A stretch of 64,000 bases of DNA from an uncultured delta proteobacterium (GCA_963737265.1 CAVTRY010000018.1:128001-192000); one strand, 5' to 3'; positions 1 through 64,000 are shown, numbered from the stretch's first letter. Notes: generated by a model not told the origin, from the letters alone. Translations and numbers: made by a program.

Positions 1-1255
1 CGATTTCGAGAGCGCCAAGGCTCCCCGTTTCCAGATTGAGTGGGTTGCGGACTCGCGGGCCCTCGTAGGTGCGGTCGCCCCCGAGCACATAGCCCACTGT
101 CGCGTGTCCTGCCGAGTTGGTCAGGGTGGTGTCGGCACCGCCCTTGTCCACGCCCTGGCGCTCACGGAGGTATTCTGCTTCGAGCCCGACCGGCCCGTAG
201 TAGTAGTAAAGCTGTGGGTTAATTCGCGTGTGCCTGTGGAGCGCGATGACCGTCTGGTTTGTGCTCGTTGTACTGGAAACGTAGCTGAAGATCGTATTCT
301 GTCCGACCGACTTGAGCGCTCCCAACCACGTCCCTGTCACTGCTCCGTTGGCGATCGCAGCGCTCCCCTGTTCGTTGCCAGTCTCGACTGCCAACCCGAC
401 GCCAAGACGCCCCAGCCAACGTAGAGACTGCGGTGCGAATGGCTGCACGAAGATACGTCCTGCGATGCTCTTGGCGTAGTCGCTGTCAACGTCGTTGAGA
501 GTCGAATCGGGGACACCGTTTAAAATGGCGGCTTCATAGCGAAGGATGCCAGCGGCCACATCGCCCCAAAGTTGGATGCCGACGTCACGCTGGGCAGATA
601 AATCCTGATCGAGAGCGCGTTCCGTGAAGACCATGTTGTTGTCCGACTGCAAGCGTTCAAGGCCTACGGGCGGCTTAAACTTGCCCGCGCGCAGCCTCAG
701 CCAGCGGCGCGGGTGTAGATCGATATAGGCATCGAAAAGCTGCAGGGTCCCTCCGGCGAAGTCGGGCGTAATTAGTGCGTCTGCGAGACCTAGCAGAGTG
801 ACTTCGATGGTCGGTCGTGCCCGGCGAATGAGGAAAGTGTCCGAATTTTGCAACGAACCGTCGCCGAAAAAACTACGGCCGTCGATCTGCAATTGGCCGT
901 GGATGCGCACTCTGAACTTCTGATCTGGGCTGCTGATGCCAAATCCAGCTTCTTCGGCGGAAACTGTCGAGGCTGTCTTCGCTCGCTCGGCCGCCGCCTG
1001 CTCGGCTAACTCTAGCCGGCTGAGTCTCGAAGTGGCACTCTCATCGCCCTGCTGCGAGCGGCCGTCCAAGCTGGGCGGGGGTTCCGGTTGTTGCGAAGAA
1101 GTGCCGCCAGATACCTGCGAAGACGTGGGCGGGTTGGCTTCTGCCTGATTGGGCGCATCGGATGCTTGCGCATGCGCCGTCGAGAAGAGGAATGCCAGCG
1201 CGAGGGCCCCACCAAGAATCGGACCATGGTTTCTAGTCGTTCTGTCCATAGACAT
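1..1255 (-). CDS. Phosphate-selective porin OprO/OprP family (runs off left edge)
   Basis: Not in the ORF track because it has no stop inside the window. Manual translation gives a signal peptide (GALALAFLFSTAHAQ), then RIHGQLQIDGR, FLIRRARP, DAYIDL, LRAGKFKPPVGLERLQS, FTERAL and RDVGIQLWG, typical of OprO/P porins. Confidence 0.85.
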   Translation of the reverse strand, partial: MSMDRTTRNHGPILGGALALAFLFSTAHAQASDAPNQAEANPPTSSQVSGGTSSQQPEPPPSLDGRSQQGDESATSRLSRLELAEQAAAERAKTASTVSAEEAGFGISSPDQKFRVRIHGQLQIDGRSFFGDGSLQNSDTFLIRRARPTIEVTLLGLADALITPDFAGGTLQLFDAYIDLHPRRWLRLRAGKFKPPVGLERLQSDNNMVFTERALDQDLSAQRDVGIQLWGDVAAGILRYEAAILNGVPDSTLNDVDSDYAKSIAGRIFVQPFAPQSLRWLGRLGVGLAVETGNEQGSAAIANGAVTGTWLGALKSVGQNTIFSYVSSTTSTNQTVIALHRHTRINPQLYYYYGPVGLEAEYLRERQGVDKGGADTTLTNSAGHATVGYVLGGDRTYEGPRVRNPLNLETGSLGALEI

Positions 1256-1494
1256 ATGTCCATGATACGAGACATCATCAAGATGGCAAGTGTCCAGGAG
1301 CCACCCGGACAGTTTGGCGTCCGCGTTCGGGCCAGTGAGAACGGCTGGATGCACTCATAGGTTGGTCCCGCTCCGCGTTTGCGATCTTCTCACTGGCTGC
1401 TCAAATGAGTGCCCGAGATATTCGCGAGTTGCGCTGGGCCATCTTTCTGGGCCACCTTGCGCCGGGGAGGAAATCGGCACATGGTTGGGGCACG

Positions 1495-2403
1495 AATGGA
1501 ACATCCGAAGGTCTTGAACCTGAGCAAGATGGGGATGATCGAGACGGCGCTGCTTTGGGCATTGGCGGCAGCAAGTTGCGGCGGGACTTCCGCCAACGCT
1601 CCGTCGCCGGCGACTGCTGCAAGCGCCTCCGATGTCGACGAGGTCGCAGCTGGTCTGACGGAGCACCACCGCCACCACCACCACGGCGGGGTCACGCTCC
1701 TCATCGCCTTGACCTCGACACGCTCGGCGTCTCGCCCGAACAGCGGCCGGCGGTGGAGAGAATTCAAAAGGAACTGCATGCTCGCATGGAGCCGGCGCGC
1801 GTCGCAGAACAGAAGTTGGCGGTCACGCTGGCCGATGGGGTTGCTGCCGGGAAGTTCAATGCGGCCGGGGTGGACGCTGCGGTGGCGCGAGTGACCGCTG
1901 CGGCCGGAACCGTGCACGATGCCTCCGCGGCTTTGCTGAACGAGTTGCATGCCGTCTTGACGCCAGCCGAGCGAGCTGCAGTCGTCGACAAGGTGGAAGC
2001 ACACTGGGCGGTCTGGCAGAAAGCGAATGCCGAAGAGGACGATCCTGTGAATCCAGAGCGTGGTCGACTCGCGATGCTGGCGACAGATCTTGGGCTGACG
2101 CAAAGCCAGGTGGACAAGATCCGGATGAGCATTGGAGAGGGGTTGAAGTCGGTGCCTCGGCTCAACCAGCAGGCCATCGCCACGCATCTTCGCGCATTTG
2201 GCGAGGCGTTCCGCGGCGAGAAGTTCGATGCGAAGGCGCTCACGGGTGCGAACAGCGCGAACGCGCAGCTAGCTGGCTGGGGCGCGGCCCAGCTGGCGCA
2301 TTTCATCGAGGCAGTTAGTCCCGTGCTCACCCCGGACCAGCGCGCCGAGTTTGCACAGAGGCTCCGCGAGCATTCGGCTCACAGCAACGGAGGGAACGAA
2401 TGA
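1495..2403 (+). pseudogene. Spy/CpxP-like periplasmic lipoprotein with His-rich motif, one frameshift near 1710
   Basis: N-terminus (LAAASC lipobox, EHHRHHHHGG) is in the 1409 frame. Helical repeats with LTPAER and LTPDQR (LTxxQ-like) are in the 1405 frame. One missing base at ctcatcgccttgacctcgac would join them; may be a sequencing error. Confidence 0.6.
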
Positions 2404-2738
2404 GCCTAGGCAACCAGAAAAGAATGGTTCGAAGGTTTGCATGCGCAGTCGGATTGAGCGCGACGCTCGCAGCCACCCCTGGCTGCGTTCCCATCATTGG
2501 CTACGACGACTACCCGCCCGACGCGTATATCGCCACAACCGCGCCTGTCTACTTCGAGGGGCGGCCCATGTACTGGTATGGCAATCGATGGAGCTATCGA
2601 GAAGGTGGTCGGTGGAATCACTACGACCGGGAGCCAGCGGGGCTCTACCAGCGTCGCATGCAAGGCCCGCCCGTGCGACACACCTACGAGCCGGCCCGCT
2701 CGCGTCCCGCCGCGGGCAGACCAGGCGGTCGACGCTGA
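2400..2738 (+). CDS. Small aromatic/Arg-rich hypothetical lipoprotein
   Basis: ATGA overlap with the upstream stop, signal ending TPGC, and a YFEGRPMYWYGNRWSYR segment. Confidence 0.6.
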   Translation: MSLGNQKRMVRRFACAVGLSATLAATPGCVPIIGYDDYPPDAYIATTAPVYFEGRPMYWYGNRWSYREGGRWNHYDREPAGLYQRRMQGPPVRHTYEPARSRPAAGRPGGRR

Positions 2739-2999
2739 ACGAGGACCAGCCGTTCCGAAGGTCGAGGAACGCCGCACCTTAGTTCCCGTTCACACTTAGG
2801 TTCGAAGCCATCGGCTGCCTCCGCGAAGAGAATCCGCTCCTGGATATCCGGCGCCAACAAGGTCAGGTCGGGGAGACCGATCGTCTCGGGGGAGACCTCA
2901 ATGCCGCTCTTGGCTCCAGACTCGACGTCACCGCTTGCCGCTGGTGCTGGGCGCCCCATTCGTTACCCTGACCACGCGGTCGAGCGCCGGCGACACGCC

Positions 3000-3677
3000 C
3001 TAATTCAAGACAGCTGACAGCGGGATGTCGATTCGTCCGAAGGACTGTTTGGTCGTCGCATCGACTAGGTCCGCTCGGAGCGTGAGAGCTTCGATGTCAC
3101 GTTTCGTCTTTGGAAAATAGACGAAGCCTGCAATCGTTCGCCCATCTGGCACCACGCCCTCCTTGATCGCCCAGTGGATCATCTCTCGAGTGGGCAGGCT
3201 TTCTTCCCAGTGAAGTTTAGGGCGGACGTAGTGCGCAAAGTCCGGCTCGAGTGAGGTGCCCCACCAAGGATCGTCAAGGCCAATCTCTGGGGGAGCGGCC
3301 GAGACAGGAATTTCAGCCTTGCCGGTTACCTTGGCGGGAGGCACAGCCATAAACCTCACCTGGCTGTCATGGGGGTCTTCCATGCGAAGAGCGCTGTAGC
3401 CAAGCCACAATGCCTTGCCGCTGTGATTTACAATCTTCATCCAGACAGGAAAGACATACTGGGACAGCGTCGCTGGATCCCCTCTCCACCGCTGTGCCTC
3501 CGCGACAACGCGAACGCCTCCGCTCTCGTCTGCCGCGGCCTGTCCAGAGCCTTGGCTTGCTTGCGCACCGGGCTCGGGCGTCATCTGCCCCTTGTGAGCG
3601 CATGCCGCCAACGAGAACATTATCGCCGTCAGCGCTGCGCGCAGCCGCGTTATCTCACTCCCTCTTTCATCCTTCAT
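3000..3677 (-). CDS. Hypothetical lipoprotein
   Basis: Lipobox LAAC followed by a globular domain with normal composition. Confidence 0.65.
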   Translation of the reverse strand: MKDERGSEITRLRAALTAIMFSLAACAHKGQMTPEPGAQASQGSGQAAADESGGVRVVAEAQRWRGDPATLSQYVFPVWMKIVNHSGKALWLGYSALRMEDPHDSQVRFMAVPPAKVTGKAEIPVSAAPPEIGLDDPWWGTSLEPDFAHYVRPKLHWEESLPTREMIHWAIKEGVVPDGRTIAGFVYFPKTKRDIEALTLRADLVDATTKQSFGRIDIPLSAVLN

Positions 3678-4424
3678 GACATCCTCCCTTCCGCCCAGTC
3701 GAAGACCGGATGCAATATCGATGTAACTGGTCTCTTTGTCGCTTGGCGGTTGGATGCTTCAAATTGCAGCAAAGGATCACCGCATGGCGATGCGTGGTCT
3801 TCGCTGTTCCTGCCACCAACTGCCCGAGATCGCTGACTCGGCTCGATGTCGCTGTCAGCAAGCGCCATTTGATAAGGCGAAACCTGGACGACCGTGGCAA
3901 CCAGTGGAGCGGGATGGCGATGTATGTAGATGAAGCGAGCAACCAGACCACCGGCTACAGCATCCATTTCAAGCATCCGGTTATCCTCACACCGTTTGGC
4001 AGGCCACCATCCGGATGCTTCGACATGCACTGGAGGCGAGAATTATGGCGACAAGACACGGAACCGCGTGCCGAGAGATTCTGAAGGGCGCCGTAGCCGC
4101 CGTTTTATTGGGTCACCTGGCGGGCTGCTTCCCCAGCGTCGGTGGAACGTGGCAGGACGGTGGACTAGATGCTCCGCCAATCGACACCACGGCATCAACA
4201 CTCGGCAACCTCCCGCACGACGGGAGAACCTCCGGCGAGAATCTGGGACGGTCGAGTCCAGCCGCCGAGCGAACGATGGTCCAAGCACCACGTTGACGCT
4301 AGATGCATGGCCCGCTGGCGGGCGCACGGCTGCCGCGACGAGCAGTGGGATCTACATTAGACCGGCATTTCCTCCGGCCCCGAAACTGGCTCGGCCGGGC
4401 GTGAAGGGGATTACTACTGCTATC

Positions 4425-4733
4425 ATGGTAGCCATGCGGTCATGTCTGTGCATCGTCTTCCTGGCGGTCTTCATGGCAGCCTCGCTGCCGACGCGCGCGG
4501 AAGGCGAGACGTTGCCGCAGATCCTCATCAAAGTCGGGGAAGTCTACCAGCTCCACCTCGGCTTCATCATCGTGGGATTGGTGTGCGACGACACATCGTT
4601 GGTGCGCATTGAGGACGGTGGCGATCATCTGCGCCTAGTGGGCTTGGCGCCAGGTCGGACCAAGTGCGGCTTCTGGAGCAAGGCTCAATCACCCACGCCC
4701 TCAAGGGTCTACGAAGTCGAGATCTCTCGATAG
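4425..4733 (+). CDS. Small secreted protein, Ig-like/pilus-assembly N-terminal-like
   Basis: Signal peptide ending TRA-E, then VCDD...LRLVGLAPGRTKCG. The start is placed within the longer 3930 ORF. Confidence 0.5.
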   Translation: MVAMRSCLCIVFLAVFMAASLPTRAEGETLPQILIKVGEVYQLHLGFIIVGLVCDDTSLVRIEDGGDHLRLVGLAPGRTKCGFWSKAQSPTPSRVYEVEISR

Positions 4734-4835
4734 CGAGACCCCGAAGTCGACGGGCAGGAGCCGATGGCCGAGAGGGCAGTGAGGGCGGCGGTGCGTGTGG
4801 AAGATTGGGCGCGCGGGCCGCGACTGGTCGCCCGG

Positions 4836-5714
4836 TCAGACGAGGAAGTCGAACATCTGCACCCGTGCGAGGTAGCCTTCAAGGTCGGCGGCGAACTGGT
4901 CGAGGAGGAGGTCGAGGACGAGGACAACGCGGTCTCCCTGGACGCGCAGAACGCGACCCGAAGCAGGGATCTCGGGGCCGGCGAGGACGAGGACGCCGGA
5001 GAGCTCTCCATTGGGCTCGGGGAGCGCGCCGTCGAGACGGAAGTTGACGTGCGTGCGCGAGAGCTCGACGACGGTGGCGATGCGGCCGTCGTCGAGGCGC
5101 AAGTAGGCGGCCAGGGCCGCGGGCGGCTCAACGCGATAGTTGGCGCGTCGGTTCTGTTGGATCAGGCCTTCCAGCGCGTCGTGGACGCGGCGTGAAATCG
5201 GCGAGTCTGGGCTCTCAAGGATGAAGTCGCGCAGGCCCTTCATCTTCTTCTGGGTGACGATGATGTGCTCGCGCATCTCCGCCGTGCGCCGCTGGTCGTG
5301 GGCGATCTTGTCGGCGGCAGAAGTGAGGAGGGCGCGGTAGAAGGCAAGACCAATAACGGGGTTCCGCGAGCAGAAGTCGTGCAGGCGAGCCGAATCGATG
5401 CGACGGAGGACAGTTGCTGGCCCGACGACAGCCCGGCAATGGCGGGCGAGGCCAGTCGTTGCGCCGAGCTCGCCGATGAGACAGGGCGGCTTAATGAGGT
5501 AGACCTCGCGCTCGTCCTGGCGGAGCGAGACCTCGCCGGCGGTGAGCAGGAAGAAGGCTCCTGCCGCCTCTCCCTGGGCGAAGAGGATTTCGCCATCGTT
5601 CGCGCCCACCGGCTCGAAAAGCTCTGTCAAGCGCTGGACCTCTTCGTCACTAAAACCACGGAAGAGGGGGATGCCACGCAGCTCGGCTGGGCGAATGCCA
5701 ATCTTCTGGATCAT
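4836..5714 (-). CDS. Cyclic nucleotide-binding domain protein with C-terminal PilZ-like domain
   Basis: LRGIPLFRGFS, GEILFAQGE and IGELG form the cNMP domain. C-terminal NRRANYRV and ELSRTH resemble PilZ motifs. Start trimmed to MIQKI. Confidence 0.75.
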   Translation of the reverse strand: MIQKIGIRPAELRGIPLFRGFSDEEVQRLTELFEPVGANDGEILFAQGEAAGAFFLLTAGEVSLRQDEREVYLIKPPCLIGELGATTGLARHCRAVVGPATVLRRIDSARLHDFCSRNPVIGLAFYRALLTSAADKIAHDQRRTAEMREHIIVTQKKMKGLRDFILESPDSPISRRVHDALEGLIQQNRRANYRVEPPAALAAYLRLDDGRIATVVELSRTHVNFRLDGALPEPNGELSGVLVLAGPEIPASGRVLRVQGDRVVLVLDLLLDQFAADLEGYLARVQMFDFLV

Positions 5715-5885
5715 AGAGAAGGAGCGTATCACGGCGCTGTTGCCGTCGCCGACATTGCCGCGAAGATCCCTATGTCGCCCACGCCCGCGCTCGCCGCGCC
5801 CGCGACGCCGGCATGCACGATCGTTCACGCCGGTGATACGATGCCTGTCGGCGGCCCACCCCAGGCCGCCATCCGAAGGAACCCG

Positions 5886-6924
5886 ATGCCCATCAAGAAG
5901 TCCGAGCTCTATTCCCGCCTCTGGCAGTCCTGCGACGAGTTGCGGGGCGGGATGGATGCCAGCGAGTACAAGAACTACATCCTGGTCCTGCTGTTCATCA
6001 AGTACGTCAGCGACAAGTTCGCGGGCCAGCCGTACGCCGAAATTATCCAGGACATCGAAGGCCACCTGCAAGGCGGCATCCCGGCGGCCGAAGTGGACGC
6101 CGAAAGCGCCATGGCGCCGTACTGGATGGTATGCCCGAGACTGAAGAAGGCGCTCTTTGAAGGGCAGCGCAAGGGCTACTTCGACCTGAAGGTCGCCAAG
6201 GCCGACATCAAGACCACCATCTACGAGCACCCCGAGTTCGCCGATTTCATCGCCCAGATGAACGCCCACTTTGCCGTGTGGAAGAAGAAGAGCACAGGCA
6301 TGCTCAAGGCGCTCAAGCCCGGCTTCCACCCCAAAGAGCTGATCGCCAAGCTGTCCGAAGGCCTGCTCGACCACTACGCCGACCGGCCGCTGGTCGATCC
6401 CTATGACATCTACCAGCACCTGATGGGCTACTGGGCGCAGACCATGCAGGACGATGCCTACCTGGTCGCCGACGAAGGGTCGGACGGTGGGTGGCACGCG
6501 GAAACAAGGTCAACGCGGCCAACGTGGCCAAGCGCCTGAAGGAAATCAAAGGCGACAAAGGCGCCGCCAGCGACAAGGATGCGAAGGCCGAAGCCGAGGC
6601 CCTAGAAGCCTGGCTGGAAGCGAACACCAAGGAAGTTGATCTCAAGAAGTGGACGCCGAGGCCAGCTTGGACGCCAAGGCCTACGCCCAGTATCCCAAGC
6701 TTGGTGAGGCCGACGTGAAATCCCTGGTGGTGGACGACAAGTGGATGGCCGCGCTGGAAGCCGTGATCCACGGCGAAACCGACCGAATCAGCCAGCAGCT
6801 CACCCAGCGGGTGAAAGAGCTGGCCGAACGCTACGAAACTCCTCTGCCCGACCTGAACAAGCGCGTGGCCGAGCTCGAGGCCAAGGTCAACCGACACCTT
6901 GCCCACATGGGGTTCCAGGCATGA
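5886..6924 (+). pseudogene. hsdM: Type I restriction-modification methyltransferase HsdM, internally deleted and frameshifted
   Basis: HsdM N-terminus MPIKKSELYSRLWQSCDELRGGMDASEYK jumps near 6045 to C-terminal sequence (DIEGHLQGGIP...YDIYQHLMGYW, LVVDDKWM...ELAERYETPL). No NPP[FY] or SAM-binding motif remains. Confidence 0.85.
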
Positions 6925-7964
6925 CAGACCTGATCGTTGGCCCTGACTACGCCGCCTGGCTGGTGGACCTGAAGTCGCGCATTCAGCGTGCGCGGACGCA
7001 GGCCGCCCTGGCCGTGAACCAAGAGCTGGTGCGTCTTTACCGCCACCTCGGCAGCGAGATCCTGGCCCGGCAGGACCGCCAAGGATGGGGCGCCAAGGTC
7101 ATCGATCGCCTGGCCGTGGACCTGCGCGCCGCCTTCCCCGACATGCGGGGCCTGTCCGCCTCGAACCTCAAATACATGAGGTTCTTCGCCGAGCTTTGCC
7201 CGGTGCTTCAAATTGGTCAGCAACCTGCTGACCAATTGCCCTGGTTCCACATCGTGACGCTTCTGACCAAGGTCACCGACCCTGACCAACGCGAATGGTA
7301 CGCCATCCGCGCCGTCGAACGTGCCTGGTCCCGCGCCGCCCTGCAAGCCAACATCAAGGCCCAGCTCCATCTGCGTGAAGGCGTGGCGGTGACTAATTTC
7401 GCCCAACGCCTGCCCGAGCCCCAAGTCCAGCTTGCCCAGGAGATTCTGAAAGATCCCTACCACTTCGATTTCCTGGGTCTTGGCGACGAGGCCCACGAAA
7501 GGGACATCGAGAGCGCCCTGGTCCGCCACATCACCCGCTTCCTGCTGGAGCTGGGGGCAGGGTTCGCCTTCGTCGGCCGCCAGCAGCGCATCGAAGTGAA
7601 CGGCGACGAGTTCTTCATCGACCTGCTCTTCTATCACGTACGCCTCAAGCGCTACGTGGTGGTGGAATTGAAGGCCGGAGCCTTCGCGCCCGAGCACGCG
7701 GGCCAACTGAATTTCTACCTGGCCGCCGTGGATGCGCAGCTCAAAGCCGCCGACGACAACCCCACCATCGGGCTTCTCCTGTGCAAGACCAAGAACCAAC
7801 TGGTCGCAGAGTACGCCCTTTCCGGCATCGCCAAGCCCATGGGCGTGGCCGAATACCAACTCCTGCGCGCCCTGCCCGAGCCATTGGACACCAGTCTGCC
7901 CACCGTCGAGGAATTGGAAGAAGAGCTGAACGCGGGCCTCACGGATGGAGGCAAAGATGAGTGA
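6921..7964 (+). CDS. YhcG/DUF1016 family PD-(D/E)XK nuclease
   Basis: GWGAKVIDRLAVDL, KDPYHFDFL, FLLELGAGFAFVGRQ, IDLLFYH, VVVELK and GQLNFYL are hallmark DUF1016 motifs; ATG overlaps the hsdM stop. Confidence 0.92.
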   Translation: MTDLIVGPDYAAWLVDLKSRIQRARTQAALAVNQELVRLYRHLGSEILARQDRQGWGAKVIDRLAVDLRAAFPDMRGLSASNLKYMRFFAELCPVLQIGQQPADQLPWFHIVTLLTKVTDPDQREWYAIRAVERAWSRAALQANIKAQLHLREGVAVTNFAQRLPEPQVQLAQEILKDPYHFDFLGLGDEAHERDIESALVRHITRFLLELGAGFAFVGRQQRIEVNGDEFFIDLLFYHVRLKRYVVVELKAGAFAPEHAGQLNFYLAAVDAQLKAADDNPTIGLLLCKTKNQLVAEYALSGIAKPMGVAEYQLLRALPEPLDTSLPTVEELEEELNAGLTDGGKDE

Positions 7965-7996
7965 GGTCAGACGTGGCTACAAGCAGACGGAGGTGG
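7957..7996 (+). pseudogene. Stub of type I specificity subunit HsdS (first ~13 codons)
   Basis: MSEVRRGYKQTEV overlaps the yhcG-like stop and matches the common HsdS start GYKQTEVGxIP; similarity ends abruptly. Confidence 0.55.
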
Positions 7997-8112
7997 CGAG
8001 CTTTGCGCCGGACGCGCCAATGGTCGACCTCGGGTCTTCGACCTGCACGCGGCGATCGGCCCGGCTTGGGCAATGGGCAATTTTGGCACTACATTGCTTG
8101 TTCTTGGAATTT

Positions 8113-8130
8113 CCGTAGCACAACCGTTGC
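8113..8130 (+). promoter_or_regulatory. Degenerate Pho-box-like 11-bp direct repeat
   Basis: CCGTAGC-ACAA-CCGTTGC, positionally homologous to the motif at 15354. Confidence 0.35.
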
Positions 8131-8195
8131 CAAACGTTATCGATTCGCCCGCGAGAACTTCTGTACGGTCACGGCCGACCAGTAAGGAGGTCCCC

Positions 8196-11138
8196 ATGTT
8201 GCTCGACCGTCGCAGATTCTCTCTATCGCAATTGCTCCCGCTCGGAGCCCTCACAACCCTTGCCTTCTTCGCGGGCTGTGGCCAGCACGAAGCCCCGGCC
8301 AACTCGGGTAGCGCCGACTTGACCGTCAAGACGCTGCTCAGCGCCGCTAACATCACCGGCGTAACCGCCACGATTTCCGGCTCTGCCCTCTCCACGCCCC
8401 GATCCGTCGCGCTCTCTTCGAGCACCACCGGGACCTGGGGCGCTCTCATCGGAGCGCTCCCAGCCGGCACCGGCTACGTCTTCACCGTCAGCGCCACCGA
8501 CGTAAATAGCGTCGCGCAGTACACCGGCGTCGCCTCCAACGTCACCATCGTCCAGAATGTGGTGACCAGTGTTGTCATCACTGCCCAGCAGGCCACGGCC
8601 CCGACGCCTTTCCAGAACTCGGTCCCCGTGATCGACGCGTTCGTCCTCTCGTCGAGCAACGTCGCTCCGGGCGCCACCATCGCCGCCACGGTCACGGCCC
8701 ACGATCCGGACGCTGGCGACACCCTCACTTACGCCTGGACGGTAAGTCCCAAGGGTAGTGTCTTCTCGGCCCCGACCGCCGTGACCACCAACTGGACCGC
8801 GCCCACCACGGCGGGCGCGTACACACTCACCATCGCCGTCACCGATAGCCACGGCGCGACCGCCTCGGCCTCGGTCGTGGTGAACGTCTCGACCAGCAAT
8901 GGCGTGGGCCAAGCCTCCCTTACCGTCAACCTCAACACCTGGCCGGTGGTGACCAACATGGTCGCGGCCCCGAGCTACCTTGTCCTTGGCCAGCCGACCA
9001 AGCTGACCGCGGTTGCCACCGATGCGGACGGCGACCCGCTGACCTACGCCTGGACCAGCACCTGCGCCGCCGGCACGTTCAGCGCCGCCATGGCCGCCGC
9101 CACCACCTTCACCTTGCCTGCTGGCGACACCGACGCTAGCTGCTCGATCAGCGTCGCCGTCAACGACGGCCGCGGCGGCTCGACCAGCGGTAAGGCCACA
9201 CTGCCCGTCGGCGCTCCTGCTGCGGTCAGCTCTCCGGTCTTCACGGGCAGCTCGCAGTCGCCCAACGTCGTGACCCCTGGCATGAGCGTGACCTTCCAGG
9301 TCACCGCCTCGGATCCGCAATCGAGCGCTCTCACCTTCACCTGGATTGCTCTCTCGGGCACCGTCTCGGGCCAGACCAACACCGCCAATTCGTCGCAGAT
9401 CACCTGGACTGCCCCCGCCGGCGCCTCGTCGAGCTCCACGGTATCCGCCGTGGCGACCGACGCCCTCGGCATGAGCGTTGAGCTCGACTTCGCAGTCACG
9501 GCTTGCGCGGCCGCATTGAAGTGGCCCTACCTCATCTACCCCGGCCAGAACTCGACGATGCAAGTGCTCTGGCAGGACAACAACGCCGGCGAGTCGAATA
9601 GCGTTCGCTGGGGCACCGACACGAGCTACGCCATGGGGAGCGCGGTCGCGCCCGAGTTCGGCGACAAGCAACACGCGTACACCATCACGGGCCTGCAGCC
9701 GGACACGAAATACTACTACCAGGTGACCGACACGGCCGTCACTGCCTGCGTCTACGGCCAGGGCTCGTTCACCACCGCGCCCGCGGACACCGCGACCTCC
9801 ATCCGCTTCATCGGCCAGGGCGACTCCCGCAGCCAGCCGTTCGCGCTTGACAACCTGATGCAGGCGCTCACCACGTTCTACGCCCAGCCCGGGAACGCGG
9901 ACTACCAGCGCTTTGCCATCCACAACGGCGACTGGGTGAGCACCGACGGCGAGAGCTACTGGACGAGCCAGTGGTTCGATCCCACCAAGAAGGACATCGT
10001 CGCGTACACGGCCAATACGCCCATCGACGGCGTCAAGGGCAACCACGACAACGCCTCGGGCTACAGCACCACCTTCCCGAAGTACTTCCCCTTCCCGTAT
10101 CCGGCCGCGACGCTCAAGGCTGGGACCGGGCCCGGGACCAGCATGCCTGCCACCTATAACAACCTCTACTGGTCTGTGGACTACGGTCCGGTCCACATCA
10201 CGTTCGTCGACGAGTACTCGGCCTTCACGCCTGGCTCGCAGCAGTACACCTGGCTCACGAACGACCTCGCCACCACCACGAAGCCTTGGAAGCTCCTCGT
10301 CTACCACGAGCCGGCGTACTCCGCGGGCTCGGACGGCGACAACACCTCCGCCCAAACCTACCTCGAGCCTCTCATCACCCAGTACAACGTGGACCTCGTC
10401 TTCGCCGGTCACAGCCACAACTACGCTCGCACGGGTGCCTATAACCTCACCCAGGCCCAGGGCGACCAGATTGCGCTCAACGTCCCGCACATCACCAGCG
10501 GCGGTGGTGGCGCGCCGGTCTATCAGCCCGACATGACCAACACCCACAGCAAGTACCCGCACGTCATCACGGCGTGGCCTGCCTTCGAGTTCGTGACCTT
10601 CGACGTGAAGCCGACCACTCTCACCATGACCGCCTACCAGGTCAACAACGTGAGCTTGACGGCTATCATGACGCCGGCCGCGCTGACCCTCTCGAAGATT
10701 GAGACCATCGTGCTCAATCACTTCAGCAACGTCACGCCGCAGTTTACCGCGACGACGAGCGCGTTCGTGCAGGATGCAACGACCGGCCACTATATGGGCA
10801 AACTGATCCTCACCAACACGGGTGCGGATGTTGCCGGAACCGTCGACGTCGTGATGGACGGCATCCTGAACCTCGCCGGGCTCGGTACGCCGGACAACGA
10901 GTACAGCACCACGAGCCCCCCGCTCGCCTCGATGATCGCCCAGAACACCGGATTGGCGACGACCGTCACGGTGGTCGGTGCGACCGGCTCTAACAACGGT
11001 GAGCCGATGATCCGTGCCACCAGCAGCGGCGTTTTGGCTGGCGGCCAGATCGTCGTCCCGCTGGAGCTCGACATGGGGACTGGTGGCATCGATCCGAACG
11101 CCACCAGCTTCTTCACCCCAGTGATCCTGAAGGAGTAA
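8196..11138 (+). CDS. Lipoprotein metallophosphoesterase (purple acid phosphatase-like) with Ig/PKD-like repeats and FN3 domain
   Basis: AAGGAGG RBS and FFAGC lipobox. Repeats AHDPDAGDTLTYAW, ATDADGDPLTYAW and ASDPQSSALTFTW, then FN3 (ITGLQPDTKYYYQV). Catalytic motifs GDS, NGDWV, GNHD, YHEP and GHSHNY. Confidence 0.9.
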   Translation: MLLDRRRFSLSQLLPLGALTTLAFFAGCGQHEAPANSGSADLTVKTLLSAANITGVTATISGSALSTPRSVALSSSTTGTWGALIGALPAGTGYVFTVSATDVNSVAQYTGVASNVTIVQNVVTSVVITAQQATAPTPFQNSVPVIDAFVLSSSNVAPGATIAATVTAHDPDAGDTLTYAWTVSPKGSVFSAPTAVTTNWTAPTTAGAYTLTIAVTDSHGATASASVVVNVSTSNGVGQASLTVNLNTWPVVTNMVAAPSYLVLGQPTKLTAVATDADGDPLTYAWTSTCAAGTFSAAMAAATTFTLPAGDTDASCSISVAVNDGRGGSTSGKATLPVGAPAAVSSPVFTGSSQSPNVVTPGMSVTFQVTASDPQSSALTFTWIALSGTVSGQTNTANSSQITWTAPAGASSSSTVSAVATDALGMSVELDFAVTACAAALKWPYLIYPGQNSTMQVLWQDNNAGESNSVRWGTDTSYAMGSAVAPEFGDKQHAYTITGLQPDTKYYYQVTDTAVTACVYGQGSFTTAPADTATSIRFIGQGDSRSQPFALDNLMQALTTFYAQPGNADYQRFAIHNGDWVSTDGESYWTSQWFDPTKKDIVAYTANTPIDGVKGNHDNASGYSTTFPKYFPFPYPAATLKAGTGPGTSMPATYNNLYWSVDYGPVHITFVDEYSAFTPGSQQYTWLTNDLATTTKPWKLLVYHEPAYSAGSDGDNTSAQTYLEPLITQYNVDLVFAGHSHNYARTGAYNLTQAQGDQIALNVPHITSGGGGAPVYQPDMTNTHSKYPHVITAWPAFEFVTFDVKPTTLTMTAYQVNNVSLTAIMTPAALTLSKIETIVLNHFSNVTPQFTATTSAFVQDATTGHYMGKLILTNTGADVAGTVDVVMDGILNLAGLGTPDNEYSTTSPPLASMIAQNTGLATTVTVVGATGSNNGEPMIRATSSGVLAGGQIVVPLELDMGTGGIDPNATSFFTPVILKE

Positions 11139-11158
11139 GTAGGTCGGATGACGGGACG

Positions 11159-11188
11159 ACGGGGGCTTTCGGGCCCCCGTTTCCTTTT
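11159..11188 (+). terminator. Intrinsic terminator
   Basis: ACGGGGGC-TTTCGG-GCCCCCGT hairpin followed by TTCCTTTT. Confidence 0.75.
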
Positions 11189-11326
11189 GACTCTCGACGA
11201 GCTGTCGCTGGCGCCGAGCATGCTGCGCCGGACGATCCGGCCATGAGGGCGCTGCATCAGAAGGCTCGATAACAACAGGGACACTGGCATACGCCGTGTC
11301 CTCCTACATGAGCAACCTTCCTCGAC

Positions 11327-12058
11327 ATGAAGATAACGATCTGCACATCCCTGGCCCTCCATCTCCTGCTGCTTTCCGCGGCCGATAAGATGGGAAGCGC
11401 CTCGGCCCCCGCCAAACCGACGGCGATCGAGGTCGATCTGGGCAAACCCTCGATGATCGAAGTTGAGCTGGGGGGCGGCCGCAAAGCCGTGCAGCCGGTC
11501 CGCGACTGCGGGAAGAGTGTGCACCTGAGACGAAAGCAGCCGGCGCACCGCCTGACCAAGACGGCCCGTCTGGAAGCAAGGCCGGCTCCGCCCTTGCCCG
11601 CGCCGCCATCTTCTGTTGCAGAGACAGCAGTGAAGGAGGCCGCGGCACCTGTCTCCTCTCCCATATCTGAGTTGGTGTCCGGAGAGTCAACCGCGACGGT
11701 CGACAACGTCATCCGCTCCGCCGGGGTAGCACCGTCTGCCGGTTCCGAAAGCGGGAAGCCGGCCAGCCCTGGGACAAGCGAAGGGAACGGCATGCTTCCC
11801 TTCGTGATCAGCGGCCCCCCGCCTGCCTACCCGCAAGATGCCCGTTCCAAGGGGTTCACCGGAAAGGTGAAGGTGAAGGTCTTGATATCCGAGCAGGGGA
11901 CTGTCGAGGATACGGTCATTGCCCAGAGCTCCGGGTATGCAAGCCTCGACGAGGCGGCAAGGCTTGCTTTGCGCCACTGGCACTTCAGTCCGGCGTACAG
12001 AGGTGGCCATGCAGTTGCCGCCTGGGTCGTCGTGCCGGTGACGTTCAAGCTGGCGTGA
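11327..12058 (+). CDS. tonB: Energy transducer TonB
   Basis: N-terminal SLALH anchor, Pro-rich linker and C-terminal YPQDAR...GKVKVKVLISEQG...SSGYASLDEAA...WHFSPA. Confidence 0.88.
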   Translation: MKITICTSLALHLLLLSAADKMGSASAPAKPTAIEVDLGKPSMIEVELGGGRKAVQPVRDCGKSVHLRRKQPAHRLTKTARLEARPAPPLPAPPSSVAETAVKEAAAPVSSPISELVSGESTATVDNVIRSAGVAPSAGSESGKPASPGTSEGNGMLPFVISGPPPAYPQDARSKGFTGKVKVKVLISEQGTVEDTVIAQSSGYASLDEAARLALRHWHFSPAYRGGHAVAAWVVVPVTFKLA

Positions 12059-12208
12059 CCGGCCCTCTCAATCGACGCAAGATCCATCCCAACAGAAAGG
12101 TAGTTTTGAAATGATAGTGTCATCCAGGCCAACGCGGGTAGGGGGAACCAGAGTCTCGATTCTCGTTGCGCTGCTGAGCCTAGGCCAAGCAGTCTCGGTT
12201 GCATCTGC

Positions 12209-12450
12209 GGAAACCGAGCCTGCAGCGGCCTCTCCGCCGCCAAGTGATGCGCCTGCAACGGAGTCCGCGGAAACCTCGCCGGCAGCGACCTCTCCGCCGC
12301 CAAGTGATGCGCCTGCAACGGAGTCCGCGAAAACCTCGCCTGCAGCGGCCTCTTCGCCGCCAAGTGAGGTGCCTGCAACGGAATCCGCCAAACCCCTGCC
12401 TCCAGCGCCCTCCCCGCCGTCAGGTGATGCGCCTGCAACGGAGCTCGCGG
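12209..12450 (+). repeat. Four tandem 60-bp coding repeats (PAAASPPPSDAPATESAETS-like)
   Basis: ccgccgccaagtgatgcgcctgcaacggagtccgcg recurs with a 60-nt period. Confidence 0.9.
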
Positions 12451-13320
12451 AGGTTTTGGTGACGGACAAGAAAGAGACCACGCCGGCGCCCAGGCCAGGA
12501 AGCGCGGAGAGCGGATATCTGAGCACCTCCGCAATGCTCGGAACACTCGGCAATGCAAAGCTCCTGGATACCCCATTTACAGTCACGTCTTTTCCACAAC
12601 CACAACCTTCGGCATGTCGAATCCGGGCTATTCTCCCGACCCGAACGTCACGATTTCCAAAAGCCCTCCCTATCACACAACCCAGAAGGCGTTACGCCAG
12701 TCCACGCTGCTGACCGATCAGCTTGCCCTGGGTCAGAAGTGGTCCCTGCTTGCAGGACTCTCCTACGTGAGCATCGCTGACAAGCAGTATTCAAACACGA
12801 CCGGCGCGTTGACATCGGATTACCACCAAGGAAGAGTTACTCCGGCCGCGGCGCTCATGTTCAAACCCGTTCCAAAGGTGACCGCCTATGTGTCGTATAT
12901 CCAGGCTCTGGAAGAAGGTCCCATCGCGCCCAGCACGGCCGCCAATGCCGGTGAAATCCTCAAACCCTTCCTGAGCGATCAGGTGGAGATGGGGCTGAAG
13001 ACGCTCATCGGCGGGATGAACCTGAATGCCGCTGTTTACCGTATTGAAAGGGCCAATGCATACACCGACCCCGACACCAGCATTGTCACCGAGGACGGGC
13101 GGGAGGTTCACATGGGCGGAGAACTCTCCTTCTCCGGCAAAGTCACCGACAATTTCACCCTGCTGGGAGGATTCTCGATCCTGAGAGCGACGATTGAAAA
13201 GGCCACCGATCCGGGGCTTGAGGACAAGTCCCCGCAGGCCGTCCCGAGAACCCTGGCGAGATTGTATGGAGAATACGCCCTGCCCGTCGTTCCCGGCCTT
13301 ACCGTGACAGGGGGCATGTC

Positions 13321-13509
13321 CAGGGCCATCGCATCATCCTACATCGACGCAGGATCCATCAGAGTCTCGGCCATTTCTGGAAGGTTTTCCCCTGGGGTCG
13401 GTGCGCGCGCCGGTGTGCAGGCAGGTTCGGCAGCGCGCACGGGCGCGGAGACCGGCATAACTATCGGCATCTCCGCAAGATCACTTACAATTTAGATGCG
13501 TTGGCCCTG
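13321..13509. mobile_element. 189-bp MITE with 15-bp terminal inverted repeats and 10-bp target-site duplication
   Basis: Left CAGGGCCATCGCATC and right GATGCGTTGGCCCTG match at 14/15. GGGGCATGTC is duplicated at 13311-13320 and 13510-13519. Removing the element restores TGGMSYTGEEW. Confidence 0.9.
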
Positions 13510-13769
13510 GGGGCATGTCCTACACAGGCGAAGAATGGGTCAACGATGCGAATACTCTCTCGATTCCCTATGTGCTCACCGGAGACTTGGGATTGCGCTA
13601 CCAGAGGAAAGTGATGGGGAAGGACACCGCGTTGCGGTTCTTGGTGAACAACATCGCCGGTGAAAACTATTGGACCACCAAGGGAGGCGGGATGCTGTAT
13701 CTCGGAAGTCCACGCATCATTGCCATGTCGGCTACAGTGAATCTCTAGCCTGAAAGCGGGAGGAATGGG

Positions 13770-15238
13770 ATGCGCATGCGCCTTGTTTTGGCAGTGGTGG
13801 CTCTGCTGGCCTCCGTCTGGTTCCTGAGTGACGGCAGACAGGTTTCCGCGGCGGACAGAGGCAAGGCCGCCGCCGGGAAGAGGCTCGTTCTGTCGCTGCA
13901 CGCCAGCGCCCACAATCGCGAGGACGTCTTCGTGTCGGCACTGATCGATGCGGGGGCAGCTCGCAGCGTCTACGTCGAATACGCCGACAAGACTCTCGGC
14001 CGCGCGCAACTGCTCGAACCAGGCATGCTGAACGCCGCGGCACGCGGTTCCGGGAAGCGGGAATTGCATTTCGTGGCGCCGAAGATGGCAAAGGGAGAAA
14101 CGGCCAGGGTTGTCGCCCTGCTGTCGGAACAACCCATCGAAGGACGGACGTATGTCTGGAACGGCGAGCCTCGCCAGAGCCGTCGCCTGTCCTGCGGGCA
14201 GTGCCATCAGGGGTCGACCATACCGACGGCCGAGCAATTGCGACAGGAAGGAGAAATGCTTGAAGAAGACGGGCAAAGTTCCGCCGCTGGATACGTCCCG
14301 CATCCTGCCGACCTCCAAAGGAGAAGATTCCCGATGGCACGAAAAGCTGGGCAGGTATCAGTCCTCGGCCTGCTGGGAATGCCATGCCCGCCACATGGTC
14401 GAGTACGAGTTCGGCCAATCGCTCGAACAGAGATTTTCCCTGGGCACCCGACCCGGCGAAGCTTGGCGAAGCCCCGATCGTCCGCAGCGTCTTCCACACC
14501 GTCTTTCACGTGCTCGATGGGCGAAGGGCTACGCACCCGCTGGCGGGCGAGGACGCTGGCGGCGATAGTCCAGGCGCGTGGAAGATCCAGTACGGCTTCG
14601 AACGAGCAAGTGTGGGTGCCGCGCGCTCGACCGATGTGCTCCAGCAACACGTACGGACACTGTCCGAAGAAGCGGGCAAGTTCATCGGCCGGCACAATAT
14701 TCGGATTGATTGGATCGGCCATTTGGCCGATAAACGCGTGACGATAGCCCGCGAGGAGCGGCAGGTGACGGTGAAGGATTACCGGGCCCGCAACCATAGC
14801 ATTGCGATGTGGATCGATTTCGCTTCCACGCTGCACCCGGCTGAAGGCCCGGTCAAACTGGACGGCGCCGCCGGTGCGGCGGGATTCCGCTTCGTTCCTT
14901 CCCTGGACGCCGGCACGGTGCCCGAGAAGCGTGAATCGGCCGCATGGCGAGCGATCACGTTCGTCTCCGAGCGATCGACGTACACGGCCGTCTGCATTAG
15001 TCAATCGGGCAATCCGCCCCCGCCCAAGCAATCGGCGCAACCGGCCGGACCTTCGGGAGCGGCGGCTCGCACTGGCGCGCCGCCGGAGATCGGATTCCGC
15101 TTCTCGGCGGAATGCACTGCCCAGAAACCGCTGCAGGTCCACTACCGGCTGTGGATCCAGGGAGGCCGGATGCCAACCGAGGAGATCGCGTCACTGGCGA
15201 ACGATCTTCTGGAACCGATCCGAATCGAAGTCGAGTAA
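13770..15238 (+). pseudogene. Secreted protein with two CxxCH motifs and a C-terminal DUF6807/PmoA-family-like domain, two apparent frameshifts
   Basis: Signal peptide, CGQCH (13770 frame), CWECH (14110 frame), then IDWIG...EERQVTV...IDFASTL...VKLDG...AGFRF (14384 frame). Confidence 0.5.
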
Positions 15239-15353
15239 CCGGTGCCGCGACGACTTGCGGCCGAGCTGCACGATGGTTGGCCGCATCACCGTTCGGGAAG
15301 TGGGGATTGAGGAATAGGCCATTCTGGCACTCCATAGATTGTTTGAGGAACTT

Positions 15354-15371
15354 CTGTAACAAAATCGTCGC
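15354..15371 (+). promoter_or_regulatory. Pho-box-like motif
   Basis: CTGTAAC-AAAA-TCGTCGC, 13/18 identical to the E. coli-type box CTGTCATAAAGTTGTCAC and nearly identical to the motif at 19454. Confidence 0.5.
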
Positions 15372-15427
15372 CGATCCGGTCACGAGAACTTCTGTAAGGT
15401 CACGGCCGATCAGGGAAGGAGATCATC

Positions 15428-15557
15428 ATGTTGCTCGGTCGCCGCAGATTCTCTCTAGTGCAATTGCTTGAGTCCCATCGAACCACTGCGAACCGATGAT
15501 CGGAACCACCACCAGCAGCGTTCTAGCCGGCGGCCAGAAGTGGTCCTGCAGGAGTAA
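15428..15557 (+). pseudogene. Relic paralog of the 8196 metallophosphoesterase gene (only first and last codons remain)
   Basis: Leader plus ATGTTGCTCGGTCGCCGCAGATTCTCTCTA matches 8150-8235. 15481-15557 matches the 3' end of the gene (gagccgatgatc...ggcggccaga...ggagtaag). Confidence 0.8.
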
Positions 15558-15572
15558 GTCCGATGACGGGAC

Positions 15573-15605
15573 GACGGGGGCCTTCGGGCCTCCGTCACCC
15601 CTTTT
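15573..15605 (+). terminator. Hairpin homologous to the 11159 terminator
   Basis: GACGGGGGCC-TTCG-GGCCTCCGTC followed by ACCCCTTTT. Confidence 0.6.
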
Positions 15606-15617
15606 CTGAAAGTGGCC

Positions 15618-16769
15618 ATGCGTACCTTCTTCATCCTCCTATCAATCCTCTGCGTGCTGTCGCCAGCGTCCCGCGCTGCACCTGCTGCGGCGGACGATCC
15701 GGCCGTGACCGCCCTGAAGCAGGCAGCGCAGCAGGCCTATCTCGAAAAGCGCTTTGACCAGGCGATCGCCCTCGACCTCGAAATCGCGCAACACCCCGAG
15801 AGCCATGCGCGCCGCTACGCCGTGCAGATGTTGGGGACGCTGTACGAAGACAACGTCGTCGATGTCGCCGCCGCTATTCGCTGGGATCGGGAATTCCTGG
15901 AGAAGTACGCCGACGTGCGCCAGGTAGCCTTCTACCGGCAGAAGATCGCCACGCTCGAGCAGGTGCTTCCGCAGAAGGACGCCTTCGCAAGTTACCAGAG
16001 GATTCGCTTCGCCAACCAGGGCGACGAGGTGCTGGTGAAGCAGCTCGAGGCCCTGCTGAAAGAGCATCCCGATTTTCTCCTCAAGGACAAGATCCAGGCA
16101 GAGCTGGGCTACGCCTACGCCCGCATGGACAAGCACAAGCAGAGTTATCTCGCGTTTCAGGCGCTGTCACAGAGCGGAAAGCCAATGTCGGCCGAGCACA
16201 TGAAGGCCTACCAGGCGGCCGCCCTGCATTTCAACGAGACCTCGAGCTGGGGCTTCGTCGTGTTGGGCGTCGTGCTGGGGCTGTGGGGCGTGGTGCTCCT
16301 CGGCAAGCCGTGGAGGCGGATCACCCGACGCGCGCTCTGGAAGCTTCTCGCCATTGCTTTGGCGTGGGTGGCGCTGAACGTGGCCCGCATGCCAGGCTTC
16401 TACACCATCGAGACAACGGGCTATCCGGTCGTCATTCCCGACACAGTCGTCTACACGGGCATCGCGCTCAACCTGACCGTTATCGTGTGGCTCTTCCTAT
16501 TGAGACGTGGATCGTTCTGGGAGCGCTGGCCGAAGATCGTGCGCCTCGTCGCCAGCCCGATTCTCGTGGTCGTGATGACCGCGTCCGTCCTCTATCTGCT
16601 CGTGATCCGGCAGCCGAACGGGCCGGAGATCGTCGACGTCTTCCCTATGGTGTACCATCGCTGGGTCGAGGATATGAGACGTCCTGCCGGTCCGGTCGTG
16701 CCCAGCGCCGAAGCGCACGAAATGAAAGCCGCGGGCGTGACCGGCGACCGTCCCGACCATGCGCATTGA
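15618..16769 (+). CDS. Membrane protein with periplasmic TPR-like domain and ~4 C-terminal TM helices
   Basis: Signal peptide, helical repeats (QAYLEKRFDQAI, ELGYAYARMDKHKQSYLAF) and four hydrophobic segments. Confidence 0.75.
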   Translation: MRTFFILLSILCVLSPASRAAPAAADDPAVTALKQAAQQAYLEKRFDQAIALDLEIAQHPESHARRYAVQMLGTLYEDNVVDVAAAIRWDREFLEKYADVRQVAFYRQKIATLEQVLPQKDAFASYQRIRFANQGDEVLVKQLEALLKEHPDFLLKDKIQAELGYAYARMDKHKQSYLAFQALSQSGKPMSAEHMKAYQAAALHFNETSSWGFVVLGVVLGLWGVVLLGKPWRRITRRALWKLLAIALAWVALNVARMPGFYTIETTGYPVVIPDTVVYTGIALNLTVIVWLFLLRRGSFWERWPKIVRLVASPILVVVMTASVLYLLVIRQPNGPEIVDVFPMVYHRWVEDMRRPAGPVVPSAEAHEMKAAGVTGDRPDHAH

Positions 16770-16788
16770 GGAGTAATAAGGAGCAACG

Positions 16789-17007
16789 ATGACGGGAAAA
16801 ATCCTGAAAGTGAAGACCGGCTACAACCCGAACTCGAGCAGCATCGGGGTCGACATGGTCGCCTTCTTCACCATTGGTGCGGGGATGACGGTGCTCTTCA
16901 ACCTTATCGCGACCATCATCGATGGCATCCAGGCCAAGCAGCGTGCGCGACCGGGCGAGGACAAGCAAGGCACGACGCAAGCGACGACGGAGGCGAAGCC
17001 GGCATGA
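16789..17007 (+). CDS. 72-aa peptide with GYNPNSSS motif and one TM helix; putative radical SAM substrate
   Basis: AAGGAG-like RBS, and its stop overlaps the ATG of the rSAM gene (ATGA). Sequence MTGKILKVKTGYNPNSSSIG followed by a hydrophobic helix and a charged tail. Confidence 0.75.
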   Translation: MTGKILKVKTGYNPNSSSIGVDMVAFFTIGAGMTVLFNLIATIIDGIQAKQRARPGEDKQGTTQATTEAKPA

Positions 17008-18158
17008 GCACGCTCCGCCATCGCTTCGAATCCTTTGGCGGCATCCTGGCCCTGGAAGATCCGCCGATGCTCGTGCACGTGGACCGGGACTTCATGCGCA
17101 GCCTTGGCCATTCCGCCTGCTCGGCCTGGGAAGAGTCGGAGACAGGGCTTCTCAGCGCGCCGCTCGAAGTTCACCTCTCGGTGACGAACGCCTGTTCGCA
17201 GGGCTGCGGCCACTGCTACATGGACTCGGGGCGGAACGATGCCGGCGAACTGTCATCGGCGGAGCTCCGGCGAGCCATCGACCTGCTCGCGGACATGGGC
17301 GTGTTCCACGTTGCGCTCGGGGGCGGAGAGGCGCTGGAGCGGCCCGACCTTTTCGATCTCGCCGCGCATGTGCGGGCACGCGGCATGGTCCCCAATTTGA
17401 CCACCAATGGCGCTCTTCTGACCCGGGAGACCGCCGAGCGATGCCGTGTCTTCGGTCAGGTCAACGTCAGCATCGACTCCCTCGACGGGGGCGCGCAGGC
17501 CGGCCCGGCCGCGCGGCTAGCCGCGGTGGATCTCCTGCGGGAAGCAGGGATCCGCGTCGGCATCAATTGCGTGGTGACGCGAGAGGGTCTCGATGGGCTG
17601 GCGAACCTCATTGCGTTCGCGAAGGAGCGAGGGCTCGTCGATATGGAGCTTCTCCGGCTCAAGCCCTCAGGGCGTGGAAAGAAGGACTACTTCGAGCGGC
17701 GACTGACGCGGGCTCAGAACGAGAAGTTTTTTCCGTTCATCCGGGACCTGTCCTTGTTGCACGGCAGCTTCCCGGTGAAGATCGATTGCTCGTTCGTTCC
17801 GATGTTCTGCTGGCACCGACCGGACAAGAGCCTCATGGAGCAATTCTCGGTCTACGGGTGCGAGGCCGGTAATGTCCTCGTCGGGGTGCGTTCCGACGGC
17901 AGGTTTGCCGGCTGCTCCTTTCTGTCCGGCGAGGAATCCATCTTCGAATTGCCGGGGCTTTGGCGGACGTCGGAGCACCTGACCCGCCTGCGCGGCTGGA
18001 TCGAGCGCGCGCCCGAACCGTGCCGATCCTGCGACTATTTGGACATCTGCAAGGGGGGCTGCCGCGCGGTGGCCGCATTCGTCGTCGGCGATGCCTTCGC
18101 TCCCGATCCCGAGTGTCCGTTCGCGGTGACGATGCGCGAGCGCGGCGTGGGAGCGTGA
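17004..18158 (+). CDS. Radical SAM/SPASM domain enzyme (PqqE/MftC-like subgroup)
   Basis: CSQGCGHC, GGGE and TTNG motifs. SPASM cysteines in GCEAG, GCSF, CRSCDYLDICKGGC and DPEC. Confidence 0.93.
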   Translation: MSTLRHRFESFGGILALEDPPMLVHVDRDFMRSLGHSACSAWEESETGLLSAPLEVHLSVTNACSQGCGHCYMDSGRNDAGELSSAELRRAIDLLADMGVFHVALGGGEALERPDLFDLAAHVRARGMVPNLTTNGALLTRETAERCRVFGQVNVSIDSLDGGAQAGPAARLAAVDLLREAGIRVGINCVVTREGLDGLANLIAFAKERGLVDMELLRLKPSGRGKKDYFERRLTRAQNEKFFPFIRDLSLLHGSFPVKIDCSFVPMFCWHRPDKSLMEQFSVYGCEAGNVLVGVRSDGRFAGCSFLSGEESIFELPGLWRTSEHLTRLRGWIERAPEPCRSCDYLDICKGGCRAVAAFVVGDAFAPDPECPFAVTMRERGVGA

Positions 18159-19439
18159 GCGTGCGCAGACCACGGGTTGCGGCCGTTGCGGTCTTGCTGG
18201 CGGTGCTGCTGCCGACAGCAGGCGCACCTGCATTCGCGCACGATTTGCCCATGGGAGGATCGCGCTGGAGCTTCGGTCGCAATCGGATCGTCGCCAACAT
18301 CGATCTCGGCCCCTCGCTGTTGCAGGCCATCAAGGGTATGAAGGAGTTGCGCGATCCAGTCGATCTAGTCGAGGGCCTGTCGGACGAGCAGATGCACCAA
18401 GTGGTGACCGAGATCCTCCAGCCGTATCTCGATGAGAAGCTGTCGGTCACCGAGGACGGCAAGGCGTACCCGGTGAAGGTCGATAGGCTGGTGAATAGCG
18501 GGAACGTCACCACGATCTGGATCTCGGTCGAGGGGATCCCACTCGACCTGGGGAGGCCATTCACCATCGATTACAGGCTGCTCTTCGACGAGACCGAGAA
18601 CGCGCACATCAACCTCGCCTACGGATACCTGTCCGAGGCCACCGGAGACGCTCTGAAGTCGGTGTTCGACTTCTCGCCACCCGCGATGCAATACACGTTC
18701 GAGTCGTCGGCGCACGCCTGGACGGTGATCCCCTCGGGCGCCGCCAAGATCGGGGCCAGGGCGGGCATGCAGGCCACCGCGACGCCAAGACCGGCCGTGG
18801 CCAAACCTGCCGTGGGCGTCGTGGCGGCGGTGCCGGGGGCACCCGTGTCGCCTCGCTCGATGTTGGAGGGAGATGCTCGCCAATGTAGGCCGTTTCGTCC
18901 TGCTTGGCATCGAGCACATCCTGACTGGGTACGACCACATCGCGTTCCTCGTGGCGCTTGTGGTCGTCGCCCCGTCGTTCAAAGCCGTCCTGCCCATCAT
19001 CACCGCTTTCACGGCAGCCCACAGCATCACACTGCTCCTGTCGGCCCTGCGTGTGGTCAGCCTTGACTCCAGGCTGGTCGAGTCGGCCATCGCTGTTTCC
19101 ATCTGCTACGTCGCCGTCGAGAACCTGTTTCGGAAGAAGGCCACGCGCCGCTGGCTCGTGGCTTTCTGCTTCGGGCTCGTCCACGGCTTCGGGTTCGCGA
19201 GCGTCCTGCAGAACCTGATCGTCGGGAGGGCGAATCTCGTCAGCTCGGTGGTCTCGTTCAACGTCGGCGTGGAGCTCGGGCAGCTCATGATCTTCGCCGC
19301 CCTGCTCCCATTGCTGCGCTTCCTCGCCGCGCTCATCCAGCCCCGGAAGATCACCATCGCCGCCTCGGCTGCCATCGGCCTTTTGGGGTTCATCTGGGTC
19401 CTTGAGCGGGGCTTCGACTTGAGGCTCCTGCGGCTGTGA
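18155..19439 (+). pseudogene. HupE/UreJ-family membrane protein with N-terminal periplasmic domain, one frameshift near 18863
   Basis: Signal peptide ending AFA-HD. C-terminal GIEHILTGYDHIAFL, TAFTAAHSITL, FGLVHGFGFA and FNVGVELGQ. Deleting one T in atgttggaggg joins the two ORFs; probably intact in vivo. Confidence 0.85.
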
Positions 19440-19453
19440 TTACTGACCCGATT

Positions 19454-19471
19454 CTGTTACAGAGTCGTCGC
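19454..19471 (+). promoter_or_regulatory. Pho-box-like motif
   Basis: CTGTTAC-AGAG-TCGTCGC, 13/18 identical to CTGTCATAAAGTTGTCAC. Confidence 0.5.
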
Positions 19472-19518
19472 TGATAAGTTGCAAATCGGTTCTTCAATGT
19501 GTGGTTACTGTCCGCGCG

Positions 19519-19809
19519 ATGAAAACCTTCCCCATCCATCGATCCGAGAAGCACTCATCATCCGCACACGAGACGACCCGGTGGAAGGTGGCAGTTCTGT
19601 TGGTGGGGTTCGTGTCGATCGGATGGGGCGTTGGCTGCGGTCTTGGCAGCTACGACGACCTGGGCGAGCCAGTCCCGGGACAAGGATGGCCTTGGGTCTG
19701 TCCCGAGGGAGGCGACCCGAGCTTGGACGGCGGTTGCCCACCTGCGGCGAGCATGGATGCGGCAACCGCGGACGACGCTCCAGACGCGGCCCCCGAAGGC
19801 GCGTCGTGA
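19519..19809 (+). CDS. Small putative lipoprotein upstream of the TonB-dependent receptor
   Basis: Hydrophobic segment ending GVGC, then WPWVCPEGG...GGCPP and a myxobacterial DAA-rich tail. Confidence 0.5.
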   Translation: MKTFPIHRSEKHSSSAHETTRWKVAVLLVGFVSIGWGVGCGLGSYDDLGEPVPGQGWPWVCPEGGDPSLDGGCPPAASMDAATADDAPDAAPEGAS

Positions 19810-19859
19810 GAGGATACCGCGACGTCAGCGGTCGCACGAATGGCTCATTTCATTCGATA

Positions 19860-22160
19860 GTGCGATTCGGAGTGCGATTCGGAGTAGCTGTCGGATTGTG
19901 CTTGGCCGCCTGCTGGTCCCGCCCAGCCGCAGCCCAGGACGGCGGGCAAGAACCGGCGCCCGAGCCGTTGGCAGGAAGCCCGGAGGTCGGCCATCCCGAC
20001 TTACTGCCAGCTCCAGCTGTCACGCAAGAGCCGGAGAGCCCCGCAGCCCGGAAGAAGGCCGCGGCGTCGATGGTGGTTTCGCCCGAGCCGGCGGTTTCGC
20101 CTGAGCCGGCCCCCGATGTCACGGTGCTGGGCGCGAGGGAGAAGACGACCGGAACGAGTGAATCCGTGCTGTCGCGACAGACGATTGCATCCCTGCCCGG
20201 GGGTGACGCTCAACCGCTTGCCTACGTGCTGGCGACTCAGCCCGGGTTCGTCGCTGACACGTTCGGTTTCGGGCTCCACGTGCGCGGCGCGGATGGCGGC
20301 TTGCTCTACGTGATCGACGGCATTCCACTTTTGGCCGCCCCACTCGGGGAATGGGGCGCCACGATGGGCTTTATCCCGACAAGGCTGGTGCAGAACCTTC
20401 GCGTCCTGACCGGCGGCTTCCCGGCGGAATTCGGTTCTGGCCTGGGTGCTGTGATCGACATAACCACGCGCCACGCTCTGGGTGGCCCATCTGGGGAAGC
20501 ACAAGCCTCGTACGGGACCTATGGCACGACCAATTACGCCCTCAATTATGCCCAGGAGATCGGAAGGCTAAGCCTCTTCGTCGCCGGCGATGTCCAGAAC
20601 ACCAACCGCGGGTTCGACCCGCCGTCGGTGACACCCATCCTTCACGACAGCATGACATCGGGCAGCGGCTTCATGCGCCTGGACTACCAGCTTCGCGAGA
20701 CCGACCACATCGAGCTCGTCACGACCTTCAATCAGAGTCGGATTCAGATCCCGATCGACCCGACGCTCTTGCCTCTATCCCAGGCCCCAGCGGGAGCGGT
20801 CCGGGGGCCCGACGTGTATGGTAACGAGCCTCCGCCCTTCGTGCCCTACGATGCAAACCCCGTCGAGACCGAACGTAATGTCTTCGCGGCGGTTTCCTAC
20901 CAGCATGCCGGTGCTGGGGGCACGTTGCAGGTTGCCCCCTTTTTCCGCGAAGCCTACGGAAAGCTCACCTGCGATCCCGCCGGATCGTTGGGGCCGACCG
21001 CGGATCCCGGCTCTTCCTGCAGCGATGTCCGCAGGGATGTCCTTCACGGAGGCGGGCTGGCCTCGCTCACATGGGCACAAGGCGAGCGGCACACCTGGAA
21101 GGCAGGCCTGCTTCTCGATGCGGCCCGCAGCAACGTGGATTACACAGCCTACTTCCGCGGCGATGCCGCTCCTTCCGGCGGCGCGGATCCGGCGCAGACC
21201 CTGTCAGGCAGCGACATCACCAACGTGCTCAACGCGGGGGCATTCCTGCAAGACCAAATCCGGCTCGGAAAGTGGCAAATCCTTGGTGGCGCCAGGCTCG
21301 ACATCGAGAGCGCGTCGTTCCTCCACAGCGACGAGCCATCGTTGTTGCTCCTCGGGCCAAGCGCGCGGCTGGGACTTAGTTACGCCGTCACGACGAGCCT
21401 CACGCTGCACGGGTTTGCCGGATACTTGTGGCAACCACCGAGCACGATAGATGCGCCCGTCGCGGCTCGCATCCTCGTTCCTTCCCTCGCCGGGCAGTCT
21501 CTTCCCGTCGATATCAAGGCGGAAAAGGACTGGTCCGCGGAGCTGGGCCTCACCGAGCGTCTACTGCGCGGTTTGACCTTGGACATCACCGCCTGGGGCC
21601 GCATCGCCAAAGATCAACTCGACCGCGTGAACGTAGGCACCACCAACCTCGTCGCCAGCTACAATTTCGAACGCGGGCGCGCCGCCGGGGCCGAAGCCTC
21701 GTGCAGGCTCAGCGGCGGCGCCAATGTCGACGGTTTCGCGAACTTGGGATGGCAGCTCGCGCAGGGCTCGGGCATCAGCTCCGAAAAATTCCTGTTCAGT
21801 CCGGACGAGATCGCTGACAAGAGCTGGGTGATGCTCGATCACGTGCAGACGTGGACCGCAAACACCGGGATCGATCTTCACGATGACCCCGCGAGCACGC
21901 ACGTGTCGGCTCTGCTGAACTATGGCAGCGGGATGCGTACCGGCGCCGACAGCGACAAGACGGTGCCGTCGCATGTGATTGTCGATCTCACGATTCGTCA
22001 CCGTTTCGATATCTTCTCGCACCTGCACCCCGAGATAGCCATCGACGTTCTCAACTTGTTCGACCAAGTCTACGCCTATCGCATTGGCACCGGCTACGTC
22101 GGCAGCGCCTACGGTCCGCTGCGGCGAGTCTTCGTGCGGCTCGCGCTTCCGTTTTCTTGA
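19860..22160 (+). CDS. TonB-dependent receptor (start uncertain)
   Basis: Plug motifs LHVRG, YVIDGIP and VLTGGFPAEFG...GAVIDITTR, barrel strands, and C-terminal NLFDQVY...GPLRRVFVRL. Confidence 0.9.
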   Translation: MRFGVRFGVAVGLCLAACWSRPAAAQDGGQEPAPEPLAGSPEVGHPDLLPAPAVTQEPESPAARKKAAASMVVSPEPAVSPEPAPDVTVLGAREKTTGTSESVLSRQTIASLPGGDAQPLAYVLATQPGFVADTFGFGLHVRGADGGLLYVIDGIPLLAAPLGEWGATMGFIPTRLVQNLRVLTGGFPAEFGSGLGAVIDITTRHALGGPSGEAQASYGTYGTTNYALNYAQEIGRLSLFVAGDVQNTNRGFDPPSVTPILHDSMTSGSGFMRLDYQLRETDHIELVTTFNQSRIQIPIDPTLLPLSQAPAGAVRGPDVYGNEPPPFVPYDANPVETERNVFAAVSYQHAGAGGTLQVAPFFREAYGKLTCDPAGSLGPTADPGSSCSDVRRDVLHGGGLASLTWAQGERHTWKAGLLLDAARSNVDYTAYFRGDAAPSGGADPAQTLSGSDITNVLNAGAFLQDQIRLGKWQILGGARLDIESASFLHSDEPSLLLLGPSARLGLSYAVTTSLTLHGFAGYLWQPPSTIDAPVAARILVPSLAGQSLPVDIKAEKDWSAELGLTERLLRGLTLDITAWGRIAKDQLDRVNVGTTNLVASYNFERGRAAGAEASCRLSGGANVDGFANLGWQLAQGSGISSEKFLFSPDEIADKSWVMLDHVQTWTANTGIDLHDDPASTHVSALLNYGSGMRTGADSDKTVPSHVIVDLTIRHRFDIFSHLHPEIAIDVLNLFDQVYAYRIGTGYVGSAYGPLRRVFVRLALPFS

Positions 22161-22449
22161 GCGGATTCCCGATTCGTGCTGGACGTGAACTACCTGCAAG
22201 CTGCGCGAGTTCGTTGGTTGATGCGCTGAAACGACATGGCATTGTGGTGGCCGAAATCGGCAAGGTACGCTTAAGGCGGATTTCATTGCCTACGAGGGGC
22301 GCGTTTGATCACGGGGCGCGAGTTCCGAACACTCGTGGCTAACGGCTGCACTCGCGCGCCCAATTCTGCGCGCGCTGCCGCGGCGTTTGACGGATGATTT
22401 CACGGCTCGCCAGGTGAAAGGCTGGGGTGGAGCCGGCGAAATGCTCCAA

Positions 22450-22467
22450 CCGTCACCAAGTTGTGAC
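22450..22467 (+). promoter_or_regulatory. Pho-box-like motif upstream of phosphoesterase
   Basis: CCGTCAC-CAAG-TTGTGAC, 14/18 identical to CTGTCATAAAGTTGTCAC; also part of the palindrome CCGTCAC...GTGACGG. Confidence 0.55.
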
Positions 22468-22529
22468 GGCGCGACCTTCTCCGCGGATCCAGGAAAGACC
22501 TCGAACATTCTTCTCTACCGGAGGTCTTC

Positions 22530-25043
22530 ATGAAAACCACCGTTCCACTTTCAAGCCTGCTCCTCCCTTTCACCTTGGTCTGCGGATGCACGGAAAGTGC
22601 GCCGCTCGAACCGACCAGCAAGCCGGCCAAGGCTCTGCTTGAAGAAAACCCACGGTCGCCCGCTTCAGACGAAAACCACGAACGCCTCGATCACATCTTC
22701 TACATCATGATGGAAAACCACGGCACGAGCCAAATCATCGGCAACACTGCTGACGCGCCGACTATCAATGCACTGGCCAGCCAATATGGCCTGCTGACCA
22801 ATTACTTCGGCGTGACCCACCCCAGCCTGCCCAATTACCTCGCGGCAGTCTCGGGAGACTTTCAGGGTATCTGGGACGACTGCAAGGCGGGCTCCGATGT
22901 CACCTGCGCGCCCGAGGAATTCGTGCCCGACTCGGGCGACGCCACTTCCACGGTTCTGCTGACGCCTGCGGAAATCGCCAGCAGCGGCGCCAAACCGCAC
23001 CTCTTCGACGGGGCTAACCTGGTGGATCAGCTCGAGGCGAAGCGGCTGACTTGGAAGGCTTACATGCAGTCCATCCCGGGCGTTGGCTCGACGGTGGAAT
23101 ACGCGCCGGTGGACGTGGTCGCCGGCGTCTCCACGCCACGCAAGCTCTACGCCCAGAAGCACGATCCCTTCATGTACTTTTCGGATATCCGCAGCGATCC
23201 GAAGCGAATGCAGCGGATCGTCCCGTTCGACGGTTTCGCCCACGACCTCAAGAAGGACGACATTCCCAACTTTGTCTGGATCAGTCCCGACCAGTGCCAC
23301 GACATGCATGGCGTCTCCGCGGCCAATGCCGCCGCGGTTGGCATTCCAGACTGCGCGTCGCCCGATTCCGGATTGGATCACAAGGTCATTGCGCTCGGCG
23401 ATGCCTTCCTGAAGACGACGGTGGAAGCCATCATGCATTCGCGCGCGTGGCGCGAAAATTCGGCCATCGTCATCGCCTGGGACGAGAACGATTACACCGG
23501 GACCCAGGGCTGCTGCTCGGCGCCCCTGGGCGCGGGCGGCGATGTTCTTGGCGGCGGTCATGCGCCCGCGCTCGTCATCACCTCGCGCAACGCCCGCCAT
23601 CAGAGCGTGGACACGGCGTTCAACCATTACTCGTTGCTCGGGACCATCCAACGCCTGTGGGGGCTCGACTGCTTGGGCGCCACCTGCGGCTTCGACGATT
23701 CGTCGCTGCTGCTGGGGCTCTTCGATCCCGATGATGCTCGACACGTGCCACACGCGCACGAGGTGCTGGCACTGAGCCGCGTCCGATACGACGGCAACAC
23801 CTTCGACAATACACAAGATTACCCCCTCATCTTCACCGACCCGACAGTGACGGGCATCCAGGGCAGCATCTTCGTCGACATCGTGCCCGCCCTACCGGAC
23901 GCCTCGCCCCTGCGCACGCTTTCGCTCACGGGCATCACGACCAGCTTCAGCTCGAAATCTGAAGGCGCCTTGATGCTTTCGCAGGACCGACGGTTCCTGA
24001 CCTATATGGGCTACGCCGGCGCGGTGGGCGCGGGCGGAGTTTCCAACTCCTACGACACGGCGGCGAACCTGGCCGGCAACACCAATCCGCTCTTCGATCG
24101 CGAGGTCGCGCTCATTGCCGCCGATGGGTCGGTATCCCTGACCGCGGAATCCAATGCCTACAGCGGGGACAATCCGCGAGCGGTCGTCTCGGCCGATGGA
24201 ACGCAGTTCTACATGGCCGGCAATTCCGATTCGACCATTGCCAAAGATAGCACCGGTCCAGGAACCACCATTGGCGCTCGTTACGGCACGCCCGGCTCAG
24301 CGGTTTCCATCGAGCTTGGCGTTTACTTGGCAACAGACCGGCCCGATGAGTCCGCAAAACAACACGTCAAGGATAGTAATTTCCGAGCCATTGGGATCTT
24401 CGGCGGCAACCTGTACGTCGCCAAGGGAAGTGGCGGTAACGGCGACGACGGCGTCTTCCAAGTGCGGAACGGTACGGGCAATGGCCTCCCCCTCGGCACC
24501 GGCAATACCATCGTGCCGCTGTTCAGCGCTCCGGCGACGGATCCGGTCAGCGGGGCACCGTCGCCCTACACGCCGTTCGGATTCTGGTTCGCCAACCCGA
24601 CCACGCTGTATGTCGCGGACGAGGGCTACGCGAACGTGGATTCGAACGGCAACCTCATTCCCGATCCATTGGCCGGCCTGGAAAAGTGGAGCCTGGTCGG
24701 TGGCATCTGGCAGCTCGCCTACGCGCTCACCGCCGGACTCGATCTCTATCAACCGAAGATCGTCCCCGACTATCCGGTCGCGACCTACACGACGGGCCTG
24801 CGCAACATGACCGGCAAGGTGAACGAGGATGGCACGGTGACCATCTACGCGGTTACGTCCCAGTTCAGCTCGATCTCCGCCGGCGAGCCGGATCCCACCA
24901 GGTTGGTCACTATCCGCGATCGGCTGTCGGCAGCATCCGCACCTGCCGCAAATACCGACGACGCACTGGAGGCGTTCGTCACGTTGCAGGGATCCAAGGC
25001 GGGCGAGGTCATCCGGGGCGTCGCGTTCGTGCCCGGCAAATAG
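22530..25043 (+). CDS. Phosphoesterase family (acid phosphatase/phospholipase C-like) lipoprotein fused to a C-terminal beta-rich domain
   Basis: HIFYIMMENH, HPSLPNYLA, TWKAYMQS, YAQKHDPF, PDQCHDMH, AWDE and NHYSLLGTI, plus a second ~430-aa domain ending RGVAFVP. Confidence 0.85.
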   Translation: MKTTVPLSSLLLPFTLVCGCTESAPLEPTSKPAKALLEENPRSPASDENHERLDHIFYIMMENHGTSQIIGNTADAPTINALASQYGLLTNYFGVTHPSLPNYLAAVSGDFQGIWDDCKAGSDVTCAPEEFVPDSGDATSTVLLTPAEIASSGAKPHLFDGANLVDQLEAKRLTWKAYMQSIPGVGSTVEYAPVDVVAGVSTPRKLYAQKHDPFMYFSDIRSDPKRMQRIVPFDGFAHDLKKDDIPNFVWISPDQCHDMHGVSAANAAAVGIPDCASPDSGLDHKVIALGDAFLKTTVEAIMHSRAWRENSAIVIAWDENDYTGTQGCCSAPLGAGGDVLGGGHAPALVITSRNARHQSVDTAFNHYSLLGTIQRLWGLDCLGATCGFDDSSLLLGLFDPDDARHVPHAHEVLALSRVRYDGNTFDNTQDYPLIFTDPTVTGIQGSIFVDIVPALPDASPLRTLSLTGITTSFSSKSEGALMLSQDRRFLTYMGYAGAVGAGGVSNSYDTAANLAGNTNPLFDREVALIAADGSVSLTAESNAYSGDNPRAVVSADGTQFYMAGNSDSTIAKDSTGPGTTIGARYGTPGSAVSIELGVYLATDRPDESAKQHVKDSNFRAIGIFGGNLYVAKGSGGNGDDGVFQVRNGTGNGLPLGTGNTIVPLFSAPATDPVSGAPSPYTPFGFWFANPTTLYVADEGYANVDSNGNLIPDPLAGLEKWSLVGGIWQLAYALTAGLDLYQPKIVPDYPVATYTTGLRNMTGKVNEDGTVTIYAVTSQFSSISAGEPDPTRLVTIRDRLSAASAPAANTDDALEAFVTLQGSKAGEVIRGVAFVPGK

Positions 25044-25099
25044 TGGCTTCACAGTTCGGGGAGCGCTCCGGAGATCACTCAGATTGAGCTAAGCCAGTT

Positions 25100-25690
25100 C
25101 ACCAACCTCGAAGAACAGGGCCTGGATTTGGAAGAAGTCCAGCAGGCCTACACCTTGCTGGGCGCGGACTGGCGCGAGGCGGCCAAGCAGTGGCGCGAGG
25201 CGGGCCATGAATCGCCGCCGGTCATCCTGACCGTCTGCAACCGCACCGAGACGGCCGCGCGCATCGAGCGCCACTTCGTGAAGCGCAATGCCCACTGGCC
25301 CGAGTTGCAGTCGCCGAACCAAACCCTGCGCGTGGATTCCAAGGTGTGGAGAAGGCCGAACTGGGCGAAACGGCAGGCACCGACAAGGACTACGAGAAGC
25401 GGTTGCAGGGCATCGTGGATGCCGTCCGCATTCCCGAGGAGCGCAGGCAAGAGCTGCGGGCCATGAAGAAGGAAGAGCTTCTGCGCGCCATCCTGTGGAA
25501 CGGGGCCAAGCGACGCTACATCCCCGACTTCCTGATTCACCTGACCAACGACAAGACCCTGGTGCTGGAGATCAAGGGCGAGGACAGCGAACAGAACCGC
25601 GCTAAGCTGGCCGCCATGAGCGCCTGGGTGGACGCGGTGAACGGCAAGGGCGGCTTCGGGCTAGTGCTACGATGTCGTCTACGAGATGGC
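25100..25690 (+). pseudogene. Fragments of a type III restriction enzyme Res subunit
   Basis: VQQAYTLLGADW, PPVILTVCNRTETAARIE and TLRVDSK fused directly to the C-terminal nuclease RRYIPDFLIHL...LVLEIKG...WVDAVNGKGGFG; the middle is deleted. Confidence 0.7.
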
Positions 25691-26074
25691 AAAGATGCAG
25701 GACGTGCTGGGGTTGCGCGGGAGATAGCATGCTGCCTGCCCGCGCACGCCGCACGAAGAAGACCGCAGCATCGCCGCGAGCGGCTCGTGCGCCGAAGAAT
25801 TCGCCTCGGAGCGACGCGCCGCTAGTCGATGTGGTTGGCGATTCGAGCACGTTCACAGCGGTGCGCGCGGAGGCTCCGGACAACCCGATGTCGACGCCCC
25901 CGAGCCACCGTGCCAAGTGGCAAAGGCGCCGGTGACGCAATCGCTCAGGCTTGCCAAGGGAGTTCCAAATGCAAAGAACACGCGCGCCAAGGACTGCTCT
26001 CTCGTGCCCCAACAACAAGGACGGTGAGTCCGAGTGGCGGCGATGTAGACGGGTGGGTTGCACGGGTCCGGGTT

Positions 26075-26990
26075 TCATGACTGGGCGGCCTGGGCTTGGG
26101 TGTGAGGCCAGAGGGCGAGCCAGGCCCCCGGGTTGTAGAAGGCAACCCTGAGCGCGACCATGGCTTCAAGGCCGACCTCGCTCCAGAGCATGCCGCCTTG
26201 CTTGCAGCGCCGGCCGACGAGGCGCTTGTTGGTGCTTTCGATGGCGGCACTGGCCAGCGGATAGCCGGCAGCATGGTATGCGGGGTAGTCCATCATGTGC
26301 TTGTGGCGGCTCAGGTAGCCGGTCAAGTCGTCGAGGGCTTTGACCGCTTGGCTGCCGGTGGAGCGCTGCCGCTCTTGGGCGAGGCCCGAGAGCACCTGGT
26401 CGACCTTGCCGTCCATGATGGCCTCGGTACGTGGCAAGACCCAAGATGGCACTGCTTTCTTGTCCGGCACGACCTTGTGACCTGCCTCCCAGACATGCTG
26501 CTTGGCGTGCTGGCAGTCGAGGATGCCAAGCAACGGCTGGTCGCAGAAGATCTCGTCGCTGTGCTCGATGAAGTAAGCGCCACCGTCGGAGACACGGACT
26601 ACCTTCTGGCGAGACAGCACGCCCTGGGTCGTGGCGGCGGCGTGCAGCTTGTGCCAAAAGCCGTCTCGGTCGTTGAGTGTTGCGACGTAGCGCCGGTCCA
26701 GCAAGACGCCTCGGCCGGGGCTCTCCTCGCAGGCGTGTTCCCCGAGGTAGGTCAGTCCCATGCACACCTCGCGGCCGGCGACCCGTGGTGAGCGCCCGGT
26801 GGGCCCCATGGGCGAGCCAGCGACCTCGGACAGGGTACTCGGCGCCTGATGGCGAAGGGCACGTTCGCCGGTCTCGCTGACCGCTGCCGACTGTGTGGCG
26901 TTCGGGACCGCAGACGGCGCCTTCGCCTCGTCGGTCGCTTTGCGCCGTGGCTCTTGTCCTGGTTTCCAGGTCAGGACGTGAACACCGTCG
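26075..26990 (-). mobile_element. ISKra4/ISLre2-like (UPF0236) DDE transposase, 5'-truncated
   Basis: TDGVHV, VSDGGAY, ILDCQHAKQH, MDYPAY...GYPLASAAIES and RCKQGGMLWS. The N-terminus is replaced by the repeat array. Confidence 0.8.
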
Positions 26991-27405
26991 GTTCCCGGTT
27001 CCCCGGTCCGAGGGTCGTTCGCGCCTGGTTCGGTTCCCGGTCCGAGGGTCGGGTTCCCGGTTCCCTGGTTCCCGGTCCGAGGGTCATGCATGGGTTCCCG
27101 GTCCGAGGGTCGTTCGCGGGAAACGAACAACGGATCGCAGTTCCGGTTCCGGTTCCCGGTCCGAGGGTCGTTCGCGGGAAACGAACAACGGATCGCGGTT
27201 CCGGTTCCGGTTCCCGGTCCGAGGGTCGTTCGCGGGAAACGAACAACGGATCGGGCAGTCGCACGAGCCGTGGTTCGGTGGTTCCGGTCCGAGGGTCGTT
27301 CGCGGGAAACGAAACAACGGATCGGGCAGTCGCACGAGCCGTTTGGTTCCGGTCCGAGGGTCGTTCGCGGGAAACGAACAACGGATCGGGCAGTCGCACG
27401 AGCCG
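26990..27405 (+). repeat. Repeat array A: 8 copies of CCGGTCCGAGGGTC, 5 extended to a ~40-nt unit
   Basis: Unit CCGGTCCGAGGGTCGTTCGCGGGAAACGAACAACGGATCG contains a GTTCG/CGAAC hairpin and is separated by GGTTCC-type linkers. Confidence 0.9.
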
Positions 27406-27555
27406 CGGGCCCGGAGCAACATTCCGGTGCTACGGTGAGGCCTCCAGAATCGACAAGCAGCGATCACACGGCAAGATCTGAAGACAGAGAGGGGCCTTGT
27501 GATGTTACAAGCGGGGGCGGGGGACCGCGATTTTCATTCGATGGGGAGGCACCAG

Positions 27556-28510
27556 TTAGGCGGCGCCAGGCTCCAAGGGCGGGCGGAGGATCGCTTGCTC
27601 GACAGCTTCGGCGGCATCGCAGGCGACCTTGCCGAACTTGCGCATCCAGTAGGTGCCGAAGGGAAACACGATGTTCGCCAAACCAGCCATGTGACCCAGG
27701 AAGGCATCCCGGTATCTCTCAATGAAGCCTCGGTTGCGCAGGAGCGCCTCGATACGCGCCCACTTGTTCTTCGCGGCCACGCGCGGGCTCATCTGAAATC
27801 GTGGTGCATGGCTCTGTGGACAGTGAAAAGGATTCTGCTCTAGGATTCGGTCCCGTCCGAGCACGGTGATGCCCTTGGCGACCCGCCGCCGCTGGCGATG
27901 GTCTGCTTCCTCGGCGCGAACGCTTTCGGTAACGAGGCTGGCCCATTCGCGCTGATCGAGGTGCTGATAGCCCCGTGGCCGCGCGATGGGTAGGCTGGCG
28001 ATTTCGGGCAAGTCGCCGTCGTCGCGAAAGAAATGCTTCGGCCGCGTCGCGGCGAGTTGGCCGCCCGAAATGGTGGCCTGGAACGTGGCGACGCCAGGCC
28101 ATTCCTCGACGGTGTCGACCAGAATCCGCGGCGGTCGGATTGGTGAAAGCGTAGGTCATCTTGTCGAGGATGTCGTTGGGCTCGACCAGATGAACGACGG
28201 AGGTCGGCTCCGATGACCAGAAGCCTTCGTAGCGGCCAAGATAGGCGTTTTGGCAGCGAGCGAGTAGGCCGTGAAAATGTTCGATGAAGACGGGGAAGTT
28301 GCCATCGGGGTCGTGGATGCCGGTGTGGTGGTGGTTCGAGAGAGCCACCGAGAAGGTGACCTCCACCTTGGCCCGCCTGGCGGCCAAGGCCAGGCAGTAG
28401 ATGAAGGCATTGTTGGTGTCTTCATCCGGGCGCAGGAAGAAGCGCCGCTCGGAACAGCGGCGGGTAATCATGTAGTCACGGCCGGGCACGACCTGGCGAG
28501 GGAGGGTCAT
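27556..28510 (-). mobile_element. REP-associated tyrosine transposase-like (HUH/Y1, RAYT-like), one frameshift near 28125
   Basis: MTLPRQVVPGRDYMITRRC, LSNHHH (HUH), GFWSSE and YAFTNP. Removing one base restores ADLVDTVEEWPG and joins the 27556-28011 ORF. Confidence 0.85.
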
Positions 28511-28540
28511 GCATGGGTTCTCGGAAACGGCAGCAGAAAG

Positions 28541-28640
28541 TTGCGAGGGAAAGTACCCTCGGGGTGGATTTGAGGGAAAGTACCCTCGGAGGGGGATTTC
28601 GGGAGGGGGATTTCGGAAAGTACCCTCGGAGGGGGATTTT
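28541..28640 (+). repeat. Repeat array B, short copy (3 x AAAGTACCCTCGG)
   Basis: The first unit forms a CGAGGG-AAAGTA-CCCTCG hairpin. Confidence 0.85.
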
Positions 28641-28755
28641 TCATCCGGGCGCAGGAAGAAGCGCCGCTCGGAACAGCGGCGGGTAATCATGTAGTCACGG
28701 CCGGGCACGACCTGGCGAGGGAGGGTCATGCATGGGTTCTCGGAAACGGCAGCAG
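28641..28755 (-). repeat. Direct duplication of the RAYT 5' end (copy of ~28422-28536)
   Basis: tcatccgggcgcaggaagaag...tcggaaacggcagcag occurs twice. Confidence 0.9.
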
Positions 28756-28868
28756 CTGCTGAGCGACAATTACATCTCCCCAAAGACGACAGCTACGTCG
28801 CCCCGCTTTGAGGCGCGACGGTGACCGTGAGGTAGACCTCCAAGCCCGCAAGCGGGCAGGAGGCACCT

Positions 28869-30369
28869 TTGAAGCCGGTCACCGACGCCCAAGTGAGGCG
28901 TTTGATGGAAGAGATGAGCAAGATTGGAAAAGTAGGCCAGGCCGCCATGAAGGCGGGCATGGACCGGAAGACAGGGCGGCGATACATCGCTGCGGGCAAG
29001 CTACCGTCGGAGCTACGGCAGCCGCGGTGGTGGCGGACGCGCCCTGACGCGTTCGCCGAGGACTGGCCAGCCGTGGCCAAGTTGCTGGAGGAAACGCCTG
29101 GGCTGGAGGCTCAGACGGTGCTGGAGCTGCTGGAGGCGAAGCAGCCAGGGCGGTACAACGAGAGCCATCTTCGGACAATGCAGCGGCGAATCCGTCGCTG
29201 GCGGGCCGAGCATGGTCCTGCGCGTGAGATTTGGTTCACGCAGGCGCATCGGCCCGGTGAAGCCGCGCAAACCGACTTCACGTCGACGGCGGAGCTTGGT
29301 GTGACGATCGTGGGCCAGCTATTTGTGCACCTTTTGTGCGTGACGGTGCTGCCGTACTCGAACTGGCAATGGGCGACCGCGTGTCTGTCGGAGTCTCTGG
29401 CAGCGCTTCGGCGAGGGATCCAGTCGGCGCTGTTCCAGCTTGGGCGGGTGCCGCGATACCACCAAACCGACCACTCGACGGCGGCGACACATCAGATCGC
29501 TCGCGATGCGGAAGATCGCACTTTCAACGATGAATACAAGGCGGTCATGCGGCACCTCGGAATGGAGCCACGAACTACAGCCGTCGGGGCCAAGGAACAA
29601 AACGGCGATGTGGAGGCCAGCAACGGCGCGCTCAAGCGTCGGCTTGAACAAGCGTTGCTGGTGCGTGGCAGCCGCGACTTCGCGGACCAAGACGACTACG
29701 AACGCTTCGTAGCCAAGGTGGTCCGCAAAGCCAACGCTTCGCGAGGCCCGCGCGTCGCCGAGGAGATCGAAGCCATGCGGCCGCTGGTGGTGGAGCGTTT
29801 GCCGGAGTACGCAGAAATGACGGCACCTGTGGCGTCGACGAGCACCATCCGGGTCAAGTCGTGCGCCTACTCGGTGCCGTCGAGGCTGATCGGCGCACGG
29901 GTGAGAGTCCGCGTGTTCGAGCACCGAATCGAGGTGTACTACGCCGACAACTTGGAATTGGCCTGCGACAGGCTGCGAGGCAAGACCGCGCGCATCGACT
30001 ACCGGCACGTCATCTGGTCTTTGGTGCGCAAGCCGGGCGCGTTTTCTCGCTACGTCTACCGAGAAGAGCTGTTTCCAAGCGTGACTTTCAGGCGGGCATA
30101 CGACGCGATCCAGGCGACCAAGCCTGGAATCAAAGGCGACGTTGAATACCTGCGCATTCTTCACCTGGCCGCCAGCACGATGGAAGCCGATGTCGAGCAA
30201 GCGCTCACGACTCTGCTTGCCGATGGGACCATCTTGACGGCGGATGCAACCAAGAAGAGATGCACACAGGCGACGGACAGTACCTATCCACCGAGCGTCC
30301 CCGCGCTCGAAGCACCGCTGGTCGATCTCCGCGTCCTACGACCTGCTCCTCGAACAGGTGGCATCATGA
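28869..30369 (+). CDS. istA: IS21 transposase IstA
   Basis: WRTRPDAF, HRPGEAAQTDFT, QTDHSTAA, NGDVEA, YSVPSRLIG and IDYRHVIWSLVRKPGAF. The natural end VDLASYDLLLEQVAS* is displaced by one extra C near 30330. Confidence 0.9.
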
Positions 30370-31214
30370 CCAACGTCTCCGTAGACACGGTCAAGCCGAG
30401 CGCGCTCGACGCTCTGCTGGTGCTTCTGCGCGCGCTCAAGCTGCCTGCCTTCACCCGGCACGCCGAGGAGATCGCGATCAAGGCCAGCCGCGAGGGGTGG
30501 ACCTTCAGCCAATACCTCCAGCACCTGGCCGAACTGGAAATCGAAGAGCGCCGAACCCGTCGCATCGATCGCGCGCTTCGCGATTCGGACCTTCCCACGG
30601 AGAAAACCCTGGCCACCCTGGAACGTGGTCGGCTGTCACCCAAGGTGATGAAGCAGATGGCGAGCCTGTGTGAGGGTGGCTTTGTCGAACGTGGGGAGAA
30701 CCTGCTCGTCTTCGGACTGCCCGGCCGAGGCAAAAGTCACGTTGTGGCTGCCATCGGCCACGAACTCATCCGGCGCGGCTACCGGGTCCTCTTCACGCCG
30801 ACCTTCGCGCTTGTCCAGAGGCTGCTGGCCGCCAAGCGCGACCTTCGCCTGGAACGAGAACTGGCCGCGCTCGACATCTATCACGCCGTGATCCTCGACG
30901 ACATCGGCTACGTCCAGCAGAGCCGCGATGAAATGGAGGTCCTTTTCACCTTCCTGGCCGAGCGGTACGAACGCAAGAGCGTCCTCATCACCAGCAACCT
31001 GGTCTTCAGCGATTGGATCCGCATTTTCAAGGATCCCATGACCACCGCCGCCGCCATCGACCGACTGGTCCACCACGCGGTCATCCTTGAGATGACCGGC
31101 CCCAGCTACCGCAGCGAAGAAGCACGAAAGAGAGGCGTCACCACCCCAGCGACAACTACGACAACTACCGATCAACCAACGACAACTACCCCCGACAACA
31201 ATGGGGCGATGTAA
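30366..31214 (+). CDS. istB: IS21 helper ATPase IstB
   Basis: Walker A GLPGRGKSH, Walker B VILDDIGY, LITSN and AAIDRLVHH. Confidence 0.93.
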   Translation: MTNVSVDTVKPSALDALLVLLRALKLPAFTRHAEEIAIKASREGWTFSQYLQHLAELEIEERRTRRIDRALRDSDLPTEKTLATLERGRLSPKVMKQMASLCEGGFVERGENLLVFGLPGRGKSHVVAAIGHELIRRGYRVLFTPTFALVQRLLAAKRDLRLERELAALDIYHAVILDDIGYVQQSRDEMEVLFTFLAERYERKSVLITSNLVFSDWIRIFKDPMTTAAAIDRLVHHAVILEMTGPSYRSEEARKRGVTTPATTTTTTDQPTTTTPDNNGAM

Positions 31215-31260
31215 TTGACGTCACCGGGTGAATGTAGTTGACGTCCAGCAGCAGCAGAAA

Positions 31261-31686
31261 GTTGCGAGGGAAAGTACCCTCGGAGGGGGATTTTCCGGAG
31301 GGGGATTCGGGGAGGGGGATTCGGGAAAGTACCCTCGGAGGGGGATTTGGGATTTGGGATTTCGGAGGGGGATTTCGGAAAGTACCCTCGGAGGGGGATT
31401 TCCAAGAGGGGGATTCGGGAAAGTACCCTCGGAGGGGGATTTCGGGAGGGGGATTTCGGAGAGGGGAAAGTACCCTCGGAGGGGGATTTCAGGGGGAAAG
31501 TACCCTCGGAGGGGGATTTCGGAGGGGGATTTCGGAAAGTACCCTCGGAGGGGGATTTCAGGGGGATTTCTCAAGAGGGGGATTCGGGAAAGTACCCTCG
31601 GAGGGGGATTTCGAGCGGGAAAGTACCCTCGGAGGGGGATTTCGAGGGGAAAGTACCCTCGGAGGTGGATTTCCGAGGGGGATTTC
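31261..31686 (+). repeat. Repeat array B, long copy (10 x AAAGTACCCTCGGAG with GGGGGATTTC linkers)
   Basis: Counted directly; strongly G-skewed strand. Confidence 0.9.
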
Positions 31687-32038
31687 CACAGCCTTGATTC
31701 ATCCATTGACTCCTTTGCCCTTGATCCTCTACACTGCTGCGAATCCAGCTTTTCATTGATGTGGTATCCACGACATTTCAGATCCCGACGCTGCGGATAT
31801 CGACGCCATTCATGTTACCGCGTCCGGCAAGGACGCCCCTCTGGTTGATGGGCGAAAGGCGTCACCTTCGCGCTGCACGGGCGGAGGCGCTGTGCGCGGT
31901 GAGCGCTCAATTATTCATTCGTTGATGCCGAAGAGTATTCTCGGAACAAGGGCGGGTTGTCCGTGCCTTGTCAAAACGAAACACCAGTAGAAAGCGGCTC
32001 AGGGGAAGAAGGCCGCATTCCCCAAGTAAGGAGATCAC

Positions 32039-33637
32039 ATGAATCGTGCATTTCGTTGCTTCTCAGGTTTCTTGGCAGGCGTCGCGTTCGTCGGCTGCGC
32101 AGTCATTCTTGCTGTCGGATGCGCCAGCAACCCAAGCAGCGGCACGGGAAGCGGGGGCGCAACGGGAAGCGGCGGTAGCGTTGGGGCGGGCGGGAGCATC
32201 GCCAGCGGTGGCGCGATTGGCAAAGGCGGCGCGCCTGGTAGCGGTGGCGCGCCTGGTAGCGGTGGCGCGCCTGGTAGCGGTGGCGCGATTGGAAGCGGCG
32301 GCGCCACGGCCGGGAGCGCTGGCAGCGGCGGTGTGCCGGGAACTGGCGGTAGTGTCGGAACGGGTGGAAGCGTCGCCAGCGGCGGAGCCGCGGGAGTCAC
32401 CGGCACGGGCGGGAACGTCGCCAGCGGCGGCGCCACCAGTAACGGCGGCGCCGCCACCGCCACCGGTGGGAGCACGAGCACGGATAATATGACCACGCTG
32501 ATGCACTCCGGCATCAACCTCTCGGGCGCGGAGCGCGGATTCGGCTCCGAGATTGAGGAGAGCTGGGGAGCGGCCATCCCTGGCGTCGAAGGTTCGACCT
32601 ACTTCTGGCCCAATCCGGACACGAATACAAACGTGGCGGCGGTCGACAAGACGCTTCTCCCTGGCGGGATGAATACGATTCGTTTGCCCTTCCAGTGGGA
32701 GCGACTGCAGCCCGCTTTGAATGCCGACTTCGATCCGGGCTATCTGGCCAAGATGAAGGCGACGGCGGCGGCATTACGCTCGCGCGGCGCCAACGTGCTG
32801 CTCGACGTTCACAACTACGCCTACTACAAGGTCGACGGGCGAGGCACGCCCGCGAAAGGGCAGCTCATCGGTTCATCCGAGGTTCCTGTCACCGCGTTCG
32901 CCGATTTCTGGCGGCGCATGGCCGTGGAGTTCGGCTCGCAGAGCCAGTCGAGCCCCTACATCTTCGGCTTGATGAACGAGCCGCACGACATCAACACCAC
33001 GGTCTGGATAAGTGCGGCGCAGGCAGCGGTGAACGCCATCCGCACGCAGGGAGCGAAGAACCTGATTTTCGTGCCAGGCTCGAGCTGGACGACGGCGGCT
33101 GACTTCAGCTGGGACGACAACGCGACCCTGCTGCAGAACGTGACGGACCCGCTTAACAATTTCGCCGTCGAAGTGCACCAGTACTACGACGGCCCGTGCA
33201 CGACCACCGGCTACGTCGATCTGCTGGCGGTCTTCGAGAATTGGGCCCGCACCAACCATCGCGTCGCCTTCCTGGGCGAGATGGGCCTGTCAGTATCCGG
33301 CGGTGCGACCTGCCTGCAGGCGTTCGCCAATCTTGTGGACCATCTGCAGGCCACGGCGGCTGGAACGGCGAATGGGGTTTGGGTGGGCTACACCTTCTGG
33401 CTAATCGACTCATCGTCGACCACGTCGGGCGCCGATTTCGTCAGCGGTGGTGGTTGGTCTACCATCCAACCCCGCCTGCCATCGACTTGCGCGAGCGGCG
33501 CGAAAGACGGTAACGAAACCGACGTCGATTGCGGGGGCACTTGCCGGCGCTGCGGCGATGCTAAATCGTGCACGAAGGACTACGACTGCCAAAGCGGATT
33601 CTGCGTCGGCAACAAGTGTGGCACAACCGCGCCGTAG
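32039..33637 (+). CDS. Glycoside hydrolase family 5 (endoglucanase-like) lipoprotein
   Basis: AVGC lipobox and Gly/Ser linker. GINLSGAE, IRLPFQWERLQP, LDVHNY, GLMNEPH, EVHQY and FLGEMG, then a Cys-rich tail DGNETDVDCGG. Confidence 0.92.
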   Translation: MNRAFRCFSGFLAGVAFVGCAVILAVGCASNPSSGTGSGGATGSGGSVGAGGSIASGGAIGKGGAPGSGGAPGSGGAPGSGGAIGSGGATAGSAGSGGVPGTGGSVGTGGSVASGGAAGVTGTGGNVASGGATSNGGAATATGGSTSTDNMTTLMHSGINLSGAERGFGSEIEESWGAAIPGVEGSTYFWPNPDTNTNVAAVDKTLLPGGMNTIRLPFQWERLQPALNADFDPGYLAKMKATAAALRSRGANVLLDVHNYAYYKVDGRGTPAKGQLIGSSEVPVTAFADFWRRMAVEFGSQSQSSPYIFGLMNEPHDINTTVWISAAQAAVNAIRTQGAKNLIFVPGSSWTTAADFSWDDNATLLQNVTDPLNNFAVEVHQYYDGPCTTTGYVDLLAVFENWARTNHRVAFLGEMGLSVSGGATCLQAFANLVDHLQATAAGTANGVWVGYTFWLIDSSSTTSGADFVSGGGWSTIQPRLPSTCASGAKDGNETDVDCGGTCRRCGDAKSCTKDYDCQSGFCVGNKCGTTAP

Positions 33638-33753
33638 CTGTCCTTCCAGCGCCTGCGCGCCTCAATAGAAGCTTTGGGCGATTCGCCGACATGTGTGCGT
33701 GGATGGTGTGTGTCCACGCTCGCCATCCATGGCTCCCAACTAGCGAGGTTTCC

Positions 33754-35040
33754 ATGCCCAGTCCATTCCGCGGTCGCTCGATATTCTTACCCGGTGCTGC
33801 GTTGGTCGTGTCTGCACTTCTTGCGCCAAGCTGCACATCGAGCACCGGCGGCCCCGCCAGTAGCTCTGGTGGCGCCACCGGCTCTGGCGGCGTGACTGGG
33901 CGCGGTGGGACAACTGGAAGCGGTGGTGCTGTGGGAATTGTCACAGGCGGCGCAAGCGGAGCGGTAGGCACGGGCGGCGCCGTACGCTCGGGTGGGGCAG
34001 TCGGCACGGGTGGCGCCGCCTCAGGCGGGGCCATAGGCACGGGTGGGGCGGTGGTAGGCACGGGCGGCGCCGGATCTGGCGGGGCGGTGGGCACGGGCGG
34101 CGCCGGATTTGGCGGGGCCGTAGGCACGGGCGGTGCAGTAGGCACTGGTGGCGCCGGATCTGGCGGGGCGGTGGCCGTAGGCACGGGCGGTGCTGGGGGC
34201 GCTCCTGACCCAGCCCTCGAAACGATTGTGGTGCCAGGAGGCACAGGAGTCGGAGTCTCCAACGCCTCGCTCGACAATGGCGAGCTCTTCTTGCTGCGAG
34301 CCAGCGGCACCGTCGATTTCGGCGGGACGACGATAGACGCGGAGTTCGGCGGCTTTGCCACCGGCAAGGACGGCACGGATTCCGTCGGGAACGTCGACGT
34401 AGGCGTTGATTTCGGGCTCCAGACCGTTCGCACGGCAGTGAACCCCCCTGCTGTCCCACGCATGAAGTGGTTCGGCGCCTATCGCAGCGACCACGTCTAC
34501 TACATCATCGTGAACGGAGTAGGCAAACCGCTTTCCCTCAAGCTGCTCCAGCCTTCGGCTACGGCCGGGACGGGCAGCATCACAGTTTCGCTCTATCGGC
34601 TTTCACCCACGTTTCAGACTGTTGGAAAGTTGGTCGACACGGTTATGGCCCCGGTGACCCAGACGTCGGTCAAGAGCGCCGTCGCAACGATCCAAAACAC
34701 GGTCTATCTTCTACAATGCAACGGCCAAGCAACAGTCGGGGGCAATGGGCTAGGAATGGGCGATGCCGATTGGATGGACTACGACGTCAATGGGGGAGGG
34801 AAGGTCGACATCGGCGATGCCAACACCGACTACGGACTTGGAGTGGACGAGCCTTTCGTGGGTAACCCGAACAGTAATTCTCCGCGCAAGCGCTGGTGGG
34901 GCCAGTGGCGTAAGGATCACATTTACTACATGCTCTTCGCCGGGACGGGCAATACCATCGAATTTGACTACTACGACGTGGGCTACGGCGACAACTCGGC
35001 CACGGTGAAGTTAGCCGTGGGAGTTAGAGAGCTGCACTAA
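33754..35040 (+). CDS. Hypothetical lipoprotein, Gly-rich linker plus internally duplicated domain (paralog 1)
   Basis: APSC lipobox and TGG repeats. Two related motifs, KWFGAYRSDHVYY and RWWGQWRKDHIYY. Confidence 0.8.
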   Translation: MPSPFRGRSIFLPGAALVVSALLAPSCTSSTGGPASSSGGATGSGGVTGRGGTTGSGGAVGIVTGGASGAVGTGGAVRSGGAVGTGGAASGGAIGTGGAVVGTGGAGSGGAVGTGGAGFGGAVGTGGAVGTGGAGSGGAVAVGTGGAGGAPDPALETIVVPGGTGVGVSNASLDNGELFLLRASGTVDFGGTTIDAEFGGFATGKDGTDSVGNVDVGVDFGLQTVRTAVNPPAVPRMKWFGAYRSDHVYYIIVNGVGKPLSLKLLQPSATAGTGSITVSLYRLSPTFQTVGKLVDTVMAPVTQTSVKSAVATIQNTVYLLQCNGQATVGGNGLGMGDADWMDYDVNGGGKVDIGDANTDYGLGVDEPFVGNPNSNSPRKRWWGQWRKDHIYYMLFAGTGNTIEFDYYDVGYGDNSATVKLAVGVRELH

Positions 35041-35291
35041 CAGCCAGCGCGTCCCAAGCGCGGGGTCAGCCGGCGGTACCACCTGCTTTGCAGGCCTTAG
35101 CCAATCTCCCGGACCATTTGCAGGTCACGGTTTCTGCGTCGGCAATAAACGCGGCATGATCGACCCGCGGCTGCCACTTTCTACGCCTGAGCAGCCCCGA
35201 TAGAAGCTTTGGGCGATTCGCCTACATCTTTTTATGGATGGAGTATGTTCGAGCTGCCGTTCATTGCCCCCCAAACCAGCGAGGTGTTCCC

Positions 35292-36650
35292 ATGACGAGT
35301 CCATTCTGCGGTCGCTCGATCTTCCTGTCCGTCGCGGCGTTGTTCCTGTCCGCATTTTTTGCGTCCAGCTGCACATCGGGCGCCGGCAGCAGCCCCGGCA
35401 GTAGCTCTGGTGGCGCCACCAGCTCTGGCGGCATCGCCCGGAGCGGCGGGACAACTGCGAGCGGCGGTGCCGGCGGAATTGCCACAGCTGGCGCAGGCGT
35501 CGTCGCAGGCACGGGCGGAGCCGTGGGCACGGGCGGAGCCGTTGTCACGGGCGGAGCCGTTGTCACGGGCGGAGCCGTCGTAAGCGCGGGGGGCGCCGCA
35601 GGAGGCACGGGCGGCGCCGCAAGCACAGGCGGAGCTATGGGCACGGGCGGCGGCACAAGCACAGGCGGAGCTATGGGCACGGGCGGCGGCACAAGCACAG
35701 GCGGGGCGGTGGGCACGGGCGGCGGCACAAGCACAGGCGGAGCGGTAGGCACGGGCGGGGGCGGGGGCGCGAACGACGCGGGGACTGGCGGCGCGGCAGG
35801 AGGCGGGGGCGCTCCTGACCCGGCCCTCGAAACGATTGTGGTGCCAGGAGGCACAGGAGTCGGCGTCTCCAACACCTCGCTCGACAATGGCGAGCTATTC
35901 TTGCTGCGAGCGAGCGGCACCGTCGATTTCGGCGGGACGACGATAGACGCGGAGTTCGGCGGCTTTGCCACCGGCAAGGACGGCACGGATTCCGTCGGGA
36001 ACGTCGACGTAGGCGTTGATTTCGGGCTCCAGACCGTTCGCACGGCAGTGAACCCCCCTGCCGTCCCACGCATGAAGTGGTTCGGCGCCTATCGCAGCGA
36101 CCACGTCTACTACATCATCGTGAACGGAGCAGGCAAACCGCTTTCCCTCAAGCTGCTCCAGCCTTCGGCTGCGGCCGGGACGGGCAGCATCACGGTTTCG
36201 CTCTATCGGCTTTCACCCACATTCCAGACTGTCGGAAAGTTGGTTGACACGGTGTCCGTGCCCGTAGTCAAGGTCTCGGTAAAGAGCACCGTCGCGACGA
36301 GCGCGGGTACGACCTATCTTCTGCAGTCGGCTGGCCAGGCGCCGTGCGGGAGTGGAGGGACGGGTAACGGCGATTCTGACTACATGGACTATGCCGCTGA
36401 CGGAACAGGACAGGTCGACATCGGGGACGCCAACACCGACTACGGAACCGGAGTAGACGAGCCCTTCGTGGGTAACGCGAACAGCAACACTCCGCGCAAG
36501 CGATGGTGGGGCCTGTGGCGGAAGGACCACATCTATTATATGCTCTACGCTGGGACAGGCAGTCAAATCGAGTTTGACTATTACGATTCAAACTACGGCG
36601 ACAACTCAACAACGGTCAAATTGACCGTGGGGGTTAGAGAGCTGCATTGA
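35292..36650 (+). CDS. Hypothetical lipoprotein, tandem paralog 2
   Basis: Same architecture; the first domain is almost identical to paralog 1. Confidence 0.8.
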   Translation: MTSPFCGRSIFLSVAALFLSAFFASSCTSGAGSSPGSSSGGATSSGGIARSGGTTASGGAGGIATAGAGVVAGTGGAVGTGGAVVTGGAVVTGGAVVSAGGAAGGTGGAASTGGAMGTGGGTSTGGAMGTGGGTSTGGAVGTGGGTSTGGAVGTGGGGGANDAGTGGAAGGGGAPDPALETIVVPGGTGVGVSNTSLDNGELFLLRASGTVDFGGTTIDAEFGGFATGKDGTDSVGNVDVGVDFGLQTVRTAVNPPAVPRMKWFGAYRSDHVYYIIVNGAGKPLSLKLLQPSAAAGTGSITVSLYRLSPTFQTVGKLVDTVSVPVVKVSVKSTVATSAGTTYLLQSAGQAPCGSGGTGNGDSDYMDYAADGTGQVDIGDANTDYGTGVDEPFVGNANSNTPRKRWWGLWRKDHIYYMLYAGTGSQIEFDYYDSNYGDNSTTVKLTVGVRELH

Positions 36651-36938
36651 CAGCCGAGGAGGTGGCAAGTGCGGGTCAGCTGACTCTACGTCTGTCTGGC
36701 GAGCGGTGTACCGGCGTGTGCCACCCAGGAGACAGGCAGTGTAGCAAGCAGGGTTGGCGTGCTCCAGACCTTGCAATACCAGCAGACAATGGCAGAGCCA
36801 ACCAGCCACTTGTTTGTCAGGGCACGTTTGCTCAGCCCCTCTGACTCCTCGGTGGCAGGTCCCCAGGAGAAGACTCGACGTGCTCAACCCGCGCGCCAAT
36901 CGATAGAAGCTCCTGGCGGCGGCCTCACGTTGTTCTGA

Positions 36939-38975
36939 ATGAGAATCACCCTTTTCGCAGTTGTCGTTCTCGGTCTTGCGGCAGCCGACGCCTCGTGCTC
37001 GAGCAATCCCGGCAGGTCCAGCGGGTCGGGCGGTGGAGGGGTCGGCGGAGCGACGAGCCGTGGCGGAGGCCAGGGCGCGGGCGGTGCAACCTCGGGGACC
37101 GGCGGGGCGACCAGAACAGGCGGAGCGACGGGCACCGGCGGAGCGACGGGCACCGGCGGAGCGACGGGCGCAGGTGGAGCCACGGGCGCAGGCGGGGGCA
37201 CGGGCGCAGGCGGGACAGGCGGGGCCACGGCTTCTGGAGGTGTGCCGACAGGCGGATCGGGCGGCAGCGCGGGCTCTTCCGGATCCGGGGCTGGTGGCGG
37301 CGGCTCGGGCAATGCTGGTGGCACTCGCGGGTCGGGTGGTAGCGCGGGCTCTTCCAGCGCGTCGGGAAGTGTCGACGGCGGTGTGGCTGGAAATGCCGCT
37401 GGCACTGGGGGAGCCACCGGAGCCGGTGGAACCAGCGGCCCCTGGCAATACACGAACCCCATCATCCGGGGCGACTGGAGCGATCCCGGCTTGGTGCGAG
37501 TAGGCGAGGACTACTACTCCGTTCGCTCGACCTTCGGTTGGCAGCCCGGATTGGCCGTGGCGCATTCCAAGGATCTCGTCCACTGGGAATACATCGGCAA
37601 CGGCTTCTTGTCCATGCCATCCATTGCAACGGGCGAGGTTTCCAACGGAATCTGGGGGTCGAAGATCGTCTACAACACCAACACCAACATGTTCATGATC
37701 TACGCCACATACAACGGCATATCGGTCTTCGAGTCCGCCAAGCCCGAAGGGCCGTATGCCGCCGTCGGCACGCTCAACGCGCCCGGTTACGATCCAGGCG
37801 TATTCATTGATGACGACGGAACTCCTTATCTGGTCACAAGCTCGGGCAATATCGTCCAGCTCAGCAAGGACGGAAAATCGGTCGTCAATCCGAAAGTCTC
37901 TTCCTACACTGGTTGGAACGAGGGACCGAACCTATTTAAGCGCGCGCCCTATTACTATGTGGACTGGTCCAGCGGCGGAACGCAGGTAGGGGCGAACGGA
38001 ACTATCGTTTCGGCACGTTCGAAGAGCCTCGCCGGTCCGTGGGAGCAAGATCCCACCAATCCCGTTCTGCAAAATCTGAACAACGGCACCGATCCCGCAC
38101 ATCCCTTCGAATGTCCCCAGCATTCGCACCCCATCCAGACGCAAAACGGCGAATGGTGGGTCACGTTTCATACCTGGGAATACCACTACGGCACCTTGGC
38201 CCGGACCATGTGCCTCGAACCCGTCATCTGGACCAGCGATGGGTGGTGGCGACCCAAGAACGGCCAGAAGCCCAGCCTTGGGAACACAGGACCCAATCTG
38301 CCCTACACGCCCTACGCCATCCAGCGCAGCGATGATTTTGCGTCGACGACCCTCGGGCCGCAGTGGTTCTTCCACACCACGCCCGATTGGTCGGGAAAGA
38401 GCTGGTCGCTTTCCGACCACCCGGGTTTCTTGCGACTCAAGACCCAAAGTGGTGACGTCAACGGTTCCGCTGCTTACAACAGCATGGTCCTGCAGCGCAT
38501 CGACCTCAAGACCTTCGATGCGGAGACGGTCGTGTCCTTCGACGCCGAGAGCGGCGCGGAAGCAGCCGGGCTCATACTGCACTCCACGATGGCCTTCAAC
38601 GTCATGTTCTCGATGACCCGCACCAGCGTCGGCAAGGCCATCGAGCTGGCGTATTTCACCAGCGGAACGAGTCGGACGGACGGTTCCAAGGCGACTCGCA
38701 AGTCGGCAGCCGTCGTCCCCTTCACCGGCACCTCCGTCCATCTCAAGGTCAGTTTCGACGGCAAGGAAAACGCCACCTTCTCCTTCAGTTCCGACGGTGT
38801 CACGTGGCAGGCGGTGGGCAACCCGATTGCCGTGGGTCTCAACGGCGAAGCGGATCTCAGTTGGCGCCTCAACGCCTGGACCGGAGCCACGATTGGCCTT
38901 TTCGCCGTCAAGAACGGCGCGACGGCCGACAACTACGCGGACTTTGACTCGTTTGCCGTGACAGAGAAGAATTAG
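36939..38975 (+). CDS. Glycoside hydrolase family 43 lipoprotein with C-terminal beta-sandwich
   Basis: YTNPIIRGDWSDP, HSKDLVHW, YDPGVFIDDDG, NEGP, DDFASTTLGPQW and ADFDSF. Confidence 0.9.
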   Translation: MRITLFAVVVLGLAAADASCSSNPGRSSGSGGGGVGGATSRGGGQGAGGATSGTGGATRTGGATGTGGATGTGGATGAGGATGAGGGTGAGGTGGATASGGVPTGGSGGSAGSSGSGAGGGGSGNAGGTRGSGGSAGSSSASGSVDGGVAGNAAGTGGATGAGGTSGPWQYTNPIIRGDWSDPGLVRVGEDYYSVRSTFGWQPGLAVAHSKDLVHWEYIGNGFLSMPSIATGEVSNGIWGSKIVYNTNTNMFMIYATYNGISVFESAKPEGPYAAVGTLNAPGYDPGVFIDDDGTPYLVTSSGNIVQLSKDGKSVVNPKVSSYTGWNEGPNLFKRAPYYYVDWSSGGTQVGANGTIVSARSKSLAGPWEQDPTNPVLQNLNNGTDPAHPFECPQHSHPIQTQNGEWWVTFHTWEYHYGTLARTMCLEPVIWTSDGWWRPKNGQKPSLGNTGPNLPYTPYAIQRSDDFASTTLGPQWFFHTTPDWSGKSWSLSDHPGFLRLKTQSGDVNGSAAYNSMVLQRIDLKTFDAETVVSFDAESGAEAAGLILHSTMAFNVMFSMTRTSVGKAIELAYFTSGTSRTDGSKATRKSAAVVPFTGTSVHLKVSFDGKENATFSFSSDGVTWQAVGNPIAVGLNGEADLSWRLNAWTGATIGLFAVKNGATADNYADFDSFAVTEKN

Positions 38976-39119
38976 TCACCACGGCCTCGGCCTTATGCGC
39001 CACTGGCCGCGCGCGAAGACGCCTGCGCCGTGCGGAAGTCGCGCGAAAAAGAAGGCAAAGCCTATCCGATTTCGACCACCCACTAGATGTGTAGCGAGAA
39101 AATCGAGGAACAGGAAACT

Positions 39120-41429
39120 ATGCGCGTATTTAGTGCCTTCGCACGAAAGACACACGACAACAAAGCATCGCTGGCGACGATTCTACTAGGGTCGGCCGCC
39201 CTGCTGTTCGGTTGCAGATCATCGTCGGGAACGGCCGTTTCGAGCGACGCTGGAATCGGGGGCGGGGCGGGCGCCGGCGGCGCTGTGGCGGGCGCCGGTG
39301 CCGGAGGCTCACCGAGCGCGGGCAGTGGTGGCAGCATCGTCGGCGGCTACGGCGGCAACGCCGTCGGCGGCGGGGGCAGTGGCGGCAGCACCATCATCGG
39401 CGACGGTGGCGGCACCACAAGTCTGGCCGGCGGGAGCACCGTCAACGGCAATGGCGGCGCCACGGCTTCAGGCGGTGGCGCATCGGCCGGCGGCGGCACC
39501 ACGAGCAGCGGCGGCGTGCCATCAGCAGGTGGCAGCGCCGTTGTTTCGGGCAAAGCCACTTGGTTGCTCACGGATCCGAGTCAGCAGAGCGGCCTGCCAG
39601 GCGATTATGGAGGTACCGGTGGCTCGCCCGCGAGTAACTGCCCGCTTGCCGTGAATCCGGCGGCCACCAACCTTCCGGGCGCGGTCACGCCGGGGGGGCC
39701 GCCGTCACGGCGAGCGACAACGGCGGCACCGTGACCCTGTCGAACGGGATCGTGACCTTGGTGATCACCAAGGCCAGCGGAGAAGTCGACGCCATCACCT
39801 GGAACGGGATCGACATGCTCCAGGGCGGCACTGAGGGCGGAAAGCTGTACTGGGAGCTGCAAAACGGCAACGGTACCTACACGCTGACCGCCGATCCCAA
39901 GACCAACGGCGGGGACTATGCGGAGGTGCGCCTGCACACGACGGGCGCAAGCTTGGATGTGGATATCGACTATGCGCTTCTTCGCGGCGGCAACGGGTTC
40001 TATGCCACCGGCATCCTCTCGCACCCCGCCGCCTATCCAACGCTTAACGGAGGCGAATGGCGCTCGAACATCTATATCGGGACCAACTTCGACTGGCTCA
40101 GCGTCGATGCCTTGCGCAACAGACCGATGGTGTCCATCGCCGAGTGGGGCGCGGCCATCGCAGTCGCGGGAGCGCCGAAGGAGGTCGAGCAATTGACCTC
40201 GGGTCCCTTCAAGGGAAAATACGAGTGCAAGTACAGCTACAGCGCGGACTTCGGTCAGGAAGATGCCTGGGGATTCAGTTCGACCACGCAGAATATCGGA
40301 TTCTGGGTGACCAAGCCGAGCGGTGAATACTACAACGGCGGACCCAAGAAGCGGGAGCTCACGTCCCAAGCTGGCAATGCGCTGTTGAACATGCTGGGTG
40401 GCGCGCATTACTTGCAGAACGAATCGGTCGAAACTATCGCCGCGGGCACCGACCTAACCAAGATCTACGGGCCGTTCTTCTATTACTTCAATAGGGTAAA
40501 AGCGGGAACCGCATGCGCCCCGACCACACTGTTCGCCGATGCAATTGCCCAGGCGAAGGCCGAGCAGTCGGCGTGGCCGTATACCTGGTTCAAGAACACC
40601 GCCGTGGGAAACTACGCGCAGGAGAGCGGACGCGGCACTGTGACTGGTACCTTCGCCATCACCGATCCGGGTGCGCCCAGCGCATCGCCCGCCGGAATGT
40701 GGATAGGCCTTGCGCCCGACACCGGCGATTTCCAAGGACAGTTCTTCACCTACCAGTTCTGGGTGCGCACCGGAGCCGGCGGAGCGTTCAGGATTCCCCA
40801 CGTGTTGCCCGGCACCTATGCCCTCTACGCGTTCGGGCCTGGTGGCGCCGGCACCTTCAAGCAGACCAACGTCACGGTCACGGCGGGGCAGGCTCTGAAT
40901 CTGGGGACGGTATCGTGGACGCCGCCGCGGACAGCGGCCACGGTATGGGAGATCGGTATTCCCGACCGCGACTCGCATGAGTTCCTCAAACGGCGCATTC
41001 AACTACAGCCAATGGCAGACCGCGGAAATCGACTTCCCGACCCAGTTCGGCAAAGGCGCCACCTACACCGTGGGCACGGACGACTATTCCAAGGTCTGGG
41101 ACAACGAACTGCTTGGGGTTGGCACCTGGACGGTGAACTTCACCATGGCCGCCGCCCCGACCGGAGCCCAGGGGCGTTTTTATCTGGCCTTGGCTTCGAG
41201 CGACGGGACCAATCTGAAGGTGAGCATTAACGGGACGCCCATTGGGACCATTGCGCCCGGAAACACGTCCGACGCGGTGGTGCGCCTGGGCAGCCACGGC
41301 GCGTTCTGGGACAGGTCGCTCACGTTTAGCGCCAGCGTACTGAAAGCCGGCGCCAATACTCTCACCATCGACCAGACCAACGCCGGAGCCACGCTGGAAT
41401 GGGACTACCTGCGCCTGGAGGCTAACTGA
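39120..41429 (+). pseudogene. Polysaccharide lyase family 4 (rhamnogalacturonan lyase-like) lipoprotein, two homopolymer frameshifts
   Basis: LSNGIV, ECKYSYS, SGEYYNGGPKKREL, KIYGP, WPYTW, YQFW, WEIGIPDR and WDYLRLE. Frames break at a G7 run near 39695 and an AAA near 40989; likely intact in vivo. Confidence 0.85.
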
Positions 41430-41478
41430 CCGATCCGTTGTGGATCCCTCGGTTCGAGATGGGAAGCGCCGGATTCGA

Positions 41479-41874
41479 CTATCGGGCCGATGACTTGTTC
41501 AGGGCTACGGCGGCGCGCACGAGCGTCTTGAAGGCATCCGCGTCGATTGCATCGCCCTCATGGAAATCGATTGCGCGCCTGGTGTTGCCTTCAAGGCTAG
41601 AGTTGAAGAGTCCTGCAGGGTCGGTGAGCGATGCCCCCTTGGCGAAAGTCACCTTCACGGCGCCCTTGTAGGTCTCGCCGGTGCAAAGCATTCCATCGTG
41701 ATACCAAACCGGGACGCCTCTCCACTTCCACTCCTCGACCGCCTCCGGGTCAGCCTGCTTGATGAGAGCGCGGACGCGGGAGAGCGTCGTGCCCCTCCAG
41801 TCGTCGAGCTCCTTGATCCTCGCGTCGATTAGCCGAGAAGGGGACACGCCCTTGGTCGTTGCGCCCTTTGTCAT
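41479..41874 (-). CDS. DUF1801 domain protein
   Basis: EEWKWRGVPVWYHDG, TFAKGASLTDPAGLFNSSLEGNTRRAID. Confidence 0.88.
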   Translation of the reverse strand: MTKGATTKGVSPSRLIDARIKELDDWRGTTLSRVRALIKQADPEAVEEWKWRGVPVWYHDGMLCTGETYKGAVKVTFAKGASLTDPAGLFNSSLEGNTRRAIDFHEGDAIDADAFKTLVRAAVALNKSSAR

Positions 41875-41890
41875 ATCGCCTGTACTGGCA

Positions 41891-43012
41891 TCACTTCACC
41901 GTGAGGAGTTGGTCGACCGTCGGTGCGGGATCCACGAACACGTCCTTGTACTGCACCTCCTCATTTGTCCCGTTGTGGATCTGTAAACCGATAGGTCCGG
42001 CCTTGATCGACGAGAGCTTGGCCTCTTGGTAGGTCTTGGCGGCGGTTCCGTTGAGGGCGATCCTGCAGAATCCCTTCGCAAGGAAGCACAGGATTTCGAG
42101 GGTGTTCCAGGTGGCGTTGTAGGTTGGGTTGCCGGTGACTGTCGTGCTATTCAGGGCAGCGTTCAGCGAGTAGTCCCAGTCGTAAAGGTTGTTGCCCACG
42201 GCGCCGCCGCCCGGTGGAATGATGAGTTTGCAGTTGTTGTATTGGCCGATCGGTGTTCGTCCTCCCCAAAAGCAGATGCCAAGGTGACCCGAGCCGCCGG
42301 TGGCGACCATGTTAGAGCTGACGATGACTCGGAAGTCGCCGTAGTCGGCTTGGGTCATCAGAAGCGCGCCACCAGTCGTACCCTTGCCATCGATCACGCC
42401 GTTCACGACCGAAAACAGCGCCGGGGTCCCTTGCTCCCAGCCGTTCAACGTCTTTCCGTCGAAGATCGACACGGTACCGTCAACCGGGCCTGCTGTCCCG
42501 GCGCCGCCATCGATCGAGCTGCCACCGACCCCTGTGGCGCCACCGCTGGCGGGCACCCCGCCCGTTCCCTTGACCACGATACCCCCTGTGCCCGCGCCGG
42601 CAGCACCGCCAGTGACAATCGCGCCGCCTCCCCCGGACGCGCCGCCCGTGGCCCCACCGCCGCCCTTGCCACCGCTGCCGAGGGACCCGCCCGTTCCCGT
42701 GACCACGGAACCCCCGGTACCCGAACCGGCAGCGCCACCGTTGGACGTCGCACCGCCAGTGCCAATCGCGCCGCCAGTGCCGACCGCGCCCGCGCCGCCA
42801 GTGCCAGCCGCGCCGCCTGAGCCCTTCACTCCACCCGTGCCGCCGGTCGCTCCGCCCAAGCTTGCGGCGCCGCCGCTGCCCACGCTGCCGCCCGTGCCGC
42901 CGGAGCCTGCAGCGCCACCGTTGCTCGATTGGCAGCCAGGTGCAGAGAATCCGGATGCGATCAGAGCAGCGCCGACCAACAACCTCGTACGGGAATGGAA
43001 TTTGCTCACCAT
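41891..43012 (-). CDS. DUF1080 (3-keto-disaccharide hydrolase-like) lipoprotein
   Basis: APGC lipobox, Gly-rich linker, SIFDGKTLNGW, YGDF, WNTLEI and GPIGLQIH. Confidence 0.85.
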   Translation of the reverse strand: MVSKFHSRTRLLVGAALIASGFSAPGCQSSNGGAAGSGGTGGSVGSGGAASLGGATGGTGGVKGSGGAAGTGGAGAVGTGGAIGTGGATSNGGAAGSGTGGSVVTGTGGSLGSGGKGGGGATGGASGGGGAIVTGGAAGAGTGGIVVKGTGGVPASGGATGVGGSSIDGGAGTAGPVDGTVSIFDGKTLNGWEQGTPALFSVVNGVIDGKGTTGGALLMTQADYGDFRVIVSSNMVATGGSGHLGICFWGGRTPIGQYNNCKLIIPPGGGAVGNNLYDWDYSLNAALNSTTVTGNPTYNATWNTLEILCFLAKGFCRIALNGTAAKTYQEAKLSSIKAGPIGLQIHNGTNEEVQYKDVFVDPAPTVDQLLTVK

Positions 43013-43159
43013 GACAACCTCGCAGGTAGAGGACCGATTCAATAAAATGCGGGAACGATCCAGCCGTCGGTCGGGAAATGTGGACAAGCAGCCCAGAGCT
43101 TCAATCGTGGCCACGCGGGCACCGCAGAAGAATGCGCAGACCAGCTACACCTCTGACGC

Positions 43160-44005
43160 TTGCCAACGTCCTATAGCAGTGCGGTGGGGGCCATCGCGGC
43201 TATCGGGCTGTCGGCCCGCCGCACGCGCGCTTGGGTCGTGGGCGGGCTGTTCTTCCTCGTCGCCCTCACCCCGACCATGGGGTTCGTTCGGTACACTTCG
43301 TCCCTCACCGCCAACAGATCCATGTACCTTCCCATGCTGGGATTGCTTCTGCCCCTTGCATGGCTCTTGCAGCGTGTTTGGAGCGCGAATGCCCAAGTGG
43401 TGAAGGCATCATCTGGCGCGCGCGCGATTGTGGTGGTCGTGACGGCAACCCTGGCGATGGGAAGCGTCGTCGCGACCCGCGATTACGAGTCGCACTGGCG
43501 CGACAGCCTGACCTTGCTGCGGTACTACCTGACACAGGCGCCGACGGATTTGAAACTGCTTACCCGGCTTGGAAATGAATGGATTCAGCGCGGAAACTAC
43601 CCCTCGGCTATCGACGCGTTCGGCGAGGCCGTGCGCCTCCATCCGAATTGGACCGAGAATCATCTTAATCTAGGCCGCGCCTTGTTCGCCGTGGGCGAGT
43701 TTCAGAAAGCGAAACTGTCTTTCGCAGCGGCCCTGGAACAGACGCCCAATGACTGGCGCGCGCACATGTTGATGGGGTCGACGCTGGCGCGACAGAACCA
43801 ACTGGAAGGGGCGCTAAAGGAATTCCGAACCGCCGCCCAATTATCGCCCACCAAGGCGGCGGCTCATTTCAGCATCGCGGAGGTCCTGGCTCAGTTGGGG
43901 CTGGCGGATGAATCCGTCATGGAGTACCAGCAGACCTTGCGTCTCGACCCGCAGTTCGGGCCAGCCCAACGGGCGCTCAATGCTATCAGCCGAGAAAGGC
44001 GCTGA
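43160..44005 (+). CDS. TPR membrane protein, C-terminal part of a TMTC-like protein (probably 5'-truncated)
   Basis: ANRSMYLPMLG and WRDSLTL, followed by several TPRs; no convincing start. Confidence 0.65.
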   Translation: MPTSYSSAVGAIAAIGLSARRTRAWVVGGLFFLVALTPTMGFVRYTSSLTANRSMYLPMLGLLLPLAWLLQRVWSANAQVVKASSGARAIVVVVTATLAMGSVVATRDYESHWRDSLTLLRYYLTQAPTDLKLLTRLGNEWIQRGNYPSAIDAFGEAVRLHPNWTENHLNLGRALFAVGEFQKAKLSFAAALEQTPNDWRAHMLMGSTLARQNQLEGALKEFRTAAQLSPTKAAAHFSIAEVLAQLGLADESVMEYQQTLRLDPQFGPAQRALNAISRERR

Positions 44006-44014
44006 TTTTTCGCG

Positions 44015-44998
44015 TCACCAGAGCTGGTGAACCAGCGGGCGCAGCTTGCGCTCGTAGACGCGCGCGACCGCGGCCATGGTCTCGACCGGCAACGCGGCCA
44101 GATCCGCTGCGGTGACGTTTTCCTCGACTTGCGATGGCCGCTTGGCGCCGGGAATGGCGCAGGTCACGGCGTCGGCCATCAGGATCCAGCGCAGCGCGAA
44201 CGACGCCATCGCCATGCCGGGCGGCATCAGGGGGCGCAGCTCCTCGACCGCCGCGAGCCCGGTCGGAAAGTCGATGCCCGAGAAGGTCTCCCCGCGATCG
44301 AATGCCTCGCCTTTTCGGTTGAAGCTGCGGTGGTCGTCGGCCGCGAATTTGCTTGCCTGGCTCATCTTGCCCGCCAGCATGCCCGAGGAGAGTGGTAATC
44401 GCGCCAGGATGCCGACCTGCCGGCGCTTGGCCTCGCCGAAGAACAGCTCGGCCGGGCGCTGACGGAAGATGTTGTAGATGATCTGCACGCTCTGCACGTT
44501 GGGGTACTCGATGGCCTTGAGCGCTTCCTCCACGCGCTCGACACTGACACCGTAGTGGCGCAGCTTGCCCGCGCGACACAGATCGTCCATGACCCCGAAG
44601 ACCTCGGGTCGGTAGTACACGTCGGTCGGCGGGCAATGCAGCTGGACCAGATCGAGGGTCTCGACCGCCAGGTTCTTGAGGCTGCGCTCGACGAAGCTAG
44701 TCAGGTTCTTGCGGTTGTAGCCGTCGGCGACGTGCGGGTCGAGCCGGCGTCCTGCTTTGGTCGCGATGACGATGGGTTCGCGGCGTTCGCGGCGCAGGCG
44801 CGCCAGCAGGCGTTCGCTGTGACCATCGCCGTAGACGTCGGCGGTATCGAAAAAGTTCACCCCCAGATCCACGGCACGATGGAGGGCCGCAAGCGAATCC
44901 GCGTCGTCGGTCGGGCCCCAGGTGCCGCCGATGGCCCAGGCGCCGAAGCTGATCGTGGAGACATTCCATCCGGTTCTGCCGAGTGGCCGATATTCCAT
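44015..44998 (-). CDS. Aldo/keto reductase
   Basis: YRPLGRTG, FFDTADVYGDGHSE, IATK, LDLVQLH and AIPGAK. Confidence 0.93.
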   Translation of the reverse strand: MEYRPLGRTGWNVSTISFGAWAIGGTWGPTDDADSLAALHRAVDLGVNFFDTADVYGDGHSERLLARLRRERREPIVIATKAGRRLDPHVADGYNRKNLTSFVERSLKNLAVETLDLVQLHCPPTDVYYRPEVFGVMDDLCRAGKLRHYGVSVERVEEALKAIEYPNVQSVQIIYNIFRQRPAELFFGEAKRRQVGILARLPLSSGMLAGKMSQASKFAADDHRSFNRKGEAFDRGETFSGIDFPTGLAAVEELRPLMPPGMAMASFALRWILMADAVTCAIPGAKRPSQVEENVTAADLAALPVETMAAVARVYERKLRPLVHQLW

Positions 44999-45182
44999 GG
45001 CCGCGATCATGCCAACCCGCCGGCCTCGATTCAAGAGCTCGTCGAGGCTATGCTGGCGATTTCGCTCAACAGGTCGTCCAGCTCGCATTGCGTCATGGGT
45101 TATGGCTTGAGAGGCGGATCCAAGGGCGAAGACCCTGGCGATCATCCGCGGGGTGGGATTACCATCCGTGAGGCAATCAATC

Positions 45183-46070
45183 ATGAGGGTGCTCAATTTT
45201 GGCTCATTGAATTTTGACCACATTTACGAGGTCGAGCATCTTGTCCGGCCGGGTGAAACCATTACGTCGGACAAATATCGCCTGGCTTGCGGAGGAAAGG
45301 GGCTGAACCAATCCATTGCTCTGGCGAACGCCGGGGCGAATGTGTTCCACGTCGGAAGGATTGGCCGCGACGGAGAAGCACTGATTACTTGTTTACGAAC
45401 CGCCGGAGTAGACACCACCTATGTGGAAGTGGCAGAAAGCGGACCGTCAGGCCATGCCATTATTCAGGTGGACAAAGATGGGCAGAATTCCATCATCCTT
45501 CACTCCGGGACAAATCGGGAAATCGAAGAGGAAGACATCAAGCGAGTGCTCGATCGCTCCAATCCGGGCGACTACCTTTTGCTACAGAATGAAATAAGTT
45601 CCACTGCCGAGATCATTGACCAAGCCAAAGAACGAGGCCTGGCGATTTTCTTCAACCCGGCGCCAATGGACAGCGGCGTATTGGGTTGTTCTCTGGACAA
45701 AGTGGATTACTTCATTATCAATGAAATCGAAGGCAGAGAACTAATTGGGGAGGCGGCACCCGAAGCGATTATCGAGGCCATGCTCAAACGGTTTCCCCGA
45801 TCTGCAACGATACTCACGCTTGGCGAGAATGGCGCGATATACGCTGACCGGCAAACCAGAATCTCGATGCCTGCGGAAAGCGTCAGCGCGGTCGACACGA
45901 CCGCGGCCGGTGATACCTTCATCGGATATTTTGTCGCTCGAAAGATAGAGGGACACCCGGTCGAAACCTGCTTAGAGGTGGCGTCCCGCGCTGCCGCCAT
46001 CTGCGTCACCAGACGTGGCGCAGCCGATTCTATTCCGCTCAAACGGGAGGTGGTCCATGACGAATCCTAA
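45183..46070 (+). CDS. rbsK: Ribokinase (PfkB family)
   Basis: GSLNFD, GGKGLNQ, LLQNE, NPAP, INEIE and DTTAAGDTFIG. Confidence 0.88.
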   Translation: MRVLNFGSLNFDHIYEVEHLVRPGETITSDKYRLACGGKGLNQSIALANAGANVFHVGRIGRDGEALITCLRTAGVDTTYVEVAESGPSGHAIIQVDKDGQNSIILHSGTNREIEEEDIKRVLDRSNPGDYLLLQNEISSTAEIIDQAKERGLAIFFNPAPMDSGVLGCSLDKVDYFIINEIEGRELIGEAAPEAIIEAMLKRFPRSATILTLGENGAIYADRQTRISMPAESVSAVDTTAAGDTFIGYFVARKIEGHPVETCLEVASRAAAICVTRRGAADSIPLKREVVHDES

Positions 46071-46167
46071 TTGCGCGATTTCCGTCAAACCTGCTCGCAC
46101 GTCTCAAGACGTGTCTATCAATGGCGGACCTTGGCGGCCGAAACATGGCCGCTCTTCTGGCGGGCTG

Positions 46168-46422
46168 CTAGGCTTGCGTCCGCGTATCGCTGGCGGGCGG
46201 CAGACTCAAGGAGGCGCCGGCTTCTGCGCTAGAAAGGTCGGACGAAGAATGCGACGCGAGTCCTATCCCAGACCCTGGCATTCGCTTGACCTCATCGCGC
46301 GCGATACGCCACACTGCCTGAATAATCCAAGACACGGATCTGTCTTGGCGTATAGCTTCCTTCTGAGTCTCCGCAAGCATGGCGGAGTTGAAGTACAGCG
46401 TTACTTTGCGTTTCTGAGACAC
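46168..46422 (-). CDS. Myxobacterial small protein (MXAN_4361/4362-like, TIGR04563-type)
   Basis: KRKVTLYF...MLAETQKEAIRQDRSVSWIIQAVWRIAR; GTG start assumed. Confidence 0.7.
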   Translation of the reverse strand: MSQKRKVTLYFNSAMLAETQKEAIRQDRSVSWIIQAVWRIARDEVKRMPGSGIGLASHSSSDLSSAEAGASLSLPPASDTRTQA

Positions 46423-46460
46423 GTCGGTAATCCGATGGGAAGGGCGGCGGACTTCAGCGG

Positions 46461-47303
46461 CTAGCGATTGATCTTGGCCTTGAACGGGGCAAAAAACTGG
46501 AGGTTGAGGCCAAAGACATAGTTGCTCGTCCATTCCAGGTCGTACGAGTCGGTAACTCCGTCGCCGTTGACGTCCCGGCCAGAGGCGTTATTCTTATAGA
46601 TGAGGTCGCGAATTTCCAGGTCGAGCGCCATGTAACTGTTGAGATAGGCGTGAACGCCGACTCCCGCGTTCCCAGCGAACTCGGTTGCTGTGTATGCCTG
46701 ACAGAGGGTCCGCTGCGGTGTGGGCGGGGTGGTATTGGGGTTGGCTGCTCCGATGCAGGAACCAGGCTGAGCGGTGGAATTTGCAAGATTCACCACGCCA
46801 GCGCCGCCGAAGACATAGAAATCGAAATAGGAGAAGACAGCGCTAAACAGCGCGATCTTCCCCGACAGAGGCAAGAACTCGACCTGGCCAAGTGCCATGT
46901 ATCCGATATGGTTCATAGTCGCGGTCGCATCGGCGGCCGTGGGTGTCTTGACGGTTTGGTTTGCGCCCGAAAGTGTGTTGTATAGGTCGTTATTGAACGA
47001 GCTCTTCCAACCCGGGGTTACGTTGTAGCCGCCGACGACGCCAAGGGCAATCCAGTCCGTAATGTGATACGCCAGACGCGGCGTGATCAGCAGGGCGTTG
47101 TAGAAATCTTGACCAATCGAAACGCCGGCGCCGATGCCGAACTCGAAACGGTTGTCCCGTAGCTCTAGACGCTTGCGAATGGCTGGAGCATCCGTCAGCG
47201 GGCTCTTGCGCTCCTTCTCGGCGCGAGCCACCGCAGGCAAACAGGCGATGCCGCCTAGGAAAAGTGCGATAACCTTCCGCATGGCATGTGTCCTTTTCGT
47301 CAT
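46461..47303 (-). CDS. Myxobacterial outer-membrane beta-barrel protein (TIGR04565-like)
   Basis: Signal peptide, RFEF, LAYHITDW, PLSGKIALF, FDFYVFGGAG and C-terminal LQFFAP. Confidence 0.75.
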   Translation of the reverse strand: MTKRTHAMRKVIALFLGGIACLPAVARAEKERKSPLTDAPAIRKRLELRDNRFEFGIGAGVSIGQDFYNALLITPRLAYHITDWIALGVVGGYNVTPGWKSSFNNDLYNTLSGANQTVKTPTAADATATMNHIGYMALGQVEFLPLSGKIALFSAVFSYFDFYVFGGAGVVNLANSTAQPGSCIGAANPNTTPPTPQRTLCQAYTATEFAGNAGVGVHAYLNSYMALDLEIRDLIYKNNASGRDVNGDGVTDSYDLEWTSNYVFGLNLQFFAPFKAKINR

Positions 47304-47315
47304 GGCATCAACTCG

Positions 47316-48218
47316 CTAGCGGGGCGTCCGGTAGGTAAAGGAGGGTGGAAGGTAGAACCCGACCGAGAAGAACATCATGATGTTCTGTACCAATTGGGTT
47401 TGGGAATTTCTCGAAGCGCTCTCGACCTGCGACAGTGGCTCCCTCGGAGTCCGGTTCTGAATTTCGAACGTATCGATGTACGCGTAGTCTCGGAACGTCA
47501 CGCTCAGCGTTAGCCAGTCGAGAACGAACAGGCGAGCGCCCACGCCAACGTGCGGAGCGATGTTTCTGTTGGTGAACGACGGGTCGCCGAAATTGCGGGG
47601 AATGATTTCCGTCCACATCATTCCGATACCGAGTGCGACGGTCAGATCCCAGTGGACGATATATTTGTTGAACAGACCGAACTTTCCATAGCCCGGCACG
47701 TATCCCATCGCGACAGCGCCGTGATACTTCAGCTTGTTCAGCGTCGGCACCAGGTAGTACTGCAATCCCACGAGAGACTCGCGCTCTGACAACTCCTTGA
47801 TGAAGTATTGGCCTTCGAGACCAACCGAGAGCACGTCCGTAATGTAGTAGTTGAGGTCCGCACCAAGGGAGTAGTGGCGGATCAACGGATCGTTCAGCGT
47901 GATTCCCGCGAATGGCGCGAGCTCAAGACGCGACTTCTTGAGAAACGCCTTGCGTGGCACCACCACGATGTCCTCCCACGACCTGCGTGGCGCACCCGCC
48001 GCCTCCGTCGGCTTCTTGACTTCCGCGGTTCCGAGGTCCGTAGTCGACAGATCCGTGAGGTCCAAATCCGGGGAAATAGCCGGTCCAGTATCCGCTGGAG
48101 GGGTTTGGTCGCCGCCAGCCGTATCAGATGCCGGTGCCGCTGGCTCTTGGGCCAGGGACACTTTGGAGGCACTGAGGTTGGCAAGAACTACGAAGAGGCC
48201 AAGGGCAAGTCGTTTCAT
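47316..48218 (-). CDS. Myxobacterial outer-membrane beta-barrel protein (TIGR04565-like)
   Basis: VVPRKAFLKKSRLELAP, LNDP, YGKFGLF and VGFYLP. Confidence 0.8.
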   Translation of the reverse strand: MKRLALGLFVVLANLSASKVSLAQEPAAPASDTAGGDQTPPADTGPAISPDLDLTDLSTTDLGTAEVKKPTEAAGAPRRSWEDIVVVPRKAFLKKSRLELAPFAGITLNDPLIRHYSLGADLNYYITDVLSVGLEGQYFIKELSERESLVGLQYYLVPTLNKLKYHGAVAMGYVPGYGKFGLFNKYIVHWDLTVALGIGMMWTEIIPRNFGDPSFTNRNIAPHVGVGARLFVLDWLTLSVTFRDYAYIDTFEIQNRTPREPLSQVESASRNSQTQLVQNIMMFFSVGFYLPPSFTYRTPR

Positions 48219-48376
48219 GCGTTTCCTTGCTTGGGGCCCGCCTTCACCCCATGACAAAAATCGCTTTGATTTCAGAGGCTTGGCTATGAAGGCAGAGGTG
48301 GGAGCAATGTAGCACGGGGAATTTCTGCAAATCAACAAATTTTCAGTCCGTATCAAATGTTTCGACTCCGATGGGG

Positions 48377-49771
48377 TCAGCAAGCTACCTCCGACGCCGT
48401 CTCGGCGTTGTCAAAAAGGGCCTCGACGAATTCCTCGGCGTCGAATTCGCGCAGATCCTCCACGCGCTCTCCGACGCCGATGTAGCGCACGGGAATGCCA
48501 AGCTGGTCGGTAATACCCAAGATAACGCCGCCCTTGGCGGTGCCATCCAACTTGGTCAGGACGATTCCTGTGACCGACATGGCTTGGGCGAAAATCTGGG
48601 CCTGCGCGATGGCATTCTGGCCGCTGGTCGCGTCGATAACGAGCCAGGTTTCGTGTGGCGCACCGTCGAGCGCCTTGGCGGCGACCCGGCGTACTTTCTG
48701 AAGTTCCTCCATCAGATCGGACTTGGTGTGCAAGCGACCCGCAGTGTCGGCAATCACCACGTCGATGTGCTCGCTGCCAGCTCGCTTGATGCCTTCGAAC
48801 ACCACCGACGAGGGGTCGCTGCCTTCCTTGCCGCGCACGACTGGGGCGCCGACCCGGTTGCCCCAGATCTCAAGCTGCTCGGTCGCCGCCGCTCGGAAAG
48901 TGTCCCCCGCTGCAAGCAGTACGGTCTTGCCCTCGGCCCTAAGCTTGGCGGCCAACTTTCCAATCGTGGTGGTCTTGCCGCTGCCATTCACACCTATAGT
49001 AAGAAGGACGAAGGGCTTGGATCGAGAGAAGTCGACGGGCGGAGCATCCACGCGAAGAAAATCCGCACTCCGTTTCCGCAGATAGCTCCACACTGCGCTC
49101 GGTTCTGCCAGCTCTCTCCTGCCGAGCGAGGAACGGAGCTCTTCCAGCAGCTTCTGGCTCGTGCGAACCCCGATGTCCGCGGTCAACAGAACCTTCTCGA
49201 TTTCCTCGACCAGGGCGGGATCAATTTCCCGTTTTCCGGCGAAGAGCTGGCCGAGGCGAGAAACCCAGCCCGCGCGGGTCCGCGCAAGTCCCGGGGCGAG
49301 GGCAGCCGCATCGCGCGCCTTGGGGCGCGTCTGGACTTCAGCCGTGCGTGGTTTGTCGACCGGGATGGCAATGTCGTGTGCTGCCGACGCCGCCGGTCGA
49401 CGTTCAGGGACAGCCGCCGCAGCTCCGCGTTCGGATGCGTTAGGAAGCGCCGCGATCGGTGGCCGTGTGTCCGGCCGACCTTCAGCGCTTGGCGCTGCGG
49501 CTGGGGTTGGAGCCTCGGCCTCCGCCTTTTGGCGTACTTCCAGCTCCGGCGGGGGCGATTTCTCCTCCCCTGGAACAACATCCTCCGGCCTGAGCGCAGC
49601 CTTCGTCGGCTTGGCAGGAAAAGTCGAGCTACCATCGCCAACTCGTTCAATCTGCCGCTGTCTGGATTTTCGCGCGCGGCGAATGGCGTAAAATGCCAGG
49701 AGCGTCGCCGCGATAAAACATGCGGCAATAACTGCGGCGGTGATGATGTCGGTATTTGCGCCCCCTTCCAT
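48377..49771 (-). CDS. ftsY: Signal recognition particle receptor FtsY
   Basis: [38 protein letters not shown] and an N-terminal TM anchor. Confidence 0.97.
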
Positions 49772-49953
49772 CGGCCGCGAACCTTAACAGGCTCGCGACG
49801 AAACTTGCGATCTTTTTGACGTTTTCAGGAAAGGTGTCAGAAAGTCAGGGCATCGGGCGACAAAGCCTTTACAGACCGGACGGCCAGATGGTACCTATCT
49901 GGTGTCACGAAGTGGCTCGTATGGTCATGTAACGTCATGCCATTAGGTGGTGC

Positions 49954-52900
49954 TTGATGAGGATAAAGCGGCTCGAAATCTGTGGCTTCAAGTCGTTCGT
50001 CGACCGAACAGTATTGACTTTCGATGACCCGATCACGGGCGTGGTCGGTCCCAACGGCTGTGGCAAGTCCAATATCGTGGACGCAATTCGTTGGGTCATG
50101 GGCGAGCAGTCAGCCAAACATCTGCGCGGCCGGGCGATGGAGGACGTTATTTTCAACGGCTCCGAGTCGCGCGGCCCCGCGGGGATGGCGGAAGTCTCCA
50201 TCACCTTTGATGCGGGATCGCTGGCAAGTGATGCTGCGCCCGGTGGGGTTCCGTGGGGAGCCGCGGGTCCGGCCGATGTCGTGGTGACGCGCCGGCTGTA
50301 TCGCGGCGGAGAGAGCGACTACCTGCTGGGTGGCGTCCCATGCCGCTTGCGGGACATCGTGGAGTTCTTTCTCGGAACGGGTGTTGGCTCGAAGGCTTAC
50401 GCCATCATCGAGCAGGGGCGCATCGGTTTCATCGTTTCATCCCGACCCGAGGACCGTCGTACCCTCATCGACGAGGCAGCGGGCATCACCAAGTACAAGG
50501 CGAAGAAGAAAATCGCCGAACGCCGGATGGACGCCACCCGCCAGCACCTGCTACGCGTGACGGACATCATTGGCGAGATCGAAACTCGACTACGTTCATT
50601 GAAGCTCCAGGCGCAGAAAGCCGAGCGCTACAAGCGCTACAAGGGAGAGCTCAAAGACCTTGAGTTGTGCGTTGCCGCGCAGAAGCACCTTGGCTTGATT
50701 GCCGAGCAGAAGTACCTGGTGGACGCGCATGCCGACCTTGAGGCGCGCCATTCGGATGCCACGAGCGCGCTGCGCATCGAAGAGACGACGGTCGAAGCCG
50801 AACGGCTGACGCTTTCGCAGGATTTGGCCGAGCTGTCCGCGGCCAAAGACGCCTTGTTCGCCCTCGACAACAGGGCCCAGCTGTCGGCCCAACGTGCCGA
50901 ACACTACCAGGACGAGTCTTCCATGCTCGTCACCCGTGCCGAGCACGCTCGGCGCGAGAGCGAGGCGCTGGCTCGGCGGGCGGCGCAAGATGCGGAGTCC
51001 CTGGCGTCGGTCGAGAGCCAGGTTACGATGCTCGACGAAGAGGCCGACGCTCGTGCCGGCGCCCTCGAGGAGATGGAACGGACGTGCGCCGAATCCCGGA
51101 CCGAATTGGCGTTTGCGCGCCGGAACCTCGAACAATCCACGGCAGGCGTGGCGTCGGCGCAAACGCGCATCGCGCGGCTCGAATCCGACATCGAATCCGC
51201 TCGCGTGCGGGCGCAGGATCTCGCGCACCGTTTGGAGGATGTGTCGCATGACGATGCCACCTCGCTTGAGCAGCTGGAGCGCATGACGGCTGAATCCGCG
51301 CAAGTCGAGGAGTACGTGGCCGAGCTGCAGACACGAGCCATCCAGCTCGTGGAGCAGAAGGCACAAGCCGAAGACTCGGTCGTCCGCCTGCGCGGCGAGG
51401 TCGCCCGCGGCGAAATCGAGCTCGAGACTTTGCGGGAAGAGGCCCACCGCCGGCGCTCCCGTTTGCAGTCGCTGGCTGAGATCCAGGACCGCTACGAGAG
51501 TTTCCAGCGCGGCGTACGCGCGATCATGCAGAAAGTGCGTGAATCGAATGCGCTGGGCGCCAACGGGATAGGCGAGAACGGGGCTTGGACGACCCACGGG
51601 GTGCGCGGCCTGGTCGCGGACATCGTCCAGCCACCACCCGAGCTCGAGACGGCGCTTGAAGCGGTGCTGGGAGAGCGGCTTGGCAATATCATCGTCGAAT
51701 CCCACGAAGTTGGGGTCGAAGCCATCGACTTCCTCAAGCAGCGCAGCGAGGGCCGTTCGAGCTTCATCCCGATCTCGTTGCGTTCCGGGAGTCGCGCGAG
51801 TGGCGCGAGTGGATCGACCGAAGGTACGGTCGTCTACGACGCCATGGGCGGAGTCTCGGTCGATGCCGACGCAGCGTTCGTTCCGGTGGCGGCGGATTGG
51901 CCACGGGGCGAGGGCGTGCGCGGGCCGATGCTGGAGCTCATCGGTTTCGACCGACACTACGATCGTGTCGCGGCCTATCTGCTTGGCGACGTCATCGTCG
52001 TCGAGGATCTGCGCAAGGCCCTGGAGTTGTGGCGGCAGACCAAGACCGAGAAGACGCTGGTCACCCTGGATGGCGAGGTCATCGATCCCCATGGCGTCGT
52101 GACCGGCGGCTCACGCGAATCCGCGGTCGCCGGTGTGCTGTCGCAAAAGCGCGAAATGCGCGAGCTCGAAGAGGTCGTGGCCCGACTTGAGCTGGACTAC
52201 CAGGCGGCGCTAGGGCGGCACGTCAGCAACAAGCAGGCGCTGGCGGAGGTATCGGGCACATTGGATGAGACCGTCGCCGGCATCCGCCGCGACGAGCTGG
52301 ATCTTGCAGCGCAGAAGAAGGACGCCGATCGGCTGGCGCGCGAGCGCGCGCAGGGGGAGGCGCGACGGGCGCAACTTGGCGGCACGCTCGAGAACTTGCA
52401 CAGCGCTACTAGCCAGAACCAAGCTCGCCTAGCAGAAGCGACATCGCAGCTGGTCACCGAGCAAGAGTTAGCCATCAACCACGAGGCGACCGCCGAAGGG
52501 CTGCGGACTCAAGTTGTGACGCTGGCGGAAAAGGTGGACGCCCTTCTCGGCGAGCTATCGACCGTGAAGGTGTCGGCGGCACAGGCCAGTGACCGAAAAC
52601 GGACCGCGCGTGAGATCATGGAGAGGCTGCGCCGCGAGATTGGCGAACACGCTGAGAGGCGTACCCAGCTCGACCAGGACGCGACCACCGATCTCACGCG
52701 TGCGGAGACTCTGCGCGCGGAGGCCGAACAACTTCGTCAAGAGGCTTCGCTGCTGCAGACCGAGCTGTCGGAGCGAACGCGCGCCTACACCGAGCGCCAG
52801 GGCACCGTGGAAGAGCGAAGCGGTGCGCTCGCTCGGCGCGATGCCGACCTCAAGACCACCAGGGCGGGCGTTGCCCGCCTGGCGCAGGATCTGGCCGCGC

Positions 52901-53754
52901 TCGACCTGCGCTGCCAGCAGGTTGCCATGCGACTCGAAGCGCTCGACGAACAGTTGCGCGAACGCTATTCGGACATCGGCAAGGTCGCGAATGTTTTGCC
53001 GGACTTCCATCTTCGCCTGCTCGCGGGCGAGGCCGAAGAGGGTCGCATCCGCGAGTTGCGCGGCATCGTCGAACGCATGGGCGACATCAATCTCACCGCC
53101 ATAGAGGAATCCGCGGAGCTCCAGCAACGCTACGATTTCCTCACGGCGCAGAAGGCGGATCTCGAATCGGCCATGAGCCGCCTCGAAACCGCCATCGACA
53201 AGATCAACCGTGCTTCGCGCAAGCGATTCCGCGAGGTCTTCGACACCGTGAATACGAAATTCCAGGAGGTGTTTCCGCATCTGTTCGGCGGCGGCAAAGC
53301 GCACCTCGCCCTGACCGACGAGAGCGACATGCTCGAGACCGGTGTCGAGATCGTGGCCAACCCGCCCGGCAAGAAGATGTTGCAGAACATCGAGCTGCTC
53401 TCGGGCGGAGAGAAGGCGCTGACGGCTGTGTCGCTTCTGTTTGCGATTTTCTTGGTCAAGCCGTCGCCCTTCTGCGTCCTCGACGAAGTCGATGCGCCGC
53501 TCGACGAAGCGAACGTCGGTCGTTTCAACCACGCTGTGCGCGAAATGACCGCGCATTCGCAGTTCATCATTGTCACGCACAACCAGCGCACGATGGAGAT
53601 TGCCGACCGGTTGTGCGGCATCACCATGGAAGAATCTGGCGTTTCCAAGCTTGTCGCCGTGAACCTGCGCGGCAGGAGTCGATCGCGCGCGCCGGAAGAA
53701 CCGCCGCAATCGATTCTTGCGTCCGGTGGCTTTGGACAGCCGGCATTAGCCTGA
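49954..53754 (+). CDS. smc: Chromosome segregation protein SMC
   Basis: GFKSF, GPNGCGKSN, hinge domain, LSGGEK and VLDEVDAPLD. Confidence 0.97.
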   Translation: MMRIKRLEICGFKSFVDRTVLTFDDPITGVVGPNGCGKSNIVDAIRWVMGEQSAKHLRGRAMEDVIFNGSESRGPAGMAEVSITFDAGSLASDAAPGGVPWGAAGPADVVVTRRLYRGGESDYLLGGVPCRLRDIVEFFLGTGVGSKAYAIIEQGRIGFIVSSRPEDRRTLIDEAAGITKYKAKKKIAERRMDATRQHLLRVTDIIGEIETRLRSLKLQAQKAERYKRYKGELKDLELCVAAQKHLGLIAEQKYLVDAHADLEARHSDATSALRIEETTVEAERLTLSQDLAELSAAKDALFALDNRAQLSAQRAEHYQDESSMLVTRAEHARRESEALARRAAQDAESLASVESQVTMLDEEADARAGALEEMERTCAESRTELAFARRNLEQSTAGVASAQTRIARLESDIESARVRAQDLAHRLEDVSHDDATSLEQLERMTAESAQVEEYVAELQTRAIQLVEQKAQAEDSVVRLRGEVARGEIELETLREEAHRRRSRLQSLAEIQDRYESFQRGVRAIMQKVRESNALGANGIGENGAWTTHGVRGLVADIVQPPPELETALEAVLGERLGNIIVESHEVGVEAIDFLKQRSEGRSSFIPISLRSGSRASGASGSTEGTVVYDAMGGVSVDADAAFVPVAADWPRGEGVRGPMLELIGFDRHYDRVAAYLLGDVIVVEDLRKALELWRQTKTEKTLVTLDGEVIDPHGVVTGGSRESAVAGVLSQKREMRELEEVVARLELDYQAALGRHVSNKQALAEVSGTLDETVAGIRRDELDLAAQKKDADRLARERAQGEARRAQLGGTLENLHSATSQNQARLAEATSQLVTEQELAINHEATAEGLRTQVVTLAEKVDALLGELSTVKVSAAQASDRKRTAREIMERLRREIGEHAERRTQLDQDATTDLTRAETLRAEAEQLRQEASLLQTELSERTRAYTERQGTVEERSGALARRDADLKTTRAGVARLAQDLAALDLRCQQVAMRLEALDEQLRERYSDIGKVANVLPDFHLRLLAGEAEEGRIRELRGIVERMGDINLTAIEESAELQQRYDFLTAQKADLESAMSRLETAIDKINRASRKRFREVFDTVNTKFQEVFPHLFGGGKAHLALTDESDMLETGVEIVANPPGKKMLQNIELLSGGEKALTAVSLLFAIFLVKPSPFCVLDEVDAPLDEANVGRFNHAVREMTAHSQFIIVTHNQRTMEIADRLCGITMEESGVSKLVAVNLRGRSRSRAPEEPPQSILASGGFGQPALA

Positions 53755-53795
53755 CCCAGGCGTGCTCGTGTTAGGTTCCGACAGATTCGTGTCGG

Positions 53796-55010
53796 TCACG
53801 GAATCAGAATCGTCGGAATCGCAACCTGGCAGTTGCCGAGCACGGTGAGCCACTTGAGGGTGTTGACCCAGAAAAGCTGCACTTGGTAGTCGGGATGGCT
53901 GGTCCACTCGCTGTTATAGGTAATCCATTCGTCGCCCCAAACGTCCACATGGCCCTTCCCCACTTGCATGGCCTCGCCAACCCGGAAGCTTTCTGCCGGG
54001 TCCGCGGCAGCGGAGCCCATCGCGTACACCGTGAAATTGGATCCCGCGGCTGGACTGGCGGGTCCGCTGACCTCGTAACCGTTGTCGAAGCCCACCGCGG
54101 TGACTCCTGCGGTGATGGGGTGGGTCGCGAACTGCGTAATCGGGACCGAGGTGGCGGCGCCGTTTCTATTTAGTATCTGCGTCTCGCCATAGCTCATTCC
54201 GAAAGGGGCCAGAAGAGCGTTCACATTTACGTTGTCTACCGGAGGATTGGCATAACCCGTCAGGGTCATTAGACCGCCACCGTTGTTTACCCATTCGGAC
54301 AGCACCTGCACCTCTGCTGCGGAGTAGGCCCGGCCCCCTCCGTTCTGATAGACGTCCTGCACCACGATGATGTTGAAAGGATCGATGAGGGTGTGCGTGA
54401 GCACCTGGCTTCCGAGACTCGTTGCGCCGTTGGGGGTTCGCGCAGCGAGCCAGGCACCGAAGACATTACCCTGGCCCCACGTTCCGGGGACGCCCAAGGT
54501 CGCAATGTTGATGCAGTCGCAGATTCCGTCGTTGTTGGCATCGACGTCGTCGACGATGCCGTTGCAATCGTTGTCCTTGCCGTCGCAAACCTCGGGCGTG
54601 GGCGTGCACTGGCAAACGTTGCTGCTCTGCCCGCTCATCGAGCCGCAGGTCCAACCGCTGATGCAGTCCGAATCCCCCGAGCACGGCGTGGAGCACACGC
54701 TCGCGCCGTTGCTTAGCGGGACGCAGATCCCGCCCGGACAACCCGATCCGTCCGAGCATGCGTTGGCCATGGTGCCGCCGCCGCTCGAGCTGGAGCTCGG
54801 CGATCCGCCGGCGGCGCCACCCGCCGGAGGGATGGTGATGGTCACGGCCCCGCCCGAACCGCCGGCGCCGGAAACCACGTTGCTTCCGCCGCCACTGGGA
54901 CCGGAGGCAGCAACCGTGACCGATGCGCTGCTGCAAGCCAGAACCAGAAAGCCTGGCGCGACCAAGAGTGCCAACATCCGATAGTCCAACGCCTTGCGAG
55001 AACAGCCCAT
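53796..55010 (-). CDS. Cys-rich lipoprotein with MopE-related metal-binding motif and C-terminal alpha/beta domain
   Basis: VLAC lipobox, disulfide-rich segment, EVCDGKDNDCNGIVDD and WVNNGGGLMTL. Confidence 0.7.
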   Translation of the reverse strand: MGCSRKALDYRMLALLVAPGFLVLACSSASVTVAASGPSGGGSNVVSGAGGSGGAVTITIPPAGGAAGGSPSSSSSGGGTMANACSDGSGCPGGICVPLSNGASVCSTPCSGDSDCISGWTCGSMSGQSSNVCQCTPTPEVCDGKDNDCNGIVDDVDANNDGICDCINIATLGVPGTWGQGNVFGAWLAARTPNGATSLGSQVLTHTLIDPFNIIVVQDVYQNGGGRAYSAAEVQVLSEWVNNGGGLMTLTGYANPPVDNVNVNALLAPFGMSYGETQILNRNGAATSVPITQFATHPITAGVTAVGFDNGYEVSGPASPAAGSNFTVYAMGSAAADPAESFRVGEAMQVGKGHVDVWGDEWITYNSEWTSHPDYQVQLFWVNTLKWLTVLGNCQVAIPTILIP

Positions 55011-55152
55011 GGTACATCCTTTTTCGTGTCAACTGCCTTGTTCGGCGCGATTCGGCGAATGCCAAAGATCCAAGAGGTCAACGCAACGCCAAACGTCCAG
55101 CCAACCAGTCTATCATGGTTAATCGGGCGTCGTCATGGCGCCCGGGCACTCC

Positions 55153-55716
55153 GGGTGCTTCCCTGAAATGGGGGCTGGGGCTTCACCTCGCTGGGATCGG
55201 AAGGAAAGACAGCGAGGAACGGAGGATCCGAGGGATCAAGGGTTGGGTTCACGAGGCGGCGGAGACCCTCGCGAAGTACGGGGACGTGGAAACGAGCAGG
55301 CCAACCGGCAGTCGTAGGAGCTTGAGATAGGTAATGACCTGTGCCAAGTGGACAGGAAGCAACCGTTCTACCGCCTTGACTTCGACCACCAAACGGCCTT
55401 CCACCACGAGGTCGAGGCGATAGCCGCAGTCAAGGTCAAGTCCTTTGTACTGCAGAGGAATCGCGACCTGGTGTTGAGTGCGAAATCCACGCAGGCCTAG
55501 CTCGCGCGCCAGGCAGTGCTCGTAGGCCGACTCAAGCAGCCCCGGACCGAGGTGACGGTGGACTTCGATGCAGGCGGCGATAATTTGCCCAGTAAAGTTA
55601 TGCTGTCTCTGATTCTCCGTTCCTCCCTGTTCCATATCTGCGTTTTCGGCGGCACTCCGCCAGAAGTTGCTACCTCACCGAGCCGCCGGCTGGGCCCCCG
55701 TTTCAGGGATGCACCC
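55153..55716. mobile_element. 564-bp non-autonomous element with 23-bp TIRs and 9-bp TSD
   Basis: GGGTGCTTCCCTGAAATGGGGGC versus reverse complement GGGTGCATCCCTGAAACGGGGGC (21/23). GGGCACTCC is repeated at 55144-55152 and 55717-55725. Confidence 0.85.
55249..55635 (-). pseudogene. GxxExxY family PD-(D/E)XK protein, frameshifted near the C-terminus
   Basis: EVHRHLGPGLLESAY, YRLDLVVE, VEVKAV and AQVITYL. The natural tail FHVPVLREGLRRLV is in another frame after ~55290. Confidence 0.85.
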
Positions 55717-55908
55717 GGGCACTCCGATGATGGCGATCCATAATCCCGCGCTAAGCGCAGCGATGCCACGAGTCAATCGTTTGAGCTCCGCGCCCTCGAT
55801 GAATTTCCGTGCGGCATGCCGCATGGGTTGGTAAAGGAATCTGCGGTGGTGTCACGGGTTGCGCTGCGACGGATCCCTGCCAGGCGTGGCCCGCCAAGAA
55901 GGAGCGAG

Positions 55909-56397
55909 ATGAGGAAGACGATCGCGCTAGTGGGATGGATTCTCTTCTGCGTCAGCGGCTGTCGGTGCCATGCGACCTTTGCCGACAAATTCCAACCTGC
56001 CCAGCCCATCGCGACGGTGATAGTCGAAAAGGAACGAGCTGGCTTGAGACACGCTCGCATCTTGATTGAAGGCGAGAAGATCGCGAGCGTGCATCTTCAC
56101 GGCTGGCGATATCTCGCTGCGCTAAGGAAGCTTGACACCAGCCTCTGTCCGGAAAAGTTTCGGCTCGCCTGGTCTAATTATATCTCGGCTTGGGATCAGA
56201 AACTAAAGCAGGAACATGCAACTGAGGAGACCCTCGATGCCGTGTCCATGTGGAAAGGCACCTTTGACGATCTGCCGGCAACTTCGCGGCGGATTGAGCC
56301 CTACGACACAGATGGAGCCTGGCAACAATGTGAACGCGTCGCCTTGGAATACGGGATCGATCCTTCGAAATTGAGCATCTCGCCAGACCGACGTTGA
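55909..56397 (+). CDS. Hypothetical secreted/lipoprotein
   Basis: AAGGAG RBS and signal MRKTIALVGWILFCVSGC. Confidence 0.55.
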   Translation: MRKTIALVGWILFCVSGCRCHATFADKFQPAQPIATVIVEKERAGLRHARILIEGEKIASVHLHGWRYLAALRKLDTSLCPEKFRLAWSNYISAWDQKLKQEHATEETLDAVSMWKGTFDDLPATSRRIEPYDTDGAWQQCERVALEYGIDPSKLSISPDRR

Positions 56398-56565
56398 TGG
56401 AGCGAAGCTGAGCCGCTCGCCCCGCCTCGGCGCGGGGAGAGTCGTGAGGCAACCCATCTGCAAATGGTCGCGCGGGGTTGACGGCTTCGCACTCTATCAA
56501 TACACTCACGAATTCTCGGACGGGCTCCGCGTTCGCGGTCACACCGTCCCCTTGAAAGGAGCATC

Positions 56566-56871
56566 ATGGCTACCCACATCACCGACGAATGCATCAACTG
56601 CGGCGCTTGCGAGCCCGAGTGCCCGAACGACGCTATCAGCGAGGGCGATAGCAAGTACGTGATCGACGCGGCCCGCTGCAGCGAGTGCGTAGGATTCTTT
56701 GACCACGAGGCTTGCCAATCGGTTTGCCCGGTCGAGTGCTGCGTTCCCGATCCTAGCAACAAGGAAACCGAGGAAGTTCTTCTCGGACGTGCCAAGCAGC
56801 TTCACGCGGACAAGAACCTGCCGGACTTGGCCGCCTTGCCTGCAAATCTCTCCCGCTTCCGCAAGGCATAG
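56566..56871 (+). CDS. 2x[4Fe-4S] ferredoxin, YfhL-like
   Basis: CINCGACEPECP and CSECVG...CQSVCPVECC. Confidence 0.93.
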   Translation: MATHITDECINCGACEPECPNDAISEGDSKYVIDAARCSECVGFFDHEACQSVCPVECCVPDPSNKETEEVLLGRAKQLHADKNLPDLAALPANLSRFRKA

Positions 56872-56899
56872 TTTCTAAGAAGTTGCGACCCAAGAGCTT

Positions 56900-56932
56900 T
56901 GAAGAACTGTCCAAAAATTGGATAGTTCTTCA
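56900..56932. terminator. AT-rich hairpin between convergent genes
   Basis: TGAAGAACTGTCCAA-AAA-TTGGATAGTTCTTCA. Confidence 0.45.
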
Positions 56933-57044
56933 GCAGCCGAGCCAAGGGCGCGGCCGCAGGTGGGGTGAAGTCCGCGAATTTACTTCGCGGACGAGGGGAG
57001 GGCCGCCGCCCACCCTTTAACAATCTTGAGTCGCCACGAGCGGT

Positions 57045-57944
57045 TCAGGGGCTTTGGTCGTTTCCGGTGAGCAAGTCGAAATGCACCTCCACTTTGTGAA
57101 GGCTGGCAAGCGCCGTCGAGAAATCAAGGAAACGCTGCTTGCGCCAATATTCGAAGTACCCCGCGCGCAAGCCATCGCGAGCCTGTTCGAAGCTGACGTT
57201 CTCGGGCGGGCGTTCCGAGATATAGCGGGCGACGAAGAAACCATCCTCGTCCGCGATCATCGAAGTCGTGTCGCCGGGGGCACGCAGTTTCGCGACTTGG
57301 CCGCCGACAGCTTTTGACAGCGGGCGGTCCAGTCCTTGAAGGAAGCGCGCGAAGACAACCTGCCGCGATGACCATCTGCCGTCGCTGGCGACGGTGGCGA
57401 ACTCGTCCAAGGTCTTGGGTGGGTGTTCCGCCAGAAAGGCGGCGAGATCCCGCGCGGTGTCGGTGCGCGCCTTACGCGGCGACTCCTTCATGAGGGCGCC
57501 GGTGTAGATGGCAAGAACACCGATCTCAACCAGCCTGGAATGAACAAATCTGTCCCGAGACTTGGCGTAAATGGGACGAAGGACGGAGTCTGGCATGGCC
57601 TCGGGACGCAGGGTAGGTTCCAGTTCCTTTTCCAGTAGACGCTGGACGAGGGTGCTTGCGACGTCGGCGTCGGAGCTATCCGCTGGCTTGAGTCCGGAGC
57701 CCCGAGCGCGCTCGGCGAGGAGGTTGAATTCGACCAAATCTCCCAAGGCGTTCCGCGCTGATTTGTCCGTCCGCTTCGCCACCGCCAGCACCTGCTTCGC
57801 GAAGATCGGGACGCCGCCAACCCTGGCCACGACCGCGCCGAGATCCGAAGCCGGCGAGGGCAGCCAACTCGTCGCGGTAGGCTGCCGCGGCGAGGAACAG
57901 CTCCCAAGCCAGAGCATCAGGAAGACTGGGCTGCAATACCTCAC
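57045..57944 (-). CDS. Degenerate PpiC/SurA-like peptidyl-prolyl isomerase lipoprotein
   Basis: LGSC lipobox, VVARVGGVPI, LVEFNLLAERA and PPENVSFEQAR. Confidence 0.65.
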   Translation of the reverse strand: MRYCSPVFLMLWLGSCSSPRQPTATSWLPSPASDLGAVVARVGGVPIFAKQVLAVAKRTDKSARNALGDLVEFNLLAERARGSGLKPADSSDADVASTLVQRLLEKELEPTLRPEAMPDSVLRPIYAKSRDRFVHSRLVEIGVLAIYTGALMKESPRKARTDTARDLAAFLAEHPPKTLDEFATVASDGRWSSRQVVFARFLQGLDRPLSKAVGGQVAKLRAPGDTTSMIADEDGFFVARYISERPPENVSFEQARDGLRAGYFEYWRKQRFLDFSTALASLHKVEVHFDLLTGNDQSP

Positions 57945-58038
57945 GCTGCGATGGTATCAGAAGGACAATCTCGACGGCGAGAGGCGTAGCGATGAAGCGT
58001 GGAAATAGGGGGTGCAGGCTGATAGGTTCGTGGTCTGA

Positions 58039-58719
58039 ATGACACCTTCCAAAACCTTTGTCGTTGCCATCGACGGTCCGGCCGGCGCCGGCAAGTCGAC
58101 CGTTGCGCGTGCCCTCGCCAACCGACTCGGCTACACCTTCTTGGACACCGGCGCCCTGTATCGAACGGTCGCGCTGGTAGCAAGCGAGAAGGAGATTTCC
58201 TGGGATGACAGTGTCCGGCTGGGCGATCTTACCCGCGGGCTGGAAATCGTGTTGGTCAGCGAGGGGCAGCGAACCAGGGTTCTGGCTAATGGGAAGGAAG
58301 TGACGGACGAGATCCGTGCGTCGGAAATATCCGACGGCGCCTCCCGGGTGTCGGCTCTTCCCGAGGTGAGGTCCGGGCTCCTCGACTTACAGCGGCGGGT
58401 GGCGAGCCAGGCCAGCGTGGTGGCGGAAGGGCGGGACGTCGGTACGGTGGTCTTCCCCGCTGCGCAGGCGAAGTTCTTCCTCAGCGCCGACGCCGAGACA
58501 CGCGCCCAACGCAGAACGTTGGAGCTGCTGGCCGCCGGCCGCCCCGCGGTGCTCGGAGCGGTCCTGGCTGAAATGCTCCAGCGCGACGCCCGCGATAGCA
58601 GTCGTGCTGCGGCCCCTTTGCGCCGCGCCGAAGACGCGGTCGAGATAGATTCGTCGGGACTGACGCCGGAAGAAGTTGTCGGCCGCATGATTGCAATTGT
58701 CCGGGCTCGTGGTGGCTAG
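58039..58719 (+). CDS. cmk: Cytidylate kinase
   Basis: IDGPAGAGKST, LDTGALYR and EGRDVGTVVFP. Confidence 0.96.
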   Translation: MTPSKTFVVAIDGPAGAGKSTVARALANRLGYTFLDTGALYRTVALVASEKEISWDDSVRLGDLTRGLEIVLVSEGQRTRVLANGKEVTDEIRASEISDGASRVSALPEVRSGLLDLQRRVASQASVVAEGRDVGTVVFPAAQAKFFLSADAETRAQRRTLELLAAGRPAVLGAVLAEMLQRDARDSSRAAAPLRRAEDAVEIDSSGLTPEEVVGRMIAIVRARGG

Positions 58720-58933
58720 CTCCAACGCGCCGTCCATGCAAGACTTGAAAGTTGCCCGTGTCGCATCCGTTGACATGGACATTCCACAGAGGTAGCTTTC
58801 GCCGCCCTTCGCTCATCCTGATGGTCAGGATTGGCGACATTGAAAAACACGTGCCGGGCTGCGCTTAGGGCGTTGCTGCAATCCGGACCAGCCGGCTGTC
58901 AAAGCCGCGTTGCTAGAGCTACAAAGGATCCTC

Positions 58934-60658
<1,725 letters not shown>

Positions 60659-60702
60659 ATTCTGGCGCACTGGAAGACACGGCCTGGTCGGGCTTGGCTC
60701 GG

Positions 60703-61569
60703 CTAGGCCGTTGTCGGTTGGAGTCTGCTGTCGTTCAGCCAATGGGCGATGTCGGCCAAGACCACGTCCGCTTCGGGCTCAAGAAAAAGCTCGTGGAAAA
60801 GGCCGTCGTAGGTGCGACTGGTCACGATGTCCCCGGCGCTTTGGGCAAAAGCTTGCGTGGTTTCGTTGGATACGATGCGGTCTTCACCGGCGAGGAGCAG
60901 CAAGGTCGGGACTTTCAGATCCGGTGCGTGCTCGCGGATGCGAGCCTGGGCGCGCAACATGGCCATGAACCACCCGGCGGACGCCACGTGGTGAACCATG
61001 GGATCGTTGTTGAACCCCGCCTGGACGCGCGGATCGCGGGAAATGTTTTCGCCCTTGAGGCCGTTCGGCCCGGTGATGGTGGGCAGCACGCGAGCCACGA
61101 CATTGGCCGCCATTCGCTTGGGAGCCGACACCTCCATCTTCAGCCGCAACCAAGGCGCAGCGAGAACCAGGCGGCCGGGTAGGTTGGCGGCGTCGGCCTC
61201 CAGCGCAAAGGCCGCGGCGATGGCACCGCCCATGCTATGGCCAAGCAGGGCCCAGGGAAGAGTCGCGTTCCGCGCGCGCGCCCAATCGACGACCGAGGTT
61301 AGATCGTCGAGGTAATCCGCGAAGCTATCGACGTGTCCGCGGCGTCCGCCCGATCGGCCGTGGCCGCGACAGTCGAACTGAGTCACGGCGAATCCAGCGG
61401 CCGCCAAGGCCGCGCCCACGTGACGGTAGAGTCCGCAATGGGCGGAGAATCCGTGGATGGTGACCAAGGCCAGGCGCTCCATGCCTTTGGCTCGGAAGTG
61501 CTCGACGTGAAGGTCGAGACCAGGCCGCTTCAGCCTGGTCTCGATATCCGGGAGCGTTGGGGGCTGCAT
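60703..61569 (-). CDS. Alpha/beta hydrolase (lysophospholipase/monoglyceride lipase-like)
   Basis: HGFSAH, DCRGHGRS, GHSMGG and FHELFLEP. Confidence 0.9.
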   Translation of the reverse strand: MQPPTLPDIETRLKRPGLDLHVEHFRAKGMERLALVTIHGFSAHCGLYRHVGAALAAAGFAVTQFDCRGHGRSGGRRGHVDSFADYLDDLTSVVDWARARNATLPWALLGHSMGGAIAAAFALEADAANLPGRLVLAAPWLRLKMEVSAPKRMAANVVARVLPTITGPNGLKGENISRDPRVQAGFNNDPMVHHVASAGWFMAMLRAQARIREHAPDLKVPTLLLLAGEDRIVSNETTQAFAQSAGDIVTSRTYDGLFHELFLEPEADVVLADIAHWLNDSRLQPTTA

Positions 61570-61627
61570 GGCGTGGAAATACCATGGACTCCGCGCCTGG
61601 CGCGAATCATAGTCCGCCGCGGAAGCG

Positions 61628-62263
61628 ATGCGGATTTCAGAAATCTACGCCAGCATTCAGGGCGAGTCCCAGCTCGCGGGTTTGCCTTGTATCCTGGTGC
61701 GCACGACAGGCTGCGATCTGCGCTGCACGTACTGCGACACGGCCCATGCCTTTACTGGCGGCCAGGACATGACGGTCGACCAAATCGTCGCGGAGGTGAG
61801 GCGTCTGGGCCTTCCCTACGTGCTCTTGACCGGCGGCGAGCCGATGCTGCAAGCGGAAATGGCGTTGCTCGCGCGTCGTTTGCTGGCGGAGGGCAACAAG
61901 GTCTCCATCGAGACTTCGGGAGCGCACCTGCTCGGCGAATTGCCCGCGGAGGTCGTGCGCATTGTCGATGTGAAGACGCCGTCGTCCGGCGAGGTTCAGC
62001 GGATGAAGTGGCAAGTGCTAGAGGCGTTGCGGCCCTGCGATGCCGTCAAGTTCGTGCTCTCGGATGAGCACGACTACCGCTGGTCCGTCGAGCACCTCGT
62101 TCGGCTCGATCTTGCCAAACGCAGCGAGGTTCTCTTTTCGCCGGTCCACGGCCGACTCGATCCAAAAGATCTCGTGGCCTGGATCGTTCGCGATCGGCTT
62201 CCGGTTCGACTTAATCTTCAGCTTCACAAGTACATCTGGGGTTCTGATGCGAGAGGGGTGTAA
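61628..62263 (+). CDS. queE: 7-carboxy-7-deazaguanine synthase (radical SAM)
   Basis: SIQGES, GCDLRCTYCDT, TGGEP, IETSG and LQLHKYIW. Confidence 0.9.
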   Translation: MRISEIYASIQGESQLAGLPCILVRTTGCDLRCTYCDTAHAFTGGQDMTVDQIVAEVRRLGLPYVLLTGGEPMLQAEMALLARRLLAEGNKVSIETSGAHLLGELPAEVVRIVDVKTPSSGEVQRMKWQVLEALRPCDAVKFVLSDEHDYRWSVEHLVRLDLAKRSEVLFSPVHGRLDPKDLVAWIVRDRLPVRLNLQLHKYIWGSDARGV

Positions 62264-62440
62264 CATTGCTTCCGTCAGGCTCGGCGCGGCGCACGGGATC
62301 GCCCATCGTCCCAATAGTTCTCGATTCAACCAGAATACTTTCGGATTGACTTCGCAACGTCGATCCTGCTAGCGTCCGACCGCGTCTGGTGGGGCTAACC
62401 TATCGAGACTCCTCGGAAAAGACGAAGAAACCATAGCGGC

Positions 62441-63280
62441 TTGAAAGGAATCCTACTCACAATGGGTACCTGCATCGCGGTGCTATCGGCTCCCGGGTGC
62501 GCTACGCGTGCCAAGCGGGATTCCGATCAGTCGCAGGTGCGCTACCAGCTCGCCGTCGGATACTTTCAGAACCACCGCGAGGAAGCCGCTGTCGAAGAGT
62601 TGCAGAAAGCCATCGAATCGGATCCGCAGAGCTCCGACGCGTACAACTTGCTCGGGCTCCTTGCCTTGAAGCAGGCTTACGACTACGGCGCTCAAGCGGA
62701 GACCTTTTCTTGCCTCAAGGGCAAGGACGAACAATTGGTTCGCGCTGCCGAGACCCAGAAGCTCAAGGAAGCCGAGTCCGACTTCCGTAAGGCGGTCGAG
62801 CTTCGTCCGAATTTCCCACAGGCATGGAACAGCTTGTCCGCGGTTTCGCTCCTGCTGAGGGCGTGGGATCAGGCGATCGATGCGGCGCAAAATGCCTTGA
62901 AGGATCCCACGTACGATGCGCCCGTGTTCGCACGCGCCAACATGGGCTGGGCCTACTTTCACAAGAAGGATCTGCAGAGCGCGTGGAAGGAACTGTACGA
63001 GTCCGTTTCGCGCGCGCCTGCCTTCTGCGTGGGACGTTACCGGTTGGCCAAGGTGTACTTGGAACGCGGCGATTTGGAGCAAGCGATCGACGCCATCGAT
63101 CCGGTGGTTGCCGATGGCAAGCGGTGTCCTATTCAGGAAGCATTTCTCCTCGCGGGGCTGTTGCATGAGCGCCGCAAGGACCAAGAGAAGGCTCGCGAAC
63201 TGCTTCGTACCTGTGCAGATATGTCTCCCCGAAGTTGCGTGGCGGAAGAATGCAAGCGCTACGCACAGATGATCCAGTGA
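62441..63280 (+). CDS. TPR lipoprotein, Tgl/PilF-like type IV pilus pilotin
   Basis: APGC lipobox, TPRs, DPTYDAP...NMGW, Cys-rich tail and position upstream of RodZ-like and recO genes. Confidence 0.75.
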   Translation: MKGILLTMGTCIAVLSAPGCATRAKRDSDQSQVRYQLAVGYFQNHREEAAVEELQKAIESDPQSSDAYNLLGLLALKQAYDYGAQAETFSCLKGKDEQLVRAAETQKLKEAESDFRKAVELRPNFPQAWNSLSAVSLLLRAWDQAIDAAQNALKDPTYDAPVFARANMGWAYFHKKDLQSAWKELYESVSRAPAFCVGRYRLAKVYLERGDLEQAIDAIDPVVADGKRCPIQEAFLLAGLLHERRKDQEKARELLRTCADMSPRSCVAEECKRYAQMIQ

Positions 63281-63295
63281 AGAGGGTTCTGGCGA

Positions 63296-63847
63296 ATGGA
63301 CACAGCAAACTTTGGCACATTCCTACGGGAAGAACGCGAGCGGCGGCAGGTTTCATTGTCGGAGATCTCCCAGTCGACCAAGGTATCGGTTTCGTCGCTA
63401 AAGCTAATCGAAGCGGGAAACCTCGACGATCTGCCGCCTGACGTCTTTGTTCGCGGCTTCATTCGTTCCTACGCCAAAAGCCTTGGAATCCCCAGCAGCG
63501 AGCCGCTCGGCCTACTCGACCAGGTATTGTCCGAGCGCCGTCGCTCCGCCGAAATTCCCGCGGCGGGCATGCGAGCGACGCGGATGTCCGGGGCGATGAT
63601 GGGCATGGCGAATTGGAACCCGGCCGTGAAAACCACGCCTTCCTCGGAGCCGCCGGTCGAGGACGATCCGCCGCAGCGGCGGGGCATCGGGCTTGCCGTG
63701 TTCGTGATCATCGTGCTGCTCATCGCCACGATTACGCTTTCGCTATTCCTTCGCCAGCAGCCACAGTCGGGCGAGGGGCTTAGTTTGAAGGATGGCGATG
63801 CGGCCGGCGAAGCAGCGTCGTCGCTTCCAAGCCACCTGCGTTCCTGA
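63296..63847 (+). CDS. RodZ-like HTH membrane protein
   Basis: FGTFLREERERRQVSL, LPPDVFVRGFIRSYAKSLG and one TM helix. Confidence 0.85.
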   Translation: MDTANFGTFLREERERRQVSLSEISQSTKVSVSSLKLIEAGNLDDLPPDVFVRGFIRSYAKSLGIPSSEPLGLLDQVLSERRRSAEIPAAGMRATRMSGAMMGMANWNPAVKTTPSSEPPVEDDPPQRRGIGLAVFVIIVLLIATITLSLFLRQQPQSGEGLSLKDGDAAGEAASSLPSHLRS

Positions 63848-63871
63848 CGCGATCGGCTGCAAGTGCCTCGC

Positions 63872-64000
63872 ATGCTGAGGCCGTCCATCGCCACTCCGGC
63901 CATCGTTCTTCGCCGGACGGCCTATGGCGAAGCCGATCTGGTGGTGACCTTGCTTGGACTGCAAACTGGGCGCGTGTCCGCGCTCGCGCGCGGGGCGCGC
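63872..64000 (+). CDS. recO: DNA repair protein RecO (runs off right edge)
   Basis: Manual translation MLRPSIATPAIVLRRTAYGEADLVVTLLG...GRVSALARGAR. Confidence 0.88.
   Translation, partial: MLRPSIATPAIVLRRTAYGEADLVVTLLGLQTGRVSALARGAR

Follow-up and report, generated by a model that had tools for sequence, protein, structure and literature searches.

Pairs of a radical SAM (rSAM) enzyme of the SPASM type and a short peptide have repeatedly yielded new chemistry or cofactors, such as PQQ, mycofactocin, formylglycine, and sactipeptides. MftC and PqqE act on tyrosine. Several complexes of this kind have already been solved (SuiB-SuiA, anSME-peptide, CteB, and ChlB), and the RRE/PqqD domain is a winged helix of three strands and three helices, on which the leader is bound as a fourth strand. 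In quinohemoprotein amine dehydrogenase (QhpD/QhpC), a small subunit modified by a SPASM enzyme becomes part of a periplasmic enzyme complex. The sulfatase motif is C/S-x-P/A-x-R. According to PMC10114670, anSMEs are SPASM enzymes that oxidize Ser or Cys to formylglycine via Cβ-H abstraction.

The locus analyzed here lies in a 64,000-nucleotide stretch of DNA from an uncultured delta proteobacterium (the window). A literature search confined to sources other than subscription journals and RadicalSAM.org found no curated model or publication naming the peptide-enzyme pair that it encodes. The features of the window used below were:

8073-11138, + strand: purple-acid-phosphatase-like metallophosphoesterase, 1021 aa (Pfam, synteny in relatives)
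15612/15618-16769, + strand: TPR-like membrane protein, 385 aa from GTG 15612 or 383 aa from ATG 15618
16789-17007, + strand: 72-aa small protein, the peptide (ORF, homologues)
16819-16848, + strand: peptide motif G11-Y-N-P-N15-S16-S17-S18-I-G20 (106 unique fragments)
17004-18158, + strand: radical SAM/SPASM enzyme, 384 aa (Pfam, invariant Cys, AF2 model)
18155-18865, + strand: N-terminal domain (signal peptide and soluble part) of a HupE-type protein (ORF, relatives)
18873-19439, + strand: HupE/UreJ_2 membrane domain, 188 aa from ATG 18873 (PF13795)

The tight coupling reported in the preliminary description was confirmed. A 19-nt gap with AAGGAG, placed 5 nt upstream of the peptide ATG, separates the TPR-like gene from the peptide gene, the peptide stop and rSAM start overlap as ATGA, and the GTG at 18155 overlaps the rSAM stop (GTGA). 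The genome from which the window comes contained a single peptide gene and a single rSAM of this family. Parts of all four genes were covered by RNA-library contigs (runs X18-X20, 90–99% alike), which may come from the organism or its relatives and, given possible DNA carry-over, are a weak hint of expression.

The peptide has a basic N-terminal strand (K4-K9), followed by the motif, a hydrophobic helix at approximately residues 21-45, and a charged tail. Judged by sequence comparison, the family is far beyond a chance ORF, since 68 homologues were retrieved at E ≤ 0.01 and 840 representative clusters (50% identity) at E ≤ 0.001, of which 341 at 1e-10. Lengths among the best 150 of the 840 clusters were 51–153 aa, the motif was placed right at the N-terminus, preceded by a few residues at most, and the N-tail was strongly basic (mean KR 4.2 and DE 0.7 in 78 peptides). 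In 106 unique peptide fragments, G11, N15, S17, and G20 were each found in 106/106, S18 in 103, P14 in 97, and N13 in 89; position 16 was Ser in 89 and Cys in 17, and position 12 was Y (63), F (13), H (10), or L (8). GYNPNSSS had been proposed as the family motif; its G11, N15, and S17 are invariant, but Tyr12 is dispensable (63/106). The earlier focus on NSSS fits the invariance of N15, S/C16, and S17 in the aligned fragments. Since position 12 accommodates F, H, L, and other residues besides Y, a conserved function in Tyr-centred chemistry, as for PQQ, mycofactocin, or cyclophanes, was rejected. Six-frame scans of the loci examined turned up no further copy of the motif, in any frame or protein, and the phosphatase is therefore without it.

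Linkage was scored from both partners. The peptide-first scan gave 45 loci, 30 of the window's type (type 1) and 15 of a second type (type 2), from MAGs titled Myxococcales/'delta proteobacterium', Nitrospirota, Geobacter, Acidobacteriota-type, Planctomycetota, Fibrobacterota, and others. The rSAM was present in 39/45, and the remaining six loci were on short or cut contigs. In the enzyme-first scan (46 other genomes of the same phylum), the peptide was adjacent or fused at 38 of 49 rSAM places; the other 11 places were in 10 genomes, all encoding peptides elsewhere, far from the rSAM and beside phosphatase genes. Among 301 same-phylum genomes, the peptide was found in 57 and the enzyme family in all 57 of these (47 at E ≤ 1e-60, the other 10 by profile at E ≤ 1e-82), and none of the rSAM-positive genomes lacked the peptide. 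Conservation of the peptide motif and its linkage to this rSAM clade, a test set in advance, thus held at the level of loci (39/45) and of genomes (57/57). At type-2 loci, a single rSAM is accompanied by two paralogous peptides that share the motif.

In twelve genomes, the peptide, helix, linker, and rSAM form one open frame, which requires at least two fusion events on the tree (all trees by FastTree), and in one of these natural fusions only ~7 residues separate the helix from the enzyme. One natural fusion was modelled with AF2 (pLDDT 91), and peptide residues 3-8 formed a confident beta-strand there (block pLDDT 87). In the fusions, the enzyme comes after the helix; if that helix truly crossed the membrane, motif and enzyme would end up on different sides, and the membrane topology of the peptide is therefore doubtful.

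The enzyme belongs to the radical SAM family (PF04055 Radical_SAM, 64.9 bits vs. a cut-off of 29.5, 1.4e-17). Its CxxxCxxC cysteines (C64/C68/C71) and eight further ones (C262, C286, C304, C340, C343, C349, C353, and C371) were invariant in 50 family rows, so the full SPASM Cys set noted earlier is present. The Pfam SPASM model was not among the matches at E ≤ 0.01; the SPASM fold is indicated by the AF2 model (pLDDT 94.3), which matches SuiB, PqqE, CteB, and anSMEcpe at Z 23–31. No curated NCBIfam cut-off was reached among the best 25 of 49 matches listed, and the anSME model was not among these 25. The scores were 150.6 bits vs. 265 for MftC (TIGR03962; no MftA/MftB neighbours), 95.4 vs. 381 for PqqE (TIGR02109), 125.8 vs. 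500 for NirJ2, 110.1 vs. 500 for AhbD, 108.4 vs. 515 for NirJ, and 91 for AhbC, the cut-offs of the NirJ/AhbC/AhbD heme enzymes being 500–650. The enzyme is accordingly outside the characterized small-molecule families, the outcome of a second test set in advance.

In the model, the fold most resembles the peptide-modifying SPASM kind: the best match was SuiB (Z 31.5, rmsd 3.3 over 362 residues, model range 1-373), followed by SkfB, PqqE, CteB, anSMEcpe, and ChlB. The N-terminal ~45 residues were modelled as a three-strand sheet (5-9, 12-18, and 21-27) with one or two short helices. An RRE/PqqD likeness had been suggested for residues 1-50, but none of five enzyme N-termini gave a PqqD/RRE Pfam match even at E ≤ 10; the predicted feature of this region is the three-strand sheet, paired with the peptide in the complex model.

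Compared with the described systems, SuiB/StrB also has a short peptide (SuiA) encoded beside the enzyme, and SuiB and SkfB were the only families with an aligned range reaching residue 1 of the window's enzyme. The window's enzyme differs from SuiB in sequence (21% identity) and in its N-terminal element of ~50 residues without a Pfam PqqD/RRE match; the motif has no Lys-Trp pair, and the partner has a hydrophobic helix, unlike the secreted SuiA. MftC/PqqE provided the best profile match (MftC) and the best PDB sequence match (PqqE 6c8v, E 9.5e-15), and MftA/PqqA are likewise small invariant peptides leading to a cell-retained product, not an antibiotic. In contrast to them, there is no separate MftB/PqqD and no mft or pqq gene at the window locus, and Tyr12 is replaceable. 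QhpD/QhpC differs in that no qhp genes, Cys-rich subunit, or amine dehydrogenase were found here; the partner would be a metallophosphoesterase, and a complex with it is only inferred. AtsB/anSMEcpe share the SPASM type with auxiliary-cluster cysteines and a Ser-or-Cys protein target (PMC10114670). The modified partner of anSMEs is also used outside the cytoplasm, and anSMEcpe matched the enzyme model at Z 23.8 (model range 52-372). However, the extra N-terminal sheet is outside that range, no sulfatase was detected among the neighbours scanned, and N-[S/C]-S-S-x-G differs from the sulfatase motif.

Structure prediction suggests that the peptide binds the enzyme. The complex scored 0.89 vs. 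0.02 for the best of three controls; the same score mark was reached by 58/80 solved complexes and 2/110 mismatched pairs, counts that are only rough here because own alignments and riding ligands were used. The score may partly reflect likeness of kind, as similar complexes have been solved. The runs agreed in at least 81% of contacts, with a partner pLDDT of at least 64. Peptide residues 4-9 were predicted to pair with enzyme strand 21-27 of the N-terminal sheet, and the lowest-error contacts were between peptide 4-11 and enzyme 21-30 and 280-282. Every peptide residue from 1 to 28 touched the enzyme in the prediction, largely at barrel residues, and the contact set included Y72, 104-107, 150-154, 186/188, E215, K220, 257-263, and 304-306. 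Only two enzyme columns separated the Ser16-type (39) from the Cys16-type (11) rows, E215->Q and S263->A, both inside the predicted interface. The Ser/Cys switch at position 16 occurred once on the tree, so this covariation is a single event and not independent support.

The neighbouring metallophosphoesterase, to which a link had been suggested, showed real synteny (37/45 peptide loci), and together with the TPR membrane protein it accompanies the peptide in most loci. Its Pfam domains are PKD/Big_9, Pur_ac_phosph_N, and Metallophos; it carries GNHD and GHSH, with GDWVS at the GDxxY position (GNHD, GHSH, and GDxxY are taken here to be PAP motifs). In relatives, a homologue is directly upstream of the TPR gene (1694-4768, then 4832, in locus L009); in the window, 4.4 kb with TonB, TBDR fragments, and DUF6807-like DNA is between the metallophosphoesterase and the cassette. 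At Cys-type loci, the metallophosphoesterase was within ~4 kb in only 7/21 (tblastn). In the type-2 metallophosphoesterase, neither the C-terminal membrane domain nor the CxxC segment had a Pfam match at E ≤ 1, and a DsbD/glutaredoxin-like reading of the two was dropped, NCBIfam GrxA being sub-threshold only.

The TPR-like gene is directly upstream of the peptide in 29/30 type-1 loci. Hydropathy indicated an N-terminus resembling a signal sequence, a soluble helical portion, and roughly four hydrophobic stretches at residues 210-335. Its TPR label is tentative: the window's protein had no Pfam or NCBIfam match, but its language-model atlas neighbours are named TPR (0.96 and 0.94; TPR_6 in 15% of members), and the type-2 counterpart hit TPR_2 at 24.9 bits, below 27. 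No family was found for family F4 or for the 205-aa ORF after the rSAM in L018/L031; family F9 had only a weak DUF2950 match and was unrelated to the L018 ORF.

The fourth gene had been described as a HupE/UreJ protein with an extra domain. The HupE identity is upheld (HupE_UreJ_2, PF13795, 165 bits vs. a cut-off of 24.5, 18873-19439), but in the window two different frames are involved, the N-terminal domain being read from 18155 and the HupE part from 18873. Relatives have both in one fused ORF of 422–500 aa, scoring 159–162 bits for HupE/UreJ_2, and the N-terminal domain belongs to no Pfam family. Relative to them, the window has one extra base near 18861-18863, and in run X1 a DNA contig is shorter by exactly one base, at position 18863 (one contig, depth 2.8). 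The frameshift is probably an assembly error. The presumed HupE linkage applies to type 1 (27/30 loci), but not to type 2 (0/15).

We favour, with moderate confidence, the reading in which the peptide is dedicated to the rSAM as its partner and, most likely, its substrate, the two forming a new peptide-modifying system on an N-[S/C]-S motif and probably making a modified small protein. Peptide strand 4-9 would dock as an extra strand on the three-strand sheet of the enzyme, with G11-x-x-x-N15-[S/C]16-S17-S18-x-G20 against residues of the barrel that houses SAM and the clusters. Hydrogen abstraction from the motif by the 5'-deoxyadenosyl radical would follow. The likeliest target would be residue 16, as it is the sole position alternating between Ser and Cys, and the outcome could be anSME-like Cβ oxidation to formylglycine, a short cross-link, or epimerization. 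No protease or exporter/transporter family was conserved with the pair in either locus type, and the product therefore probably stays cell-bound, via the hydrophobic helix. It may function alongside the TPR membrane protein and the metallophosphoesterase that are inherited with it, the HupE/UreJ_2 protein joining in the window's locus type. Membrane retention of the product and a part in delivering metal, both put forward in the preliminary description, are conceivable as inferences.

Alternatively, the small protein could be a permanent subunit or tether of the enzyme, its helix holding the enzyme at the membrane or at the TPR protein and its motif shaping or gating the active site; the true substrate could be a small molecule or, for example, the metallophosphoesterase before export, on the model of anSMEs, which act on sulfatases. 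This is rather unlikely. In its favour are the ATGA translational coupling, the one-to-one gene count in the window's genome, stoichiometric coupling and twelve natural fusions (with the ~7-residue spacing in one), the single turnover that a fused substrate would permit, and the constant metallophosphoesterase neighbour (37/45 loci). It sits poorly with the two same-motif paralogues per rSAM in type-2 loci and with the 10 genomes that have peptides far from the rSAM beside phosphatase genes, where a mere tether would be unneeded. Moreover, the predicted complex puts the motif on barrel residues in a substrate-like manner, and the six-frame scans of the loci found a phosphatase without the motif.

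That the motif is instead a core peptide, which after modification and cleavage would be secreted as a natural product or signal, is improbable. A SPASM enzyme beside a short ORF, RiPP maturases as the closest folds, and a predicted strand-to-sheet docking like that of a leader on an RRE all recall such clusters, but the lack of a conserved protease or exporter in both locus types departs from the classical RiPP cluster, as the preliminary description had held. Moreover, few if any residues precede the motif, which is constant across phyla and not hypervariable; a conserved hydrophobic helix follows it, and enzyme fusions occur. The least probable reading takes the rSAM for a tetrapyrrole or cofactor enzyme like NirJ, AhbD, or MoaA, with an unrelated conserved ORF beside it: the NirJ2, AhbD, NirJ, and MoaA models do match, but sub-threshold (125.8 vs. 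500, 110.1 vs. 500, and 108.4 vs. 515 for the first three), no heme d1 or alternative-heme genes were among the neighbours scanned, and the enzyme co-occurs perfectly with the peptide at genome level and is fused to it.

An extension of the favoured substrate reading, itself unlikely, is that the modified peptide is a new protein-derived cofactor or active-site piece, in which residue 16, oxidized to formylglycine or a related form, would serve the TPR protein and the phosphoesterase, perhaps by ligating a metal, by supplying a nucleophile in trans, or by tethering covalently. If true, a widespread class of bacterial phosphoesterases would mature by a new route. The system is sharply defined, with one enzyme, one 20-residue motif, and one candidate residue. 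Its unusual traits are an N-terminal motif near-invariant across phyla, a helix after the motif, natural fusions, and a constant phosphatase-like neighbour.

The pair was widespread in soil, peat, and sediment bacteria. A cultured carrier of the system is Geomesophilobacter sediminis Red875 (locus L038).

Four closely coupled genes were read as ORFs on the plus strand of the window, where they lie downstream of a phosphatase-like gene and an insert.

Features in and around the cassette (+, plus strand; strand not given for the other rows)
8073-11138: metallophosphoesterase (phosphatase-like), neighbour of the cassette in relatives
11327-12058: TonB, within the 11327-15238 insert
12111-12713, 12614-13495, 13515-13748: TonB-dependent receptor pieces in three frames, within the insert
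13770-14741, 14384-15238: DUF6807-like gene in two frames, within the insert
15612-16769 (ATG at 15618), +: TPR-like membrane protein, 385 aa (ORF reading, hydropathy)
16789-17007, +: peptide, 72-aa ORF (ORF reading)
17004-18158, +: radical SAM protein (rSAM, the enzyme), 384 aa (ORF reading; ATGA overlap with the peptide ORF)
GTG at 18155, HupE part read from 18873, +: signal-peptide protein running into a HupE/UreJ_2 domain (GTGA overlap with the rSAM gene)

The preliminary description had four tightly coupled genes here; the junctions are as it claimed, including a 19-nt gap with AAGGAG between the first gene and the peptide ORF, but the fourth gene is broken by a frame shift. The first protein starts with a signal-like N-terminus; its soluble part is helical, and hydropathy shows about four hydrophobic segments. 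Pfam assigned Radical_SAM to the enzyme (1.4e-17) and HupE_UreJ_2 to the fourth gene (165 bits), and left the peptide, the TPR-like protein, and the N-terminal domain ahead of HupE without a match; NCBIfam named none of them.

In relatives, the fourth gene is a single ORF of 422-500 aa. Compared with three of them, the window carries a single additional base around 18861-18863, and a DNA contig of sequencing run X1 (99% alike; single contig, depth 2.8) lacks one base at 18863. As the neighbouring TonB-dependent receptor and DUF6807 genes are likewise split across frames, an assembly indel is the likeliest cause. If the frame shift is real, the HupE part could be made alone from the ATG at 18873 with GGAGGGAG upstream. 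In relatives, ATC or CTC stands in place of the ATG that opens this separate frame.

Among the NCBIfam matches listed, the enzyme scored far below every cut-off: MftC (150.6 vs 265), NirJ2 (125.8 vs 500), GeoRSP (116.3 vs 400), AhbD (110.1 vs 500), and PqqE (95.4 vs 381). The NirJ2 and AhbD scores bear out the earlier view that it falls in no characterised small-molecule family. The AlphaFold2 (AF2) model (pLDDT 94.3) starts with strands 5-9, 12-18, and 21-27 and a short helix. By Foldseek/VIA-align its closest structure was SuiB (Z 31.5, rmsd 3.3 over 362 residues, model range 1-373), followed by SkfB, PqqE, CteB, anSMEcpe, and ChlB, all peptide- or protein-modifying; Viperin, MoaA, and other small-molecule enzymes scored below these. 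The best solved relative by sequence was PqqE (E 9.5e-15). An alignment of 50 family members had R7, E9, G12, C64/C68/C71, and eight further cysteines common to all. R7, E9, and G12 belong to the R-x-E-x-F-G-G stretch that the preliminary description likened to a peptide-recognition element; a Pfam search of five enzyme N-termini found no PqqD/RRE. The system as a whole resembles SPASM maturases of peptides or proteins and belongs to none of the curated families tested.

The peptide had 68 homologues at E<=0.01. Within this first set, K9-G20 (KTGYNPNSSSIG), G3, and L6 were invariant and the remainder had drifted to approximately 35% identity. With more distant members added (106 unique fragments), G11, N15, S17, and G20 alone stayed invariant, while S18 (103), P14 (97), and N13 (89) were retained in most; position 12 was Y (63), F (13), H (10), L (8), or others, and position 16 was Ser (89) or Cys (17). 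Two motif types were distinguished, G-[YFLMV]-N-P-N-S-S-S-x-G and G-[HRP]-[GS]-[AP]-N-C-S-[SA]-x-G, and no paper containing the motif was found in the literature searched. At E<=0.001, a profile matched 840 representative clusters, formed at 50% identity, in a set of 1.84 billion proteins; the top 150 were 51-153 aa long.

Co-occurrence was followed in a sample of 301 genomes of the window's phylum. The enzyme was present at E<=1e-60 in 47 of them (38-51% identity, the window's own genome aside). DNA was retrieved around all 49 enzyme places of the 46 other genomes: the peptide lay adjacent at 26, was fused in frame at 12, and was not found in the retrieved DNA at 11. These 11 places belong to 10 genomes, each of which encodes the peptide elsewhere; wherever its surroundings could be identified, it adjoins genes for PAP-N/TPR, thioredoxin, and metallophosphoesterase. 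The peptide profile was positive in 57 genomes, including all 47 with the enzyme; in the other 10 the enzyme was found by profile at E<=1e-82, directly adjacent to the peptide in nine. In the remaining 244 genomes, covered by the peptide profile and by the enzyme search at E<=1e-60, neither was found. In the window's own genome, peptide and enzyme each occur once.

A peptide scan with one genome per species gave 45 loci, in MAGs titled Myxococcales/'delta proteobacterium', Nitrospirota/Thermodesulfovibrionales, Geobacter and kin, Korobacteraceae/Terriglobales, Syntrophobacter, Planctomycetota, Fibrobacterota, Raymondbacteria, and others; one locus, L038, comes from a cultured carrier, Geomesophilobacter sediminis Red875. 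By tblastn, the TPR membrane protein was found in 41, the rSAM in 39, the metallophosphoesterase in 37, HupE in 27, and a ResA-like thioredoxin in nine. At the rSAM-negative loci (L041, L047, L048, L049, L050, and L052), the contigs end near the peptide or inside the gene usually preceding the rSAM. With the rSAM in 39/45 loci and both partners in 57/57 peptide-positive genomes, the proposal that the motif is conserved and linked to this rSAM clade holds.

Two layouts were observed. Type 1 (30 loci, among them those of the window's kind) has, in this order, the phosphatase, TPR membrane protein, peptide, and rSAM, with the HupE protein nearby. Type 2 (15 loci, mostly Planctomycetota) runs through a PAP-N/TPR membrane protein, a 276-aa protein, peptide 1, thioredoxin, a 763-aa membrane-anchored metallophosphoesterase, peptide 2, a TPR membrane protein, the rSAM, and a protein of ~200 aa; each peptide paralogue has its own TPR membrane protein beside it, and the two share the motif and differ in their helices. 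The Cys-type loci (Cys at position 16) do not fit this picture well: just 7 of the 21 had a metallophosphoesterase that could be detected within ~4 kb. Unlike known systems, an invariant N-terminal core is followed here by a hydrophobic helix, substrate and enzyme are naturally fused in places, tailoring and export genes are missing, and the phosphoesterase/TPR membrane context is constant.

Some loci carry further genes. After the rSAM in two of them (L018, 7404-8021; L031, 7424-8035) lies a conserved multi-pass membrane ORF of ~205 aa (55% mutual identity, no Pfam family), found in Nitrospirota/Geobacter-type loci and absent from the window. In the 763-aa metallophosphoesterase of a type 2 locus (L040, 6689-8980), a CxxC segment gives a sub-threshold GrxA hit, and the C-terminus forms a multi-pass membrane domain with conserved Cys; neither part has a Pfam hit. 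The protein is encoded next to the ResA-like thioredoxin, a hint that a thiol-redox relay may be linked to the phosphatase.

In a FastTree tree (88 rows, with two paralogues of the window's genome as comparison), the enzyme family formed one clade (support 99), as did type 1 enzymes (100) and all Cys16-type pairs (92). On this tree, Ser/Cys needs one change and fused/separate two. Type 1 enzymes (loci L009-L038) share ~70% identity across MAGs titled as different phyla, whereas genomes of the same phylum reach only 38-51%, which suggests that the whole cassette spread laterally among peat and soil anaerobes.

In twelve natural fusions, a single ORF encodes the motif, the helix, a linker that is acidic or rich in Gly/Pro, and the enzyme, an argument that peptide and enzyme associate physically. 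One fusion was modelled with AF2 (pLDDT 91): the first strand of the peptide is confident (block pLDDT 87), motif and helix less so (61-70). Binding was also predicted for the separate pair: the complex scored 0.89 (three runs, 0.88-0.90) vs 0.02 for the best of three controls, the mark being reached by 58/80 solved complexes and 2/110 mismatched pairs, an approximate calibration owing to custom alignments and riding SAM/Fe-S ligands. The runs agreed in at least 81% of contacts, with partner pLDDT of at least 64. Because enzyme-peptide complexes of this kind have been solved before, part of the pass may reflect likeness to them. In the predicted complex, all of peptide residues 1-28 touch the enzyme; the lowest-error contacts join peptide 4-11 to enzyme 21-30 and 280-282, and on the enzyme side the contacts include Y72, the 104-107 glycine stretch, 150-154, 186/188, E215, K220, 257-263, and 304-306. 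The only two enzyme columns separating Ser16-type (39) from Cys16-type rows (11), E215->Q and S263->A, both lie in this interface; because the tree needs only a single Ser/Cys switch, the covariation is consistency and not independent proof.

Linkage, fusions, and fold class are established by the analysis, binding is a prediction, and catalysis on the peptide is rather probable. The enzyme would hold the peptide by strand addition and act on the N15-[S/C]16-S17 centre. Residue 16 is the candidate target because Ser and Cys alternate at this otherwise frozen site, an alternation that anaerobic sulfatase-maturating enzymes, according to passages in PMC10114670, tolerate when making formylglycine; the odds that it is the site hit are slightly below even. 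The same product is conceivable here but rather doubtful. Since no protease or exporter is conserved, the product is most likely retained by the cell, where it would act with the co-occurring TPR membrane protein and phosphatase-like enzyme.

The helix complicates this scheme. It looks membrane-spanning, yet basic residues strongly predominate in the tail on its N-side (mean KR 4.2, DE 0.7 in 78 peptides). Across the 12 fusions, the N-side carries 39 KR and 9 DE and the 20 residues after the helix 36 KR and 47 DE, followed by the enzyme, which must be cytoplasmic. A bitopic helix would separate motif from enzyme. Either modification may come before membrane insertion, or the helix may be monotopic or buried in a partner, leaving motif and enzyme on the same side. 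The conflict also keeps alive the alternative that the peptide is a permanent subunit.

TonB, receptor fragments, and DUF6807-like DNA take up the 4.4 kb between the phosphatase and the cassette, an insert absent from relatives; in loci such as L009 and L012, the phosphatase is immediately upstream. The broken genes at 11327-15238 are either decayed or assembly indel errors. The window's phosphatase-like protein retains GNHD and GHSH metal motifs and reads GDWVS at the site where purple acid phosphatases have the Tyr-bearing GDxxY, and by this substitution may be no true tyrosinate-iron enzyme. RNA-library contigs (90-99% alike, three studies) cover parts of all four cassette genes, a weak hint of transcription. 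IS21-type transposase and IstB are normally encoded as two genes; at 28869-31214, a single 781-aa ORF combines IS21-type transposase parts (rve, Mu-transposase C) with the IstB ATPase domain.
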